Source: Candidatus Kaiserbacteria bacterium
GTDB lineage: Bacteria; Patescibacteriota; Minisyncoccia; Phycocordibacterales; UBA918
Direction of reading: 5' to 3'
DNA: 64,000 nucleotides
NCBI GenBank assembly: GCA_019634005.1
Contig: JAHQWD010000003.1
Coordinates: forward strand, 2,525-66,524
Under the pieces are notes generated by a model. It was not told the origin of the DNA and searched no databases. It worked only from the letters and a program-made list of their open reading frames with translations. Of the stretch, positions 1-64,000 are shown piece by piece. Position 1 is the first letter of the stretch. Each line of letters starts with the position of its first letter. Both the position numbers and the translations under genes were made by a program.

Positions 1-336
1 GATGGTGGCGATACGTGGAGTTGGTACGACGATATCTCGTCTTCGTGTAAAAATAGTGGGGTGGGGTGTAGTGTTGAACCGACCGATGAGTCCATCGTCT
101 CTTGTACAAGTGACAACTGCCTCTTGTACGTCGACGAGGACAGAAGCTCTGGTGCGTACTATACACACAGCAGTAGTGCAGGAGATGCATCACCATATAC
201 ACGCACTATTGTGCTTGAAGAGACGACGTCTGATGAAGAGGTGTTGGTAACATCAACGGTGTCATGGACATCGTCATATGTAGAGGATACAGTCAGTATT
301 GTGGAGAAGACCGTACTTTTTAATCTCTATGAGTAA
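1..336 (+). CDS. 3'-end of a Ser/Thr-rich protein continuing from upstream of the window (partial)
   Basis: Frame 1 is open from nt 1 to the stop at 334-336. The composition is Ser/Thr/Asp-rich and looks like a secreted or pilin-like protein. No start codon lies within the window. Confidence 0.4.
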   Translation, partial: DGGDTWSWYDDISSSCKNSGVGCSVEPTDESIVSCTSDNCLLYVDEDRSSGAYYTHSSSAGDASPYTRTIVLEETTSDEEVLVTSTVSWTSSYVEDTVSIVEKTVLFNLYE

Positions 337-886
337 CAGACATATACAAAAGAATACTCGAGGCTTCACCATCTTAATTGCAGTGGTGGTTGCATCTATT
401 GTACTTTCGATAGGTCTTGCAGTTTTGGGTATTGTATTTAAGCAGCTGCAGATCTCTGGTATTGCACATGAATCTGAGACCGCATTCCATGCGGCGTACG
501 CGGGTGCAGAGTGTGCAGAGTTTAATGATCGGTCAGAAGATCAGAATGAGTTTGATGTGCCAGGGAATGGTTCACTTCAGAGTAGTGCGACAAATATCAC
601 CTGTATGGGCGTCTCAAGTACAAATAGTAACGGAAGAGCACGGAGTGGCGATGAACAGCGTTTTGAGTTCACGTGGGATGGAGGAAATGCATGTACCATT
701 CTCAGTTTTTATAAGTTCTACAGTACTTCAAGCTCCGTGTCGGTGATCGTGGAAGGAACACAGCTCCGAAGTGACTGCCCTGTGGGTGCAGAGTGTTCAG
801 TGGTAAAAGCACGGGGATATAACGCTTCATGTTCTGGTCTCACGGGCGATCGAGTTGTTGAACGAGAGATTACCATCGTCTTTTGA
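329..886 (+). CDS. prepilin-type N-terminal domain protein (type IV pilin-like / pseudopilin)
   Basis: ATG at 329 gives MSNRHIQKNTRGFTILIAVVVASIVLSIGLAVLG. This is a short basic leader, then G|FT and a ~20-aa hydrophobic helix typical of class III signal peptides (Glu+5 is absent). The rest of the protein is Ser/Thr/Cys-rich. Confidence 0.5.
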   Translation: MSNRHIQKNTRGFTILIAVVVASIVLSIGLAVLGIVFKQLQISGIAHESETAFHAAYAGAECAEFNDRSEDQNEFDVPGNGSLQSSATNITCMGVSSTNSNGRARSGDEQRFEFTWDGGNACTILSFYKFYSTSSSVSVIVEGTQLRSDCPVGAECSVVKARGYNASCSGLTGDRVVEREITIVF

Positions 887-901
887 TATAGTAGGTGTAC
901 T

Positions 902-2911
902 ATGGCACCAAAAGATATCCAGAAACGGGTGAAAGAATTGCATCGGCTTACCGCACGACATTTTAAGCTGTATCACGAAAAGGATGCTCCAGAGATATCT
1001 GATGAGGCATATGATTCTCTCGTTCGAGAATTGAAGGAACTTGAGGAACAGTATCCAGAACTGAAAGAGAAAGGGACACCGACCGAAACCGTTGGTGCTA
1101 TGTCGTCTGCGTTTACAAAAGTACGTCATGCGGTACGTCAGTGGTCTTTTGATAACGTATTTTCCGAGACAGAGCTTCGGGAATGGGAACAGAAACTGTA
1201 TCGCCTACTCGAAAAGGAAGGTGTGAGTGAGAAGTTGACCTATGTCGCAGAGCACAAGATTGACGGACTGAAGGTTATTGCAGAATACAGAAAGGGTGTC
1301 TTGTATCGTGCAACGACGCGGGGAGATGGAGTCGTTGGAGAAGATATTACACACACCGCACGGACGGTGAAAGATATTCCTGAGCAACTTACCGAAAAAG
1401 TCGATGTCATTGTCGTTGGTGAAGCATGGCTTTCACGGTCAGAGTTTGCGCGCATCAATACAGAACGGGAGAAAAATGGTGAGGCGCGCTTTGCGAACCC
1501 TCGTAACGCAGCGGCAGGGTCGCTTCGTCAGTTAGATTCTGAGGTAACTAGAGGACGGAACCTTTCGTTCTTTGCCTATGATATTGACGCTTACTCTGGC
1601 TCAAAAGAGCCGAAGACGCAGGAAGGGGAACTAAAGACATTGAAACGTCTTGGTTTTCAGGTGAACCCTCATTACGCGGTGTGTACAAGCATAGATGCCG
1701 TCATTACTTTTTATAAGAAATGGGTGCCGAAACGAGAAAGTGAAGAGTATGGTATGGACGGTGTGGTGCTGAAAGTTGATAGCGTCGAATTGCAGAAGCA
1801 GCTGGGATATACGGCGAAATCTCCACGGTTTGGTATTGCGTATAAGTTTCCTTCAGAACAAGCAAGTACTGTCATCGAAGATATACAGCTTCAGGTGGGA
1901 CGTACGGGTGTGCTGACCCCTGTGGCACACCTTCGCCCCGTCTTCTTAGACGGTTCGACTGTTTCGCGTGCGACGCTGCATAATGAGGATCAGATCAAGC
2001 GACTGGATGTTCGTGTGGGAGACACCGTTATTCTCCAGAAAGCGGGAGACATCATCCCAGAGATTGTCTCAGTCCTTACAGAGCTCCGTCCAGAGAAGAC
2101 AAAGCCGTATCGTTTCCCAAAGCGGGTGGCAGAGTGTGGTGGCGATGGAAGTATCGAGCGAGTTCCTGGGGAAGCAGCGTATCGGTGTGTCTCTAAGGAT
2201 TCCGATACACTTCATCGACAACGGCTGTACTACTTTGTTTCCAAAGGGGCATTTAATATGGACGGTGTTGGCCCACGGATCATCGATCTTCTTTTGGAAC
2301 AGAACCTAATCAATACGCCTGTAGACCTCTTTACACTGGAAGTAGGAGATCTAGAGCAGCTTCCTGGGTTTAAAGAAAAGGCAGCAGAGAATGTGGTGAA
2401 AGCGATCGCTGATGCAAAAGAAGTGCCACTCCATCGGTTACTCATTGCGCTGTCGATAGATCACGTTGGAGAAGAGACTGCTCGTCTTATCGCAGAGCAC
2501 TTTGGATCGCTTCTAAAGATCCGAGAGGCATCACTTGAAGAACTTACCTCCATACATGGTGTGGGGGAGATTGTGGCAGCGTCACTTTTTGCATGGTTGA
2601 AGGATCCACTCCATGCAGAGATGCTCGATGCGCTTTTGAAACATATTGCAGTGGTTAATCCACAGAAGAAGGCAGACGGTGTTTTTTCTGGGAAGACACT
2701 GGTCTTTACAGGCACGCTTCCAACGCTTTCTCGTAATGAAGCCAAAGATATGGCGCGGAATGCAGGAGGACATGTCGCAAGTTCTGTGTCTAAAAATACA
2801 GATTATGTGGTACTTGGTACTGATGCGGGGTCTAAAGAGGAGAAGGCGAGAGAGCTCGGGGTGTCGCTTTTGAGCGAGGAGGAGTTTTTGAAGATGTTGC
2901 AAAGAACTTGA
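902..2911 (+). CDS. ligA: NAD-dependent DNA ligase LigA
   Basis: 669 aa. Contains the KIDG adenylation motif (EHKIDGLKV), OB-fold and Zn-finger cysteines (CGGDGSIERVPGEAAYRC), HhH repeats and a C-terminal BRCT (FSGKTLVFTGTL). Confidence 0.95.
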   Translation: MAPKDIQKRVKELHRLTARHFKLYHEKDAPEISDEAYDSLVRELKELEEQYPELKEKGTPTETVGAMSSAFTKVRHAVRQWSFDNVFSETELREWEQKLYRLLEKEGVSEKLTYVAEHKIDGLKVIAEYRKGVLYRATTRGDGVVGEDITHTARTVKDIPEQLTEKVDVIVVGEAWLSRSEFARINTEREKNGEARFANPRNAAAGSLRQLDSEVTRGRNLSFFAYDIDAYSGSKEPKTQEGELKTLKRLGFQVNPHYAVCTSIDAVITFYKKWVPKRESEEYGMDGVVLKVDSVELQKQLGYTAKSPRFGIAYKFPSEQASTVIEDIQLQVGRTGVLTPVAHLRPVFLDGSTVSRATLHNEDQIKRLDVRVGDTVILQKAGDIIPEIVSVLTELRPEKTKPYRFPKRVAECGGDGSIERVPGEAAYRCVSKDSDTLHRQRLYYFVSKGAFNMDGVGPRIIDLLLEQNLINTPVDLFTLEVGDLEQLPGFKEKAAENVVKAIADAKEVPLHRLLIALSIDHVGEETARLIAEHFGSLLKIREASLEELTSIHGVGEIVAASLFAWLKDPLHAEMLDALLKHIAVVNPQKKADGVFSGKTLVFTGTLPTLSRNEAKDMARNAGGHVASSVSKNTDYVVLGTDAGSKEEKARELGVSLLSEEEFLKMLQRT

Positions 2912-2967
2912 TAATAGTGTTGTATAAAAGTTCTTGTGGAGAGTCATCCTGAGCATAGGAGGAGAAT

Positions 2968-3246
2968 ATGATCGTTGCAAAAGCAGACCGCCAGTTTGCA
3001 CTTCGCGCTGCACGTGCTGCTGGGTTTGACCACACAGACTATATTGTCGTCTGGGTGCAATATCCTGGTCAGAAAGAAGAGTTGGGCTTTGCGCCCACTA
3101 CGGTGGAATGTTCCTTTGTAGAAGGAGTTCCTCACAGAGCGAGCGCAGACGTATGGTGTGTCAATTCAGAGACAGGACGTCTCCGTAAGGAGTCTAAAAA
3201 ATGTCGCCCTCGCGATGGCAGTACCTGGGAGTGTTGTTCGACCTAA
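2968..3246 (+). CDS. hypothetical protein
   Basis: A strong RBS (aggagga) lies 7 nt upstream of the ATG. 92 aa, no recognisable domain. Confidence 0.45.
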   Translation: MIVAKADRQFALRAARAAGFDHTDYIVVWVQYPGQKEELGFAPTTVECSFVEGVPHRASADVWCVNSETGRLRKESKKCRPRDGSTWECCST

Positions 3247-3341
3247 ATCCGTCGCCTTCAACAGGACAAAGAAAACCAAACCTTTGTCTCGTACGAAGGG
3301 GCGGTTTTCTTTTTATGTATTGAAATGGTACTATCTCTCGT

Positions 3342-3632
3342 ATGAAACGAGAGGATATAGAGCATCTGGCGACACTCGCACGTATTGATCTAAAGGATGA
3401 AGAGGTTGCGTCTTTGACGGACAGCATCACAAGTATTTTGGGGTATGTGAGTGATGTAAATGCAATTACAACCGAAGAGAAGCCTAAAGAGGTGGGTGCA
3501 CTTTATAATGTCATGCGAGAAGATGAGGAGACACATGAGCCAGGACAGTACACAGAAGCAATTTTAAATGAAGCACCGAAGCGGGAAGGACAGTACATTC
3601 AAGTTAAGAAGATACTCGGTGACAATGAATAA
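3342..3632 (+). CDS. gatC: Asp-tRNA(Asn)/Glu-tRNA(Gln) amidotransferase subunit C
   Basis: 96 aa with the typical GatC pattern (IEHLATLARIDLKDEEV...). Sits immediately upstream of and overlapping gatA. Confidence 0.85.
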   Translation: MKREDIEHLATLARIDLKDEEVASLTDSITSILGYVSDVNAITTEEKPKEVGALYNVMREDEETHEPGQYTEAILNEAPKREGQYIQVKKILGDNE

Positions 3633-5040
3633 TATGACCATACAAGAATTACGGAAAAAATTTGTGGAAGGGTCATATACCCCAGTGGATGCCCTTGCCG
3701 ACGTAAAGAAGGCTATTGCAGAGCGGGACGGTGAGGTGCACGCATACCTTGAGCTTTTTGAAGATGCGGATGAGGCTGCACAGAAAGCGGCGGAGCGATA
3801 TAAGGAGGAAGGAGACGATGCTCCACCACTTTTGGGAATGCCCATTGCGATTAAGAACAACATCCTGATTGAAGGAAAGAAGACGACTGCTTCATCAAAG
3901 ATCCTTGAAAACTATGTCGCTACATATGACGCAACGGTTATTGCAAAGCTTCGTGAAGCGGGTGCTGTGTTTGTTGGATCCACAAACCTTGATGAGTTTG
4001 CGATGGGAACTTCTACAGAGAACTCTGCGTTTGGACCGACCAGAAACCCACATGATGTGACTCGTGTTCCAGGAGGTTCATCTGGGGGATCTGCAGCAGC
4101 GGTCGCTATGGGAGGGGCGGTTGCAGCGTTGGGAACTGATACGGGGGGATCTGTACGACAGCCTGCAGCGTTTTGTGGTTTGGTGGGGTATAAGCCGACC
4201 TATGGTGCAGTGTCTCGCCATGGGCTGATTGCTATGGGATCCTCATTAGATCAGGCGGGACCGCTCACAAACTCTGTCTCCGACGCAGAGCTGATCCATA
4301 ACATTATCAAAGGAGATGATTCTATGGATTCCACTACGATTACAGATGATACGTACAAAGAAGTGTCAGTGAAGGAGACGTATCGTATTGGGGTGCCACG
4401 ACATTTCCTTCAAGAAGGACTCAGTGAGAGTGTTCGTACTGTATTTGAAGATACGCTCAAAAAACTTGAGGCAGCGGGCCATGAGATTGTCGATGTATCA
4501 GTACCGCTTATGGAAAAAGGGCTTGCAGCGTACTACATCGTTATGCCTGCAGAGGTCTCCTCGAACCTCGCTCGCTTTGATGGGGTGCGCTATGGGCTTC
4601 GTATTGAGGGAGATGATCTCCTCTCTGAGTATCACAAGACACGTGCAGAAGGATTTGGTGCAGAGGTGAAACGCCGTATTCTTCTTGGAACATACGTTCT
4701 TTCCTCAGGATACTATGATGCGTATTACGGAAAGGCAGAGCAGGTACGAGAAATGATGCGTGCAGAACTCCGAGAGGTGTTTGCTGACGTTGATGCACTT
4801 ATGCTCCCAACAACACCAACACCTGCATTCAAGCTTGGTGCAAAAAGTGATCCACTCTCACTTTACCTAGAGGATATCTTTACGGTACCAGCGAACCTTA
4901 CGGGTGTTCCAGCAATCTCTGTACCCGCAGGAACCGTGGATGAAGACGGCGTAGCACTTCCTGTTGGGGTACAATGTATAGGACCACATGCAGGGGATGC
5001 ACGAGTATTTGATCTTGGAAAGAAAATACTTGGAGAATAG
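3625..5040 (+). CDS. gatA: Glu-tRNA(Gln) amidotransferase subunit A (amidase family)
   Basis: Amidase signature GGSSGGSAAAVA and a Ser-cisSer-Lys triad context. Start chosen at ATG 3625 (MNNMTIQELRKKF), overlapping the gatC stop. The computed ORF starts further upstream, at 3568. Confidence 0.9.
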   Translation: MNNMTIQELRKKFVEGSYTPVDALADVKKAIAERDGEVHAYLELFEDADEAAQKAAERYKEEGDDAPPLLGMPIAIKNNILIEGKKTTASSKILENYVATYDATVIAKLREAGAVFVGSTNLDEFAMGTSTENSAFGPTRNPHDVTRVPGGSSGGSAAAVAMGGAVAALGTDTGGSVRQPAAFCGLVGYKPTYGAVSRHGLIAMGSSLDQAGPLTNSVSDAELIHNIIKGDDSMDSTTITDDTYKEVSVKETYRIGVPRHFLQEGLSESVRTVFEDTLKKLEAAGHEIVDVSVPLMEKGLAAYYIVMPAEVSSNLARFDGVRYGLRIEGDDLLSEYHKTRAEGFGAEVKRRILLGTYVLSSGYYDAYYGKAEQVREMMRAELREVFADVDALMLPTTPTPAFKLGAKSDPLSLYLEDIFTVPANLTGVPAISVPAGTVDEDGVALPVGVQCIGPHAGDARVFDLGKKILGE

Positions 5041-5055
5041 TGCCCTGCCTGTGTC

Positions 5056-5685
5056 ATGCTTATGACACCTGACGGTAACGATATTATAGTTCAAACACGC
5101 GGCATTGATTTTATGCCGCTGGTTCGTTGGATTGCGCATTTCTTTGGATATGGAGATGATCCACTCGCAGGGCCAACTGTTGATGATTTCATCCTCAGTC
5201 TCTCAAACTTTTGGGAGGTGTATTCTGTTATTGCACTTTTGCTCTCGTTGCTTTTTTTCGCTGGATTTGTGTATGCATATATAAGATACAACCAACTGCT
5301 CGTGGAAGAAGACAATTTGTTACTTGCAGAGGAGCAGAGATGGAGAGAATTGCGTGAGGGTGCAGGAACTCAAAATACAGAATGGGATGCAATTAAAGCA
5401 CATGTTGCAACCGAAAACCCAAATGATTGGAAACAGGCGATCATTGCAGCGGATGTGATGCTGGGGGAGATACTGGAGGTCTCAGGGTACATTGGAGAGA
5501 CTATTGGTGAGCAGCTCAAATCGGCAAATGCACAGCCGTTTCCATCTATACGAGATGCGTGGGATGCACACTTAGTGCGTAATAAAATTGCGCATGGCGG
5601 GCCTGAGTTTGTCCTTACAAAACGGCTTGCACAGGACACTATTGTGCAATATGAGCGGGTATTTCGAGAGTTTGGGGCTGTATAG
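5056..5685 (+). CDS. hypothetical membrane-anchored protein
   Basis: 209 aa with one predicted TM helix (VIALLLSLLFFAGFVYAYI). No recognisable domain. Confidence 0.5.
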   Translation: MLMTPDGNDIIVQTRGIDFMPLVRWIAHFFGYGDDPLAGPTVDDFILSLSNFWEVYSVIALLLSLLFFAGFVYAYIRYNQLLVEEDNLLLAEEQRWRELREGAGTQNTEWDAIKAHVATENPNDWKQAIIAADVMLGEILEVSGYIGETIGEQLKSANAQPFPSIRDAWDAHLVRNKIAHGGPEFVLTKRLAQDTIVQYERVFREFGAV

Positions 5686-5729
5686 GAACTATTGCGCCGA
5701 TACGTAAAAACTGGTAGTGTACTGCACAC

Positions 5730-5800
5730 AGCGGGGTAGAGGAGAGGTACCTCGGGAGGCTCATAACCTCCAGACCCCGGTTCGATTCCGGGCCCCGCAA
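5730..5800 (+). tRNA. tRNA-Met (CAT), initiator-like
   Basis: Folds as a cloverleaf with a CTCATAA anticodon loop, a TTCGATT T-loop and no encoded CCA. The sequence AGCGGGGTAGAGG...CCGGGCCCCGCAA resembles the E. coli initiator (CGCGGGG...CCCCCGCAACCA). Positions 1:72 are A:A, a mismatch as in bacterial initiators. Confidence 0.8.
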
Positions 5801-5807
5801 CACGTCA

Positions 5808-5843
5808 AGAAAACACCGATATACTCGGTGTTTTCTTGTTTTT
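5808..5843 (+). terminator. intrinsic terminator
   Basis: Hairpin AAGAAAACACCG-atatact-CGGTGTTTTCTT followed by a TTGTTTTT run. Confidence 0.7.
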
Positions 5844-5872
5844 GAGGCTTTGAGATGGTATTCTCTCTTCAC

Positions 5873-5946
5873 GTCGGCGTAGCTCAGTTGGTTAGAGCAC
5901 AACACTCATAAAGTTGGGGTCGGAGGTTCAAATCCTCCCGTCGACA
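5873..5946 (+). tRNA. tRNA-Met (CAT), elongator or tRNA-Ile2 (lysidine) type
   Basis: GTCGGCGTAGCTCAGTTGGTTAGAGC...CTCATAA...GGAGGTTCAAATCCTCCCGTCGACA. Anticodon CAT at 5907-5909. Pair 31:39 is A:A. Confidence 0.8.
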
Positions 5947-5953
5947 CTTTTAC

Positions 5954-5983
5954 AAAGACCGCTCTCTGGGCGGTCTTTGTGTA
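5954..5983 (+). terminator. intrinsic terminator
   Basis: AAAGACCGC-tctctg-GGCGGTCTTT followed by a gtgt/T-rich stretch. Confidence 0.65.
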
Positions 5984-6080
5984 TAAATAGGATATATCCA
6001 CGTACTGTTATACTACAATAGTATAAGTGCCTATATTACGTTCATTACATCAAGACTTTTTCAAAAAATGGAGCAATGAC

Positions 6081-6698
6081 ATGGCTTATGTTTTAGGGTT
6101 TTTTGCTGCAGATGGGAGTATGCTAGAGAATAATCGCGGAGCGCACTATATTGAGTTTCATATTACGGACAAAAAGATTTTAGAACAGATGAGGGAAGCT
6201 ATGGGCTCTAATCACAAGATTAAAGAGAGGAAAAGAGATGAAAAATGGAAGCCTATCTACAGACTGCAAATAGGGAGTAAAGTATTCTATGAAGATTTAC
6301 AAAAACATGGTTTTACTCAAGCAAAGAGTCATACTTTAAAATTACCCTTAGTTCCAAAGAAATATATTGCAGATTTTGTTCGTGGGTATTTTGATGGAGA
6401 TGGATGTGTTCACTTTAAACAGTATAAAGTGAGGGGTCGGAAAAAGCCAAAGTGGGTCTTCCAGACTCGTTTTACTTCAGGAAGTAAAAATTTCTTGCAG
6501 GATTTACACAATCTATTAAAAGATTACGGTGTAGCAAGAGGTTTCATTACGAAGAAAAATAGGGGGCACGAACTTGTGTTCAGTCATCGCGATGGTGTTG
6601 CATTATATCGATTAATGTATAATAATACCCCTCGTATTTATTTAAAACGTAAATACAACATCTTCAGAAAAGCAATGAAGACGCTTTATGGAGAATAA
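6081..6698 (+). CDS. LAGLIDADG-family homing endonuclease (double-motif, free-standing)
   Basis: Two LAGLIDADG motifs are present: MAYVLGFFAADGSM and ADFVRGYFDGDGCVHF. The RBS tggag lies 10 nt upstream of ATG 6081. The stop is 2 nt before tRNA-Asp exon 1. AT-rich compared with the flanking sequence. Confidence 0.85.
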   Translation: MAYVLGFFAADGSMLENNRGAHYIEFHITDKKILEQMREAMGSNHKIKERKRDEKWKPIYRLQIGSKVFYEDLQKHGFTQAKSHTLKLPLVPKKYIADFVRGYFDGDGCVHFKQYKVRGRKKPKWVFQTRFTSGSKNFLQDLHNLLKDYGVARGFITKKNRGHELVFSHRDGVALYRLMYNNTPRIYLKRKYNIFRKAMKTLYGE

Positions 6699-6700
6699 CT

Positions 6701-7015
6701 GCGGGCGTAGCTCAATTGGTTAGAGCACCCGCCTGTAGACGTGCAGCTTTCCGTCCGAAAGACGGATTGAAACTTTCCGGGATATCGGTGAAGGCTAAGT
6801 CATTGATGCAGTTAGCTTGAAAAGGTTACTGAGGAGATATGCGAATACCGAGGGAACCCATAACACAAAAACACATAGTTATGGGGCGCCGTAGAGACTA
6901 GATACCGGGATACCTAAGGATAATGAATCTATGGTAAAGATATAGTCCGTGCCATTATGAAAATAGTGGATTTCACGCACGCGGGAGGTTGAGGGTTCGA
7001 GTCCCTTCGCTCGCG
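6701..7015 (+). tRNA. tRNA-Asp (GTC) interrupted by a group I intron (exons 6701-6736 and 6978-7015)
   Basis: Joined exons read GCGGGCGTAGCTCAATTGGTTAGAGCACCCGCCTGT|CACGCGGGAGGTTGAGGGTTCGAGTCCCTTCGCTCGCG. This closely resembles E. coli tRNA-Asp (CCTGCCTGTCACGCAGG...GGTTCGAGTCC), with discriminator G. Confidence 0.8.
6737..6977 (+). mobile_element. group I self-splicing intron (IC3-like tRNA intron) in the anticodon loop of tRNA-Asp
   Basis: The core GCCGTAGAGACTAGATACCGGGATACCTAAGGATAATGAATCTATGG resembles, from memory, the Azoarcus/Anabaena tRNA intron P7/P3/P8-P9 region (GUAGAGACUAGA...CCUAAGG...CUAUGG). The IGS 5'-GUGCAG (6741-6746) can pair with exon CUGU in P1, giving U.G at the 5' splice site, and with the 3' exon CAC in P10. 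A terminal G at 6977 fits omega-G. A P9 extension hairpin carries a GAAA loop. Confidence 0.8.
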
Positions 7016-7056
7016 CAGTTAGAAAAAGAGTCCACGTTTGTGGGCTCTTTTTGTAT
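7011..7056 (+). repeat. direct repeat copy A: tRNA-Asp 3' end plus intrinsic terminator
   Basis: tcgcgcagttagaaaaagagtccacgtttgtgggctctttttgtat. The hairpin is AAAAAGAGTCCAC-gttt-GTGGGCTCTTTTT. A near-identical copy lies at 7752-7796. Confidence 0.8.
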
Positions 7057-7094
7057 AGAGAGTGGTATTGGAATTGTGTGGTATTTTTATCTGT

Positions 7095-7727
7095 ATGGAA
7101 AACAAGATTCTCTGGCACGGTACCGGTAGGTATAAATATGATTCAGAAGGAAATGTCTACGATATCTTTCAGGGAATTATTGAAGATGGAGGATTGGTCC
7201 CGCACTTAGACGAATGGGATCAAAAGCGAGGTGCTTGCTATTCCATATCAACAACTCGCTCGCGTGCATATGCTCGGCTGTATGCGAGCCTTTTCTTTCC
7301 GTCTGATAAACGTAGTTTAAAAGAATTATTTAGAAGACTTATATGGTGTCTTCGTTTCTTCCTCACGAGCAAGTATGTTGCGTGGATGGAATATACACCG
7401 TTTAGACCACACATAACTGATTTTCGGAGGAAGATTATATCTTGGGCAAAGAAATACTCATCAGATACTCGGTCTTTCATATATCTTTTTCTTTGGGGAG
7501 GTACTGACATCCCCAATAATTACCCAATACTGATATGCATAAAAGGAGATGGTATTGCTCCAACCAAGGGATCTCGTTTTGTCGATTTGCATGAAATACG
7601 TAGTGAAGAGAAAATTTCCCTAGAAGATTTTAAGTGTATTGAAGTGCCCAAAGAGCATATTTCAGAGATTCATAGCCTATTACATGTGGCAGGGTGTGAG
7701 ATTCCTGTCGTAACCTTAGACAGTTAG
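7095..7727 (+). CDS. hypothetical protein (cargo of the repeat-flanked segment)
   Basis: MENKILWHGTGRYKYDSEGNVYDIF... ~210 aa, AT-rich, with no recognisable domain. The computed ORF starts with GTG at 7062; ATG 7095 was chosen as start. Confidence 0.5.
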   Translation: MENKILWHGTGRYKYDSEGNVYDIFQGIIEDGGLVPHLDEWDQKRGACYSISTTRSRAYARLYASLFFPSDKRSLKELFRRLIWCLRFFLTSKYVAWMEYTPFRPHITDFRRKIISWAKKYSSDTRSFIYLFLWGGTDIPNNYPILICIKGDGIAPTKGSRFVDLHEIRSEEKISLEDFKCIEVPKEHISEIHSLLHVAGCEIPVVTLDS

Positions 7728-7751
7728 TGTAGCTCTAACCGCATATACCAG

Positions 7752-7796
7752 TTCGCGCATAGAAAAAAGAGTCCACGTTTGTGGGCTCTTTTTGTA
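7752..7796 (+). repeat. direct repeat copy B (terminator)
   Basis: tcgcgcatagaaaaaagagtccacgtttgtgggctctttttgtat. 42 of 44 positions are identical to copy A, including 7 nt of the tRNA-Asp acceptor 3' strand. Confidence 0.8.
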
Positions 7797-7829
7797 TTTC
7801 TGAACGGTTTTTGGTATTCTTTGGCGTAC

Positions 7830-7905
7830 GCCATTGTAGCTCAGTCGGTAGAGCGCATCCATGGTAAGGATGAGGTCCCCGGTTCAATCCCGGGCAATGG
7901 CTCCA
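7830..7905 (+). tRNA. tRNA-Thr (GGT)
   Basis: GCCATTGTAGCTCAGTCGGTAGAGCGCATCCATGGTAAGGATGAGGTCCCCGGTTCAATCCCGGGCAATGGCTCCA. The CCA is encoded and the anticodon loop is ATGGTAA. Confidence 0.9.
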
Positions 7906-7908
7906 AAG

Positions 7909-7941
7909 ACAGAAACCCGTCAGACATGACGGGTTTCTGTT
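7909..7941 (+). terminator. intrinsic terminator
   Basis: AGAAACCCGTC-agaca-TGACGGGTTTCT followed by gtt. Confidence 0.7.
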
Positions 7942-7975
7942 ATACTCAAGCCACATGACAAAAGAGGAGATCACT

Positions 7976-8830
7976 ATGCGTATAGAGGAGATTGAGGCGG
8001 CAATGAATCTGCCAGATTTTTGGAATGACTCCGCAAAAGCACAAGATTTAATAAAAGAGTTGCAGGAACTGAAGGATCAGGCTGAAGGAAAAGGGAAATA
8101 TGATCGCAACAACGCGGTCGTCACCATTGTTGCAGGTGCTGGTGGGGATGATGCAGAAGATTTTGCTCGTATGCTCGTGGAGATGTACCAGAAATATGCA
8201 GAAAAGAGAGGGTGGGGGGTTTTGGTGATAGATTCCAACCCAAATGATCACAATGGATATCGAAACATTGTTTTTGAGATAGAAGGAAATGGGGCGTACG
8301 GAGAACTCCAGACAGAGTCTGGGGTACATCGTCTGGTACGCATCTCACCATTTAACTCCAATGGGAAGCGGCAGACTTCATTTGTACTCGTTGAGGTGTC
8401 TCCAAAACTGAAAGATCACAAGGAAGTAGAACTAAATGAAGACGATCTCGATATTTCTTTTGCACGTTCGGGTGGTGCTGGTGGGCAGAATGTAAACAAG
8501 CGAGAGACTGCGGTGCGTATTGTGCATACGCCAACGAATATCTCTGTACATGTATCTTCAGAGCGAAGCCAGCAGCAAAATAGAGAGAGAGCAATGACAC
8601 TTCTTGCAGGAAAGGTATATGCCTTTGAGGAGGAGCAACGAAAGCGGGAGCTGAAGGGATTGTCCGTGGAGAAGTCAGTGAAGATAGAATGGGGGAGTCA
8701 GATTCGTTCATACGTACTCCACCCGTATCAAATGGTGAAAGATCATCGGACTGATGTGGAGGTTCGTGATGTAGAGAGGGTACTTGATGGTGATATACAG
8801 GAGTTTTTGGACGCGGCAAGGGAACTGTAG
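7976..8830 (+). CDS. prfB: peptide chain release factor 2 (N-terminally short form)
   Basis: GGQ motif ([11 protein letters not shown]) and the RF2-specific SPF motif ([15 protein letters not shown]). RBS aagaggag before ATG 7976. No in-frame UGA or frameshift site is visible. Confidence 0.9.
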
Positions 8831-8872
8831 ATAAGTGTTTGACACTGTCAGACACCATGATACCATTTTGGT

Positions 8873-9133
8873 ATGAAGAAAAAGAAGGATAAAAAAGTGG
8901 AAGTGACCATGCGGGAGTTTCTTCGTAATCCTGGGAAAATGGGCGGCATGGTTCGTGATGGTACTGCTATTGAAGTGACCAAAAATGGTGCACCGTTTTT
9001 TACGGCTGTGCCTGCCTTTGAGAAAAAAGGGATTACAGGGAAAGACATCGTTCGATTGATAAAACCAAAAAAGAGTGGTTTGCATTCTCCCAATATCAGT
9101 ACACGTGTAGATGAAATGCTCTATGGAAAATGA
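8873..9133 (+). CDS. type II antitoxin (Phd/YefM-like, VapB-type)
   Basis: Small protein (MREFLRNPGKM...) overlapping the downstream PIN toxin. An imperfect palindrome GTGTTTGACAcTGTCAGACAC at 8836-8856 lies in its promoter. The start could alternatively be 8909. Confidence 0.65.
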   Translation: MKKKKDKKVEVTMREFLRNPGKMGGMVRDGTAIEVTKNGAPFFTAVPAFEKKGITGKDIVRLIKPKKSGLHSPNISTRVDEMLYGK

Positions 9134-9500
9134 AATTATACTCGATTCTTGTGTGTGGCTATCGTTCTTTTCTCCTGAAGATCGCAACCATAAGCAGGCG
9201 GTGGAGATACTGGAGGAGATAGAAGAACACATTGTTGTACCTGAGATTGTGTTTGGGGAGGTTGTGACAATACTTCGTTTGAGAAAAAAAGAGGACGAGG
9301 TGAAACAGTTTTATGAATTGTGTATGGGCGCATCGATGTTCTTACCTACGGGGCGTCTCTTGTGGAGGACTGCTGTTCGGTACCCACATGCCCCTAAGAA
9401 ACTATCCTTTGTTGACGCTGCACTGTATATACTTTCCAAAGAGTATGAGGTTGTGACCTTTGATAAGGTGCTCAAAAAGGCTATTGAAATGAGGAGTTAA
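9111..9500 (+). CDS. PIN-domain toxin (VapC-like)
   Basis: PIN acidic residues are in the right context (IILDSCVWLSFF, FGEVV, SFVDAALYILSKEYEVVTFDK). Overlaps the antitoxin. An alternative start is 9123. Confidence 0.75.
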   Translation: MKCSMENEIILDSCVWLSFFSPEDRNHKQAVEILEEIEEHIVVPEIVFGEVVTILRLRKKEDEVKQFYELCMGASMFLPTGRLLWRTAVRYPHAPKKLSFVDAALYILSKEYEVVTFDKVLKKAIEMRS

Positions 9501-9565
9501 GGGTGTATACACTACAGTACTGGTCTCTGTCAGAGATTTACAGTAGAATAGGTTCATTAAGGAAT

Positions 9566-10249
9566 ATGATCTATTTCGACAACGTCTCAAAGATTTATAG
9601 TGGCGGCGAATCAATCGCGCTTGAGGAAGTGACTTTCCAGGTTGCACCGAAGGAGTTTGTCTCAATTGTGGGACACTCTGGTGCGGGGAAGACGACGCTT
9701 CTAAAGATGCTCATTGCAGAGGATCAGCCGACTGGAGGGGTCGTCTTCTTTGAGTCTCTTGATGTCCATTCTATTCCAAAGAGCAGGCTCCCAGACTTTC
9801 GTCGAAAGATAGGAACAGTCTTTCAAGACTTCAAACTGCTTCCACACAAGACCGCATATGAGAACGTTGCCTTTGCTATGGAGGCAAATGGACGGACGGA
9901 TGAAGAGATCGCGGAGAATGTACCACAGGCACTGGAGCTTGTAGATCTTGCGGATAAAATGTGGAATTTTCCTGGGGAGCTCTCTGGAGGAGAAAAACAG
10001 CGGGTGGCAATTGCACGCGCAATTGTGAATCAACCAGACATCATCATTGCAGATGAGCCAACGGGAAACCTCGATCCAATTGCGACCTATGAGGTGGTAC
10101 AGATCTTAAAGAAGATCAACGATCTTGGTACAACGGTTATTATGACCACGCATAATAAGGGGGTGATCGACGCGCTTGAGAAGCGGGTCATCACGATGGA
10201 TGATGGACGGATTATCAGAGACGATAAAGAGGGTAAATACGTTTTGTAA
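9566..10249 (+). CDS. ftsE: cell-division ABC transporter ATP-binding protein FtsE
   Basis: Walker A (GHSGAGKTT), ABC signature (LSGGEKQRVAIARA) and Walker B (IIIADEPTGNLD). RBS aagga lies before ATG 9566. Confidence 0.9.
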   Translation: MIYFDNVSKIYSGGESIALEEVTFQVAPKEFVSIVGHSGAGKTTLLKMLIAEDQPTGGVVFFESLDVHSIPKSRLPDFRRKIGTVFQDFKLLPHKTAYENVAFAMEANGRTDEEIAENVPQALELVDLADKMWNFPGELSGGEKQRVAIARAIVNQPDIIIADEPTGNLDPIATYEVVQILKKINDLGTTVIMTTHNKGVIDALEKRVITMDDGRIIRDDKEGKYVL

Positions 10250-10252
10250 TAT

Positions 10253-11173
10253 ATGTGGGTAGATTTTAAACGAATTGTTCGGTCTGGATTTATTGGGTTT
10301 TGGCGAAATGCCTATGTCTCTTTTGCGTCCATCTTTGTGATGACTATCACACTTTTTGTTATTGGAAGCGCTATTTTTATGAGCCAACTCCTTGATGCGT
10401 CACTTACCAGTCTTCGAGAGAAGGTAGATGTGAACGTGTATCTGGTTACCTCAGCGCTTGAGGAGGATGTCGCACGACTGAAGACGTCACTTGAGGCACT
10501 TTCTGATGTTGCCGAAGTGAATTACACGTCACGTGCAGAAGCGTTGGAACAGTTCCGTCTTCGTCACGAGAACGATGAATTAACGCTCCAAGCACTCGAT
10601 GAGCTCGGGGAGAATCCTCTGGGAGCATCACTCTCTATCCGTGCAACTGATCCATCACGATATGAAAGTATTGCAGAATTCCTTGAGACACAGCAGGCGA
10701 AAGAGAGTCCTGATGCGCCAGTAATCGATCGTATTAACTTTTCACAGAATAAGGTGGCGATTGATAAACTAACTTCTATTATTGGTGCAGTAGAACAGAC
10801 GGGGTATGTAGCCAGTATTATCCTAGTCATTGTAACGGTACTCATTACACTGAATACTATTCGGCTTGCCATCTTTACCACCCGTGAAGAGATATCTGTT
10901 ATGCGACTTGTGGGAGCAGGAAATATGTTTATTCGGGGACCGTTTGTGTTCCAGGGAGTTATGTATGGACTGATTGCGGGAGTGCTCACGCTTCTCATCC
11001 TTTACCCGATTGTGTTGTGGCTTGGACCAGCGACAGAGACATTCTTCGGTATCTCGGTCTTTCATTACTATGTTACAGAGTTTGGCACCATCTTCCTCAT
11101 TATTGTGGGGTCAGGTGTGGTTTTGGGAGCACTCTCGAGTATGCTCGCAATTGCCCGATATCTAAAAGTCTAA
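10253..11173 (+). CDS. ftsX: cell-division permease FtsX
   Basis: Immediately downstream of ftsE. Has an N-terminal TM helix, a periplasmic domain and three C-terminal TM helices (FtsX fold). Confidence 0.85.
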   Translation: MWVDFKRIVRSGFIGFWRNAYVSFASIFVMTITLFVIGSAIFMSQLLDASLTSLREKVDVNVYLVTSALEEDVARLKTSLEALSDVAEVNYTSRAEALEQFRLRHENDELTLQALDELGENPLGASLSIRATDPSRYESIAEFLETQQAKESPDAPVIDRINFSQNKVAIDKLTSIIGAVEQTGYVASIILVIVTVLITLNTIRLAIFTTREEISVMRLVGAGNMFIRGPFVFQGVMYGLIAGVLTLLILYPIVLWLGPATETFFGISVFHYYVTEFGTIFLIIVGSGVVLGALSSMLAIARYLKV

Positions 11174-11188
11174 AATACAAAAAACGCT

Positions 11189-12880
11189 ATGGCACGGAAC
11201 ACGGAGAAACGACAGACAGGAAGAAAAGCTCAAAAACGGTCGACCAACAAACAGCACAAGTTTCTCTTCGTTGTTGGCGGTGTTATGAGTGGCGTTGGAA
11301 AAGGAGTCGCGTCCTCGTCTATAGCGAAGATTCTCCAAGCACGTGGGCTGACCGTAACCGCTATTAAAATAGACCCGTATATCAACGTTGATGCGGGCAC
11401 CATGAATCCGACAGAACACGGGGAGGTATTTGTACTTGGGGGAGGGTTGGAGACGGATCAAGACATGGGAAATTACGAACGATTTCTCGGTACCGATATT
11501 CCTGATATCAATTACATGACAACAGGGAGTGTGTACCAAGAGGTCATCCGAAAAGAACGTAATTTGGAATACGATGGAAAGAATGTGGAGGTAGTACCGC
11601 ATATTCCACTTCAGGTCATAAAGCGGATTAAAAAAGCCGCACAGGTTGCGAATGCAGACGTCACCATCATAGAGATTGGAGGAACGGTAGGAGAGTATCA
11701 GAACATCCTCTTCCTTGAGGCAGTACGTATGATGAAGACCAAAACACCTGATGATGTTGCGGTCGTTATGGTTTCATATCTTCCTGTACCAGGAAGTATT
11801 GGAGAGATGAAGACAAAGCCGACACAGACTGCTGCACGGACACTAAACAGTGCGGGTGTGTTTGCAGACTTCATCCTTGCACGTGGTCCTGTCGCGCTTG
11901 ATAAGAAACGAAAAGAGAAGATTGCACAGTTTTGTAATGTGGAGCCACAGAATGTCATCTCTGCCCCCGATGTCGCGAGTGTGTACGATGTACCCCTCAA
12001 TTTTGAGAAGGATAAACTCTCGGAGCGTATTTGTAACGTGCTCAATATCAAGAAGATACAGAAATCAGATCTCAGCGCATGGCGTCGTTTTGTCGCAAAG
12101 TCCAAGAATGGACATGACACCGTGAAGATTGCGGTTGTCGGGAAGTACTTTAATTCAGGGGACTTTATTCTCTCTGACGTGTATCTTTCTGTCCTTGAGG
12201 CAATTAAATATTCTGCGTACAAACTTGGATTGAAGCCAGATATCCACTACATCTCCTCACTTCCGTTTGAAGATAAAAAGAAGCTCAAGGAGTTAAAGCA
12301 GTATGACGGCATCCTTATCCCTGGCGGATTTGGCACGACGGGCATTCTTGGAAAGTTGAACGTAGTTAAATACGCGAGAGAGAATAAGATTCCGTACTTT
12401 GGTATCTGCTACGGTATGCAACTTGCGGTCTTGGAGTACGCGAAAAATAAGCTCCGTATGAAGAATGTAAGTACTACGGAGATTGATCCGTCTGCGCAAC
12501 ATCTCGTCATTGATATCATGCCAGAACAGAAAGAGAAGGTTGCTAAAAGTGACATGGGAGGCACCATGCGTCTTGGGGAGTATCCTGCAGTCTTGAAGCG
12601 AGGAAGTATCGCACGTAAGGCATATGGCGCTGATGAGATCAGTGAGCGGCATCGACACCGATATGAGGTGAATCCAGAGTACGTGGAGAAGTTATCTGCG
12701 GGCGGATTAGTATTCTCTGGAACATCTCCAGACGAACGACTTATGGAAATTGTAGAGTTACCCAAAGATATCCACCCATTCTTTGTAGGTGCACAGTTCC
12801 ATCCAGAGTTTCATGCACGACCACTCTCACCACATCCTTTGTTTACCGCTTTTGTGAAGGCTTCGTACGAGGGGAAGTAG
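11189..12880 (+). CDS. pyrG: CTP synthase
   Basis: N-terminal synthetase domain (FVVGGVMSGVGKGVASSSIAKIL) and a glutamine amidotransferase domain with GICYGMQ. A ~25-aa basic N-terminal extension precedes them. Confidence 0.95.
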   Translation: MARNTEKRQTGRKAQKRSTNKQHKFLFVVGGVMSGVGKGVASSSIAKILQARGLTVTAIKIDPYINVDAGTMNPTEHGEVFVLGGGLETDQDMGNYERFLGTDIPDINYMTTGSVYQEVIRKERNLEYDGKNVEVVPHIPLQVIKRIKKAAQVANADVTIIEIGGTVGEYQNILFLEAVRMMKTKTPDDVAVVMVSYLPVPGSIGEMKTKPTQTAARTLNSAGVFADFILARGPVALDKKRKEKIAQFCNVEPQNVISAPDVASVYDVPLNFEKDKLSERICNVLNIKKIQKSDLSAWRRFVAKSKNGHDTVKIAVVGKYFNSGDFILSDVYLSVLEAIKYSAYKLGLKPDIHYISSLPFEDKKKLKELKQYDGILIPGGFGTTGILGKLNVVKYARENKIPYFGICYGMQLAVLEYAKNKLRMKNVSTTEIDPSAQHLVIDIMPEQKEKVAKSDMGGTMRLGEYPAVLKRGSIARKAYGADEISERHRHRYEVNPEYVEKLSAGGLVFSGTSPDERLMEIVELPKDIHPFFVGAQFHPEFHARPLSPHPLFTAFVKASYEGK

Positions 12881-12971
12881 GTGCTTCCTTGCCTTTATAT
12901 TTGAAATACTATAGGCTTCATTTTGGATAATGCATATCCAATTCTTTCATCACAGACAAGGAGGTGAAGAA

Positions 12972-14168
12972 GTGGGAAAGGTAAAACAAAAGACAGTACC
13001 AAGATCATGGTCGCCTTGCGCGCATAGTCCCAAAGGAAGCGTAGACAAGGATTTTTGCGAACGAGTATCCGCAGTCCCCGCACGCGCTGGGGTCTGTGCT
13101 CCGTGCCTATGTCCTTGGAAGGACAGAAATGTCGTTGCTGCTGATCCAGACGGTGGACTCCCATCAACATTTGATGCTGATCGACAGAGACGGGCTCAGC
13201 AACCCGCAGAGGGTTCATCAGTCGTCGATTTTGAGGAAGTCTCAAAAGACTGGGAAGAGGTGTTGGCGAAGATTAAGAAAATGCTCGAGACGGCTGAGAT
13301 TGAAGATCTCGATCCGCAAGCAATTCGTCCAATGCCAGGGCAGCCACGTACTTATTTCAACGAGGCTGGTCTCGAAGACCTCGGGAACTCTATCCAGAAA
13401 GCTGGACAGTTGCAGCCCGGCCTCGTCCGAGAAGTAGCTGACGGTCAAGACGGCGTTGCGTATGAGCTTATTGACGGCGAACGGCGTCTCCGAGCAATCA
13501 TTCGCAAAGGTGTGCCTTATTTTAGGGCACAAGTATTGGATGTCGAGGACGCACATTTGGTTGCCTTTATTATGGCAACAGTCTCGAACTTCAATCGTGC
13601 AGAGCATACTCCGCTGGAGATAGCCGATGCAATTCACAAGATGCGCACCGGCCCAGTGAAGCTTCCCATGAAGGAGATTGCCCAGTTGATCGGGTATTCG
13701 GAAGTACGAGCGTATCAATTTTATAGCCTTCAGAAATTGCATCCGAAGGTGAGAGATATGCTCGATCCGAATCGACCGAAAGAGAAACGGCTAGGCGTCA
13801 GTGCTGCGGTCGAAATCGCAAAACTGCCGGATAAGGGTCTTCATCTCAGCATGGCCGAGAGAGTCCTGTCTGGCGAGGTTTCGTTCAGGACAATCCGTGG
13901 TGAAGTTGTTAGGGTCGGCAGAGAGCATGGTACTCCTGTGCGGACTCGGCAACTCGAACCAAGGAAGCTTTTCGAATCGTGCGCAGCGCGTGCGGGCGAA
14001 CTAAAGCGGGTCTCGGGAAGCATGCTTGCGCAGATTGCCGAGATGCGAGAGCGAAACCTCCCTGTTCTTGTTGCCACAACACCGCGCGGTGAGCGGGTAC
14101 GCGACGATCTCAAGGAGACAAGAGAGCACCTGGACAGACTCTATCAGGAGCTTGGCATGGAAGAGTAG
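12972..14168 (+). CDS. ParB/Spo0J-like (ParB N-terminal nuclease-like domain plus HTH) protein, GC-rich, no adjacent ParA
   Basis: ParB box (GQLQPGLVREVADGQDGVAYELIDGERRLRAI) and an HTH (MKEIAQLIGYSEVRAY). RBS aaggaggtg before GTG 12972. Local GC is ~58-60% against ~45% in the flanks. Confidence 0.7.
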   Translation: MGKVKQKTVPRSWSPCAHSPKGSVDKDFCERVSAVPARAGVCAPCLCPWKDRNVVAADPDGGLPSTFDADRQRRAQQPAEGSSVVDFEEVSKDWEEVLAKIKKMLETAEIEDLDPQAIRPMPGQPRTYFNEAGLEDLGNSIQKAGQLQPGLVREVADGQDGVAYELIDGERRLRAIIRKGVPYFRAQVLDVEDAHLVAFIMATVSNFNRAEHTPLEIADAIHKMRTGPVKLPMKEIAQLIGYSEVRAYQFYSLQKLHPKVRDMLDPNRPKEKRLGVSAAVEIAKLPDKGLHLSMAERVLSGEVSFRTIRGEVVRVGREHGTPVRTRQLEPRKLFESCAARAGELKRVSGSMLAQIAEMRERNLPVLVATTPRGERVRDDLKETREHLDRLYQELGMEE

Positions 14169-14191
14169 TCTGACATGAAGCGTTACTTCAA

Positions 14192-14233
14192 AAGACCGAT
14201 GGGATTTTTACCCTTCGGTCTTTTTTGTTTTTA
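14192..14233. terminator. bidirectional intrinsic terminator between convergent genes
   Basis: AAGACCGATGGG-attttta-CCCTTCGGTCTT with T-runs on both sides. Confidence 0.65.
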
Positions 14234-14692
14234 AAAATCATCAATGAAGTCCTCTGGGTTAAAGATGTTGGGGAAATCAGTAAGCTGACCCCTTGGAGCG
14301 AGCTCCAGTATTTCTTCCTTCGAGAAAAATCTAATTTCCTCACACTCTGGCGTTGGTGTGAAGTTGAGATGTTCAAACTCAATACGGTACGCAACAATGA
14401 GAGAATAGAACCAATCTATATTTCTCCTATTTTCAAAGCGATGCGTCCAGAGGTACATGGGACGTCGAGATATTTTTGATATCTTGAGCCCCATTTCTTC
14501 TTCAGTCTCTCGGTTAAATCCAGTGTAGATATCTTCTCCAAAATCCAAACCACCACCAGGTAATTCCCAATGATCTTTGCCACCATACTCTTCAGATTCT
14601 CGAATGAGGAGCACCTTTCCATCTCGGACACAGAGACCTTTGATTGTGACGCGATAGAAGGCATCGGGAAAATACTGAGACTGAGATTCCAT
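14231..14692 (-). CDS. NUDIX hydrolase
   Basis: Nudix box GGGLDFGEDIYTGFNRETEEEMGL. ATG at 14692 (MESQSQYF...). The longer computed ORF, which runs to 15211, overlaps the upstream gene out of frame. Confidence 0.8.
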   Translation of the reverse strand: MESQSQYFPDAFYRVTIKGLCVRDGKVLLIRESEEYGGKDHWELPGGGLDFGEDIYTGFNRETEEEMGLKISKISRRPMYLWTHRFENRRNIDWFYSLIVAYRIEFEHLNFTPTPECEEIRFFSKEEILELAPRGQLTDFPNIFNPEDFIDDF

Positions 14693-14711
14693 ACGCTCTA
14701 TACTAGCATGT

Positions 14712-15422
14712 CTAGGTATAGAGGTTTTTGAGGAGCGGCCAATAGATATCTTCTCGTGGTGGAATAAAGAGTTCCTGGGAAGTATCTCGATTAGTGAATA
14801 CAATGTGTGGAATATCCTGTATATGGCAGAGCGGAGTCTGTTCTGCAAGTTCTCCCATCGCGAACACACCAGCAACAGCAAGGGAGTCAACGACATTGAT
14901 TCTCGTGAACTGTGCGGGTCTGTTAAAGAGATCTGGTTTTCCTGTGTAGTACGAGACTGGCTCACATCCATACCAGCCGAGTGCAACGCCGACTGTGCCA
15001 TAGCGAAGTGGTGCGGAGTGAGAGTCAGCGACAATGACACCAAGTTTCTTAACATTGTATGTTTTTGTAAGGAACTCGTGTATCTCTCGTGCACTCTTGT
15101 GAGGATCTTCAGGGAGAAGAATAAGATGCTCATCAGCGTTACTCTCATCAATGCCTGCGCCAGAGAGGAATGTTCCGTGTTTGATACAGATACGCCATCT
15201 GCTGTCTGCATCTTTTATATAGACGTCAGATTCTTTCTCTACAAGGGATTCTTTGTCGACATCTTTTGCAAGCACACAGCGTCCTTCATGGATGGCGACA
15301 ACCTTTGAAGAGACAACGAGTACATCCTCCTCGGAGAGTGAGAGGTTAGACTCTTGTATGGCTTTAAAGAGGTCGTCTTGTGGTGGGGTAAGGAGATGGG
15401 TCTTAATTGCTTCAATATGCAT
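14712..15422 (-). CDS. CofE/FbiB-like protein (coenzyme F420-0:gamma-glutamyl ligase family, COG1478)
   Basis: Family motifs FLSGAGIDESNA and LLPEDP. 236 aa. Confidence 0.6.
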   Translation of the reverse strand: MHIEAIKTHLLTPPQDDLFKAIQESNLSLSEEDVLVVSSKVVAIHEGRCVLAKDVDKESLVEKESDVYIKDADSRWRICIKHGTFLSGAGIDESNADEHLILLPEDPHKSAREIHEFLTKTYNVKKLGVIVADSHSAPLRYGTVGVALGWYGCEPVSYYTGKPDLFNRPAQFTRINVVDSLAVAGVFAMGELAEQTPLCHIQDIPHIVFTNRDTSQELFIPPREDIYWPLLKNLYT

Positions 15423-15651
15423 AGGTATAGGAAATTAGATAGTAAAGAGGACTATCGAAGTGAAGCGAAAGATGACCAAGTCGTGATGCGGTTGGTGAGT
15501 AACATGGTAGGGATATTCTACGGTATCAGATTTTTCCCGCAAACATTGACCGAGTAGTATCTTCATGTTACTGTCTCCCTACGTTTTGGAATCTCGTGTA
15601 GGGCTCCAGGGCAGTATATTTATCACCTGCACAGCCCTAAGAAATAATTGA

Positions 15652-16899
15652 ATGAACACAAGAACACACCGACAAGGTCGGACGGGTGGTCGTCCGCGTC
15701 GACGACCATACTCAGGACGACCGTCTCACGGTCGCAGAAGGCAAGGAGGCGGGAGAAAACTACCTACCTTTGATCCATCCCAGTTTATTAATAAAAACCC
15801 TGTAGAACAGAAGGAGGAGGTATATACACCAAAAAATACCTTTACCACCTTTGGACTTGATGCACGTATCGAAAAGGCGGTTGCGGATCGTGGCATTACT
15901 GTTCCATCTCCGATCCAGGATCAGGCGATTCCAGAGATTATGGAGGGGCGGGACGTTATTGGTCTCGCAGAGACAGGGACAGGAAAGACCGCTGCTTTCC
16001 TGCTGCCGCTCATCCATAAGACGCTGAAAGAACCACGTCGGCAGACTTTGATTCTCGCTCCAACACGGGAGCTTGCGCTTCAGATAGAGCAGGAACTCCG
16101 TGTGCTCTCAGGGTCACTTCATCTATACGCTACGGTGTGTGTTGGTGGTACCAACATCCAGCCACAGATACGGGGTCTCAAGCGAAAGAATCACTTTGTG
16201 ATTGGAACACCAGGGCGTGTATTGGATCTCATCAACCGTGGAAACTTACGTACTGATAAGATCACTACGGTTATCTTGGATGAGGCAGATCGTATGCTTG
16301 ATATGGGATTCATTCACGATATGCGTGCCATTCTCTCTGGGACACCGAAGGATAGGGAGACACTCTTTTTCTCTGCCACCATGACCAAAGAAGCAGAAGC
16401 ACTTGTTGATGATTTCCTCCGTAATCCTGTAACTATCTCGGTGAAGAAAAAGGAAGTGACCAACAGTATTGAACAGGACGTGGTGCCGTTTGGACATCAT
16501 AATAAGTTTGAGACACTTCTCAATCTTCTCGAAGATGAGTCGCTTCGTCGTGTCATCATCTTCGGTGCTATGAAGCACAGTGTCGAGAAGCTTGCGAAAG
16601 AACTTTCTCGTGCGGGTATTGTTGCAGAGAGTATCCACGGGAATAAGAGCCACGGACAGCGACAGCGTTCGCTTGCGAAGTTCAAGAGTGGGAATGCGCG
16701 GATACTGGTTGCAACAGATGTTGCCGCGCGTGGTATTCACGTGGACAATGTATCGCATGTGATCAATTACGATCTCCCTGGAACCTTTGAAGACTACGTG
16801 CATCGTATTGGACGTACGGGACGAGGTACAAAACGAGGGAAGGCACTTACCTTTGTGCCAGAGAAGTCTGTATCAAGGTTGAAAAATACTGGAAAATAG
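15652..16899 (+). CDS. DEAD-box ATP-dependent RNA helicase with Arg/Gly-rich N-terminal extension
   Basis: Q motif, AETGTGKTAAF (motif I), DEAD (LDEADRM), SAT and HRIGRTGRG. A ~45-aa N-terminal R/G-rich tail is present (RQGRTGGRPRRRPYSGRPSHGRRRQGGGRK). Confidence 0.9.
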   Translation: MNTRTHRQGRTGGRPRRRPYSGRPSHGRRRQGGGRKLPTFDPSQFINKNPVEQKEEVYTPKNTFTTFGLDARIEKAVADRGITVPSPIQDQAIPEIMEGRDVIGLAETGTGKTAAFLLPLIHKTLKEPRRQTLILAPTRELALQIEQELRVLSGSLHLYATVCVGGTNIQPQIRGLKRKNHFVIGTPGRVLDLINRGNLRTDKITTVILDEADRMLDMGFIHDMRAILSGTPKDRETLFFSATMTKEAEALVDDFLRNPVTISVKKKEVTNSIEQDVVPFGHHNKFETLLNLLEDESLRRVIIFGAMKHSVEKLAKELSRAGIVAESIHGNKSHGQRQRSLAKFKSGNARILVATDVAARGIHVDNVSHVINYDLPGTFEDYVHRIGRTGRGTKRGKALTFVPEKSVSRLKNTGK

Positions 16900-16937
16900 T
16901 GCATTTTATAGGGTACTAAAGTTTGTACTTTAGTCCT

Positions 16938-17008
16938 TGCCGGATCGTCTAATGGTAGGACCGCGGTTTCTGGTACCGTTAATCGGGGTTCGAGTCCCTG
17001 TCCGGCAG
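16938..17008 (+). tRNA. tRNA-Gln (CTG)
   Basis: TGCCGGATCGTCTAATGGTAGGACCGCGGTTTCTGGTACCGTTAATCGGGGTTCGAGTCCCTGTCCGGCAG. It has U1:A72 as in E. coli tRNA-Gln. The anticodon loop is TTCTGGT. Confidence 0.85.
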
Positions 17009-17130
17009 CTAGCGATTTTAACCCTATATATAAAGATGGATTAGTTCGAATCCCGTGTCACCTCCTTAATAAAAAATGGCCCATCCAAACTAATGTAAGG
17101 ATAGGCCATTGGTCTTCTGGCTGGAGCGGG

Positions 17131-17412
17131 TTAGCGCTTCCAGATCACCGAGCAGGGGTTTGCCGAACGAGCTTCGTGGCGGAGACATTTCTCAATAGCC
17201 GTGATTTTCTTGGCACCACGGACGGTGGTGTTCATGAGGTCGGCGTAGAGGACTGCGGCCTCTTGGTCGTGCTGGAACGCTTCGGCTGCCAGATGGCGGT
17301 CGCCATCGGAATAGTTGAAGTATAGGTTCGTTGCACTCGGAAGGGCGGGGCTCGCAAGGGCGCCGAAGCTCAGAGCGGTTGCTGCGGTAGCAATCATCAG
17401 AATTTTTTTCAT
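17131..17412 (-). CDS. small secreted protein (signal peptide), GC-rich
   Basis: MKKILMIATAATALSFGALASPALP... RBS ggagag. GC is ~58%. Confidence 0.55.
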   Translation of the reverse strand: MKKILMIATAATALSFGALASPALPSATNLYFNYSDGDRHLAAEAFQHDQEAAVLYADLMNTTVRGAKKITAIEKCLRHEARSANPCSVIWKR

Positions 17413-17586
17413 CAGGAACTCTCCATAGTTTGTGCGGTCTCAATGACTGCACTTCTTTTGTATTATACCAAATATAAATATTCTGTCAAGTATTCTACAC
17501 CAAATTTCTAATTTCATCCCACACAGCCAGCCTAAAGAGACGACTAAAATGGCTCAGATAAAGGTTTTTTTGTTCGAAAGTGCACT

Positions 17587-18504
17587 ATGATAAAATACAT
17601 GTATATGAAAACACTTATCACACTTATCGTTGTTGCACTTATTGGCCTTGGAGCGTATGTCTTTTTCTACACTCCAGACACGGAGGAATATACACCTTCG
17701 GTCACAGAAGAACAAAGTACCATGGAGGAGGATACAGATACTATGGATCGAGTAGTAGAGGTTGAAAAAGAGACAGAGACAGTCATTGGAACGTCTGTTG
17801 AGGGACGGGACATTACTGCATATCACTATGGAGAAGGAAACACAGAACTCCTCTTTGTTGGCGGTATCCACGGAGGGTACTCTTGGAACACATCACTCGT
17901 TGCCTATGAGCTCATGGACTATCTTGAGAAAGAATCAGAAGTGATTCCTGAGACTGTCCGTGTGACGGTTATTCCAACACTGAATCCCGACGGTCTTGCA
18001 ACTCTTCTTGGAAGCGCAGATCGTTTCAGTGCGAATGATGTACCAGAGGGAAATACGACTGCGGCACGCTTCAATGCGAATGACGTGGATCTTAACCGTA
18101 ACTTTGATTGCGATTGGCAGGAGACTGGCAAGTGGCAGAATACCGACGTAAGCGGCGGATCGGCACCGTTCTCCGAGCCTGAAGCGGAGGCACTCCGCGC
18201 GTATATTGGAGATGATGCACCAGATGCAGTTGTTGTCTGGTACAGCGCGGGAGGAGGAGTCTTTGCTTCAAGTTGTCACAATGGTGTCTCCGAAGAGACG
18301 CTGGCACTTACCGAACTGTATGCGGAGGCCTCAGGATATACTGCTTATGAGAGTTTCGATTTCTACACCATTACTGGTGATATGGTGAACTGGCTTGCGA
18401 AAGAAGGTATTCCTGCAGTAAGCGTCCTTCTTACCACACATACCGACACCGAGTGGTCTCGGAATAAACGCGGTATCGATGCACTATTCGCTACGTATAA
18501 ATAA
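17587..18504 (+). CDS. M14-like zinc carboxypeptidase family protein, predicted catalytically inactive paralog
   Basis: N-terminal TM anchor. Carries the family motifs VDLNRNFD and VIPTLNPDG. However HGGYS, VVWYSA and SVLLTT replace the HGGYE, FWHS and TVELRT of its downstream paralog. The start could be 17605. Confidence 0.7.
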   Translation: MIKYMYMKTLITLIVVALIGLGAYVFFYTPDTEEYTPSVTEEQSTMEEDTDTMDRVVEVEKETETVIGTSVEGRDITAYHYGEGNTELLFVGGIHGGYSWNTSLVAYELMDYLEKESEVIPETVRVTVIPTLNPDGLATLLGSADRFSANDVPEGNTTAARFNANDVDLNRNFDCDWQETGKWQNTDVSGGSAPFSEPEAEALRAYIGDDAPDAVVVWYSAGGGVFASSCHNGVSEETLALTELYAEASGYTAYESFDFYTITGDMVNWLAKEGIPAVSVLLTTHTDTEWSRNKRGIDALFATYK

Positions 18505-19370
18505 TGTCATCTGCTCTTAAATACATAGGGGGTGTTCTTATACTTCTTGCGCTTGGAATAGTGCTCTGGCGAATGTCTACATCAGAAGAGATGCCCGCAC
18601 CTGTCGCTGAGGAAGAGGTTGTTCTTGAAACCGTCTCACCGCAGTCAGTAATTGGAACGTCTGTTGAGGGGCGCTCTATAGAAGCCTACACATATGGAGA
18701 AGGGAGTACCCACCTTCTCTTTGTTGGCGGTATTCACGGAGGGTATGAATGGAACAGCGTACTCCTCGCATATGAGCTTATAGACTACCTTGAAGCATAT
18801 CCCGAAGTACTTCCCGAGACACTTACGGTCACAGTTATTCCCGCACTGAACCCTGACGGACTGTATGCGGTGACAAAAAAAGAAGGACAGTTTGTAGCAT
18901 CAGACGTTACGGGGGACACAACGGTCGGTCGCTTTAATGCAAACGCAGTAGATCTTAACCGTAACTTTGATTGTAAATGGCAGCCAGAGAGTACGTGGCG
19001 CTCCCAGCCAGTGAGTGCTGGTACCAAAGCATTCTCCGAGCCTGAAGCACAAGCCCTTCGAGACTTCGTTCTCGAACAGTCTCCTACAGCTGTTGTCTTT
19101 TGGCACAGTAAGGCAAATGCCGTGTATGCGTCAGAATGTCTGGAGGGGGTACTTCCAGAAACACTCACGCTTATGAATACCTATGCAACAGCTGCGAAGT
19201 ACAGGGCAGTTCCTTCTTTTGATGCATATCCCGTAACTGGAGATGCTGAAGGATGGCTTGCATCTCTGGGTATTCCTGCGATCACGGTAGAGCTTAGAAC
19301 ACATGAGACTATCGAATGGGAACAAAATCGTGCGGCTATCCGAGCGTTGTTTTCTCTGTATGGAGAATAA
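18504..19370 (+). CDS. M14-like zinc carboxypeptidase family protein (predicted active paralog)
   Basis: ~45% identical to the upstream gene. Has HGGYEW, NRNFD, FWHS (His) and TVELRT (Glu). The start ATG overlaps the upstream stop as TAATG. Confidence 0.7.
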   Translation: MSSALKYIGGVLILLALGIVLWRMSTSEEMPAPVAEEEVVLETVSPQSVIGTSVEGRSIEAYTYGEGSTHLLFVGGIHGGYEWNSVLLAYELIDYLEAYPEVLPETLTVTVIPALNPDGLYAVTKKEGQFVASDVTGDTTVGRFNANAVDLNRNFDCKWQPESTWRSQPVSAGTKAFSEPEAQALRDFVLEQSPTAVVFWHSKANAVYASECLEGVLPETLTLMNTYATAAKYRAVPSFDAYPVTGDAEGWLASLGIPAITVELRTHETIEWEQNRAAIRALFSLYGE

Positions 19371-19381
19371 GCATAAACCCT

Positions 19382-19783
19382 ATGATTCATATCAAATATA
19401 AATTAGATAAATCAAACAGACATGGTGTTGGTCTATTTACAGACGAAGATCTAGAAAAGGGACAGTTAGTCTATACCGCAAGTCCCCTCCTCGATGTTGA
19501 TCTTACTCAAGAACAATTTGATCAGTTAACTGACCAGGAGAGAGCGGAAGTTATGTGGTGGGGATATTTTGACGAGCCGAGTCAGCGTTGGCATGTCGAC
19601 TTTGATGTGTCGAAGTTCATTAACCATTCTGAAGAAGGTGTCCTTACGCAAAGTGAGGATCATGACGAGGCATATCTAGTAACGACTCGTGATGTGAGAA
19701 AAGGTGAAGAATTGACCCAGAATTATCTCGAATTTGAGAACGAGGAAGATTTAAGACGGAGGGGGATTAGTGTAGGGGAATAG
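19382..19783 (+). CDS. SET-domain protein (putative lysine methyltransferase)
   Basis: 133 aa with SET motifs: GVGLFT, FINHS(EE) in place of NHSCxPN, and ELTQNY (the ELxxxY C-terminal motif). Confidence 0.65.
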   Translation: MIHIKYKLDKSNRHGVGLFTDEDLEKGQLVYTASPLLDVDLTQEQFDQLTDQERAEVMWWGYFDEPSQRWHVDFDVSKFINHSEEGVLTQSEDHDEAYLVTTRDVRKGEELTQNYLEFENEEDLRRRGISVGE

Positions 19784-19918
19784 AGAGATCAAAAACATTA
19801 CCTCTCGAAGACACAGAATATGGTGATTACTATTTTGTTCTAAATAACATATAGGTACACCCAGTAGGACACACTTGACCATACGACATTTCCCGCGTAC
19901 TCTAAGCGCACTTTACAT

Positions 19919-21694
19919 ATGGAAACACGAAATATTGCAATCATTGCGCACGTAGACCACGGGAAGACCACACTGACCGACGCTATTATGCGTCAGACGG
20001 GTGCGGTTGCTGAAGGATCATCTATGGACTCTAACTCGCTCGAACAAGAGCGTGGTATTACCATCTACGCAAAAAATGCATCAGTAACGTACAAAGATAC
20101 AAAGATTAACATCGTAGACACTCCAGGACACGCGGACTTTGGAAGTGAGGTGGAGCGTGTGCTTCGTTCCATTGATGCTGTACTCCTTGTCGTAGACGCA
20201 CAGGAGGGTCCCATGCCACAGACACGATTTGTATTGAAGAAGTCTCTAGAGCTTGGACTGAAGCCAATCGTTGTGCTGAATAAGATCGACAAGCCCGCTG
20301 CAGATACCGATAAAGCGGAAGAGCAGGTATTAGAACTTTTCTTGGAGCTTGGTGCGTCAGACGAACAGGCAGACTTTACCGTTGTCTATGCTATCGGACG
20401 TGATGGCGTTGCAAAAAAGAATATGGATGATGAGCTTAAAGACCTTACACCACTTTTAGACACCATTCTTGAAGAGGTGCCTGCTGCAAAAGAATATGCA
20501 GAGGGAGATACCCTCAAGGCACAGATATTCAACCTTGGATACGACAACTTCCTCGGACGTCTCGCTATCGCACGCATCTACGAAGGGAAGATTGTTGATA
20601 ATGCGCCAATCTTTATTAAAGATGGAGATGGAGCAGCACGAAAAGGGAAAGTGACGAAACTCTCCACCTTCCAAGGACTTGAGCAGGTTCCAGTAAAAGA
20701 AGCCTATGCAGGAGACATTGTTCTCATTGCGGGGCTTGAGGATATCAATATTGGGGAGACACTCACTGATGCTGAGGAAGGAGAGACACTCCCGTCCATC
20801 TCTGTGGACGAGCCAACCATCGGACTTACTTTTATGCCGAATGCGTCACCATTTGCAGGGCGTGAAGGAAAGTATGTCACCAGTCGCCAGATTAAAGAGC
20901 GCCTTGAGAAAGAACTTGAAGTGAATGTAGGACTCCAAGTTGACTTCGCTCAAGGAGACTCTTTTGAAGTGTTTGGTCGGGGAGAAATGCACATCTCTAT
21001 CCTTCTAGAGAACATGCGCCGTGAAGGATATGAGCTTGCCGTATCACAGCCGCGCGTCATCATTCGCGAAGACGAGAGTGGAAAGACCGAACCATTTGAG
21101 GAGGTTATTATCGATACACCAGAACAATTCCAGGGAGCGATTATTGAGCGACTCTCTAATCGTGGATTTATCATGCAGAACATGGTGCCAGAAGGGAACC
21201 AAGTACGGCTCACGTTTGAAGGGCCGACACGAGGGCTCCTCGGCTATCGTGGACAGTTTATTATCGATACTAAGGGAGAGGGGATTCTCTGTTCACGGGT
21301 TATTGGTTTCCGTCCATACGCAGGAGAGATCAAGAAGCGCGCGGTCGGTTCTATGGTATCTATGGCACCTGGAAAGGCACTCGGCTTTGCACTCTTTAAC
21401 CTTCAAGATAGAGGGACACTCTACATTGGTCCTGGTACCGAGGTATATGAAGGGATGGTGATTGGAAACACCTCAAAGGGAGAGGAGATGGTAGTGAATC
21501 CAACAAAAGGGAAAAACCTTACCAACGTTCGGGCTTCAGGGTCTGATGATGCAATTGACCTCGTACCACCACAACCACTCTCTATCGAGATCGGTCTTGA
21601 GATTATGGCAGATGATGAGCTCCTTGAGGTGACCCCAAACTCTGTACGTCTACGGAAGCGCCACCTAAAAGAGAGTGAGCGGAAGAGAGCCTAG
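19919..21694 (+). CDS. typA: translational GTPase TypA/BipA
   Basis: [15 protein letters not shown] and DTPGHADF, with the EF-G-like five-domain layout. 591 aa. Confidence 0.95.
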
Positions 21695-22134
21695 TTCGGC
21701 CGTTCTCCAAAGTTTTTCTCAAAGATATCGTCAATGAAGTGATCAAGTTTTGTCTTTTTGAAAAACTGTCGACGGGAATATATATAAATCGCCACGATAC
21801 CAGGAACAATTGCAGTGACTGGATTAAGTATGAGGGCAAGGGCAGTTATAAGTGCAAAAAGCCAGAATGCGAGATGGTTTTTCTTAAGGATACTGTAAGC
21901 TGCAGTGATCGCGATAACACCCACCGCAATCTGAAGTAGGTATGAGAAGCCAGAGATACGCTCTGGCTGTACGATATTCACAAAGAGACTTCCGATGATA
22001 CTGAGGCCTCCAATAAGGGTAAAGAGCGCAATGAATTTCATGATACTCGGAATCTGTGCTTTTGGGATCTCTACCTGCAATGTCTGTGCTACTTCCGAGA
22101 TCTTCTCCTCTGCTTTCTGTGCCTCTTTTTTCAT
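21691..22134 (-). CDS. hypothetical membrane protein
   Basis: 147 aa with three predicted TM helices. No recognisable domain. Confidence 0.5.
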   Translation of the reverse strand: MKKEAQKAEEKISEVAQTLQVEIPKAQIPSIMKFIALFTLIGGLSIIGSLFVNIVQPERISGFSYLLQIAVGVIAITAAYSILKKNHLAFWLFALITALALILNPVTAIVPGIVAIYIYSRRQFFKKTKLDHFIDDIFEKNFGERPN

Positions 22135-22173
22135 AGTGCTCTCATTCTAGCATCATTTGGTATACTGGCGAAT

Positions 22174-22770
22174 ATGAAACAGCAGATTCTTATTATCCAT
22201 GGAGGGGATAGTTATATCTCAGAAGAGGAATATCACAAAGCATTACAAAACCGACAACTCAAGTTGGAGTGGTTTCGAGATGGTTCTAGTTGGAAAAAGT
22301 CACTGCAGGATGTATTAGGTAAGGAATATGATGTTCTAACACCGTATTTTCCACTTCGTGAAAATGCGCGCTATGAGGAGTGGAAGTTGGTGTTTGAAAA
22401 ACTGATGAAGATTGTTGATGAAGGAGTGATGATTATTGGACATTCGCTCGGCGGAATGTTTATTGCAAAATATCTTTCAGAAAATACAGCGTCCAAAAAA
22501 ATCAATGCCGTTTTCATAGTTGCTGCTCCATATGCTATGAATCCGCCGTGGTCACCTGAATTTGACGTGCCCGAATCCCTTGCAACTTTTGAACAGCAAG
22601 TTCCTCATATTTTCCTGTATCAAAGTAAAGATGATCCGCTCGTCTCTGTGGAAGAAGTCTACAAATTTGAGAGAGCAGTACCATCTGCAGAAGTGCGTAT
22701 CTTTGAGGATAGAGGACATTTCCTTGGGGATTCTTTCCCAGAGATAGTAGACGATATTACATCTCTATGA
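22174..22770 (+). CDS. alpha/beta hydrolase (RBBP9/YdeN-like serine hydrolase)
   Basis: GHSLGG nucleophile elbow. ~198 aa, matching the size and pattern of the YdeN family. Confidence 0.65.
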   Translation: MKQQILIIHGGDSYISEEEYHKALQNRQLKLEWFRDGSSWKKSLQDVLGKEYDVLTPYFPLRENARYEEWKLVFEKLMKIVDEGVMIIGHSLGGMFIAKYLSENTASKKINAVFIVAAPYAMNPPWSPEFDVPESLATFEQQVPHIFLYQSKDDPLVSVEEVYKFERAVPSAEVRIFEDRGHFLGDSFPEIVDDITSL

Positions 22771-23075
22771 AAACATTCAGCGAACGTGTCGTCGATTTTG
22801 CACTCTCCATTCCAAAAGGGAGGGTGACCACATACGGAGATCTCGCACGCGCTGCAGGTGCGGGTCCTATGGCGTCACAGAGCATCACGACTATTCTTGC
22901 AAAGGCAGAGAAAAACGGAGTGAAAGGCATCCCATATCACCGTATTGTCTACGCTGGTGGAAAGGTGTGGCTCAATGAGAAATATCGCAAAGAACGGATG
23001 GATCTCTATGCGAAAGAGGGTATTGAGGTAGACGAGAAAGGGCGAATCTTTGGGTTTGAGGACATTCGTATCTAG
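22767..23075 (+). CDS. MGMT-family DNA-binding domain protein lacking the active-site Cys (alkyltransferase-like, ATL)
   Basis: TYGDLARAAG...IPYHRIV. The canonical PCHR is PYHR here, so no Cys acceptor is present. Confidence 0.7.
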   Translation: MKTFSERVVDFALSIPKGRVTTYGDLARAAGAGPMASQSITTILAKAEKNGVKGIPYHRIVYAGGKVWLNEKYRKERMDLYAKEGIEVDEKGRIFGFEDIRI

Positions 23076-23097
23076 CTGCATGCTACAATGTGCGCAT

Positions 23098-23577
23098 ATG
23101 GAAACATTTATCACAGCAGTCTTTGAATATGGACGCACGATTGCCGTTGGGGCATCAACATTTGCCGTCCTTTTCTTTCTTATATTAATGGTAGGTGGAG
23201 AGAAGAGTCCAGTTGTTCGTAAGGTGATGCACACAGTTTACGCGGTACTTCGTGTGGGAATGGTGCTTATCGGGCTTTCGCTTATTGGTATGTATTTTGT
23301 GGACACTGGTATAGAGCCGCTTCGCTATGTATTTCTCTGGGTACTGCTCATTATCATCACCGTGAATGCGGTGCTTATGACCGCACACATCATGAATCTC
23401 AAGTACGGGCCAGTCATCGCGGCGGGATCATGGTACTCAATGTTTTTCGTCAGTGTGCTCCCAATTCACACACTTGGGGTGCCAACAGCAATCGGACTGT
23501 ATATCGCATTCCTTGTACTCGTCTACATCTTCATTGAAATTATGAAGCCGATAATGAAAAAACGTGCAGAAGCATAA
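23098..23577 (+). CDS. hypothetical integral membrane protein
   Basis: ~5 TM helices. ATG at 23098 (METFITAVF). Confidence 0.5.
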   Translation: METFITAVFEYGRTIAVGASTFAVLFFLILMVGGEKSPVVRKVMHTVYAVLRVGMVLIGLSLIGMYFVDTGIEPLRYVFLWVLLIIITVNAVLMTAHIMNLKYGPVIAAGSWYSMFFVSVLPIHTLGVPTAIGLYIAFLVLVYIFIEIMKPIMKKRAEA

Positions 23578-23836
23578 ATACTACGTCTACATACTTAAGT
23601 GCAGCGACGGTACATACTACACAGGAATAACGAATGATCTCGATAAGCGAGTAGAAGCACATAACACCTCTCCTCAGGGAGCAAAATACACTCGAACGCG
23701 GAGACCGGTTCGTCTGATGTATAGCGAATCATGCACGGATAAAGGGGAAGCGCTCCGTCGTGAGTATGAAATACGAAAGTGCTCAAGGACGCAAAAGGTC
23801 AATATCATAGCCACATTTCAGAAAAAACGGGCATAA
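23564..23836 (+). CDS. GIY-YIG nuclease family protein (YhbQ/UPF0213-like)
   Basis: YYVYILKCSDGTYYTGITNDLDKRVEAHN...GAKYTR. GTG start overlapping the upstream gene. Confidence 0.7.
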   Translation: MQKHKYYVYILKCSDGTYYTGITNDLDKRVEAHNTSPQGAKYTRTRRPVRLMYSESCTDKGEALRREYEIRKCSRTQKVNIIATFQKKRA

Positions 23837-23924
23837 CTTGCGTTTAGGGGGTAAACATTGTGCAATACTTGTGTGGAACGATTCTGTAGTATGATGATGC
23901 GCGTGAAATAGAAATAGAATCTAC

Positions 23925-25208
23925 ATGGCACAAGGAAATCCGAAAAAGAATATTATTGCGTATGTGGTCAGTCTCCCTCCTGGAGCTGCAGAAAGCATTC
24001 GTGCATACAGTAAGCGTGAGAAGCAGAAGCTTCGTATCATGCTCATCATTGATTCTCGGACAAAGGGGAAGGATAAGATAAAAAAGAACAAAGACTTCGA
24101 TATTCTCATTGAAGTAGATTTCTCAAAACCACACAAGATTGCATCTGCATTACTCCCATACCAAGACGAGCTTCGTGCCATTACGTGTCGCACGGAATCA
24201 CATATGGCAAAGTTCGCTGCAGTACTTCCTCATGTGCCATACCTCAGGACGCCATCAACAGAGTCTATTGAGTGGGCGAGTGATAAGCTGAAGATGCGAA
24301 AAAGATTTGCGCTCTATGACAAGTCGATTACCCCAAAGTATACGGCGGTGAAGGAGAACTCAAAGAAGGAGCGGAAGCGTATTATTGAAAAAATTGGTTT
24401 CCCAATGGTGGTAAAGCCTGCAAATCTTGCACAGAGCCTCCTTGTTTCTATCTGCTACCACGAAGAAGAGCTTGATAAAGCACTCCGCTCTTCGTTTCGT
24501 AAGATTAAGAAGATCTATGGAGAGAATGGTCGTACAGAGCTCCCGACACTGATGGCAGAAGAATACATGGAAGGAACTATGTACTCTGTTGATGCGTACG
24601 TGAATAGTCGCGGTACAGTATACTTCTGTCCGCTTGTGCGAACGAAGACGGGGAAGGAGATTGGTCACGATGATTTCTATGGATATCTGCAGATGACACC
24701 AACAGTGCTTAAGAAGAATACTGTTGAGAAGGCACGAGAGGTTGCGGAGAAAGGTGTACATGCGCTTGGGTTACGCAACACAACTGCACATATTGAGCTG
24801 ATGAAGCTCGAAGACGACTGGAAGATTGTGGAGATTGGTGCCCGTGTTGGTGGCTTCCGTCCAAAACTCCATCAACTATCGTGTGACATAGACCATTCAC
24901 TGAACGATGTACTCATCCGCCTTCCAAAGAAACCAGTTATTCCGAAAAAGTGTAAGGGATACGCTGCTGCAATGAAATGGTATCCAAAAAAAGAAGGAGT
25001 GCTCACAAAGTTACAGGGGATTAAGAAGATTCAAGAGCTCAAGTCCTTTGTCGAAATATCAGAGATCAAAAAACTTGGAGACCGATGTCGCTTTGCAAAG
25101 AATGGTGGAAAGGCAGTCTTTAAGATGGTGCTCTACAACAAAGATCGCGCGAAGCTCCTTGCTGACATTCGTCGTATTGAACAACTCGTGGATATCAAGA
25201 TTAAATAA
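23925..25208 (+). CDS. ATP-grasp domain protein of unknown substrate
   Basis: ATP-grasp motifs GFPMVVKP, EEYMEG..YSVDAY and HIELMKLEDDWKIVEIGARVGG. A ~130-aa N-terminal extension precedes them. Confidence 0.65.
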   Translation: MAQGNPKKNIIAYVVSLPPGAAESIRAYSKREKQKLRIMLIIDSRTKGKDKIKKNKDFDILIEVDFSKPHKIASALLPYQDELRAITCRTESHMAKFAAVLPHVPYLRTPSTESIEWASDKLKMRKRFALYDKSITPKYTAVKENSKKERKRIIEKIGFPMVVKPANLAQSLLVSICYHEEELDKALRSSFRKIKKIYGENGRTELPTLMAEEYMEGTMYSVDAYVNSRGTVYFCPLVRTKTGKEIGHDDFYGYLQMTPTVLKKNTVEKAREVAEKGVHALGLRNTTAHIELMKLEDDWKIVEIGARVGGFRPKLHQLSCDIDHSLNDVLIRLPKKPVIPKKCKGYAAAMKWYPKKEGVLTKLQGIKKIQELKSFVEISEIKKLGDRCRFAKNGGKAVFKMVLYNKDRAKLLADIRRIEQLVDIKIK

Positions 25209-25217
25209 TACTGAATC

Positions 25218-25484
25218 TTGTATATACTGAGGGTGATGATTCTACGTAAAAAACACGCAACCGTTGCCACTGTACTCATTCTCGTGCTTGTGGTGCTTCT
25301 TGTCGCCTTCCTCCTTATGCGTACCGAGGAAGAGCCACAAAATCAATTGGTTGCAACACCAGCACTTACGGTGACAGATATTGAAACCTCAGTCACGGTC
25401 TCTAGTGACACAAACAAAGAGCGACAACAACATGCTGGAGCTCGGCTCATTGAGCGATTCAAGGTAACTGAAACAGGAGGGTAA
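25218..25484 (+). CDS. small membrane protein
   Basis: One TM helix (VATVLILVLVVLLVAFLL). The start could be 25236. Confidence 0.4.
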   Translation: MYILRVMILRKKHATVATVLILVLVVLLVAFLLMRTEEEPQNQLVATPALTVTDIETSVTVSSDTNKERQQHAGARLIERFKVTETGG

Positions 25485-25489
25485 CAGGT

Positions 25490-26716
25490 ATGGCAGTTCC
25501 CAAAAGACAATTCCCGGATGGTTTCTACTGGGGAGCTGGCACCTCAGCGTATCAGGTGGAAGGGAATATCTACAACACAGACTGGGCACTTGCGGCAGAG
25601 GAGGGGAGAGTGCCAAGGGCGGGAAAAAGCTCTGATCATTATAATTATTTTGAAGAAGATTTCGATCTTGCAAAAGAGCTCGGACATAATGCGCATCGTT
25701 TCTCTATCGAATGGGCACGCATTGAGCCTGAAGAAGGAACGTTTGATCATAAAGAGATAGAACACTATCGGGAAGTACTTAAAGCGCTCCGTAAACGTGG
25801 TCTGGAACCGTATGTGACACTGTGGCATTTCACACTCCCGCTGTGGTTTTCAGAGAAGGGAGGTTTTGAAAGAAAGGATGCGCCAGAAATTTTTGCTCGA
25901 TACTGTTCTTTCGTCATGAAAGAATTGGGAGACCTCTTTACACATGTCTCAACTATGAATGAGCCAAACGTCTATGCGACACATGGATGGCTGTATGGCG
26001 CATGGCCACCATTCAAGCAGTGGCGGATCCTTGGTAAGAAAATTGGGAAGGAGGACGGTACGTCACGACGGACACAGAGTAGCTTCTTGAACATATTTCG
26101 CTACTTTAAGGTTTCAGACAATCTTATAAGAGCCCACCGACAAGCATACTTCGAAATAAAGAAGGTCTCACCTAAAGCGGAGGTGAGCGTGGTGAAGCAT
26201 GTACATTATTTTTATGCGAATAAGAACCCACTGAATAAACTATTGGCTCGGTTTATGAATTACCAACAGACGACTCGGTTCATGAACAAGGTGGCAGACT
26301 CTTGTGATGAGATAGGTCTCAACTTCTATCGAAGCACACAGTTTGGTGATACTCGTACACATACATACACAGACATGGGCTGGAAGATTGTCCCCGAAGA
26401 CATTTACGGAGCGCTCATGCTCTTACGTCAATACAAGAAGCCGATCTTCATTGCTGAAGCGGGGCTCGCCGATGCAAACGATGTGCACCGTGCGGAATAC
26501 ATTAGAGTCCAGGTCAGTTCTGTGTGGAGGGCAATACAAGAAGGTGTCGATGTGCGAGGACATATGTATTGGTCACTTCTCGATAACTATGAGTGGGCGC
26601 TTGGATATGAAAAGCGCTTCGGCCTTGTCGAAATTGATTACCAGACACTTAAACGGACACCGCGTCCTTCTGCACAGGTCTACCAGAAGATCTGTGTGGA
26701 GAATGCGGTAGAATAG
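25490..26716 (+). CDS. glycoside hydrolase family 1 (beta-glucosidase-like)
   Basis: N-terminal GH1 signature FPDGFYWGAGTSAYQVEG. Acid/base motif TMNEP. C-terminal YWSLLDNYEWALGY. Confidence 0.85.
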   Translation: MAVPKRQFPDGFYWGAGTSAYQVEGNIYNTDWALAAEEGRVPRAGKSSDHYNYFEEDFDLAKELGHNAHRFSIEWARIEPEEGTFDHKEIEHYREVLKALRKRGLEPYVTLWHFTLPLWFSEKGGFERKDAPEIFARYCSFVMKELGDLFTHVSTMNEPNVYATHGWLYGAWPPFKQWRILGKKIGKEDGTSRRTQSSFLNIFRYFKVSDNLIRAHRQAYFEIKKVSPKAEVSVVKHVHYFYANKNPLNKLLARFMNYQQTTRFMNKVADSCDEIGLNFYRSTQFGDTRTHTYTDMGWKIVPEDIYGALMLLRQYKKPIFIAEAGLADANDVHRAEYIRVQVSSVWRAIQEGVDVRGHMYWSLLDNYEWALGYEKRFGLVEIDYQTLKRTPRPSAQVYQKICVENAVE

Positions 26717-26722
26717 TGCTAT

Positions 26723-27661
26723 ATGGTATGGATTTTACTTGCAACGGTTGCACAGTTTCTAAACGCGGTCGTTGCGATTCTTGATAAATATATTGTTACG
26801 GAGAAGAGTGCGCTTCCCAAGCCATTCGTATATGCGTTTTATTCATGTTTGGTCTCTGGAGCGTGGATCTTGGTGTATGCATTTGGTGCACTCCCGCTCG
26901 CATCTCTTGAAGGGCTCTACATCCCATCGTTTGCCGCCGTCGAGAACCCATCGTTGACCGTGGTTGCGTTCTCCTTCCTTGCAGCCTATACATTCTTTTT
27001 TGCACTCGTCTCTTTGTATTCTGCACTAAAAGCGGGGGAGGCATCTGACGTTATGCCTGTTGCAGGAGCAGTGTCTGCAATTGCATCCTTTGGACTCGGG
27101 TATCAATTCCTCGGACAAAGTCTCTCACCAAACTTTGTTTTCGGTATTATCCTTTTGATCATCGGTATGTTCCTCGTCGTACGGAAACGACTGACAAAGT
27201 CTGTTGCGTTCTCATCTCTTCATGCGGGAGTATTCTTCGCACTTCACTTTGTGACCATGAAGGGACTATTCCTTGAAACAACATTTGATAATGCATTCTT
27301 CTGGTCACGTATCGGGTTTGTACTTTTTGCCCTGACGCTTCTCTTGGTGCCAAGTTACTTCAGGATGATCTTTGATCAGACGAAGACGTCACGTCCACAG
27401 ACTGGTTTTCTGATTATTTTTAATAAGATTCTTGCGGGGATAGCAGGGATTCTCATTCTCCGCGCGACAGATCTTGGTGAAGTGGCAGTCGTCCAAGCGC
27501 TTGATGGTCTAAAGTTCGTCTTTATCCTTCTCATTGCCATAGTGGTTGGACAGAAACTTCCTTCAGCGTGTCGGGAAGACAGCTGTAGACGACGGGAAAT
27601 TATCCAGAAAGCACTCTTTGTTGCCATTATATCCTTCGGATACCTTATTCTCTTTATCTAG
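26723..27661 (+). CDS. integral membrane protein (EamA/DMT-like, ~10 TM)
   Basis: Hydrophobicity pattern only. 312 aa. Confidence 0.5.
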   Translation: MVWILLATVAQFLNAVVAILDKYIVTEKSALPKPFVYAFYSCLVSGAWILVYAFGALPLASLEGLYIPSFAAVENPSLTVVAFSFLAAYTFFFALVSLYSALKAGEASDVMPVAGAVSAIASFGLGYQFLGQSLSPNFVFGIILLIIGMFLVVRKRLTKSVAFSSLHAGVFFALHFVTMKGLFLETTFDNAFFWSRIGFVLFALTLLLVPSYFRMIFDQTKTSRPQTGFLIIFNKILAGIAGILILRATDLGEVAVVQALDGLKFVFILLIAIVVGQKLPSACREDSCRRREIIQKALFVAIISFGYLILFI

Positions 27662-27679
27662 AGCTGGTACAATACGAGT

Positions 27680-28669
27680 ATGAGACGATGGATGAAACGC
27701 ATACTGATAGCTATTCTTGTTCTGATTCTTCTTAGTGTATTTCTCATCCAAAAGGAGAAACCAGAAGAGATTACGTATGGAATCTCTTTTAACACGCTCT
27801 ATGCCGAAGAGCTGGGTCTTGAACCGCGACAGGTCTATGATGCGTTCCTTGACGATCTTGGCGCACGGCATCTGCGGCTCGCGGCTCATTGGACAATGGT
27901 GGAGCCAGATCGGGATGTCTATGATTTTTCAGAGCTTGATTATCAGATAGCACGTGCAGAGGAAGTGGGTGCAGATGTGATCTTTGCAGTTGGGAGACGA
28001 CTTCCTCGTTGGCCAGAGTGTCATGTACCAGACTGGGCTCGACCACTTCCATGGGAGGCACAGAAAGAAGAAATTAAGAGGTACATTGAGACCGTTGTGG
28101 ATCGTTACAAGGAGAGTCCTGTTATCACGCACTGGCAAGTGGAGAACGAACCATATCTTGAAGTCTTTGCACAGGAACATTGTGGCGACTTTGACGAAGC
28201 TTTTCTCAAAGAAGAAATCGCACTGGTGCGGAGTCTTGATAACTCCCGCCCAATCTTGATCACCGACAGTGGAAATCTTGGTACATGGATCGGAGCGTAT
28301 CGGAATGGAGATGCTTTTGGAACAAGTGTCTATGTCTATTTCTGGAATCCAGAACTGGGACAGTTCCGCACTGTGCTTGCGCCATGGGTGTATCGGCTGA
28401 AAGAGGGTGTACTCGAACTCTTCTTTGGAAAGAAAGAGACCTTTTTGATAGAGCTCTCACTGGAGCCGTGGCTCTTAGAACCTGTGCAGGATGTCCCTGT
28501 TCCTGTGCAGTATAGCCGTATGCACGTTGGAAAATTTGATGAAATTATAGAGTACGCAAAAGCGACACGATATGAACGTCAGTATCTCTGGGGAGGAGAG
28601 TGGTGGTACTGGTTGAAACAGTACGGGCGTGGTGAATTGTGGGCTCATGGGAAGGCACTTTTTGAGTAA
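27680..28669 (+). CDS. membrane-anchored glycoside hydrolase (TIM-barrel, GH5/GH42-like)
   Basis: N-terminal TM anchor. HWQVENEP is an NEP acid/base motif. WPEC and WGGEWWYW are also present. Confidence 0.55.
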   Translation: MRRWMKRILIAILVLILLSVFLIQKEKPEEITYGISFNTLYAEELGLEPRQVYDAFLDDLGARHLRLAAHWTMVEPDRDVYDFSELDYQIARAEEVGADVIFAVGRRLPRWPECHVPDWARPLPWEAQKEEIKRYIETVVDRYKESPVITHWQVENEPYLEVFAQEHCGDFDEAFLKEEIALVRSLDNSRPILITDSGNLGTWIGAYRNGDAFGTSVYVYFWNPELGQFRTVLAPWVYRLKEGVLELFFGKKETFLIELSLEPWLLEPVQDVPVPVQYSRMHVGKFDEIIEYAKATRYERQYLWGGEWWYWLKQYGRGELWAHGKALFE

Positions 28670-28716
28670 TACGGTATACTGGAGCGTATAGTAATAAGAT
28701 ACGTACATATTTAAGT

Positions 28717-29823
28717 ATGAAGCAATTTATAGCATCTATTGCCGTCTGTGCGATGATCGCAACACCATTTTTCGCGTCTGCGGGGCCTGTTCTTCGGAGC
28801 GGAGAAACTGTTTCTGTTGATGCAGGACAGATGATTGATGGAGATTTCTATGGTGCAGGAGGCACGGTAACGCTCTCGGGAGATGTTCTCGGTGATGCAC
28901 TCGTTGCTGGAGGCTCGGTTACCATTAATGCTCCTGTCGACAGCGATGTCGCAATCGCTGGTGGAACCGTAAACATTCACGCACCGATAGCGGATGATCT
29001 CCGTGTTGCGGGAGGTGAAGTGAAGCTCGGTTCTGTTATTCAAGGAGACGTCGTGGTATTTGGTGGAGTCCTCCATGTGCTCTCGACTGCAGAGATTCAC
29101 GGAGACATTCTCTTCTTCGGCGGTGATCTTATCCTCGAAGGAAACACTGATGGATCGGTATTCAGTATGGCGGAAAATATTCGCGTGAATGCATTTGTAG
29201 GAGGGGATCTCGACCTTCGTGCTTCACGGAAGGTAACGCTTGGAGATAAGGCCGACATACAGGGAGACATTTCTTACGCATCACGACACGAGATCGTGCG
29301 TTCACAGAATGCAGTTGTTGTCGGTGACGTGGTTCGAGAGGAGTTCTCTGCTCCCGAAGGAGGGCACGTCGAAGCGGTCGTGATTTCACTTCTCATTATG
29401 GTATTTGCTGCATTGGTTGCACTCCTTGTCTTCCGCAGATTCCTCTCTGACACAGTGAATACTATTGGTGACGCATACGGGAAGCAGGGACTTATTGGTC
29501 TTGGAGTGCTTGTGCTTACACCAGTTGTCGCCTTCATTCTCATGGCAAGTGTGCTTGGTATGTACATTGGTATCTTCCTTCTCATCGTGTATGCCGCGTT
29601 TTTGATTGCTTCATGGATTCTTGCGGGGATTGTCCTTGGATCATATCTCATGAGATTCTACACAAAACGTCTTGAAGTATCTGCACGAACGGTTATCCTC
29701 GGTATTGTTGTGTTTGAGCTCATCGCATTAATTCCAGTACTGGGACCACTCTTTGTGCTCGTGTTCACCTTGATTGTCCTTGGAAATATTGCGACACGGA
29801 CATATCACAGTGTTCGTTCATAG
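28717..29823 (+). CDS. bactofilin-like beta-helix repeat protein with signal peptide and C-terminal 4-TM domain
   Basis: Signal peptide MKQFIASIAVCAMIATPFFASA. Repeated GDVxGDALVAGGSVTINAPV / GGEVKLGSVIQGDVVV-type units. Hydrophobic C-terminal third. Confidence 0.55.
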   Translation: MKQFIASIAVCAMIATPFFASAGPVLRSGETVSVDAGQMIDGDFYGAGGTVTLSGDVLGDALVAGGSVTINAPVDSDVAIAGGTVNIHAPIADDLRVAGGEVKLGSVIQGDVVVFGGVLHVLSTAEIHGDILFFGGDLILEGNTDGSVFSMAENIRVNAFVGGDLDLRASRKVTLGDKADIQGDISYASRHEIVRSQNAVVVGDVVREEFSAPEGGHVEAVVISLLIMVFAALVALLVFRRFLSDTVNTIGDAYGKQGLIGLGVLVLTPVVAFILMASVLGMYIGIFLLIVYAAFLIASWILAGIVLGSYLMRFYTKRLEVSARTVILGIVVFELIALIPVLGPLFVLVFTLIVLGNIATRTYHSVRS

Positions 29824-29839
29824 GACTCACCTTCACCAA

Positions 29840-29867
29840 AAACACCCCGTTTCGGGGTGTTTTTGGT
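29840..29867 (+). terminator. intrinsic terminator
   Basis: AAAAACACCCCG-ttt-CGGGGTGTTTTTGG. Confidence 0.65.
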
Positions 29868-29880
29868 ACAATGTGCTCCT

Positions 29881-30549
29881 ATGACTCCCTCAAAGAAGAA
29901 ACAGAGGACTGATCGGGTAAAGAAGATGAATACAGTGCTCAGGAAGCTCTATCCTGAAGCAAAGATTGCGCTTCACTATACGACAGACTTTGAGTGCCTC
30001 GTTGCGGTACAGCTTTCCGCACAGTGTACTGACGAGCGGGTGAATAAAGTGACTGCAACACTCTTTAAGAAGTATAAAACCATAGAAGATTACGCGAGTG
30101 CTGCACAGTCTGTCTTTGAGCAAGATATCTACCAGACAGGATTCTTTCGAAACAAAGCAAAGAACATCATTGCCGCCGCAAAGATGATACAAGAAGAGTT
30201 GGGTGGGGTATTGCCACGGACAATGGAGGAGATGGTGCGGATTCCTGGTGTTGCTCGGAAGACTGCAAATGTCGTACTTTCCACGCTCTACGGTATCCAT
30301 GAGGGTATTGCGGTTGATACTCATGTCAGGCGGTTTGCGATTCGCTTTGATCTCTCAGACCATACAGATCCAGTGCGTATAGAACGAGATCTTATGGAAA
30401 TTATGCCGAGGGAAGAATGGTGGGGATTTAATCATCGGCTTGTACACTATGGACGAGATTACTGTCCTGCACGAAAACACGAGTGTAAAGACCACCCGCT
30501 AACTAATATATACCCGAAAGCGGAGCAGGTGTGGCCAAAAGCACGGTAG
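29881..30549 (+). CDS. nth: endonuclease III-like HhH-GPD DNA glycosylase lacking the [4Fe-4S] cluster loop
   Basis: LVAVQLSAQCTDERVN, HhH IPGVARKTANVVL and VDTHVRR (catalytic Asp). The C-terminus has only C-x7-C instead of C-x6-C-x2-C-x5-C. Confidence 0.8.
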   Translation: MTPSKKKQRTDRVKKMNTVLRKLYPEAKIALHYTTDFECLVAVQLSAQCTDERVNKVTATLFKKYKTIEDYASAAQSVFEQDIYQTGFFRNKAKNIIAAAKMIQEELGGVLPRTMEEMVRIPGVARKTANVVLSTLYGIHEGIAVDTHVRRFAIRFDLSDHTDPVRIERDLMEIMPREEWWGFNHRLVHYGRDYCPARKHECKDHPLTNIYPKAEQVWPKAR

Positions 30550-30565
30550 GGTATACTAAGTGTGT

Positions 30566-30784
30566 ATGAGTAAAACAATGACATGTAAGGAGCTTGGAGG
30601 CGTTTGCGAACAAATATTCTCTGGTGAGACACTCATGGATATTATGGGGAAAGCCATGCCACACATGGGTGTTGACGAAGCACATAAGGAACACATCGCA
30701 CACCTCTCCGAAACAACAGGTGAGACAAAAGATCAGTGGATGGAGCGTATGCAACAGGTGTTTACCGATAAGCCAGAAGACTAG
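30566..30784 (+). CDS. DUF1059-family small protein
   Basis: MSKTMTCKELGGVCEQIFSGETLMDIMGKAMPHM pattern. Confidence 0.55.
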   Translation: MSKTMTCKELGGVCEQIFSGETLMDIMGKAMPHMGVDEAHKEHIAHLSETTGETKDQWMERMQQVFTDKPED

Positions 30785-30787
30785 CCT

Positions 30788-31471
30788 ATGCAAAAGATAG
30801 CCTTTTTTGATATCGACGGAACTGTCTTTCGTTCAAGTCTTTTAATAGAGCTTGTTGAGCGTCTTATCGAACGCGGTATTTTCCCGAAAGAAGCCACAGA
30901 AATGTACGAAGAAGAGTTTCGTCTGTGGCAGGATCGGGAAGGGACATACGAAGCGTATATTGGTGCTGTGGTCGATGCGTTTCGAACACACATCAAGGGC
31001 GTGTTCTACGGAGACCTTGCTGACATCGGGCGAGAGGTGGTGGCTGAGAAAAGCAAACATGTCTATCGCTACACACGAGACCGTATCTCTGAGCTGAAGG
31101 CAGAAGGATATTATGTTGTTGCAATTTCTCAGTCTCCAAAGACAATCCTTGATGATTTCTGTAAGGAATATGGATTTGATAAGGTCTACGGCCGTATCTA
31201 TGAGATTGGTCCGCAGGATCGTTTTACAGGCATTGTCTCTGATGAGCATCTGATACAGAACAAGGCGAATATTGTGAAGAGAGTGCTCGATGCTGGTGAC
31301 TTTACGCTTGAAGGCTCTGTAGGTGTTGGTGATACAGAGGGAGACATCTCACTTCTTGAGATGGTTGAGCGACCAATCTGCTTTAATCCAAACAAAGCGC
31401 TCTACACCTATGCAAAGCGTATGGAGTGGGTTGTTGTTGTAGAGCGAAAAGATGTAGTATATGAGCTATGA
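30788..31471 (+). CDS. HAD-superfamily hydrolase (subfamily IB-like)
   Basis: Motif I FFDIDGTV. 227 aa. Confidence 0.7.
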   Translation: MQKIAFFDIDGTVFRSSLLIELVERLIERGIFPKEATEMYEEEFRLWQDREGTYEAYIGAVVDAFRTHIKGVFYGDLADIGREVVAEKSKHVYRYTRDRISELKAEGYYVVAISQSPKTILDDFCKEYGFDKVYGRIYEIGPQDRFTGIVSDEHLIQNKANIVKRVLDAGDFTLEGSVGVGDTEGDISLLEMVERPICFNPNKALYTYAKRMEWVVVVERKDVVYEL

Positions 31472-31680
31472 AACGGAGAATATACCGAAGTGATGAACAG
31501 AGAGTGATTGCGGGAGTTTTTGGCGGTCTTGCAGAGCGTTTTAATCATGATGTCGTACTGTGGCGACTTGGTGCCGTTGTCTGCCTAGTACTTACTGGCT
31601 TGATGCCAGGTGTACTTCTTTATTTCCTCGCGGCTTTGATCATTCCCACAAAAGGTTCTGCAGATTACGTAATTGAATGA
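31468..31680 (+). CDS. PspC-domain membrane protein
   Basis: RIYRSDEQRVIAGVFGGLAERFNHDVVLWRL and a TM helix. Confidence 0.7.
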   Translation: MKRRIYRSDEQRVIAGVFGGLAERFNHDVVLWRLGAVVCLVLTGLMPGVLLYFLAALIIPTKGSADYVIE

Positions 31681-32459
31681 CGAAAAAAGAACAGCAGTTT
31701 GTACGCACCGTCCGTGCTTTTTATAAAAAGAGTGGACGACACACCCTTCCGTGGCGGAAGACAAAGAATCCGTACAGGATTCTCGTGTCTGAGATAATGC
31801 TCCAGCAAACACAGGTGGAACGGGTGCTCCCGAAGTATAAGGAGTTTCTGAAAGTGTTCCCGACCATGCGGGAGCTTAAAGAAGCATCACTTGGTGATGT
31901 GCTCCGCACGTGGCAGGGGCTGGGGTATAACAGACGAGCACAAATGCTCCACGAGTGTGCAAAGATATGCAGAGGGGCACTTCCAAAGACATATGAGGAG
32001 TTAGTGACACTTCCTGGCATCGGTTCCTACACAGCAGGAGCAGTGATGGCATTTGCACACAATGTCCCTGTTCCCGTCATTGAGACGAATATTCGTACGG
32101 TGTATCTACATCATTTTTTTGAGAATAAAAAGAATGTCTCTGACAGTGCAATCTTAGAGAAGGTAGAGAAAACATTAGATACAAAAAATCCAAGAGAGTG
32201 GTATTGGGCGCTGATGGACTACGGTGCTTTTCTCAAGAAGAAACATGGGAATACAAACGTACGGAGTAGACACTATACGAAACAATCTCGTTTTAAAGGG
32301 TCTGATCGGGAGATTCGCGGAGCGATTGTGCGTACACTTGCGGGTGGAAAAAGTATCAAGGAACTCTCTTTTGATACAAAAAGAGTGGAAGAGCAACTAG
32401 AGAAACTTGTCAGAGAAGGAATGATAGTGAAGGTAGGGAAGGGGTATCGGTTGCCATAA
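31677..32459 (+). CDS. MutY-like HhH-GPD adenine glycosylase catalytic domain (no FeS loop, no C-terminal MutT-like domain)
   Basis: LPWRKTKNPYRILVSEIMLQQTQVERV and HhH LPGIGSYTAGAVMAF. Only two Cys. 260 aa. Confidence 0.7.
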   Translation: MTKKEQQFVRTVRAFYKKSGRHTLPWRKTKNPYRILVSEIMLQQTQVERVLPKYKEFLKVFPTMRELKEASLGDVLRTWQGLGYNRRAQMLHECAKICRGALPKTYEELVTLPGIGSYTAGAVMAFAHNVPVPVIETNIRTVYLHHFFENKKNVSDSAILEKVEKTLDTKNPREWYWALMDYGAFLKKKHGNTNVRSRHYTKQSRFKGSDREIRGAIVRTLAGGKSIKELSFDTKRVEEQLEKLVREGMIVKVGKGYRLP

Positions 32460-32495
32460 TATGTCTACTTCACTTTACATCACACATAGTGTAGG

Positions 32496-32714
32496 ATGTC
32501 ACTCATGGCAGAAACAGTAAACAATACGGTGCGTACACTCCGTACGGAGCGTGGCGTGACCCAGGAAGACCTCGCTGGAGCGGTGGGCGTTTCTCGTCAG
32601 ACCATTATCGCCATAGAGAAGGGAAGCTATGTTCCGTCTGTTCTCTTGGCGCTTAAATTAGCAACATACTTTAACGTATCGGTCGAAGACCTCTTTTCAT
32701 ATGAAGCATCTTAA
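32496..32714 (+). CDS. XRE-family HTH transcriptional regulator
   Basis: VTQEDLAGAVGVSRQTIIAIEKG. An imperfect palindrome ACATCACACATAGTGTAGGATGT lies just upstream. Confidence 0.8.
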   Translation: MSLMAETVNNTVRTLRTERGVTQEDLAGAVGVSRQTIIAIEKGSYVPSVLLALKLATYFNVSVEDLFSYEAS

Positions 32715-33063
32715 ACCATTCACCGTCGAAATACTTTTAATTGTTGTCCTTGCAATCCTTTCATTAGGTATTCTTGGGGTATTCTGGATGCCTATGGGTA
32801 TGCACGTCGCGGCACTTGCACTGCTTGTAGTTTTCTTCGGTGCATATGCAATCTATGGCCTTAGAGAGCGCGGGGGAGATGAGCGTGAGGTGTCACTCCT
32901 CCACAAATCTGACCGTGTTGCATTTTTTGCGGGAGCAACAGTACTCCTCATTGCTATCATCTACGAGAGCATCACCAATTATATGAGTGATCCGTGGATT
33001 GTGGTCGCACTCTTTGCCATGGTTGTCGCAAAGGCAGGCGCGTATATATATCACAATCGGTAA
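32701..33063 (+). CDS. small membrane protein co-transcribed with the XRE regulator
   Basis: 3-4 TM helices. Overlaps the regulator's stop. Confidence 0.5.
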   Translation: MKHLKPFTVEILLIVVLAILSLGILGVFWMPMGMHVAALALLVVFFGAYAIYGLRERGGDEREVSLLHKSDRVAFFAGATVLLIAIIYESITNYMSDPWIVVALFAMVVAKAGAYIYHNR

Positions 33064-33064
33064 A

Positions 33065-33094
33065 GAAAAACCCCGCATATGCGGGGTTTTTCTT
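33065..33094. terminator. bidirectional intrinsic terminator
   Basis: AAAAACCCCGCATATGCGGGGTTTTTC. Confidence 0.75.
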
Positions 33095-35010
33095 TAAATA
33101 CCGATCAATACGGGGATCACCATAGGTGTCTTGTTGGTCTTTTGGAGAAGGAATCCAGAGACCACATCAGTCAATTGATCTTTTACACTATCAAGATCGA
33201 TAGGATGTGTTCTTGCTGTTGCCTGTTCGACAGTTTTCTTTATGAGCACACGTGCCTCAGAAAGAAGTTGCTGGTTTTCTCGGAGATAGACAAAACCGCG
33301 GGAGATGACATCGGGGGACTTTCGTAGTTTTCCTGTCTTAGGGTTTACGGTTGCAATAATCACAAATATACCATCGGCTGCCAGTGACTGACGATCGCGG
33401 AGGACTACTTCTTGTTTTTCTCCAACAGTAAAGCCATCAACGACCATGATTTCTGATGGCACCTTCTCCTTATGAATAAAGAGATCGGTGCCGTTGGTGA
33501 TATCAATGACCATACCATTGTCGGAAATGATGACATTTTCTTTCGGAAATCCATTCTCGATATGGGCGTACGCCTGACTTCGAATCATAGAATGATACCC
33601 ATAGGCAGGCATGACAAACTTTGGCTTAATTTGCTCACGAATCCAAACCAACTCACCAGAGTTACCGTGTCCCGTCGAGTGGACGTCAGAGGTACGGTAG
33701 TGGACGAGCTTCACGCCTTTTCGGTATAGGTTATCTTTTAGTTTCTGCACAGAGAGTTCATTTCCTGGGATGACAGAAGAAGAGAGCATGATAGTGTCAC
33801 GTTCAGTGAGGGACACGAACTTGTGTCGACCAGTAGCAAAACGCATCAATGCCGCAAACTCCTCACCTTGTGCACCAGTTGAAAGAATAACAATACGGTC
33901 AGAAGGGTAGTTTTCAATCTCTTGGATAGGGATAATCGTTCCTGGGTCAACTTTCATTAATCCAGAACGTTCAGCAATCTCAAGATTTGTCTTCATACTT
34001 CGACCCTCAACCGCAACTTTTTTGCCTAAGGTCTGACATATCATGATGATTCGAATCATGCGCTCGAATTGTGAGGCAAATGTTCCGACAATGAGACGAC
34101 CTTTGACGGTGCTAATAATCTCCTCAATTGTGTCGTGCACACGTTGCTCTGGTACAGAGAAACCTGATCGTTCAGAGTTAGTCGAGTCACTGATGAAAAG
34201 GAGATTGTTGTCCTGTCCAAGCTCCCCCCAGACCTTCTTTTCTCTATCGGATGGTTCAGTACCATCATGTTCCAATTTGAGGTCACCAGAGATGACAATA
34301 TTGCCATGCTTTGTCTCAACAGAGATACCCATAGAGTCAGGAATAGAGTGGGTCACTGGGAATGGCTTGATGTAGGTATTCCCGATCTTTACTCGTTTTC
34401 CTGGTTCAATGACGTGCATATCAACAGGGTCAAGGTGTGGGAATTCTTCCTGACGCTTCAAAATCATGAGCGAGGTCAGATAACGAGTATAAATTGGTGG
34501 ATTACCAATTCGTTCAATAATGAATGGAATACCACCGATATGGTCAAGGTGTCCGTGAGTGATAATAAGCCCACGAATCTTATCCTTGTTTTCCTCCAGA
34601 TATTGAGTGCTCGGGAGAATGTAGTTAACACCAGGAGCATCACTCTCACCTGAAACAAATTGAAAACCTGCGTCGAAAATGAGGATGTCATCCTTCGTCT
34701 CGATTGCCGTCATGTTTTTACCAACCTCTTCTACTCCTCCAAGAGGGATAATGCGTACGGTATTCTCGTCAGTAATTGGTGGGATAGGAGTAGTCTTCCC
34801 GTCTGGTGTTGCCATTCGGTGCTTGAGTGCGGGGTTGGTAAAGCTTCGGGGTTTCCGAGCGATACCATTTCGACGACGACGCGCGTTCTTTCGCGCAGGA
34901 CGATGATTTCCTCCACTACGCGACGGATTCTTCCGTGATGGTGTCTTCCGCGACGGCGGTCGACGGCGTGGTCGTGCTGAATTCTGTGTTGTTGTTTTCT
35001 TTTCGTTCAT
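33094..35010 (-). CDS. rnj: ribonuclease J (beta-CASP metallo-beta-lactamase) with Arg-rich N-terminal extension
   Basis: HGHLDHIGG and beta-CASP motifs. The N-terminal ~70 aa are extremely basic (ARPRRRPPSRKTPSRKNPSRSGGNHRPARKNARRRRNG). Confidence 0.9.
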   Translation of the reverse strand: MNEKKTTTQNSARPRRRPPSRKTPSRKNPSRSGGNHRPARKNARRRRNGIARKPRSFTNPALKHRMATPDGKTTPIPPITDENTVRIIPLGGVEEVGKNMTAIETKDDILIFDAGFQFVSGESDAPGVNYILPSTQYLEENKDKIRGLIITHGHLDHIGGIPFIIERIGNPPIYTRYLTSLMILKRQEEFPHLDPVDMHVIEPGKRVKIGNTYIKPFPVTHSIPDSMGISVETKHGNIVISGDLKLEHDGTEPSDREKKVWGELGQDNNLLFISDSTNSERSGFSVPEQRVHDTIEEIISTVKGRLIVGTFASQFERMIRIIMICQTLGKKVAVEGRSMKTNLEIAERSGLMKVDPGTIIPIQEIENYPSDRIVILSTGAQGEEFAALMRFATGRHKFVSLTERDTIMLSSSVIPGNELSVQKLKDNLYRKGVKLVHYRTSDVHSTGHGNSGELVWIREQIKPKFVMPAYGYHSMIRSQAYAHIENGFPKENVIISDNGMVIDITNGTDLFIHKEKVPSEIMVVDGFTVGEKQEVVLRDRQSLAADGIFVIIATVNPKTGKLRKSPDVISRGFVYLRENQQLLSEARVLIKKTVEQATARTHPIDLDSVKDQLTDVVSGFLLQKTNKTPMVIPVLIGI

Positions 35011-35020
35011 AATTACTTTG

Positions 35021-36739
35021 TTACTTTAAAAATGTCCATATAAAATTCGTGTCCATGTACCACTCTGCTATATGCGCAAACCGTTCATGTGATTCACCGA
35101 GACCTGTAAACGGTGTGATGGTGACCTCCTCGGGGAGGACGTATACAAATTGTGGGCTAAAGAGAAAGATGGCAGGCACATCGCTTGTTACCTCAGCAGC
35201 AAACTCCTCAAGTGCCGCGATCCGTCCTGTCTCATCAGTGCTGGTTCGTGCGGTAGTGAGTGCCGCATCTGCTGTAATATTTGCATAGAGTGCAACGTTG
35301 AGCCCAGGATCGTTTCTCTGGGATGAGTGCCAGAATGAATAGAGATCAAGGGCACGACCAAGGACGGTACCAAAGAGTAAGGTTTCATATTCACGTGGTC
35401 GAATGACTGCCTGTGTCAGATCAGACTGCTCGAACCGCTTTACTTCCACAGAGACACCAAGCTGTTCCCATGTCTCTTGGATGATCTGCGCAGTCTCTTC
35501 AAAGAGAGGACTATTGGCTGTAGAGATACTGACACGGAGCTCTATAACCTCGTCGTCTTCCTCTTTTTCCCAAGTACCAGTCTCCTCATTGAGTCTCCAT
35601 CCACCTGTGCGAAGGATGTCGCGTGCGTCATCAAGTGAAGATGTGATAGATGTACTTTCTTTTACAGAGACACCAAATCCATATGGAATCGGTCCAGTGA
35701 GTGGTTGTCCATATCCATCAAGCACTCTGTCCACCAACGCCTCTCGGTCAAGAGCGACATTGAGCGCGCGACGTACGTAGATATCACGCAGCACTTCGGA
35801 TTTGTTCTGGTTAAAGAACACCGCGAACGTTCGGGGAAGTGTTGTAGTCGTGATACGGAATGGCGTGTCCTTATCTGGCGTGAGAAGCGACGGGTCAATA
35901 TGCGCGGCGCCGTCAATTGTCCCTTTGTTAAACGCCTCTACTCGCCGCGCTTCATTAGCAAAGAAAGAGAGTACAAAGGTACTAATCTTTGCAGGTGTAC
36001 CGTGGTATGCGTTAAATGGTATGAGTACATATGAAGATGGGACGCCGCCGTCACGGATGATGTGCTTTATCTTATATGGTCCTGCACCAATAGGCTCACT
36101 GTTGTACTGGCTGAACGGGAATTCTTCTGCAGAGGTTTCTCCCCAGATGTGTTTTGGAAGGATCCCAACCGTGAGGTTCTCTATGAATGGCGCATATGGC
36201 TCTTCAAGAATGAAGTTGAGCTCATAGTCCCCAAGCACCTCTAGTGTGACCCCATCCCAGCTCGCACGAAGTGGTGAGGCGATCAGTGGATCTTGGATGT
36301 GTTCAATGGTGAATGCAACATCCTCTGCAGTGAGTGACTCATTATCGTGGAATGAGACGTCCTGACGCAAGATGACGTTATACACTAGTCCGTCATCAGA
36401 GATGGTCACCGATGCTGCTATATCAGGCACGATAGTTCCGTCGGATGAAAGACGTGTAAGTCCTGCATAGATAAGTTGGCTCACATCCTTGTCCGCAGAC
36501 GTTAGTGCGAGGACTGGGTTTACAAACCGTGGTGTCCCCACGATTCCTTCAGTAAATGTACCGCCTCGTGTCGGTACATCCGTACTGATCTCCTTGTTTG
36601 CAGCAAGGATTACCCAGATGAGAGAGATAAAGACGACACCGGCAAGTACAAAAAGCACAAAACGGTCTCCTGTGCGGAGGTTATATGCGTACGTGAGGAG
36701 TCGGTTAACGAATGCGTTCGGTTTCATCAGTAGAGACAA
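35021..36739 (-). CDS. ABC transporter substrate-binding protein, family 5 (oligopeptide/nickel type)
   Basis: 572 aa with an N-terminal TM/signal anchor and an SBP_bac_5-like pattern (LNVALDREALVDRVLDGYGQPLTGPIP). Confidence 0.7.
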   Translation of the reverse strand: MSLLMKPNAFVNRLLTYAYNLRTGDRFVLFVLAGVVFISLIWVILAANKEISTDVPTRGGTFTEGIVGTPRFVNPVLALTSADKDVSQLIYAGLTRLSSDGTIVPDIAASVTISDDGLVYNVILRQDVSFHDNESLTAEDVAFTIEHIQDPLIASPLRASWDGVTLEVLGDYELNFILEEPYAPFIENLTVGILPKHIWGETSAEEFPFSQYNSEPIGAGPYKIKHIIRDGGVPSSYVLIPFNAYHGTPAKISTFVLSFFANEARRVEAFNKGTIDGAAHIDPSLLTPDKDTPFRITTTTLPRTFAVFFNQNKSEVLRDIYVRRALNVALDREALVDRVLDGYGQPLTGPIPYGFGVSVKESTSITSSLDDARDILRTGGWRLNEETGTWEKEEDDEVIELRVSISTANSPLFEETAQIIQETWEQLGVSVEVKRFEQSDLTQAVIRPREYETLLFGTVLGRALDLYSFWHSSQRNDPGLNVALYANITADAALTTARTSTDETGRIAALEEFAAEVTSDVPAIFLFSPQFVYVLPEEVTITPFTGLGESHERFAHIAEWYMDTNFIWTFLK

Positions 36740-36782
36740 TAAAAGTGCTGTCGTAAGGTAATAGTACTATAAGACGCTCGTT

Positions 36783-37013
36783 CTAGAGCGCGAGACTGAG
36801 GATTGCAGAGAGCACAAAAAGTACGCCAACTACCATCGAGAACTTAAAAAGAAAGAGTTCCGCTCCTCGTCGTTTGCTGAATGTTGCACTAAAGTTATCT
36901 CCTCCGAATGCGCCACCAAGGCTTGATCCGCGTTGCTGCAGAAGCACTGCTGCGACGAGTAGGATGGAGAGGATAATCTGTGCGTACGGAAGAATAGTAC
37001 GTATGATTTCCAT
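36783..37013 (-). CDS. secG: preprotein translocase subunit SecG
   Basis: 76 aa, two TM helices and a Gly-rich loop (RGSSLGGAFGGDNFSATF). Confidence 0.75.
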   Translation of the reverse strand: MEIIRTILPYAQIILSILLVAAVLLQQRGSSLGGAFGGDNFSATFSKRRGAELFLFKFSMVVGVLFVLSAILSLAL

Positions 37014-37056
37014 GACGAGTCGATAGTATCAGAAAAGAGAGGGTTCTGCAATGGGG

Positions 37057-37509
37057 TTATTTTTTCAGTTCCTCCACCTTTGCAAGTAGGTCTTCTACTT
37101 TCTGTGAGAGTTGTGCGATCGCTTCTCGATCTTTCTCTTCCTCAATGTCATCCTCCTGCATTTCTTCGTCAATCTCTTCAATATCTTCCTGGATCTCATC
37201 AATGTCTTCCTCTACCTCTCGAAGGCTAGCGGTGTTCTGGTTCACCGACATTTGAATAAAGATAGCAAGGTAGATTGCTTCAAGTGAGACGACGGTGGTC
37301 AGTACCAAAAGGATCCGATTCCAGGAAAAGATATCAAAGATACCGAAGAGGAAGGAGAAGATGAAGATAAGGGTATGAATCATCAAGGAAGATGGAGAGC
37401 CAATCCACTCGATAATGGTTTCGATTGAGGGTATAAGCCGTCTTTGTTTGCGTTTCTTCATCCTGTGGAGTATAGCATAAGAAAAGGCCAGCACCGTGGT
37501 GCTGACCAA
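37057..37509 (-). CDS. hypothetical membrane protein with acidic coiled-coil C-terminus
   Basis: Two TM helices, then DIDEIQEDIEEIDEEMQEDDIEEEKD. Confidence 0.5.
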   Translation of the reverse strand: MVSTTVLAFSYAILHRMKKRKQRRLIPSIETIIEWIGSPSSLMIHTLIFIFSFLFGIFDIFSWNRILLVLTTVVSLEAIYLAIFIQMSVNQNTASLREVEEDIDEIQEDIEEIDEEMQEDDIEEEKDREAIAQLSQKVEDLLAKVEELKK

Positions 37510-37518
37510 CTTCCTTTC

Positions 37519-38550
37519 TCATACATGGAGCATGCGACGAGATTGAAGGAGAGGTATGTCTATGGGTATGTACGGATTCATACAAGATATTGTGGTCTCC
37601 TGCAATGTAAACTCTTTTCTTCCCGACAGAGCTGCCCAGATAAGTGCGTTCTGCACCCTGGAGACATCAAAGCGTTCGACAAGCTGCTCGGGTGTTTCCA
37701 AACCCCACACAGACTTGAAGTGCACTTTTGGTAAGCAATGCACTGAGTGCGGACCAGGTATTCCAATGAGTCTCGAAAAAGCAAGAAGAAGACAGGTTTG
37801 ACGAACCACCGATGCGCCGGTAACCAGGTGTCGGATAGGTGCTTCTTCCTGATATGCTTTCCAAAGGTATGGCCACCAGAGAAAGTCATTATCAAGCCAC
37901 CAGGATCGTCCTTCTAGGCGTACAGTAACTATCCTACGTGTCTTCCGTGAGATTAAGAGTTGCACACCTTCAAGTCTATCTAATTCCGCTCTCATTTCCG
38001 AAGCTGCCCATGACGGGTGCGTTTCAGGTAATGTAAGAGAAGGTAGTGGTGCGGTAACAAGAGCCTCTTCATCTGATGATGTGACGGGAGAATTACAGCA
38101 TGCTGCAATTTCCCCTTTAAGAAGAGTCTTCCGTGTGCCACGAAGTACAACTCCAGATACATACTCAACGTTTCCGCACGCACATCGCATGATCTGGCGA
38201 CGTTCCTTTTTAATGAGACCTTGATCAAAGAGTGTTTGCACAACCTCCTGTATAACATCCTGTGTCATTACAGAGTCGAGCCACCAAAAGGTTGGAGAAA
38301 TTCCGAGAAGGCCTACTCGATTCTGTAGGACAGGCAGCATTCTTGGTTCACCAAGTTTGCCGTGCAGATTGATTCCGAATAACGTTTCTGTGGCACTTGT
38401 GCGCGCAAGTCTGTCTGCATATGCAAACAAACTATAGAAACCCAGTTTGTGTGAGTGCATCGGGCTAACCGGCAATACACCGACAAAATCTTGATTACAC
38501 ATTACAATCTCCCTATGAAAGTGATTCCACGCCAATCCTGCCACATACAT
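37519..38550 (-). CDS. class I aminoacyl-tRNA synthetase-like catalytic-core paralog (MetRS-like, degenerate motifs); function unknown
   Basis: LPVSPMHSHKLGF lies where the HIGH motif would be. A Cys knuckle RCACGN...AACCNSP is present. KVHFKSVWGLETPEQLVERFDVSRVQNALIWAAL resembles MetRS [28 protein letters not shown]. Only 343 aa, with no anticodon-binding domain. Confidence 0.45.
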   Translation of the reverse strand: MYVAGLAWNHFHREIVMCNQDFVGVLPVSPMHSHKLGFYSLFAYADRLARTSATETLFGINLHGKLGEPRMLPVLQNRVGLLGISPTFWWLDSVMTQDVIQEVVQTLFDQGLIKKERRQIMRCACGNVEYVSGVVLRGTRKTLLKGEIAACCNSPVTSSDEEALVTAPLPSLTLPETHPSWAASEMRAELDRLEGVQLLISRKTRRIVTVRLEGRSWWLDNDFLWWPYLWKAYQEEAPIRHLVTGASVVRQTCLLLAFSRLIGIPGPHSVHCLPKVHFKSVWGLETPEQLVERFDVSRVQNALIWAALSGRKEFTLQETTISCMNPYIPIDIPLLQSRRMLHV

Positions 38551-38574
38551 GGTACTTCTGCAAGATGGTGGTGA

Positions 38575-40062
38575 CTATGTCTCTGGATTAAGGATCGAAT
38601 AGAGTGCTGGGAATATCCTCGAGGTCTTTTTATGAAAGGAGAGATGCTCTGTGGGGAGTGGTGTTACGGATATCTGAGCCTGCCTACATATCTGTTGAAG
38701 AGTCTCTATGGGTATTTGCCGATCATTCTCCCCGGCAAGGATGTGATATTTGTCGGCACGAAAGGAAGAGTGTTGCATAACTGCTTCTAGTGAAAGTATC
38801 TCATCGTTTACGAGTCGACTCCAATCTGCATCAGTGAATCGGTACGCTACTCCAAACGAACGCTGCATAAACGATTTCAGTGTATCAATATCTGGAACCT
38901 GACTCATTGCGTATACAGGAGATAACGCAATGACACGATCAATTGCATTGTTGACACCAGCATAGAGTGCGACGAGTCCTCCAAAGCTGGCACCAAGAAC
39001 CGTGATATGTTCTGTATGAACAGTCTGCCCGTCTACGTTGATACCTCCTTGTATAAGCTCTGCAAGTTCCTGAATATCTTCAGCGGGATTGTGGTCAAGA
39101 AATACTCCTTCTGATTCCCAGGTCCCTTTTAGTCGAGGGAAGAATACAGCGTACCCCCAAGAGGCAAGGAGGTTGAGAAAGGTGTCGAGTACCGGCGTTC
39201 GAGGAAGGCCGTCTATGACAATGATGGCTTTTGAAAATTTCTCTGGAAGTATGTATTCGGTGATCATACCTCCTATAAAAGTGCGTGCGGGACGTTGTAT
39301 TGTACGAGGCGTGAGCATGTATGAAGTCTTGAGTGCAAGTTGGTAGAGAGTCTCATAGAAGTCAATATAGGTCTCAGCAGAGTCTACTGCGTCTTCTTTT
39401 TCAAGCCACGTCCATTGTGTGTCAGAAAATACGTGAGGAAATCGTACGCGGAATTTCTCTTCAGCCTCTTGTGTGTTGCTACATGGACCGAAGAATAGCA
39501 TTAAATCCATTAAGACACGGCGGACATGTTTCTGATGATACTGGGGATTTTTATCTCGCACATGTCGACCAATCCCCATAGCTTCGCGTCTATACTGAAA
39601 AATATAACGCTGAATTCTATTAAGTAAGCTAGTAGTTACCAACTGCTCTGAAGGACGGAACTCGGTGAAGGGATTTTCTCCATGGAGCGTTATCGCGTCT
39701 GCAAGCACATATGAGAAAAATGCACCGTGTGCGTCAAGCGAGAAGAGATCAGCTGAACCAATTTCATCACTGTAGAACAGTTGGAGGTCAAGTTCATGTT
39801 CAGAAAATATCTCTACAACCTCTCTCAATAGCCTAAGGTCTTCTGCTACATTTTGCTTCTCCTTCTTTATTACCAGTATGTCAAGATCCCAAAAGGAGTC
39901 ACTATTTAAAGAACTTCCATATAGAAGGATAGATAGATGTTCTTTCCGAAACATACGTACAATCTCCCCGGCAATGGTCTTTGCAATCATTGGTGTTGTC
40001 GCAACTGTATTCATGAGTCTCAGTATAACAAATAGTAACTTTCTTAGGGTTAAGTGTAGCAC
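38575..40062 (-). CDS. fusion protein: N-terminal minimal nucleotidyltransferase (pol-beta-like NTase) domain plus C-terminal alpha/beta hydrolase
   Basis: NTase motif LLYGSSLNSDSFWDLDILVI (GS...DxD). C-terminal nucleophile elbow GASFGG followed by a catalytic-His region. The start could be 40014. Confidence 0.6.
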   Translation of the reverse strand: MLHLTLRKLLFVILRLMNTVATTPMIAKTIAGEIVRMFRKEHLSILLYGSSLNSDSFWDLDILVIKKEKQNVAEDLRLLREVVEIFSEHELDLQLFYSDEIGSADLFSLDAHGAFFSYVLADAITLHGENPFTEFRPSEQLVTTSLLNRIQRYIFQYRREAMGIGRHVRDKNPQYHQKHVRRVLMDLMLFFGPCSNTQEAEEKFRVRFPHVFSDTQWTWLEKEDAVDSAETYIDFYETLYQLALKTSYMLTPRTIQRPARTFIGGMITEYILPEKFSKAIIVIDGLPRTPVLDTFLNLLASWGYAVFFPRLKGTWESEGVFLDHNPAEDIQELAELIQGGINVDGQTVHTEHITVLGASFGGLVALYAGVNNAIDRVIALSPVYAMSQVPDIDTLKSFMQRSFGVAYRFTDADWSRLVNDEILSLEAVMQHSSFRADKYHILAGENDRQIPIETLQQICRQAQISVTPLPTEHLSFHKKTSRIFPALYSILNPET

Positions 40063-40153
40063 CCATTCTGGGTTAGAGATCCATAAAACTTGAAACGTTT
40101 TGAAGGTGGTTTTATAATACCCCCATTTACAAGGAGGTAATTACATATTCCAT

Positions 40154-42108
<1,955 letters not shown>

Positions 42109-42109
42109 A

Positions 42110-42140
42110 AGAAAAAACCTCCGAAAGGAGGTTTTTTCTT
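42110..42140. terminator. bidirectional intrinsic terminator
   Basis: AAAAAACCTCCGAAAGGAGGTTTTTTC. Confidence 0.75.
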
Positions 42141-42357
42141 ATTTCACAAAGTAATCGATTGGTTTCTTGTAGAGCTTCGCGAGATCAGACATTTCAATGA
42201 GATCTACATTTCGTTCCCCGCGCTCAATCTTTGAAACGTATGACTGTGGTTTCTTGAGCTTATCTCCTACAGTCTCTTGGGTGAGTCCAGCATCCAGCCG
42301 TGCTGCACGCAGCCTTTTAATGAGTTTTTGATATCGAGGTTTATATTTCTTCGACAT
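42139..42357 (-). CDS. XRE-family HTH transcriptional regulator
   Basis: LTQETVGDKLKKPQSYVSKIERGER. Confidence 0.75.
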   Translation of the reverse strand: MSKKYKPRYQKLIKRLRAARLDAGLTQETVGDKLKKPQSYVSKIERGERNVDLIEMSDLAKLYKKPIDYFVK

Positions 42358-42377
42358 ACCGTATATGCATATACGGT
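42358..42377. promoter_or_regulatory. perfect 20-bp palindrome (putative operator) in divergent promoter region
   Basis: ACCGTATATGCATATACGGT equals its own reverse complement. It lies 1 nt upstream of the XRE start codon. Confidence 0.55.
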
Positions 42378-42449
42378 AGCGCTAGAATATTGATATACCA
42401 TTTCAGAATGAGGGGAGAAAATGGACCCTTGTGATACACTGAGCGGACT

Positions 42450-43070
42450 ATGGATTCTGAGCAGAAGAAACTTGTAGTCATTGTCCCTGGATCAAGGACA
42501 AAGGAAGTGAGGATCCCTCTTATAAGGATGCTTATGCAGAGTTTTTACAGCCATTTCGGTGTGGATGAGACGGGAGATGAGTGGGTACAAGCACTGCATG
42601 AGCATCTTGAAGATGAGACAACCGATGTTGTGATATTCACTTGGTCTGGAGGCATTTCCCCGATCGCAACAGGTCGTGCTGCAAAGAGACTACGCACGTT
42701 TCTTGAAGAACAGAAAGACAGAGAGATTATCCTTTTTACAAAGAGTCTTGGTGGCGTTGTTGCAGAGAAAGCCCTTAAGGATGGTGGCATTCATGTTCTG
42801 AAACTGATACAAGTTGCGACACCACACTTCCGCTTTCGAAGAAAGTTAGAAAATACAGAGGTTATAAACATATATTCTCCAGAGGACACCTATCACACAC
42901 TCGCACACAAGGTGCTTTTTCTTGGTATGGGAACTTTTGATGTGCCCCATGCCCAGAATATTGCGCTCTCGGGAATAATGCATAGCGGCTTCAACTATGA
43001 TAACGAGATTGTGTACAAGGGTAAGACACAGTCTCTTTTTGATCTCTATAAAGAGATAGTAGACAACTGA
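42450..43070 (+). CDS. putative alpha/beta-fold hydrolase-like protein
   Basis: FTKSLGG degenerate nucleophile elbow. 206 aa. Confidence 0.4.
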   Translation: MDSEQKKLVVIVPGSRTKEVRIPLIRMLMQSFYSHFGVDETGDEWVQALHEHLEDETTDVVIFTWSGGISPIATGRAAKRLRTFLEEQKDREIILFTKSLGGVVAEKALKDGGIHVLKLIQVATPHFRFRRKLENTEVINIYSPEDTYHTLAHKVLFLGMGTFDVPHAQNIALSGIMHSGFNYDNEIVYKGKTQSLFDLYKEIVDN

Positions 43071-43123
43071 CAGAATATAGAGTCTGCGGTATACTGTCTT
43101 CACTTACAACTAAGCGACATTCT

Positions 43124-43684
43124 ATGAATCTTACATACATTATTTATGCAGTTATCGCGATCATTATCCTCTGGGTAATCTTCGCGTACAACAACTTCGT
43201 ACGTCTTGTACAGCGTACAAAAGAGGCGTGGGCAGACATCGACGTGCAGATGAAGCGTCGTTATGATCTCATTCCTAATCTTGTGGAGACCGTGAAAGGG
43301 TATGCGGATCATGAGAAGGAGACACTTGCGAAAGTGACTGAAATGCGTACACGCGCAATGAACGCAGGCACACCACAGGAGCAGGTGGAGGCAGATAATA
43401 TGCTTACGGGGGCACTGAAGTCTCTTTTTGCGGTATCAGAAAACTATCCAGACCTCAAGGCAAACGAGAACTTCCTCGAACTGCAACGAGAACTTACTGA
43501 CACAGAGAATAAGATTCAGGCGGCACGTCGCTTCTACAACACGAATGTGCGAGACCTCACTATCGGTCTCCAGTCTTTCCCAGGGAATATTATTGGAAAG
43601 ACATTTGGTTTCTCTGCAGAAGAGTACTTTGAGCTTGATGAGTCAGAGTCTGCTGCACGTGAGCCAGTGAAGGTGGAACTCTAA
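43124..43684 (+). CDS. lemA: LemA family protein
   Basis: An N-terminal TM helix followed by the LemA pattern NNFVRLVQRTKEAWADIDVQMKRRYDLIPNLVETVKGY. Confidence 0.85.
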   Translation: MNLTYIIYAVIAIIILWVIFAYNNFVRLVQRTKEAWADIDVQMKRRYDLIPNLVETVKGYADHEKETLAKVTEMRTRAMNAGTPQEQVEADNMLTGALKSLFAVSENYPDLKANENFLELQRELTDTENKIQAARRFYNTNVRDLTIGLQSFPGNIIGKTFGFSAEEYFELDESESAAREPVKVEL

Positions 43685-44580
43685 TGGCAACACTCTATAC
43701 ACAACAGGGTAAAAACATACGAAAGACATGGTTTCTCATGACCATGTTCTTGGTTATTGTAATTGCTATCGGCTATGGAGTTTCATGGTATCTCGGTGAC
43801 CCAATCATCATGTATGTTGCGATTGTCTTTGCGCTCGTGATGAATGTCGGAAGTTATTGGTTCTCAGATAAGGTGGTGGTCGCTATGACAGGTGCAAAAC
43901 CAATAGAGCGCGGGGAGCATCGAGAACTCTGGAATCTCGTGGAGAATCTCTCCATCACCGCAGGGCTCCCTATGCCGAAAGTGTATATCGTGGAAGATTC
44001 TGCACCCAATGCATTTGCCACGGGACGAGACCCAGAGCATGCGGTGGTTGCGGTCACAACAGGACTCCTTGGTATTTTAGACCGTACAGAACTTGAGGGT
44101 GTTCTTGCACACGAACTCTCACATGTGGGGAACAGAGACATGCTCGTCTCCACCGTTGCGGTGGTGCTTGCGGGGTTCGTTGCCATCGTCGCGGACATGC
44201 TGATGCGAAGTATGATGTTTGGCGGGGGAGACAGTAGAGATAAGTCGCCAATCTTCCTTGTACTTGGTATTGTCGGCATCATTCTTGCTCCAATTGCTGC
44301 ACAGTTAATACAACTCTCTATTTCTCGAAAGCGGGAATATCTCGCTGACGCATCGGGGGCGCTTCTGACCCGATATCCTGAAGGACTTGCCTCTGCGCTT
44401 GAGAAAATCTCTACGTATAGTCGGCCGATGAAACGGGCGAATAACGCAACGGCACATCTCTTTATTGCAGATCCATTCGGGAATGATAAGAAGAGTATTG
44501 GACAGAAGGTATCGAATCTTTTTCAAACACACCCACCTGCAGGAGATCGTATTAAAATCTTACGAGGGATGGATATATGA
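43684..44580 (+). CDS. htpX: M48-family zinc metalloprotease HtpX
   Basis: HELSHV zinc motif, four TM helices and the conserved downstream Glu (REYLAD). Confidence 0.9.
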   Translation: MATLYTQQGKNIRKTWFLMTMFLVIVIAIGYGVSWYLGDPIIMYVAIVFALVMNVGSYWFSDKVVVAMTGAKPIERGEHRELWNLVENLSITAGLPMPKVYIVEDSAPNAFATGRDPEHAVVAVTTGLLGILDRTELEGVLAHELSHVGNRDMLVSTVAVVLAGFVAIVADMLMRSMMFGGGDSRDKSPIFLVLGIVGIILAPIAAQLIQLSISRKREYLADASGALLTRYPEGLASALEKISTYSRPMKRANNATAHLFIADPFGNDKKSIGQKVSNLFQTHPPAGDRIKILRGMDI

Positions 44581-45020
44581 AACAAATTTCATTCTCATGG
44601 GAGGAAGGACATCTCTTAGATTTCTGGACAGTCGTTCACTTTCTCTCTGGTGCAGTCATCGGTTTCTTCGGAGAGATTTCGCTTTTGTCTTTCAAACAGG
44701 TGTTGATCATAGGCTCCATACTCCTTGTGTTGTGGGAGGTTTTTGAGCACGTGCGTGGTATCCGCGAGACGATCATGAATCGGATTATAGATGTCATTAT
44801 TGCAGTCATTGGTATGCTCCTCTTCTTTATGATCTCTTTTGTATACCGTGATCTAACCGTGACGCTTGGAGTGGGACTTACGGTACTTACTATATTTCTC
44901 TCATATCGAGGATGGAGGGCATATCTCATCCGTGTTGGAAAACAACCACCACATGATGTGAAAGAAGCGTATCGTACTGCAAAAGAGGATATTAGAGTGA
45001 AGAAGAAGGACATGGTATAA
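44577..45020 (+). CDS. hypothetical membrane protein
   Basis: ~4 TM helices. Overlaps the htpX stop. Confidence 0.5.
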   Translation: MKQISFSWEEGHLLDFWTVVHFLSGAVIGFFGEISLLSFKQVLIIGSILLVLWEVFEHVRGIRETIMNRIIDVIIAVIGMLLFFMISFVYRDLTVTLGVGLTVLTIFLSYRGWRAYLIRVGKQPPHDVKEAYRTAKEDIRVKKKDMV

Positions 45021-45031
45021 CAGTGTCTACT

Positions 45032-45115
45032 GGAGAAGTGGCTGAGTGGTTTAAGGCGCACGCTTGGAAAGTGTGTTGGGTGAAAGCTCACGCAGGTTCG
45101 AATCCTGTCTTCTCC
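45032..45115 (+). tRNA. tRNA-Ser (GGA)
   Basis: GGAGAAGTGGCTGAGTGGTTTAAGGCGCACGCTTGGAAAGTGTGTTGGGTGAAAGCTCACGCAGGTTCGAATCCTGTCTTCTCCG. Long variable arm. Confidence 0.85.
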
Positions 45116-45118
45116 GCT

Positions 45119-45271
45119 ATGAATAAAAAAGAGGAACGTACAGCAAAATATGTTGGCTTAGGAGTGGCATTTGGAGCCGCTTTTGGTGCTGCCCTCGGGG
45201 ATCTTGGGATGGGGATTGCTATAGGCGTTGCACTTGGCGCAGCGATTGGAACGCAAAAAAGTCTTAAATAG
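45119..45271 (+). CDS. possible glycine-zipper small membrane protein
   Basis: MNKKEERTAKYVGLGVAFGAAFGAALGDLGMGIAIGVALGAAIGTQKSLK. There is no room for an RBS because the tRNA ends 4 nt upstream. Confidence 0.3.
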   Translation: MNKKEERTAKYVGLGVAFGAAFGAALGDLGMGIAIGVALGAAIGTQKSLK

Positions 45272-45350
45272 AGCCATTAAATAATATTGACGACCATAGG
45301 GATACATAGTATTATATTATCTATACAGACATATCAGAGGAGGAAGTATA

Positions 45351-45569
45351 GTGGTTCAGGAAATACCAAAAAAGGGGGACGAGTACTACTTCAGTGTCGA
45401 GGGAAAAATTCTGCTTGCGCACATAAGCGAGGTTGATGTAAAGAAAGACTCTCTCGGGACGGTTATTCTCTGTCGCATCAAACTCCAAGGAATCCAGGGA
45501 GACTGGATTACGTGGGTAGACTCGACCCCAGAAAACCAGGAGAGATTGAAGGAGTGGTACGAAGGGTAG
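45351..45569 (+). CDS. hypothetical small protein
   Basis: RBS ggagga before GTG. Followed by the terminator AAAGCCGAGCatccGCTCGGCTTTTT (45590-45615). Confidence 0.45.
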   Translation: MVQEIPKKGDEYYFSVEGKILLAHISEVDVKKDSLGTVILCRIKLQGIQGDWITWVDSTPENQERLKEWYEG

Positions 45570-45764
45570 TCAACAATGTTCTTTCTTTGAAAGCCGAGCA
45601 TCCGCTCGGCTTTTTCCGTACCCGAGACTCTGGACACCTTCATAAAAAATTGTCGCGATACGTTGTACACAGATAACTTTTTAAAGTGCGTGCTAGAATG
45701 GGGTAACTCCGAGGGAAGTCTCCCTCAACAATGCTCTACCCTTATTCATAAAGAGAAGAAGATT

Positions 45765-46799
45765 ATGCCAATTGCGAAAGGAGCACCAGTTGTTGATGTA
45801 AATCAGCGCCGTATTATCAACGGGGGAGATGCCGATGTAATGCAGCTTTATCCAATGCGTCATACATTCGCATGGGATGCGTATGAAGCAGGAAATGCGA
45901 ACCACTGGCTTCCGACCGAAATTTCTATGCAGCTCGATATTGAGCAGTGGAAGAGTGACTCAGTACTCTCTGATGATGAGCGTAAAGCGTTTGAAACCGT
46001 ACTTGGTTTCTTCACCACTGCGGACTCTATTGCAGCAAACAACGTGGTGCTTGCTATCTATAAGCACATTACGTCACCAGAATGTCGTATGTACCTACTC
46101 CGTCAGGGATATGAGGAGGCGATTCACACACACGCGTACCAGTACATCGTAGAGTCTCTTGGTATGGATGAGAGCAAGATCTTCAATATGTACCGTGAAG
46201 TGGAGGCAATTTATGAGAAAGACAACATGGTACTCTCACTCAATGAGGGAATCTTTGATCCACACTTTAAAACAGGGACACTGGAGAACGACCAGAAGTT
46301 CCTTGAGAACCTCATTGTGTTCTCACTCATCATGGAGGGCATCTTCTTCTACTCTTCATTTGCGGTGATGTTTGGATTTCAGCGTCAGCATAAGATGACT
46401 GGTTCTGCAGAACAGATTCAGTACATCATGCGTGACGAGTCTCAGCATCTTAACTTCGGTATCAACCTCATTAACACTATTAAAGAGGAGCAGCCAGAGG
46501 TGTGGACTCCAGGATTCCAAGAACACGTCATTGACCTCGTGAAGCGTGCGGTGGTTCTTGAGTACACTTTTGCAACAGAAGTGTTTCCGCGTGGAATCTT
46601 TGGTATGAACGCAGACGGATTCAAGCAATATATTGAACACATTGCAGACCGCCGCCTTGAGCGCATTGGGCTTCCAAAGCAGTACAATGTGGAGAATCCA
46701 TTCCCATGGATGTCTGAGGCGGTAGACCTCAACAAAGAAAAAAACTTCTTTGAGACACGGGTCACCGAGTACAAGACGGGAGGACAGCTCTCCTGGTAA
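45765..46799 (+). CDS. nrdB: ribonucleotide reductase class I beta subunit (NrdB/NrdF-like)
   Basis: Di-iron ligand motifs EAIHTHAY and FFYSSFAVMF...MRDESQHLNFG. No alpha subunit is present in this window. Confidence 0.9.
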   Translation: MPIAKGAPVVDVNQRRIINGGDADVMQLYPMRHTFAWDAYEAGNANHWLPTEISMQLDIEQWKSDSVLSDDERKAFETVLGFFTTADSIAANNVVLAIYKHITSPECRMYLLRQGYEEAIHTHAYQYIVESLGMDESKIFNMYREVEAIYEKDNMVLSLNEGIFDPHFKTGTLENDQKFLENLIVFSLIMEGIFFYSSFAVMFGFQRQHKMTGSAEQIQYIMRDESQHLNFGINLINTIKEEQPEVWTPGFQEHVIDLVKRAVVLEYTFATEVFPRGIFGMNADGFKQYIEHIADRRLERIGLPKQYNVENPFPWMSEAVDLNKEKNFFETRVTEYKTGGQLSW

Positions 46800-46803
46800 C
46801 AAC

Positions 46804-46827
46804 AAAGCGGCGCATGCGCCGCTTTTT
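46804..46827 (+). terminator. intrinsic terminator
   Basis: AAAGCGGCGCATGCGCCGCTTTTT. Confidence 0.75.
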
Positions 46828-46841
46828 GGTATACTTTCTGT

Positions 46842-47231
46842 ATGAAAGGATATGTCGACAACATTGAGCGCCTGACGCTCCAAAATGAAACATTTCGCAC
46901 TGTGCTCTATACGACACCGAGGAGTCAGCTGGTGATTATGACACTGCAACCAGGCGAGGATATTGGTCTTGAGACCCACGAGGAACACGATCAATTTATT
47001 CGTGTGGAGGCAGGAACAGGGGAGGCTGTTTTAAACGGAGTTTCGCATCCTGTCGCCGATGGGTTTGCAATTGTGATCCCTGCAGGGACAGAGCATAATG
47101 TAAAAAATACCGGGAGTGATGTACTTCGGCTCTATACACTCTATACACCACCAGAGCATCGACATGGTGTAGTTCACGAGACAAAGGAGGGTGTCGAAGA
47201 GGAACACTTTGACGGGGTAACAAGTAAATAG
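46842..47231 (+). CDS. cupin-domain protein
   Basis: Cupin motifs G(X)5HXH-like (LETHEEHDQFIRVEAGTGEA) and IVIPAGTEHNVKNTG. Confidence 0.7.
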   Translation: MKGYVDNIERLTLQNETFRTVLYTTPRSQLVIMTLQPGEDIGLETHEEHDQFIRVEAGTGEAVLNGVSHPVADGFAIVIPAGTEHNVKNTGSDVLRLYTLYTPPEHRHGVVHETKEGVEEEHFDGVTSK

Positions 47232-47232
47232 T

Positions 47233-47655
47233 ATGGAACTTTGGATCATCTACGCACTACTCTCCGCAGGATTCGCTGGTGCAGTGGCTGTCTTGGGAAA
47301 GATTGGTATTCAAAACATTGATTCCACCTTGGCTACTACTGTACGTGCGGTAGTGATGGCCGCATTCCTTGTGTTAGTTTCACTTTCTATTGGTAAAGCA
47401 AAATTACTCTCTACCATAGACTCCAAGGCACTGACCTTCATTGTGCTCTCTGGTATCGCAGGAGCACTTTCGTGGCTTTTCTACTTTGTGGCATTAAAGA
47501 CAGGTCCCGCATCAGCTGTTGCCGCACTTGATCGACTCTCAGTGGTGTTTGTCGTCGTACTTGCCGTACTTTTCTTAGGAGAGTCACTGACACTAAAGTC
47601 TGGGCTCGGGGTTGTGTTCCTTACTATTGGCGCTATTCTCATGACGATTAAATAA
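47233..47655 (+). CDS. EamA-like small membrane transporter domain protein
   Basis: Four TM helices with an EamA-like pattern. Confidence 0.6.
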   Translation: MELWIIYALLSAGFAGAVAVLGKIGIQNIDSTLATTVRAVVMAAFLVLVSLSIGKAKLLSTIDSKALTFIVLSGIAGALSWLFYFVALKTGPASAVAALDRLSVVFVVVLAVLFLGESLTLKSGLGVVFLTIGAILMTIK

Positions 47656-47656
47656 T

Positions 47657-48139
47657 ATGAAAGCCTTTTATTTCACACTCGTCACTACATTCCTCGTCGG
47701 ATTTATTGCTGGCTCGTATATCTATTTTGTAACAGAGGACGCACTCCCTGACTTTTTTGCAGGAACTGATGTCCCAGATTTTGAGATCATTGGCGATGCA
47801 TATGGGGGGTGTCAGATGCTGGGGGCGTGTCCTTCATTTGTTTTGCGTGACGATGGTACCTATATACATCAGATTCCACAGCGAGGGGGAACACCGATCA
47901 ATACAGAGTCCCGTCTTTCTTCCGTTGATCGAAGTGAAGTCCGAGAACTGCTTCGCGCGACAAATCTTGCACGGATAGAGCAGTCGACGTTCTCAGGCAC
48001 CTGTCCTATTGCCTTTGACGGTCTTGCGTATCGGTACAGAATCTATATTGGAGAGACGCGATATGATCTCGATTCTTGCCGACAAGATTTGGAAGGAGAA
48101 CTTTTTGAGTATCTCCCACACTATTTTGAGCGGCCATAG
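47657..48139 (+). CDS. hypothetical membrane-anchored protein
   Basis: An N-terminal TM helix, then a Cys-containing soluble domain. Confidence 0.45.
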   Translation: MKAFYFTLVTTFLVGFIAGSYIYFVTEDALPDFFAGTDVPDFEIIGDAYGGCQMLGACPSFVLRDDGTYIHQIPQRGGTPINTESRLSSVDRSEVRELLRATNLARIEQSTFSGTCPIAFDGLAYRYRIYIGETRYDLDSCRQDLEGELFEYLPHYFERP

Positions 48140-48151
48140 TATACTGTACCC

Positions 48152-48634
48152 ATGATTCGTCTTAAAACACTCCTTATTTTTGTCGCTGTTATCGTAGGTG
48201 TCTGGTTTACCTATGAACAGACAGTAGGGAAACCGCTCGGTACTTTTTTTAGTGTTCCAACTCATACGATGCGTGTCGGGAATGTACCAATGCGTGTGGA
48301 GATTGCACAGACTGAAGCAGAGCGTATACAAGGACTCTCTGACAGGGAATCTCTTGGAGAGGTCAGTGGACTGTTCTTTGTCTTCCCTCAAGCGGATTAC
48401 CACGGGGTCTGGATGAAAGATATGGAGTTTGCTATAGATGTTATCTGGATTAGTGAGGATCTAAAGGTGGTGGATATCTCACGTAATTTGCTACCACAGA
48501 GTTATCCAAAAATATTTAGACCATCTTCTCCTGCAAAATATGCGGTAGAGACAGAAGTACTCTTTACAGAGACGTTTGGTATAAAAATAGGCGACACGGT
48601 AGTGTTGCCAAGAGTGGTGGGAGAGGAGATATAA
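48152..48634 (+). CDS. DUF192 family protein
   Basis: N-terminal TM helix. Pattern MRVEIAQTEAERIQGLSDRESL...GLFFVFP...MKDMEFAIDVIWIS matches COG1430. Confidence 0.6.
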   Translation: MIRLKTLLIFVAVIVGVWFTYEQTVGKPLGTFFSVPTHTMRVGNVPMRVEIAQTEAERIQGLSDRESLGEVSGLFFVFPQADYHGVWMKDMEFAIDVIWISEDLKVVDISRNLLPQSYPKIFRPSSPAKYAVETEVLFTETFGIKIGDTVVLPRVVGEEI

Positions 48635-48695
48635 AAAAAGACGAGTGAAGCAGTGCTTTCTCGCTTTTCAAAAAAATGTACAAACAAAAATTGGA

Positions 48696-48737
48696 GGATG
48701 TCCCTCCCCAAGCATCCTTGAGGGATGTGGGGAGGGT
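48696..48737 (-). terminator. intrinsic terminator for a minus-strand transcript
   Basis: On the minus strand: CCCTCCCCACATCCC-tcaa-GGATGCTTGGGGAGGG, followed by acatcctccaaTTTTTgTTTgtacaTTTTTTT. Confidence 0.65.
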
Positions 48738-48754
48738 ACACCGGAGACGGCTGG

Positions 48755-48901
48755 TCAGTCAGCGCCGATTGCGTCCTGGTTGGCAATTGCAATATGGGCG
48801 GAGCCGACACCCCCGGAGTCGGTCAGCTGGATCGCGGCGGTTTTCGTGTCGAGGGCAATAGCGGTCAGAGCAACTTTGCTCGGCGGTGCGTGTGTACGCA
48901 T
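48755..48901 (-). CDS. candidate small protein (48 aa; up to 66 aa if started at 48955) in a 60%-GC patch; could instead be a non-coding RNA
   Basis: MRTHAPPSKVALTAIALDTKTAAIQLTDSGGVGSAHIAIANQDAIGAD. GGAG RBS 8 nt upstream of ATG 48901. Bracketed by a consensus promoter and a terminator on the same strand. Confidence 0.35.
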   Translation of the reverse strand: MRTHAPPSKVALTAIALDTKTAAIQLTDSGGVGSAHIAIANQDAIGAD

Positions 48902-48978
48902 GGTATTTCTCCATTGTTGACAGATCATCCGGGACACTTTGTCCCAGAACCCCACTACAGTATCGGTGAGGCTCTGCT

Positions 48979-49006
48979 ATTCTATAATACTCCAAGATAT
49001 TGTCAA
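48979..49006 (-). promoter_or_regulatory. sigma70-type promoter on minus strand (TTGACA-16-TAGAAT)
   Basis: Minus-strand reading ttgacaatatcttggagtattatagaat. The -35 box is plus 49001-49006 and the -10 box is plus 48979-48984. Confidence 0.6.
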
Positions 49007-49027
49007 CCTCCTAAAACTGTGTATAAT
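49000..49027 (+). promoter_or_regulatory. rnpB promoter (TTGTCA-16-TATAAT), -35 overlapping the divergent minus-strand -35
   Basis: Plus strand ttgtca (49000-49005), 16-nt spacer, tataat (49022-49027). Confidence 0.55.
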
Positions 49028-49032
49028 TATGG

Positions 49033-49355
49033 AGTCAGATAGTCGCTAAATACCTTGGTATTTAGAGGAAAGTCCGGACACGCCCCAGTATATGGGAGCA
49101 GGGTAGCGGGTAACACCCGTCTAAGGTAACTTACGAGGTGCGAGCAGAGACGCCCATATTCGAAAGATGCGGGATTCCCTCTGGGAATAGCTCTCATGGC
49201 AATATGAGAGGTGAAACGGCTAAATCCTTACCTGCGTGCAAGACCGTATTCTCGCGTTATGTGCACAGCTGTGTACGCGAGTCTGAGTCGCATGAGGAGT
49301 GCGGTAACGTACTTCCTAGGTAGATGACTATCCACGACAGAATCCGGCTTATCGA
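49033..49355 (+). ncRNA. rnpB: RNase P RNA (bacterial type A)
   Basis: GAGGAAAGTCCGGACAC (P4 5' strand), GGTGAAACGGC and, near the 3' end, GATGACTATCCACGACAGAATCCGGCTTATCG (cf. E. coli GAATGACTGTCCACGACAGAACCCGGCTTATCGG). Ends are approximate, +/-20 nt. Confidence 0.85.
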
Positions 49356-49395
49356 CACACAACAGAGCGCCTTCGGGCGCTCTGTTGTGTTACTA
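49356..49395 (+). terminator. intrinsic terminator after rnpB
   Basis: ACACAACAGAGCGCC-ttcg-GGCGCTCTGTTGTGT, a 15-bp stem. Confidence 0.65.
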
Positions 49396-49433
49396 TTATG
49401 GATATTAGAAAGGTTAGTTTGTACTGATTATAT

Positions 49434-51875
49434 ATGGAGGGAAATACACCGCGAGCATTCGCACGTGATCCGCTTGCACACAAATTGCAATCGATTGCAC
49501 ACACAATTTTGGTTATTGTCTTTGGACTATCACCGCTTATCTTTTTACCATTCTCACCGATTGCACCTGGTGCAACAAAGATCCTGGTGGTGATCTTTGG
49601 AATGGCCATTGCACTTGTATTCTTTAGTCTCTCAGTACTTCGCTCTGGACGACTTGCGTATAGTAAGTCTTACGCATTGTGGGCATTTTGGGGCGTGACT
49701 ATTGTTGCACTTATCTCCGCGCTCTTGTCTGGAGATATTGCTGATTCTTTAGTCGGATCAATGCTTGATGTACATACAGCACTCTTCTTGGTGCTTCTGG
49801 CAATCTCAATGACACTGTGGACGTTCTTTGATGTACGTAAGGATTCCATTATGCGTCTCTTTGTCCTGATTGTTGCATCGACCTTCATTCTTTTGCTCTT
49901 CCACTTTGCACGACTCCTCTTTGGAGCAGATTTCCTCTCACTCGGGGTGTTTGCAGATGCAACAGCGTCTCCAATTGGCTCATGGAACGATCTTGCTCTC
50001 TTCTTGGGGCTTATCATTCTCGTAGGATTGGTCACGCTTGAGCAATTGCCGCTTACAAAATGGGGGCGTATTGTTTTTGGGCTTGTAGTCGCGGCATCGC
50101 TCATCATGTTGATGATTATCAACTTCTACTTTGTCTGGGTAGTACTTGGTCTCGTGAGCCTCATCCTCATTGTGTACTCACACGGACGAAGTCGTTTTGT
50201 TGCGATGCAAGAAGGAGGGGAAGTGGGGAATCAGTCACTCCTTGCGGTGTCCGTACCAGTTGTAGTGTTCCTTATCTCAGTACTCTTTATGTTCGCGGGA
50301 GGTGCTATTGGTGGCGCAATCTCTGATAAGACAGGCGTCTCGTATCTTGAGGTTCGTCCATCGTTCCAAGCGACTGCTGATATCGCACGCGGTGTCTATG
50401 CGGATAACGCACTACTGGGTGTTGGTCCAAATCGCTTTGCTGATGCATGGCGTACACACAAGGACGTGTCTATTGGGAACACACAGTTCTGGAGTGTTGA
50501 CTTCCAGTCTGGAAATGGATACATCCCAACCTTCTTCGTGACCACAGGTGCGCTTGGAGGTATCGCGTGGATTGTCTTCTTGATTACCTTTGCGTATTCA
50601 AGTATCCGCACACTGCTCTACGCACAAGGACAGGACAAGATGTGGTACTTCATGATGACCTCGTCATTCGTAGCGGCCTTCTACATCTGGGGCATGTCAC
50701 TTCTCTATGTGCCGAACGTAAGTGTGCTGTTACTTGCAGCACTCTTTACGGGGATCACCTTCCTTTCACAGAGTATGCTTCAGCCGCAGCGTATGCGTAC
50801 CCTTGTCGTTGGTTCTGATAAGCGAAGTAGTTTCATCCTTACCTTTGTGGTCATGATCGTCATCGTGGTTGCAGTTGGCTCAATGTACAATATTGGACGC
50901 AGGTATTATTCAATCAACCTCTTTGGGCAGAGCGCGCGTCTCACGCAGACAGAGACATCACTTGATGTTATTGAACAGAAGCTGGTGAGTGCATTTGATG
51001 TTTCTCCAAATGATCTCTACGCTCGACGTCTTGCGGAGTATCAACTTGCCCGTATGCAGGTGTTTGCAAGTACTGCAGATCTCACGGAGCTTCAGCAACA
51101 ACAATTCCAGACTGCCATTGCAAATGGAATTAATGCGGGGCAACTTGCGATTGAGCGTGATGAGTCTGATCCACAGAACTGGGCAATACTCGGGCGTATC
51201 TATGGGCTTCTTGCAGGACTTGAGGTGGAAGGTGCCTATGATAGATCAAAGGCACACTTTGATCAGGCACGAGCACTTGATCCAAAGAACCCACTTCGAC
51301 CGCTTGAGCTTGCACAGCTCTCTGCACAGACAGGGGACATAGAAGGGGCTCGGACGTTGATCGACGAAGCAATTGAACTGAAGGCAAACTACAGTGATGC
51401 ATTCTTCCTCCTCTCACAGATTGATATTGCTGAGGGAGACGTGCAAAGTGCTGTTGATGCGACGCGTTCAATTATCTCCTTTGAGCCTCAGAATCCAACG
51501 CGGTACTACCAATTAGGACTCCTCGAGATTTCCAGACAAGGTTGGACCGCAGCGGGACAAGCATTCGCTGAAGCGATACGTCTCAATCCAGAATACTCTA
51601 ACGCGCGATATTTCCTTGGCTTGATGTATAGCCAACTTGGCGATACGGAGAATGCCTTACTCCAGATGCAGGAAGTGTTGGATCGGAATCCTGATAACGA
51701 ACTCGTTCTCTCACATATTGAAGAACTCGAGCGTACAGGAGTGATCACCTCTGTGGATCTCGGAGGACAGCAGGTGGTACAGGGTGAAGAGGGGGTCACA
51801 CAGTCTGGTGGTAGTGTCACCTCAGACTCTGCGCCTGATACACCACTCGTGACACCAGTTAACACTCCAGAATAG
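49434..51875 (+). CDS. O-antigen ligase/polymerase-like (Wzy_C) multi-TM protein with C-terminal TPR repeats
   Basis: ~12 TM helices in the first ~480 aa. C-terminal TPR-like repeats (ARALDPKNP..., AIELKANYSDAFFLLSQ..., AIRLNPEYSNARYFLGLMY). Confidence 0.6.
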   Translation: MEGNTPRAFARDPLAHKLQSIAHTILVIVFGLSPLIFLPFSPIAPGATKILVVIFGMAIALVFFSLSVLRSGRLAYSKSYALWAFWGVTIVALISALLSGDIADSLVGSMLDVHTALFLVLLAISMTLWTFFDVRKDSIMRLFVLIVASTFILLLFHFARLLFGADFLSLGVFADATASPIGSWNDLALFLGLIILVGLVTLEQLPLTKWGRIVFGLVVAASLIMLMIINFYFVWVVLGLVSLILIVYSHGRSRFVAMQEGGEVGNQSLLAVSVPVVVFLISVLFMFAGGAIGGAISDKTGVSYLEVRPSFQATADIARGVYADNALLGVGPNRFADAWRTHKDVSIGNTQFWSVDFQSGNGYIPTFFVTTGALGGIAWIVFLITFAYSSIRTLLYAQGQDKMWYFMMTSSFVAAFYIWGMSLLYVPNVSVLLLAALFTGITFLSQSMLQPQRMRTLVVGSDKRSSFILTFVVMIVIVVAVGSMYNIGRRYYSINLFGQSARLTQTETSLDVIEQKLVSAFDVSPNDLYARRLAEYQLARMQVFASTADLTELQQQQFQTAIANGINAGQLAIERDESDPQNWAILGRIYGLLAGLEVEGAYDRSKAHFDQARALDPKNPLRPLELAQLSAQTGDIEGARTLIDEAIELKANYSDAFFLLSQIDIAEGDVQSAVDATRSIISFEPQNPTRYYQLGLLEISRQGWTAAGQAFAEAIRLNPEYSNARYFLGLMYSQLGDTENALLQMQEVLDRNPDNELVLSHIEELERTGVITSVDLGGQQVVQGEEGVTQSGGSVTSDSAPDTPLVTPVNTPE

Positions 51876-51878
51876 CGC

Positions 51879-53528
51879 ATGGTGCGACGGGTACTGAATG
51901 CAGTATACAAAGAAGTTCGTGGACTTCATCAGGCGGCGTACGTCTTGGCCTCATTTGCGGTAGGGTCACAACTCTTAGCATTGATACGTGATCGATTACT
52001 TGCACATCAGTTTGGTGCAGGGGGAGAACTTGATCTCTACTATGCTGCATTTCGTCTCCCTGACATTCTTTACGTACTCTTTGCGTCAACACTCTCTGTC
52101 TACGTACTAATCCCGTTTGTTGCCAAGGCAAAAGAAGAAGGGCGGAGGATAATGAGTGAGGTGTTCACATTCTTCTGTATCGCGTATGCAATTCTTGCAG
52201 TTGTCCTTGGTATCTTTGCACCTCAGTTGGTAGCCATACTATTCCCAGGATTTGCTGACTCAGAAACATTAGTGCTTCTGATTCGTATTCTGCTGTTACA
52301 GCCATTTTTCCTTGGGCTCTCAAGTCTCTTTGGGGTCATTACCCAGATGGGGCATCGGTTTGTGCTCTATGCACTCTCTCCGCTCATCTACAATATAGGG
52401 ATTATCATCGGTGTACTTTTCTTTTACCCGATATATGGACTCCAAGGACTTGTCTTTGGAGTCGTGCTTGGGGCGTTGGGGCATGCCGCAATCCAACTTC
52501 CTTTTGTATTTCAAAGTGATATTCGTCCACGGTTGGTGGGGACATCAGAGAATATTGGGAAGGTGCTCCGTGTATCTGTACCACGCGCACTGACGCTTGC
52601 ACTACATCAATTTGTACTCTTAGGGCTGGTTGGTTTTGCGAGCGTTATGACCGAAGGGTCGGTCGCGGTGCTCCAGTTCGGATTTAACCTCCAGTCCATT
52701 CCACTTGCCATCATTGGGGTGAGTTATTCTGTGGCCGCGTTTCCAATGCTCGCAGGACTGTATGCAGACGGAAAGATGGATGCATTTCGGACGCACATTA
52801 TGACCGCACTGCGGCATATTATCTTTTGGTCTGTGCCCATATTGGCGCTTGTGGTGGTGATCCGTGCACAGCTGGTGCGAGTGATTTTGGGAAGTGGTGC
52901 ATTTTCTTGGGAGGATACCCGCCTCACCGCGGCGGTATTGGCACTCTTTGTGTTCTCGCTCCTTGCACAGGCAATACATCTTCTGGTCGTCCGTGCATTC
53001 TATGCGATCGGGAATACCAAGATTCCGTTTTTGGTCACACTAGGATCGTCGCTCCTTGCAGTTGTGTTTGCATATATTGGGATTGAAACATTTCCAGTGT
53101 TCCAAGAAGGTATCGAGGCGCTCTTCCGTGTAGAAGGGGTGTCTGGTACGGAGGTGCTCATGCTTCCGCTTGCGTATTCTCTTGCACTGATTCTTCATGC
53201 CGTGACACTTCTCCTTTTTGCAGTACGCCGTATAGAGATATCTGGACGTATCATCTTCGCACAGGTGTCTCGTGCGGTGCTTGCAGCGATACTCGCGGGA
53301 CTTTCTGCGTACGCGACGTTGAATGTCGTCGTACATGTATTTGATCAGAACACACTTATGGGAGTATTCCTGCAAGGATTTGTGGCAGGGGTCGTTGGAA
53401 TTGTCGGAGGAGTAATGGGGTACGCACTCCAGAAGAGTCCAGAGTTAGATGAGGTGGTGCGGGCGCTGCATAGTAGGGTGTTTACGTCAAAGGTGGCGGA
53501 ATCTGCGGATGTTGCGCCGAGGGATTAG
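51879..53528 (+). CDS. murJ: lipid II flippase MurJ (MviN)
   Basis: 14-TM MOP-family pattern. N-terminal SQLLALIRDRLLAHQFGAGGELDLYYAAFRLPDILY. Confidence 0.85.
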   Translation: MVRRVLNAVYKEVRGLHQAAYVLASFAVGSQLLALIRDRLLAHQFGAGGELDLYYAAFRLPDILYVLFASTLSVYVLIPFVAKAKEEGRRIMSEVFTFFCIAYAILAVVLGIFAPQLVAILFPGFADSETLVLLIRILLLQPFFLGLSSLFGVITQMGHRFVLYALSPLIYNIGIIIGVLFFYPIYGLQGLVFGVVLGALGHAAIQLPFVFQSDIRPRLVGTSENIGKVLRVSVPRALTLALHQFVLLGLVGFASVMTEGSVAVLQFGFNLQSIPLAIIGVSYSVAAFPMLAGLYADGKMDAFRTHIMTALRHIIFWSVPILALVVVIRAQLVRVILGSGAFSWEDTRLTAAVLALFVFSLLAQAIHLLVVRAFYAIGNTKIPFLVTLGSSLLAVVFAYIGIETFPVFQEGIEALFRVEGVSGTEVLMLPLAYSLALILHAVTLLLFAVRRIEISGRIIFAQVSRAVLAAILAGLSAYATLNVVVHVFDQNTLMGVFLQGFVAGVVGIVGGVMGYALQKSPELDEVVRALHSRVFTSKVAESADVAPRD

Positions 53529-53549
53529 CTCTAGTAGAGTAGTGAGCAC

Positions 53550-55334
53550 ATGAAGCAGATTCGCAATTTTTCTATTATCGCGCACATAGATCACGGGAAG
53601 TCCACTTTGGCTGACCGCATGCTTGAGGCTACCAAGACAGTAGAAGCACGAAAGATGAAAGACCAGGTGCTCGATTCTATGGAATTGGAACGGGAGCGAG
53701 GCATTACCATCAAAATGCAACCTGTCCGCATGACCTACGACCGCGGTGGTGAGATGTATGAACTCAATCTCATTGATACTCCAGGACACATAGACTTTTC
53801 ATATGAGGTGTCACGTGCGCTCAAGGCAGTGGAGGGGGTCCTTCTTTTGGTAGATAGTACCCAAGGTGTGCAGGCACAGACATTGACGACACTTCAGATG
53901 GCGAAGGATCAAGGACTTACCATTATTCCTGTCCTGACTAAAATAGATGCACCGCATGCACGGACTGATGAAGTAGGGGAGGAATTGATGTCGCTTCTGG
54001 ATTGCGCGCGGGAAGATATCATGCTGGTATCTGGAAAGACAGGAGAGGGAGTTGATACGCTCCTTGAGGCAATCTGTGAGCGTATTCCTGCTCCAGAGAA
54101 GAAGAATGCGGGAGAGTTCCGTGGTCTCATCTTCGATTTTCACTATTCTAATCACCGAGGAATCATCGTGTATTTCCGTGTGTTTGAAGGGAGTGTCAAA
54201 AGTGGAGAGAATCTTAAGTTTATTGTTGCTGGGAAGACATTCCAGGCACTTGAAGTCGGCGTACTTTCTCCAGAAGAGCAACCGATGGATATACTCTCTG
54301 AGGGAGAGATTGGGTACATTGTAACGGGAATTAAAGAGCCAGGGATTGCGCGCGTGGGAGACACGCTTGCGCGTACGAATGGTGCAAAAGAAGCGCTTGC
54401 AGGGTATCAGGAGGCACGTCCCGTGGTGTGGGCGTCTGTGTACCCAGAGAGCCAAGATGAGTTCGATATTCTGAGGCAAGCGCTTGATAAATTGAAACTC
54501 TCAGACTCTTCACTCTCGTACGAAGAAGAATCCTCAGGAATACTGGGGCGTGGATTTCGGTGTGGTTTTTTGGGGATGCTTCACCTTGAGATTATCACCG
54601 AGCGTCTCAGACGGGAGTTCAGTATAGAACTCATCATCACTGCGCCGTCTATTGTCTATGAGATAACCAAACAAGATGGTTCGATAGAGGAGGTGTATGC
54701 CGCCTCACGGTTTCCAGACTATGGAGAGAAGGTGACAGTGCGAGAGCCGTGGGTGCTTGCGCAAATTATCATGCCGCCAGAGTACATGGGGTCTACTATG
54801 ACGCTTCTTTATGATCATGAGGGGAATGTACTTGATACGGAGACCTTTAAAGATGGGCGGACGCTTTTGAATATAGAAATGCCCCTTCGTGAACTGATGC
54901 GAAACTTCTTTGATAAGTTAAAGAATGCAACAAGTGGATATGCGTCACTCTCCTATGAGATCGCAGAACTTCGTCCTGCGGACGTTGTTCGGCTAGATAT
55001 CCTTGTTGCAGAAGAGGAAGTACCTGCGTTTGCACGTGTGGTAGGAGTTCGGCGTGTAGAGACTGACGCAAAAGCAATGGTGGAGAAGCTCTACAAGACA
55101 CTCCCACGACAAATGTTTGTGACCAAGATTCAGGCGAAAGCGATGGGACGCATCATCTCTTCACGAACACTGTCTGCGATGAAAAAGGATGTGACCGCAA
55201 AACTCTATGGGGGAGATATTACACGAAAGATGAAGCTTCGGGAGAAGCAGAAGAAAGGAAAGAAAAAGATGCTCGAGCGTGGAAAGGTAAATATTCCACA
55301 GGACGTCTTTATGAAAATGGTGAAATCAGAGTAG
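53550..55334 (+). CDS. lepA: elongation factor 4 (LepA)
   Basis: NFSIIAHIDHGKSTLADR and DTPGHIDF, plus the LepA-specific C-terminal domain. Confidence 0.95.
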   Translation: MKQIRNFSIIAHIDHGKSTLADRMLEATKTVEARKMKDQVLDSMELERERGITIKMQPVRMTYDRGGEMYELNLIDTPGHIDFSYEVSRALKAVEGVLLLVDSTQGVQAQTLTTLQMAKDQGLTIIPVLTKIDAPHARTDEVGEELMSLLDCAREDIMLVSGKTGEGVDTLLEAICERIPAPEKKNAGEFRGLIFDFHYSNHRGIIVYFRVFEGSVKSGENLKFIVAGKTFQALEVGVLSPEEQPMDILSEGEIGYIVTGIKEPGIARVGDTLARTNGAKEALAGYQEARPVVWASVYPESQDEFDILRQALDKLKLSDSSLSYEEESSGILGRGFRCGFLGMLHLEIITERLRREFSIELIITAPSIVYEITKQDGSIEEVYAASRFPDYGEKVTVREPWVLAQIIMPPEYMGSTMTLLYDHEGNVLDTETFKDGRTLLNIEMPLRELMRNFFDKLKNATSGYASLSYEIAELRPADVVRLDILVAEEEVPAFARVVGVRRVETDAKAMVEKLYKTLPRQMFVTKIQAKAMGRIISSRTLSAMKKDVTAKLYGGDITRKMKLREKQKKGKKKMLERGKVNIPQDVFMKMVKSE

Positions 55335-55467
55335 GAGTTCTCCGCCGCCAGAGAAGACGAGCACCATACTGAGAATAATGATAAGTGCCACAACCATCCA
55401 GACTGCTTTAAATGCTTTTTTTGCTCGCTTATCAAAGAGAAGACTCATAGTGCTACAATAGTACCAC

Positions 55468-55857
55468 ATGTTTGATTTCCATGAAAAACGGAAAATACGA
55501 AGTTGGTTGTATTCTAAGACAACTATCGTCATTCTTTTTATTCTTGCGATCCTACTCTCATTCAGTGTCTACGAACGATTTGTGGTAGAGCGGAAGGTGG
55601 CCGAAAAGCGGGCAGAACGGGAGGGAGATCTTCTCCGTCTAGAAGAGCGTGCGGCAGCGCTTGAGGAGAACATAGAACATCTTGAGAGTGATCGAGGGCT
55701 TGAGGAAGAGTTGCGAAGTCGATTTGATGTCGCAAAAGAAGGAGAGCGGGTCATTATTATTGTTGATTCTGACGAAGAAAATGTTACAAAAACACTCCCT
55801 AGTTCGCGGAAAGAACATAAGCGATCTTTCATTGATCGGCTCAAATTTTGGGAATAG
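55468..55857 (+). CDS. septum formation initiator family protein (FtsB/DivIC-like)
   Basis: An N-terminal TM helix, then a coiled coil (AEKRAEREGDLLRLEERAAALEENIEHLESD). Confidence 0.55.
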   Translation: MFDFHEKRKIRSWLYSKTTIVILFILAILLSFSVYERFVVERKVAEKRAEREGDLLRLEERAAALEENIEHLESDRGLEEELRSRFDVAKEGERVIIIVDSDEENVTKTLPSSRKEHKRSFIDRLKFWE

Positions 55858-55907
55858 AGGAGAGTGCGGTATACTGTCCCTAACTTACAATTAGTTTACA
55901 TAACATC

Positions 55908-56141
55908 ATGGAACAAGTAACGATTTACACAACACCGACCTGCCATTTTTGCCACGCAGCGAAGGACTTCTTTAAAGAGAACGATGTAGCATTTGAAGAA
56001 CACGATGTGGCTGCTGACCAAGAAAAGCGTCAGGAAATGATTGAGATGACTGGACAGATGGGGGTGCCAGTGATCAAGATTGGTAACGATGTCGTTATTG
56101 GTTTCGATGAAGGAAAAGTAAAGGAACTGCTCAAGATCTAA
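55908..56141 (+). CDS. glutaredoxin-like / NrdH-like redoxin
   Basis: 77 aa. CHFC active site in the MEQVTIYTTPTCHFCHAAKDF context. C-terminal GVPVIKIG. Confidence 0.8.
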   Translation: MEQVTIYTTPTCHFCHAAKDFFKENDVAFEEHDVAADQEKRQEMIEMTGQMGVPVIKIGNDVVIGFDEGKVKELLKI

Positions 56142-56164
56142 GTATTCTTCCCGGAAGGAGGTAT

Positions 56165-56191
56165 GAAAAAAGCGCTGTGGTAGCGCTTTTT
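56165..56191. terminator. bidirectional intrinsic terminator
   Basis: AAAAAAGCGCTgtggtAGCGCTTTTTT, between convergent grx and tRNA-Arg. Confidence 0.75.
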
Positions 56192-56197
56192 TCTTTG

Positions 56198-56269
56198 TGC
56201 CCCCACCAGGAGTTGAACCTAGATCCTCGCGTTAGGAGTGCGATGTTCTATCCATTGAACTACAGGGGC
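56198..56269 (-). tRNA. tRNA-Arg (CCT)
   Basis: Minus strand GCCCCTGTAGTTCAATGGATAGAACATCGCACTCCTAACGCGAGGATCTAGGTTCAACTCCTGGTGGGGGCA. Anticodon loop CTCCTAA. Confidence 0.85.
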
Positions 56270-56331
56270 GTGCGTTTTACTCTAGCATAATATCCCTTTA
56301 ATTTTAAAGATATTCTGCTATAATCCTTCCT

Positions 56332-56631
56332 ATGCCTCGAGAGGAGGAACACATTGAAATGAAGAGACTGCTGGAAGAAAATAATCGGCTTGTCTCAGAT
56401 AACAATAAACTGCTCAAGAAGATGCATCGCAATGAGATGATCAGCCTTTGGCTTCGTATCATCTGGTATGCAGTCTTGATTGGTATTCCGTTTGCGCTCT
56501 ACATTTACGTGCTTGAGCCGTATTTTGACGCATTTGGATCTTCATACGAAACCTTTGTAGAAGGAATTGAAGAACTTCCTGGACTTAAAGGACTCGGTGA
56601 AGCATTGGGTGGTAAAAACGTCCTTGAATAA
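56332..56631 (+). CDS. hypothetical small membrane protein
   Basis: A coiled-coil N-terminus plus one TM helix. Confidence 0.45.
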   Translation: MPREEEHIEMKRLLEENNRLVSDNNKLLKKMHRNEMISLWLRIIWYAVLIGIPFALYIYVLEPYFDAFGSSYETFVEGIEELPGLKGLGEALGGKNVLE

Positions 56632-56635
56632 CACG

Positions 56636-56710
56636 CTTGGGTAGCTCAGTTGGTAGAGCATTCGCCTGAAGAGCGAAGGGTCAGCAGTTCGAGCCTGCTC
56701 CCAAGCACCA
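56636..56710 (+). tRNA. tRNA-Phe (GAA)
   Basis: GCTTGGGTAGCTCAGTTGGTAGAGCATTCGCCTGAAGAGCGAAGGGTCAGCAGTTCGAGCCTGCTCCCAAGCACCA. CCA is encoded. Confidence 0.9.
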
Positions 56711-56715
56711 TGATA

Positions 56716-56741
56716 AAAAACTCCCGTGGGGGAGTTTTTTA
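56716..56741 (+). terminator. intrinsic terminator
   Basis: AAAAAACTCCCgtggGGGAGTTTTTT. Confidence 0.75.
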
Positions 56742-56803
56742 TTTTGACTTTCCCATACTAAAATGATATTTTCGAATCATCATGATCCTTGAGGAGAAAA
56801 TGA

Positions 56804-57100
56804 ATGCCGCACGTAGCTGTCCAAAAATGGGCTGAAGGGGAGGAAATTTTTTCTCTCCACCTTACGCCGAAAGACGTACGGGAGTTTCCCCGCTTCTTTA
56901 TGGCTGAAGCGACAAAGAATGAGAGGAGTTATTCCTATCAAGTCGACGGAGTAGCTGTTGTCTACGGGATTTCTACCGCTGTCTTTGACGAGATCAAGAA
57001 GCAGCTTGAACAACAAACTGATCAGAAGCTTGGGGTGTGGGCAAAAAACATCCCTGAAACGGCAGAAAGGATTGGCATTGACGGACTTGTACAATGGTGA
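56804..57100 (+). CDS. hypothetical protein
   Basis: 98 aa, no recognisable domain. Followed by the bidirectional terminator AAAAAGCCCGAACGCataccgtGCGTTCGGGCT (57105-57147). Confidence 0.45.
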   Translation: MPHVAVQKWAEGEEIFSLHLTPKDVREFPRFFMAEATKNERSYSYQVDGVAVVYGISTAVFDEIKKQLEQQTDQKLGVWAKNIPETAERIGIDGLVQW

Positions 57101-57150
57101 AAACAAAAAGCCCGAACGCATACCGTGCGTTCGGGCTCCTGTTTTTTAAT

Positions 57151-57645
57151 CTATTTCCCAACCTTCACGTTCAGTTTTGTTGCTCGGTCTTTATCTATAC
57201 GGGGAAGAGAGATCTCAAGGAGTCCGTGTTTTTCCTGTGCCTCTGCTTCATCAATTACAATTTCGTCTGGAAGAAGGATCGTGCGAGAAAATGATCCCCA
57301 GAATAGCTCACGATGGAAGTATTTATCATCAGGCACTTCCTGCATTTCTTCACGCTGCCCTTTGATGGTCACCATATCGCGCGTAATTGCGATGTCAAGA
57401 TCACTCGGCTTTACCCCTGCGACAAGCGCTCGTATAACAATAGCGTCGTCTGTCTGGAACATATCGATAGGGAGTTCCCCCTCAGCCTCTTCTTCTTGTG
57501 CAGGAGTTTCATCCCACTCATCACCAGATTCCATCTCTGGTTCACTGAACTCTTCTTCTTGGTACATCTCGTCAGTCTCAAATTCGTCCGCGTCGTAAGA
57601 GTCGGTACCGGTGAGTCGTTCAAGGAATGATGGTTTTTTAATCAT
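57151..57645 (-). CDS. Hsp20/alpha-crystallin family small heat-shock protein
   Basis: Alpha-crystallin domain with a C-terminal GLLEISLPRIDKDRATKLNVKV-type motif. Acidic N-terminus. Confidence 0.8.
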   Translation of the reverse strand: MIKKPSFLERLTGTDSYDADEFETDEMYQEEEFSEPEMESGDEWDETPAQEEEAEGELPIDMFQTDDAIVIRALVAGVKPSDLDIAITRDMVTIKGQREEMQEVPDDKYFHRELFWGSFSRTILLPDEIVIDEAEAQEKHGLLEISLPRIDKDRATKLNVKVGK

Positions 57646-58337
57646 AGTGTTTTATTGTGGTTTCGCTGTAAGAGTTTAACTTTTTCAAAGGCGAAAAAGA
57701 GGATAATAATGCCAAGCCAGACGAAGAGGAACACGTTAAGCAGTGCACCTCCACTTGACTTAATTATAAAAAAGTTAAATATAGCGTGCAATACTATGGC
57801 AATGAATAACCCAAGTGTTGCGAAAAGGATCTTCATTGCATCTTTTTTGTAATACGCGAGTGCCATAGCAACACCAATCGTTCCAGAGGAGAGTACATGA
57901 AGAAGGGTTGCACCAAGAAAACGGAAGTTTCCTGTGAGTAAAAAGTCCGAGATGTCACCTGCAGATATTGGAGTAAAGATAAAAAGAGCATTCTCTAATG
58001 CAGAAAAACCAAGTGCAATAGTGATCATGTAGATGATGTAATCAATTGGTTCATCAACATGGCAATGCCACAGAACAACAACAAGTGCACCTCCGTACTT
58101 AAGCACCTCTTCTATAACCACCCAAGCAAAAATAGAAGTTGTTTCAGAAAACTGTGCATTTGCGTACCATTGAAGAAATAGAGCAACGGGTACGAGAAGC
58201 ATACCTGCTACAAAAGTTCGAATCACCAATCTTCGCGGTTCTGGGTGTAGTTTATCTTCTCGCAACCAAAACCACAGCCAAAAGAAGGCAGGTATTACAC
58301 CTCCTAAAAATGCCCACACAAGAGGCGGTAGTGTCAT
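57642..58337 (-). CDS. PrsW-family intramembrane metalloprotease
   Basis: EEVLKYG and FSALENALF motifs with an HAIFN His. ~8 TM helices. Confidence 0.7.
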   Translation of the reverse strand: MTLPPLVWAFLGGVIPAFFWLWFWLREDKLHPEPRRLVIRTFVAGMLLVPVALFLQWYANAQFSETTSIFAWVVIEEVLKYGGALVVVLWHCHVDEPIDYIIYMITIALGFSALENALFIFTPISAGDISDFLLTGNFRFLGATLLHVLSSGTIGVAMALAYYKKDAMKILFATLGLFIAIVLHAIFNFFIIKSSGGALLNVFLFVWLGIIILFFAFEKVKLLQRNHNKTL

Positions 58338-58462
58338 GGGTGTAGTATAGCATCGGAAGAGGGAATTCTATTAAAATATTCAGCTTGCTTGTATTCTTGA
58401 TATAATGAGTCATACGTTGTATATTTCGTCTGGATTCAAAAAACCAACAGAAGGTAAAGACA

Positions 58463-59188
58463 ATGGGACTTCTTATTTCAGAACGATTGATTGTTGCCGC
58501 TGACTTTGATTGTCAAAGTCGGTGTGAGCTGAAACAGCAGGTACTAAGGTTTGCGGATAGTATTGCCGATACCGGCGTCATCATCAAGGTCAACTTCGCA
58601 CTGCGCGCCTGCGGGTATGACCTCATCGATGAGCTCAAAAGCCGCGGTCTTAAGGTTTTCGCAGACCTTAAGCTCACGGACATCAGTGCTACTTTGCAGA
58701 AGGATGGATATCTTCTGCGTGAAGCAGCTCCAGAACTCCTTACGGTGATGTGTGCCAATAGCCAGAAGGCGCTTCGGGCTCTCAAGGGAGAGTTGCCGTA
58801 TACGGAGGTCTTGGGCGTGACGGTCCTGACGGAGTTCACCGAGGCAGAGGTCGATGGTATATATAAGACCTCTGTCGAAGATGCTGTCGTGCAGTTTGCA
58901 CGAACCGCATTCACGACAAACCTTGACGGGCTGATCTCAGCTCCAAAAGAGGTGAATCATCTCCGCGCAATCTTCGGAAAAAAACTGACGCTGAACACAC
59001 CTGCTATTCGTCCCGCATGGGCGACGGTCAAAGGCGACGATCAGAACCTCAAGCGGTCCATGACACCCGTAGAGGCGATTGCTGCTGGCGCTGATCGGCT
59101 GGTGGTTGGTCGACCCATTACGGGTGCTGACAAACCGCTTGATGCGGTAATGCGGACGCTTGAGGAGATTGAAAAGGCGACCAGCTAG
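58463..59188 (+). CDS. pyrF: orotidine 5'-phosphate decarboxylase
   Basis: IVAADFD, VFADLKLTDI (D-x-K-x-x-D), VLGVTVLTE and NTPAIRP...MTPVEAIAAGADRLVVGRPIT. Aligns along its length with E. coli PyrF. GC is ~55%. Confidence 0.85.
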   Translation: MGLLISERLIVAADFDCQSRCELKQQVLRFADSIADTGVIIKVNFALRACGYDLIDELKSRGLKVFADLKLTDISATLQKDGYLLREAAPELLTVMCANSQKALRALKGELPYTEVLGVTVLTEFTEAEVDGIYKTSVEDAVVQFARTAFTTNLDGLISAPKEVNHLRAIFGKKLTLNTPAIRPAWATVKGDDQNLKRSMTPVEAIAAGADRLVVGRPITGADKPLDAVMRTLEEIEKATS

Positions 59189-59280
59189 CAGACTTTCTGT
59201 GTCAGAAAAAGGTACCCTGTATTGCATAGAGCGATACAGGGTATTTTCTCTATTCACGGTTTTTTGACAAAAAACCGTGA

Positions 59281-59748
59281 ATGGAAACATCAAAATCCCG
59301 TAGGTATGTTAAGTTTAATAGTATGGAAGACATCTTATTACCCATTCACCTCACAACACTCGCACTACTGTTTCTTGTAGTCCTGTACACAGATCATCTC
59401 GGTTTTTCTTGGTTACGTGGCAAACAGGAGACACTCCCGAAAAGGAAGATGAACATTCTGCACCAGGTTGTGTGGGCAGGACTTATCATTATTATCATCT
59501 CAGGTGCGTTTATGGCGTTTCCGCTCAGAGACTATCTTTTCTATACGCCAGCATTTTATTTCAAGATGTTCTTTGTACTGGCGTTAGTCATTAACGCATT
59601 TTTCATCGGACGCATACTCCATGTTGCTAGCGAGAGACCATACGCGTCTCTTACAAGAGTAGAAAAGACGCCACTCTTTGTCAGTGGAGTTGTCTCAACA
59701 GCCAGTTGGACAGGTGCAGTTATTTCAGCACTCCTCATGGGTCTTTGA
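59281..59748 (+). CDS. hypothetical membrane protein
   Basis: 4 TM helices. The start could be 59323. Confidence 0.45.
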   Translation: METSKSRRYVKFNSMEDILLPIHLTTLALLFLVVLYTDHLGFSWLRGKQETLPKRKMNILHQVVWAGLIIIIISGAFMAFPLRDYLFYTPAFYFKMFFVLALVINAFFIGRILHVASERPYASLTRVEKTPLFVSGVVSTASWTGAVISALLMGL

Positions 59749-59785
59749 TATACTTGAGGTATATACACTAATCAGATTATTGTTC

Positions 59786-60211
59786 ATGAAATACTTTATA
59801 ATTCTTCTTGCAGTTGTTATCGTGGGGGTTCTTTGGTTCCATCTGACAGACAAAGCCGAGCAATTAGATCCAACTCCTCAAGAGACTGCCACCATGGAAG
59901 AGAACAGTGAACAAGATCTGGAAGAAATAGAGCCAGATGTAACTTTTAAGGTTACAGGAGTTAATTACTCGTACAATGTGAAGGAGATGCGCGTAAAGAA
60001 GGGGGATGTCGTTCGTATTGATTTCACTTCAAATCTCGGATTTCATGACTGGGTTGTCGATGAATTCAGTGCAAAAACAAAGACGCTTCGTCCTGGAACA
60101 TCAGATTCCATCACATTTGTTGCGGATAAAGTTGGAACTTTTGAGTACTATTGTTCTGTAGGGTCTCACCGAGAACAGGGGATGGTGGGATCACTCATTG
60201 TTGAGGAGTAA
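59786..60211 (+). CDS. cupredoxin-like (blue copper) domain protein, membrane-anchored
   Basis: TM anchor. Candidate Cu ligands: His in GFHDW, then C-x4-H-x4-M in YYCSVGSHREQGMVG. Confidence 0.6.
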   Translation: MKYFIILLAVVIVGVLWFHLTDKAEQLDPTPQETATMEENSEQDLEEIEPDVTFKVTGVNYSYNVKEMRVKKGDVVRIDFTSNLGFHDWVVDEFSAKTKTLRPGTSDSITFVADKVGTFEYYCSVGSHREQGMVGSLIVEE

Positions 60212-60214
60212 TAT

Positions 60215-60511
60215 TTGACAAAAGATACCATCTGTATATACTTTAGATATATGAAGACGCAGATGAACATAAAGATTGATGAAAAAATAAAGGAAACTGC
60301 TCAGAAGAAAGCGGCTGAACTTGGTTTGTCTCTCAGTTCTGTAGTGAACGCAACACTCTCACAGTTTGCGCGCACTGGTGAACTCTCTGTGCGTACCACT
60401 AGCCCAAAACTCAATATGATGGTTGCTGATGCACGGAAAGAATTAAAAGAAGGAAAGACAGAAGGACCTTTTTCTACTGCTGACGATATGATAGATAGTC
60501 TTGATGCATAA
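60215..60511 (+). CDS. RelB/DinJ-family antitoxin
   Basis: MNIKIDEKIKETAQKKAAELGLSLSSVVNATLSQF. The start is probably 60251 or 60263. Confidence 0.7.
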   Translation: MTKDTICIYFRYMKTQMNIKIDEKIKETAQKKAAELGLSLSSVVNATLSQFARTGELSVRTTSPKLNMMVADARKELKEGKTEGPFSTADDMIDSLDA

Positions 60512-60516
60512 TATCT

Positions 60517-60786
60517 TTGCTTGGTATGGAAGTACACTACTCAAGCGGATTTAAGAAGCAGTACAAGAAACTTTCTCCAAGCACCCAGTTACGATTTAAA
60601 GATAGACTCAGAACATTTATACGCAATCCACGTGCACCACAACTACGCTACCATAAGTTGCATGGAGAATATGCGGGCTTGTGGAGCATAAATATTACAG
60701 GAGACATTCGAGCAGTTATTGATGTCTCACATAAAGGAGGAGTGCTATTTATAGCAATTGGCTCGCATAGTCAGTTGTATGGATGA
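60517..60786 (+). CDS. YafQ/RelE-family toxin (mRNA interferase)
   Basis: FKKQYKKLSP...HKLHGEYAGLWSINITGDIRAVI. Confidence 0.7.
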   Translation: MLGMEVHYSSGFKKQYKKLSPSTQLRFKDRLRTFIRNPRAPQLRYHKLHGEYAGLWSINITGDIRAVIDVSHKGGVLFIAIGSHSQLYG

Positions 60787-60790
60787 AAGA

Positions 60791-62986
60791 TTAACCTGGC
60801 CACTTCGCAACCATAAGCATCTCACTGTCTTTCTCTGGAAGATGCTGCCAAATGGTCTCGGTCACAAATGGCATAAAGGGATGAAGTATCTTCAGTGACG
60901 TCGTAAGACACTCATATAGCACGTACTGTCGTGCATTCTTTGCGTCAGTATCTTCTCCATTGAGAATAGGTTTAGACTCCTCGAGAATCTTGTCTGCAAG
61001 TTCATGCCATACATAGTGGTAGGCCTTCTCCGCGGCGAGGTAGAGTTGGAACTTGTCTATATCACCAGATACCTCCCGAACCATCGTCTGTAGATTATCG
61101 AGGATCTCCTGGTCTTCTGCTCCAAGTGTATCTGGTTTTTGAGGCACTTCCTCGATGTTGGTCAGAATAAATCTCGTGATATTCCACAGTTTGTTTGCAA
61201 AGTGTTTATATCCCTTTACCTTACTCTCGTCAAAACGAAGATCATTTCCGATAGCAGTTCCCACAAGGAGTCCCATACGGAGTGCATCTGCACCGTATTT
61301 CTCAATCATCTCAATAGGATCAATACCATTGTTGAGGGATTTACTAAACTTTCTACCAGACTTGTCTCGCACCAGTCCATGGATCATAACTGTCTTAAAC
61401 GGTACCTGTCCGAGGTGAAATGCACTCATGAGAATCATGCGAGACACCCAGAGCGGAAGAATCTCGTACGCAGGGGACATGAAGGCTGTCGGATGAAATG
61501 TCTTGAGGTCTGCAGTTTCTTCTGGCCATCCAAGTGTAGAGAATGTCCAAAGAGCGGAAGAGAACCATGTATCGAGCACATCCTCTTCTTGTGTCCATCC
61601 TTCTCCTTCAGGTGTGGTGACACCACAGTGTATCTCGTCACCCTTATACCACACAGGGATACGGTGTCCGAACCAGATCTGTCGAGAAATACACCAGTCT
61701 CGGAGATTATCAATCCAATGGAAGTATGTTTTACGGAAACGTTCTTGTGGCATTGAGACCGACTCGCTCTCAACACTTGCACGCATGACTTCTACAAGAG
61801 TCGCCTCAGAACCAGATGCGATACCAGGGATCTCAGAGTGCTCTATGGTAAACGGTTTATTGACCGCAACCCACCACTGTAATTTTGGAAGTGGTTCAAT
61901 TACAGCACCAGTACGCTCTGATGTAGAGATATTCTGATCCACCTCCTCCTCTTTCTCAAGAAGATTCTCTTCCTTGAGCCACGTAACGACCGCCTCACGT
62001 GCAGCGTCCACTTTAAGATTCTCAAGACGGCCAGAGACCATCATTTTGGCATACTCATTGATAACCTGTGGGCGGGGGAGATCATTTTTCTCTGCAATTT
62101 CCCAATCTATGTGGCTGTGTGCAGGCGTAACACCAAGCGCTCCAGTTCCAAACTCCATATCAACACCATCATCGGCAACAACGGTAATGTGGAGGGGTAC
62201 ATCACAGAAGGTAAGATCGTATTCTTTTCCGATGAATTCTTGGTATCGTGTGTCGTCAGGATGGACGGCAACAGCAACATCACCCACTTTCGTCTCAGGA
62301 CGAGTGGTGGAGATGGCGATGGGGAAGTCTGAAGAATATTTAAATGTGTAGAGTACTCCTTTACGCTCTTCGTGCACAACCTCGTCATCAGAGATGGTCG
62401 TCTGCCCTTTTGGATCCCAGTTTACAATGCGATTGCCTCGATAGATAAGTCCTGCATCATACATTCTCTTAAACGCAGTACTTACCGCCAAGGTTCGTTT
62501 CTCATCAAGGGTGTACGCGTAGCGGCTCCAATCCAATGATGCTCCAACGCGTCTCACTTGGCTCAGGATAGTATCCTCACTATTCTTCGCAAACTCTGAT
62601 ACACGGCGTACTAACTCCTCTCGTCCGAGATCATGTCGTGTTTTATTCTCTTCTTTACGAATGTTTTTCTCTACTCGTGCCTGGGTTGCGATAGCGGCAG
62701 AGTCTGTCCCAGGTACCCAGAGGGTCTTTTTGCCATTCATGCGGTGGTAACGAACAAATGCATCTTGGAGAGAATCCTCGTAGGCGTGTCCAATGTGGAG
62801 TACCCCTGTTACGTTTGGGGGTGGTAATACGACAGAAAATGTCTCCGCATCAGCATCAGTAACACCTTTTTCTACACAGGTATCTGGATTAAAATAGCCG
62901 CTCTTTTCCCAAAGGGCGTATACGTCTTTCTCGTTTGCTTCGGAATCGTATGGTGAAAGGAATATGTCAGGAATCTGGTCACTCAT
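60791..62986 (-). CDS. valS: valyl-tRNA synthetase (short form, 731 aa)
   Basis: PPPNVTGVLHIGHA (HIGH motif), WVPGTDSAAIATQ and KFSKS (KMSKS motif). Lacks the long C-terminal coiled coil of canonical ValRS. Confidence 0.85.
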   Translation of the reverse strand: MSDQIPDIFLSPYDSEANEKDVYALWEKSGYFNPDTCVEKGVTDADAETFSVVLPPPNVTGVLHIGHAYEDSLQDAFVRYHRMNGKKTLWVPGTDSAAIATQARVEKNIRKEENKTRHDLGREELVRRVSEFAKNSEDTILSQVRRVGASLDWSRYAYTLDEKRTLAVSTAFKRMYDAGLIYRGNRIVNWDPKGQTTISDDEVVHEERKGVLYTFKYSSDFPIAISTTRPETKVGDVAVAVHPDDTRYQEFIGKEYDLTFCDVPLHITVVADDGVDMEFGTGALGVTPAHSHIDWEIAEKNDLPRPQVINEYAKMMVSGRLENLKVDAAREAVVTWLKEENLLEKEEEVDQNISTSERTGAVIEPLPKLQWWVAVNKPFTIEHSEIPGIASGSEATLVEVMRASVESESVSMPQERFRKTYFHWIDNLRDWCISRQIWFGHRIPVWYKGDEIHCGVTTPEGEGWTQEEDVLDTWFSSALWTFSTLGWPEETADLKTFHPTAFMSPAYEILPLWVSRMILMSAFHLGQVPFKTVMIHGLVRDKSGRKFSKSLNNGIDPIEMIEKYGADALRMGLLVGTAIGNDLRFDESKVKGYKHFANKLWNITRFILTNIEEVPQKPDTLGAEDQEILDNLQTMVREVSGDIDKFQLYLAAEKAYHYVWHELADKILEESKPILNGEDTDAKNARQYVLYECLTTSLKILHPFMPFVTETIWQHLPEKDSEMLMVAKWPG

Positions 62987-63011
62987 GAATCAAATAGTAC
63001 CAGTTTTAGCC

Positions 63012-64000
63012 CTATGCGCAAATAGAACGATTTCCATCAGCAGCAAGAGAATCAAGATTTTCTGGATTATTGGCATGTGCATGTCCCGCAAGTGCAATCA
63101 TAATGGCATTATCGGTTGAGAGAGTTCTGTTAGGAAGATATAGATTTACTTCATCTCCAAACATTTTCTCAAAAGACGCTCTAATATGTATATTTGCAGT
63201 GACACCGCCGCCGAGGATGAGAGACTGTGCTCCAATTTCCTCTACAGCACTCCTTGTTTTTGCGAGGAGTACTTCGGTCACCACGTCTTCAAAGTCTCGT
63301 GCGAGGGCTGCCTTTTGGTCTTCATCAAGTTCTGTGTCTTGGATTGCATAGCGTACAGCAGTCTTAAGACCAGAGAACGAGAAATCTAGATCTCCAGAAT
63401 GAAGCATTGGCCTTGGAAGTTCTGTGTACTCAGGGAGATCTTTTTCTCTTCCAATCTTCGCCAACCTACTTATCTCTGGTCCACCTGGATACGGAAGTCC
63501 CATCATACGCGCTACCTTATCAAAAGCTTCACCAACTGCGTCGTCTCGTGTCTCACCGAGCAGTCGATAGTTTTGCCAGTCCTCACTTACCACCAATTGT
63601 GTATGTCCGCCTGAGATGAGAAGCGAAACGGCGGGGAAGGAAAGTGGTGCAAGTCTTTCTCCATCAAAAACAGAAGAGAGAATATGTCCTTCCATGTGAT
63701 TTGTTGGAATGACAGGAACGTGTAGAAGAGAAGCAAGCGCACGTGCAAAGTTTACCCCCACCCACAGTGCTGGTTCTAACCCTGGTCCGTTGGTGACTGC
63801 GATCAGATCTATACCTTTGATTTCATATTTCTGGAAAAATGCAGTGAGTGCTTCTGCCAAACCTTCCTCATGTGAGAGCATGTCTGTGAGGTGTGCGAAT
63901 GTTTCATTGGGAAGTCTCTCTGCACGATCTTGAAGCATTTCTGCCTCTCGGAGCGCTTTCTCAAGCATCGGAATGACCGTCTTTACATGCTCTCGTTTGG
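63012..64000 (-). CDS. tsaD: tRNA N6-adenosine threonylcarbamoyltransferase TsaD (5' end beyond window)
   Basis: TNGPGLEPALWVGVNFARALASLLHVPVIPTNHMEGH. The reading frame stays open upstream to the window edge (…KREHVKTVIPMLEK…). Confidence 0.85.
   Translation of the reverse strand, partial: KREHVKTVIPMLEKALREAEMLQDRAERLPNETFAHLTDMLSHEEGLAEALTAFFQKYEIKGIDLIAVTNGPGLEPALWVGVNFARALASLLHVPVIPTNHMEGHILSSVFDGERLAPLSFPAVSLLISGGHTQLVVSEDWQNYRLLGETRDDAVGEAFDKVARMMGLPYPGGPEISRLAKIGREKDLPEYTELPRPMLHSGDLDFSFSGLKTAVRYAIQDTELDEDQKAALARDFEDVVTEVLLAKTRSAVEEIGAQSLILGGGVTANIHIRASFEKMFGDEVNLYLPNRTLSTDNAIMIALAGHAHANNPENLDSLAADGNRSICA

Follow-up and report, generated by a model that had tools for sequence, protein, structure and literature searches.

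The minus-strand unit lying between the DUF192 gene and rnpB in the genome of an uncultured Candidatus Kaiserbacteria (CPR) bacterium is best explained, at roughly an even chance by our estimate, as a leadered and translated orphan microprotein gene of unconstrained amino acid sequence, with a promoter that competes with that of the RNase P RNA gene. The sequence analyzed is a 64-kb stretch of this genome (hereafter the window), in which the unit is divergent from rnpB. The unit is the discrete minus-strand entity proposed in an original prediction from the window, and syntenic relatives likewise have both promoter hexamers and a Shine–Dalgarno (SD)-led ORF of about the same length.

Genomic context and distribution

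The rnpB gene (49027–49366, plus strand) is a full-length match to bacterial class A RNase P RNA (RF00010, 131 bits). Flanking genes encode the chaperonin Cpn60, LemA, an M48 peptidase, the ribonucleotide reductase small subunit, a cupin, EamA, DUF192, a TPR protein, MurJ, LepA, and DivIC; the gene order DUF192-rnpB-TPR-MurJ-LepA is kept across Parcubacteria. The gap between DUF192 and rnpB is only 29–168 nt in seven outgroups, and in the five of these gaps where the rnpB promoter is readable, it occupies the same place, directly after DUF192. The unit itself spans ~340–400 nt and was found in four lineages (that of the window, together with L003, L007, and L008). Given the short outgroup gaps, it appears to be an innovation of one small clade: most likely, it arose within Kaiserbacteria between the DUF192 gene and a pre-existing rnpB promoter. 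An rnpB-anchored pattern search of metagenomes returned only lineages already identified, and a scan of genome contigs with DUF192 as the query returned one distant locus only. The collections searched contained no genomes at intermediate divergence; copies within a lineage are 100% identical.

The locus also offers a small annotation lesson, as the 48-codon ORF of the unit is missed in every public protein set, and public gene calls instead annotate an antisense ORF of 105 residues that runs into rnpB. This plus-strand ORF and a second one of 91 residues were rejected as genes; both overlap the rnpB promoter and start, are uncalled in relatives, and score poorly for codon usage.

Promoter architecture

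The predicted minus-strand promoter, TTGACA-16-TAGAAT at 49006–48979, is present and matches the consensus at 11 of 12 positions (−35 TTGACA, 49001–49006; −10 TAGAAT, 48979–48984; 16-nt spacer). Sites with 11 of 12 matches number five on both strands of the 64 kb, as compared with 1.0 expected from Markov simulations, and two of these five are the promoter of the unit and the divergent promoter of rnpB (TTGTCA-16-TATAAT, 49000–49027, plus strand). The −35 elements had been described as overlapping back to back, and this arrangement is both real and conserved: the rnpB hexamer TTGTCA (49000–49005) lies on the same base pairs as the TTGACA of the unit. The −10 elements are separate (48979–48984 for the unit and 49022–49027 for rnpB), and the predicted transcription starts are ~60 bp apart.

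The −35 hexamer TTGACA is invariant in all four clade members, and the −10 reads TAGAAT, TAGTAT, TAGAAT, and TAGAAT in the four lineages at an identical spacing of 16 nt; these hexamers are kept while adjacent spacer sequence varies, and blastn homology to relatives stops at the −10 of the unit. By its hexamers, its spacing within the 16–18 nt range, and its conservation, the element is a sigma-70-type promoter at the sequence level. In the five outgroups with a readable promoter, the rnpB −35 begins with TTGC, and the other strand accordingly reads TTGGCA or worse. The clade has TTGT at this position, which gives the rnpB −35 five of six consensus matches and the opposite strand a perfect TTGACA.

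Since the two −35 hexamers share base pairs, only one RNA polymerase could be engaged at a time; the strong promoter of the unit would thereby compete with that of rnpB, and RNase P RNA and the peptide unit would be linked in their expression. The coupled or competing transcription suggested in the original prediction is thus plausible.

Leader, open reading frame, and terminators

From a predicted start at about 48972, a 5′ leader of ~71 nt (48902–48972, minus strand) would contain two hairpins, placed by folding at 48972–48949 and 48948–48928, and the SD core GGAG at 48912–48909, with 7 nt between it and the ATG. Of the relatives, only L007 has a hairpin corresponding to the second one. The ORF (48755–48901, minus strand) begins at the ATG at 48901, ends at the TGA at 48757–48755, and comprises 48 codons and the stop, encoding MRTHAPPSKVALTAIALDTKTAAIQLTDSGGVGSAHIAIANQDAIGAD; its coordinates, GGAG motif, and peptide are exactly those first proposed. 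At an alternative start at 48955, proposed to give 66 residues, the codon is GTG and not ATG. We rejected this start: it has no SD motif, it would add an N-terminal stretch with many Trp, Cys, and Arg residues, and it overlaps the hairpins of the leader.

The ORF has a GC content of 61%, with C at 46% of third codon positions, and its codon usage is unlike that of the rest of the genome. Its codon score of 0.167 bits per codon compares with a 95th percentile of 0.019 for spurious ORFs and lies within about one standard deviation of real genes (0.32 ± 0.16); the scores of the L003 and L007 ORFs are borderline (−0.02 and −0.05). High-expression codon bias was rejected as an explanation, since the Cpn60 gene lacks the same preference for C-ending codons. 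Among ordinary genes of the genome, SD motifs were found in 3 of 56, and the GGAG is accordingly only a presumed ribosome-binding motif.

The peptide lacks any hydrophobic stretch. No homolog was identified by word-index search or by exhaustive phmmer against 1.84 billion cluster representatives, nor did tblastn scans of metagenomes and viruses or comparisons with Pfam, NCBIfam, and PDB sequences return a match; the earlier impression that the peptide matches nothing recognized holds, and the unit as a whole corresponds to no known RNA or protein family. Structure prediction from the single sequence with AlphaFold2 gave a pLDDT of 61 and a tentative beta-hairpin, with no confident fold.

The ORF lies within a GC-rich patch that had been put at ~60% GC and is indeed the richest of the window. 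GC content reaches 63% at 48700–48849, and the region 48681–48921 holds the highest 150-nt GC patch (0.64), about 3.8 standard deviations above the window mean (0.463, sd 0.046). Downstream, the strong terminator hairpin and T-run of the original prediction are in place at 48670–48742 (minus strand): a long G/C-rich hairpin (48742–48697) is followed by TTTTTGTTTGTACATTTTTTT at 48690–48670, and the sequence, a G/C-rich hairpin and then a U-tract, is that of an intrinsic terminator. The U-run begins ~6 nt past the long stem, and a small overlapping alternative hairpin (GGAGG-GACAT-CCTCC) directly abuts it. A second predicted terminator (48633–48668, both strands), with its hairpin at 48668–48637 and flanking A-runs and T-runs, lies immediately past the stop codon of DUF192; by its appearance it would act in both directions, serving DUF192 on the plus strand and the unit on the minus strand, and in L003, L007, and L008 a corresponding hairpin sits against the DUF192 stop. 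One or two intrinsic terminators would therefore halt transcription of the unit before it runs antisense into DUF192.

Conservation among the four lineages

Fourfold degenerate sites are 37%–40% identical among the clade genomes, placing neutral sites near saturation, while neighboring proteins are 76%–87% identical over the same divergence. Across this distance, the body of the unit is not alignable between lineages, with no significant DNA similarity and with differing lengths. The features that persist are the promoter hexamers with their 16-nt spacing, the GC-rich patch, the composition of the ORF, and the terminators. An ORF of 44–50 codons with an SD core 6–8 nt before its ATG is present in three of the four lineages (window, L003, and L007), and its distance from the promoter is similar in the three. 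For the window sequence by itself, chance would produce an SD-ATG ORF of 44 codons or more with P ~ 0.05 (shuffles), a mild improbability, and the significance of the ORF comes from the relatives: the chance per lineage is 0.024–0.052 in dinucleotide shuffles, and three of four would be expected at roughly 2e-4 if the lineages are independent. A translation start signal and an open frame are thus kept in relatives, as for a protein-coding sequence.

The three peptides are essentially unrelated in sequence (alignment z of 2.3, 0.5, and 1.0), and this, beside neighboring proteins that are so well conserved, gives no evidence of purifying selection on the amino acid sequence. Each peptide has a single Arg, as compared with 9%–13% expected from nucleotide composition (P = 0.004, 0.057, and 0.005), and Ala, Thr, Ser, Pro, and Gly are enriched in the three (P = 0.096, 0.013, and 0.010), although both tests were chosen after the peptides were seen. 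The lack of ORF conservation named as grounds for refuting the original prediction is thus seen only in part: relatives appear to conserve the presence of the ORF and its composition, though not its amino acid sequence.

These observations suggest that the ORF is translated, into a product of 48 residues in the window and 44–50 in the relatives, and that selection would keep it open, SD-led, poor in Arg, and rich in Ala, Thr, Ser, Pro, and Gly, with the amino acid sequence left free. As composition appears to be kept without constraint on sequence, the product would probably owe its effect to bulk or disordered properties; alternatively, what matters may be that translation takes place at all.

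Alternative explanations

An unlikely alternative is that the unit is a spacer or insulator without a functional product, in which the terminators part DUF192 transcription from rnpB and the ORF is an accident of GC-rich sequence. The quasi-palindromic rnpB −35 (TTGTCAA/TTGACAA) would then pair by chance with a −10-like hexamer upstream, and the conserved ATTCTA may work on behalf of rnpB instead, perhaps within an UP-like element at about −50 to −55. The body does evolve like neutral DNA; the minus-strand −35 follows automatically from TTGTCAA; and long ORFs are frequent in GC-rich shuffles, where any ATG ORF of at least 44 codons has a probability of 0.27–0.39. L008 also fits this explanation, as it has at the equivalent place only a 28-codon ATG ORF without an SD core, yet retains the promoter hexamers. 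However, a neutral spacer in a genome of 46% GC should, after saturation, have lost an ORF segment that remains at 59%–61% GC with 60-nt peaks of 0.68–0.72, and it would not be expected to retain the SD motif, ATG, and ORF in three of four lineages or a scarcity of Arg that is seen in the frame of the ORF specifically. Additionally, the seven outgroups manage with their short gaps, making ~350 extra nt needless for insulation, and the clade-specific change from TTGC to TTGT improves the minus-strand promoter only.

We consider it rather improbable that the unit is instead a noncoding or dual-function sRNA of ~230–310 nt, acting by base pairing or protein binding, with the ORF incidental or secondary. 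Each of the four lineages, even L008 with no long ORF, does have a strong promoter and a terminator that would bound a short transcript; the leader hairpin common to the window and L007 could be read in the same way; and the GC-rich patch stands out from the genome, as GC-rich patches do when they are used to find structured RNAs in AT-rich genomes. The structured sRNA had been offered in the original prediction as an alternative to the peptide, and it fared poorly. Leader and ORF without the terminators fold no better than shuffles in any of the four lineages (z of −0.25, +0.79, −0.93, and −0.13), as coding controls do, and the RNAalifold consensus of −1.67 kcal/mol includes zero covarying pairs, a comparison of low power given four near-unalignable sequences. 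No conserved single-stranded seed is visible, and the composition signal tracks the reading frame. The Rfam scan proposed alongside the original prediction identified no 6S RNA, tmRNA, SRP RNA, riboswitch, or other family in the unit: at the gathering threshold, the whole window gave a group I intron, tRNAs, and rnpB as its only hits; a search of 48500–49100 against Rfam 15 at E up to 10 returned only a chance miRNA match (E = 7.4); and searches of the relatives, at the gathering threshold and at E up to 1, returned nothing in the element. ARAGORN likewise found no tmRNA or tRNA in the unit.

A second unit in the window speaks for the microprotein gene as a comparable case, and it also bears on whether such sequences move between genomes. 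An annotated 93-residue ORF with a signal peptide (17412–17131, minus strand) also has a consensus promoter, an SD motif, and a terminator; its translation start, ATGGAGA-7 nt-ATG, is identical to that of the unit beside rnpB, and C occupies 45% of its third codon positions, as compared with 13%–25% in 11 other genes. The block at 17131–17489 and the tRNA-Gln next to it match, at 97% identity across 598 nt, a contig in which other genes lie on either side, a hint that such blocks may be mobile.

This block, the non-alignable bodies of differing length, and a GC content and codon usage that differ from the rest of the genome would all suit a hot spot at which unrelated GC-rich mini-cassettes were independently acquired or replaced by horizontal transfer, their bodies being nonhomologous and their peptides unrelated cargo. 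We find this explanation very unlikely. Saturation of neutral sites would by itself leave the bodies unalignable, and small collinear matches remain at equivalent body positions: the SD region is at 58 (window) and 61 (L007), GG.GGTG.CGGC.CC at 164 (window) and 135 (L003), and TGTTTCAACCCCT at 283 (L003) and 300 (L007), with CGGC and GCTGA columns common to all four lineages. No integrase, transposase, or repeat was found nearby, and the unit has no DNA similarity to plasmids, phages, or viral contigs.

Several more specific gene classes were considered and rejected. The region 48742–48693 has alternative hairpins, as attenuators do, but an amino acid attenuator leader of the thr or ilv type was dropped because no co-oriented gene lies downstream, DUF192 being convergent and shielded by the second terminator. 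At this locus, no modifying enzyme or transporter that would accompany a RiPP precursor is found among the neighbors, and there is no Pfam or NCBIfam match; an ATP-grasp gene that might have suggested a graspetide or other RiPP is confined to L008, where it lies at a distance of 3 kb and where the long ORF is missing. A type I toxin is inconsistent with the absence of a hydrophobic stretch and of any overlapping antisense unit, and an integron-like or mobile cassette with the absence of an integrase or transposase among the flanking genes (Pfam, 38.6–55.9 kb), of a repeat, and of a second copy of the unit within the window.

A stronger version of the microprotein gene reading, which we regard as a long shot, is that a new, highly expressed gene was built or inserted against the rnpB promoter and is selected for translation and bulk composition only, with the mirror-image −35 setting RNase P RNA output as competitor or coupler. 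In this version, the ordinary genes of this CPR lineage would be largely leaderless and without SD motifs, and the rnpB-side unit, with the one at 17.1–17.5 kb, might belong to a class of portable, GC-rich, SD-led mini-genes beside stable-RNA genes.

Significance and comparison with known systems

If expressed as proposed, the unit would represent a lineage-restricted microprotein gene in which openness and composition are maintained while sequence drifts freely, and would bear on the persistence of orphan genes in the minimal, compact genomes of CPR. Its promoter pair, sharing a −35 and not a −10, would broaden what is known of bidirectional promoters in bacteria and would link the production of an essential ribozyme RNA with that of a neighboring unit. 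No major open question is changed by it.

Dual-function sRNAs that encode small peptides include RNAIII/hld, SgrS/SgrT, and SR1/SR1P. The unit resembles these in being a predicted short, stand-alone transcript with its own promoter, terminator, and small ORF, but differs in that neither a conserved RNA structure nor a seed was found. Lineage-restricted (ORFan) small-protein genes and candidate de novo genes are short, poorly structured, fast-diverging, and confined to a narrow clade. Here, too, a short, GC-rich ORF with little predicted structure diverges rapidly, has no homolog outside the clade, and is absent from the outgroup site; its expression signals, however, are unusually canonical for a gene presumed to be young (consensus promoter, SD motif, and terminators). 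The foreign codon usage of the unit makes transfer and birth in place inseparable.

In classical back-to-back divergent promoter pairs, and in those coupled by supercoiling, the upstream promoter regions overlap. The promoter regions also overlap here, with one partner a promoter of the stable-RNA type with a 16-nt spacer; but no regulator gene or operator is involved, the other partner is a tiny orphan ORF, and the coupling is presumed from the shared base pairs. In bidirectional promoters, the −10 is shared and the two start sites are separated by 18 bp (in some cases by 10 or 23 bp), the symmetry of the core promoter element allows RNA polymerase to bind either way in mutually exclusive events, and competition between the paired promoters becomes substantial once one is strong (Warman et al., bioRxiv 10.1101/2020.01.31.928960; NAR 2026, PMC12825309). 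The pair described here similarly has a symmetrical core element, with both promoters near consensus. It was nevertheless not classed with the bidirectional promoters that Warman et al. describe, since it is the −35 (TTGTCAA/TTGACAA) that is shared, each promoter retains its own −10, and the predicted starts are much further apart, at ~60 bp.

Structure and identity of the minus-strand unit

Every feature named in the original prediction for the region between the DUF192 gene and rnpB, the RNase P RNA gene, was found in the sequence. The minus-strand promoter (TTGACA at 49006–49001, a 16-nt spacer, and TAGAAT at 48984–48979) agrees with the sigma-70 consensus in 11 of its 12 bases; counting both strands of the whole 64 kb, only five sites reach this score, as compared with 1.0 expected. 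On the same strand, a 48-codon ORF runs from ATG 48901 to the TGA at 48757–48755, with GGAG, the predicted Shine-Dalgarno (SD) core, at 48912–48909, 7 nt upstream of the ATG. The alternative 66-residue ORF is also present, with GTG rather than the predicted ATG as its start codon. The GC peak of the window, at 150-nt resolution, is the patch at 48681–48921 (0.64; mean 0.463, sd 0.046). A long G/C-rich hairpin (48742–48697) and subsequent T-runs (48690–48670) form a minus-strand terminator, and a second hairpin, bidirectional in appearance (48668–48637), abuts the DUF192 stop codon. Gene callers did not record the 48-codon ORF; public calls (NCBI-derived, Logan) hold in its place a singleton 105-residue ORF antisense to it (48725–49042, plus strand). 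This is very likely a false call, as it covers the promoter of rnpB and the opening bases of the gene itself, and no genes are called in the DUF192–rnpB gap of relatives.

The original prediction allowed that an Rfam family might explain the region; none does, as a scan of the element recovered no family at the gathering threshold or at E-values up to 10, and no tmRNA was found in it. The 48-residue peptide had no match in Pfam, NCBIfam, PDB sequences, or a word-indexed protein database, nor in an exhaustive phmmer search over 1.84 billion cluster representatives or a tblastn search over metagenome and viral contigs. The exact 48- and 66-residue sequences are absent from a 15-billion-protein collection, and the unit DNA matched no plasmids or phages.

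Distribution and origin

The gene order cupin, EamA, hypothetical protein, DUF192, gap, rnpB, and TPR protein is common to the window and three further lineages: L003 (identical to L004, L005, L006, and L010), L007, and L008 (identical to L009 and L011). In these three, the DUF192-to-TPR gap is ~770–860 nt, proteins are 76–87% identical to those of the window, and fourfold degenerate sites are 37–40% identical, near saturation. The next relatives are L015–L018 by TPR protein (50–53% identical) and L012, L014, and L002 by DUF192 (38–48% identical). Six of these seven outgroups keep DUF192, then rnpB, then the TPR gene, with MurJ and LepA further along in L015–L018; L014 is a short contig in which only DUF192 then rnpB is visible. 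DUF192–rnpB spacing in the outgroups is 29–168 nt, and the rnpB promoter (e.g., TTGCCA-16-TATACT) is seen in the gap of L012, L015, L016, L017, and L018. Given such short gaps holding the rnpB promoter, synteny indicates that the unit of ~340–400 nt arose within one small clade, its insertion point lying precisely between the stop codon of DUF192 and an rnpB −35 that was already in place. Two outgroup rnpB genes are themselves unusual: that of L017 (1706–2268) is 563 nt long, with an insertion of ~200 nt as compared with the usual ~340-nt form, and that of L014 (763–1137) is divergent (44 bits), and an extra hairpin inserted in it gives a false miRNA match.

Conservation within the clade

Comparison within the clade rests on four lineages, none at intermediate divergence. 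Blastn homology between the window and its relatives extends through rnpB and its promoter and ends at the minus-strand −10 box; the body of the unit, beyond the promoter, has no significant pairwise local similarity except for a 13-mer near the terminator in L003 and L007. Because neutral sites are near saturation, this lack of similarity is the look to be expected of unconstrained sequence.

The original prediction had looked to ORF conservation in relatives, which was partly borne out: the promoter is present in all four lineages and an SD-led ORF of 44–50 codons in three, but the peptide sequence is not kept. The minus-strand −35 is retained across the clade, as is the −10 (TAGAAT, TAGTAT, TAGAAT, and TAGAAT), at a spacing of exactly 16 nt with variable spacer sequence. 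In the window, L003, and L007, the SD core lies 6–8 nt before the ATG, the ORF spans 48, 44, and 50 codons, respectively, and promoter distances are similar. The ORF segment is 59–61% GC, with 60-nt peaks of 0.68–0.72, as compared with ~46% for the genomes, and terminator hairpins ahead of DUF192 persist. The equivalent GC-rich stretch of L008 holds only a 28-codon ATG ORF without an SD core, and its terminator is placed earlier. Between that first terminator and DUF192, L008 carries an extra mini-unit (3540–3610, minus strand), in which AAGGAG, a strong SD, introduces an Arg-rich ORF of 18 codons, MISKKNFGRRPIFRRPPN, and a G/C-rich hairpin and T-run follow at the DUF192 stop codon.

Coding capacity and RNA structure

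In dinucleotide shuffles, the chance that the minus strand carries an SD–ATG ORF of 44 codons or more is 0.024–0.052 per lineage; with lineages treated as independent, its presence in three of four near-saturated lineages has a chance probability of ~2e-4. When codon usage is modeled on the genes of the window, the 48-codon ORF receives 0.167 bits per codon, as compared with 0.32 ± 0.16 for real 48-codon chunks and −0.26 ± 0.19 for spurious ORFs (95th percentile 0.019); the L003 and L007 ORFs are borderline (−0.02 and −0.05). In post hoc composition tests, chosen after the data were seen, each peptide contains one Arg, where its nucleotide composition would predict 9–13% (P = 0.004, 0.057, and 0.005), and Ala, Thr, Ser, Pro, and Gly are overrepresented in each (P = 0.096, 0.013, and 0.010). 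Counting against coding, mutual similarity of the three peptides is not significant (z = 2.3, 0.5, and 1.0), L008 lacks a long ORF, and AlphaFold2 is unconfident on the peptide (pLDDT 61). The lack of a long ORF in L008 would also suit the view that the unit is an insulator or spacer that yields no product and has only an opportunistic promoter; this view accords less well with the recurrent SD-led ORF, and we consider it unlikely.

A non-coding or dual-function RNA, for which the folding of whole transcripts might speak (z = −3.1 to −4.7 relative to shuffles), appears more doubtful still. The folding effect comes entirely from the terminators; leader and ORF alone give z = −0.25, +0.79, −0.93, and −0.13 in the four lineages, the same as coding controls. 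RNAalifold recovered no consensus structure and no covariation in the clade, and Rfam had no match to the element in relatives. The structured sRNA offered as an alternative in the original prediction is disfavored on all three counts.

A second small unit and gene-start signals

A second self-contained small unit spans 17090–17489 on the minus strand. Its promoter at 17489 (TTGACA-16-TATAAT, preceded by TGG) is the sole 12/12 sigma-70 match in the window, and the downstream patch at 17111–17401 is the window's second most GC-rich. The unit encodes a 93-residue protein carrying a signal peptide (ORF 17412–17131; GC 57%) and ends in a terminator made up of a hairpin and a T-run. This ORF, annotated under MBX2866637.1 as a hypothetical protein, has no family match. 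An ATGGAGA-7 nt-ATG motif is identical in this and the 48-codon ORF, C occupies 45–46% of third codon positions in both as compared with 13–25% across 11 further genes, that for the chaperonin among them, and both adjoin a stable-RNA gene, here tRNA-Gln (16938–17009). The 598-nt block containing the 93-residue gene and tRNA-Gln (17531–16934) is 97% identical to positions 1382–1979 of JGI contig Ga0671561_0196, where 92 of 93 residues are identical. The block is flanked there by a class II aminoacyl-tRNA synthetase and a DnaX-like ATPase, and in the window by a 305-residue ORF and a large ORF, rich in Arg, that ends at 16899 and looks like a DEAD-box helicase. Its placement in the JGI contig could reflect either horizontal movement or rearrangement in a close strain.

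With starts taken as the first ATG, which makes the counts rough, an SD core lies 5–12 nt before the ATG in 3 of the 56 ORFs that reach 120 residues, as compared with 10% at random positions, and a −10-like hexamer lies 4–16 nt before it in 15 of 56, as compared with 2% at random (e.g., 46842, 48152, and 57642 (−)). These frequent hexamers suggest that leaderless mRNAs are widespread among the window's genes. Because ordinary genes rarely have an SD core, both small units differ from the remainder of the genome not only in composition but also in their predicted expression signals. Elsewhere, a group I intron match (6711–6969, plus strand) only just reaches the Rfam gathering score (50.2 bits vs. 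50) within a region of several tRNA genes (5730–7905); the window had no reported rRNA gene.

Ancestry and proposed role

Small collinear matches among the four bodies, in the SD region and a GG.GGTG.CGGC.CC stretch, with CGGC and GCTGA columns common to all, suggest descent from one ancestor rather than unrelated cassettes; the view that cassettes were acquired independently at a hot spot, to which the dissimilar bodies might otherwise be ascribed, is the least probable alternative. We put at about even the likelihood that the unit is an orphan microprotein gene, confined to this clade, whose leadered transcript is translated. As such a gene, it would have maintained ORF openness, start signals, and bulk composition but not sequence; its strong promoter would share the rnpB −35 and probably compete for it, and the terminators would fence it off from DUF192. 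The peptide is acidic to neutral, rich in small residues, and predicted to be poorly structured, with no conserved residue, which points to a role for bulk properties or for translation itself.

Promoter geometry

The plus-strand rnpB (49027–49366; RF00010, full-length, 131 bits) lies downstream of TTGTCA-16-TATAAT (49000–49027). The −35 hexamers of rnpB (49000–49005, plus) and the unit (49001–49006, minus) are mirror readings of TTGTCAA; each divergent promoter has a separate −10, and only the −35 is shared. The rnpB −35 begins with TTGC in the five outgroups with a readable promoter (TTGCCA, TTGCTA, TTGCGA, TTGCGT, and TTGCAA in L012 and L015–L018) and is TTGTCA in all four clade members, i.e., those carrying the divergent unit. 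A change from TTGC to TTGT leaves the rnpB −35 at 5/6 and takes the opposite strand from at best TTGGCA to a perfect TTGACA; this clade-specific change fits selection for the putative minus-strand promoter. Since one hexamer cannot serve two sigma factors at once, binding at the two promoters should, on this reasoning about sigma factors, be mutually exclusive. Bidirectional promoters of E. coli that share a −10, with starts 18 bp apart, show competition only when a promoter is strong (PMC12825309). The rnpB/unit pair has a different geometry, in that the −35 is shared and the two inferred transcription starts lie ~60 bp apart; both of its promoters are near consensus.
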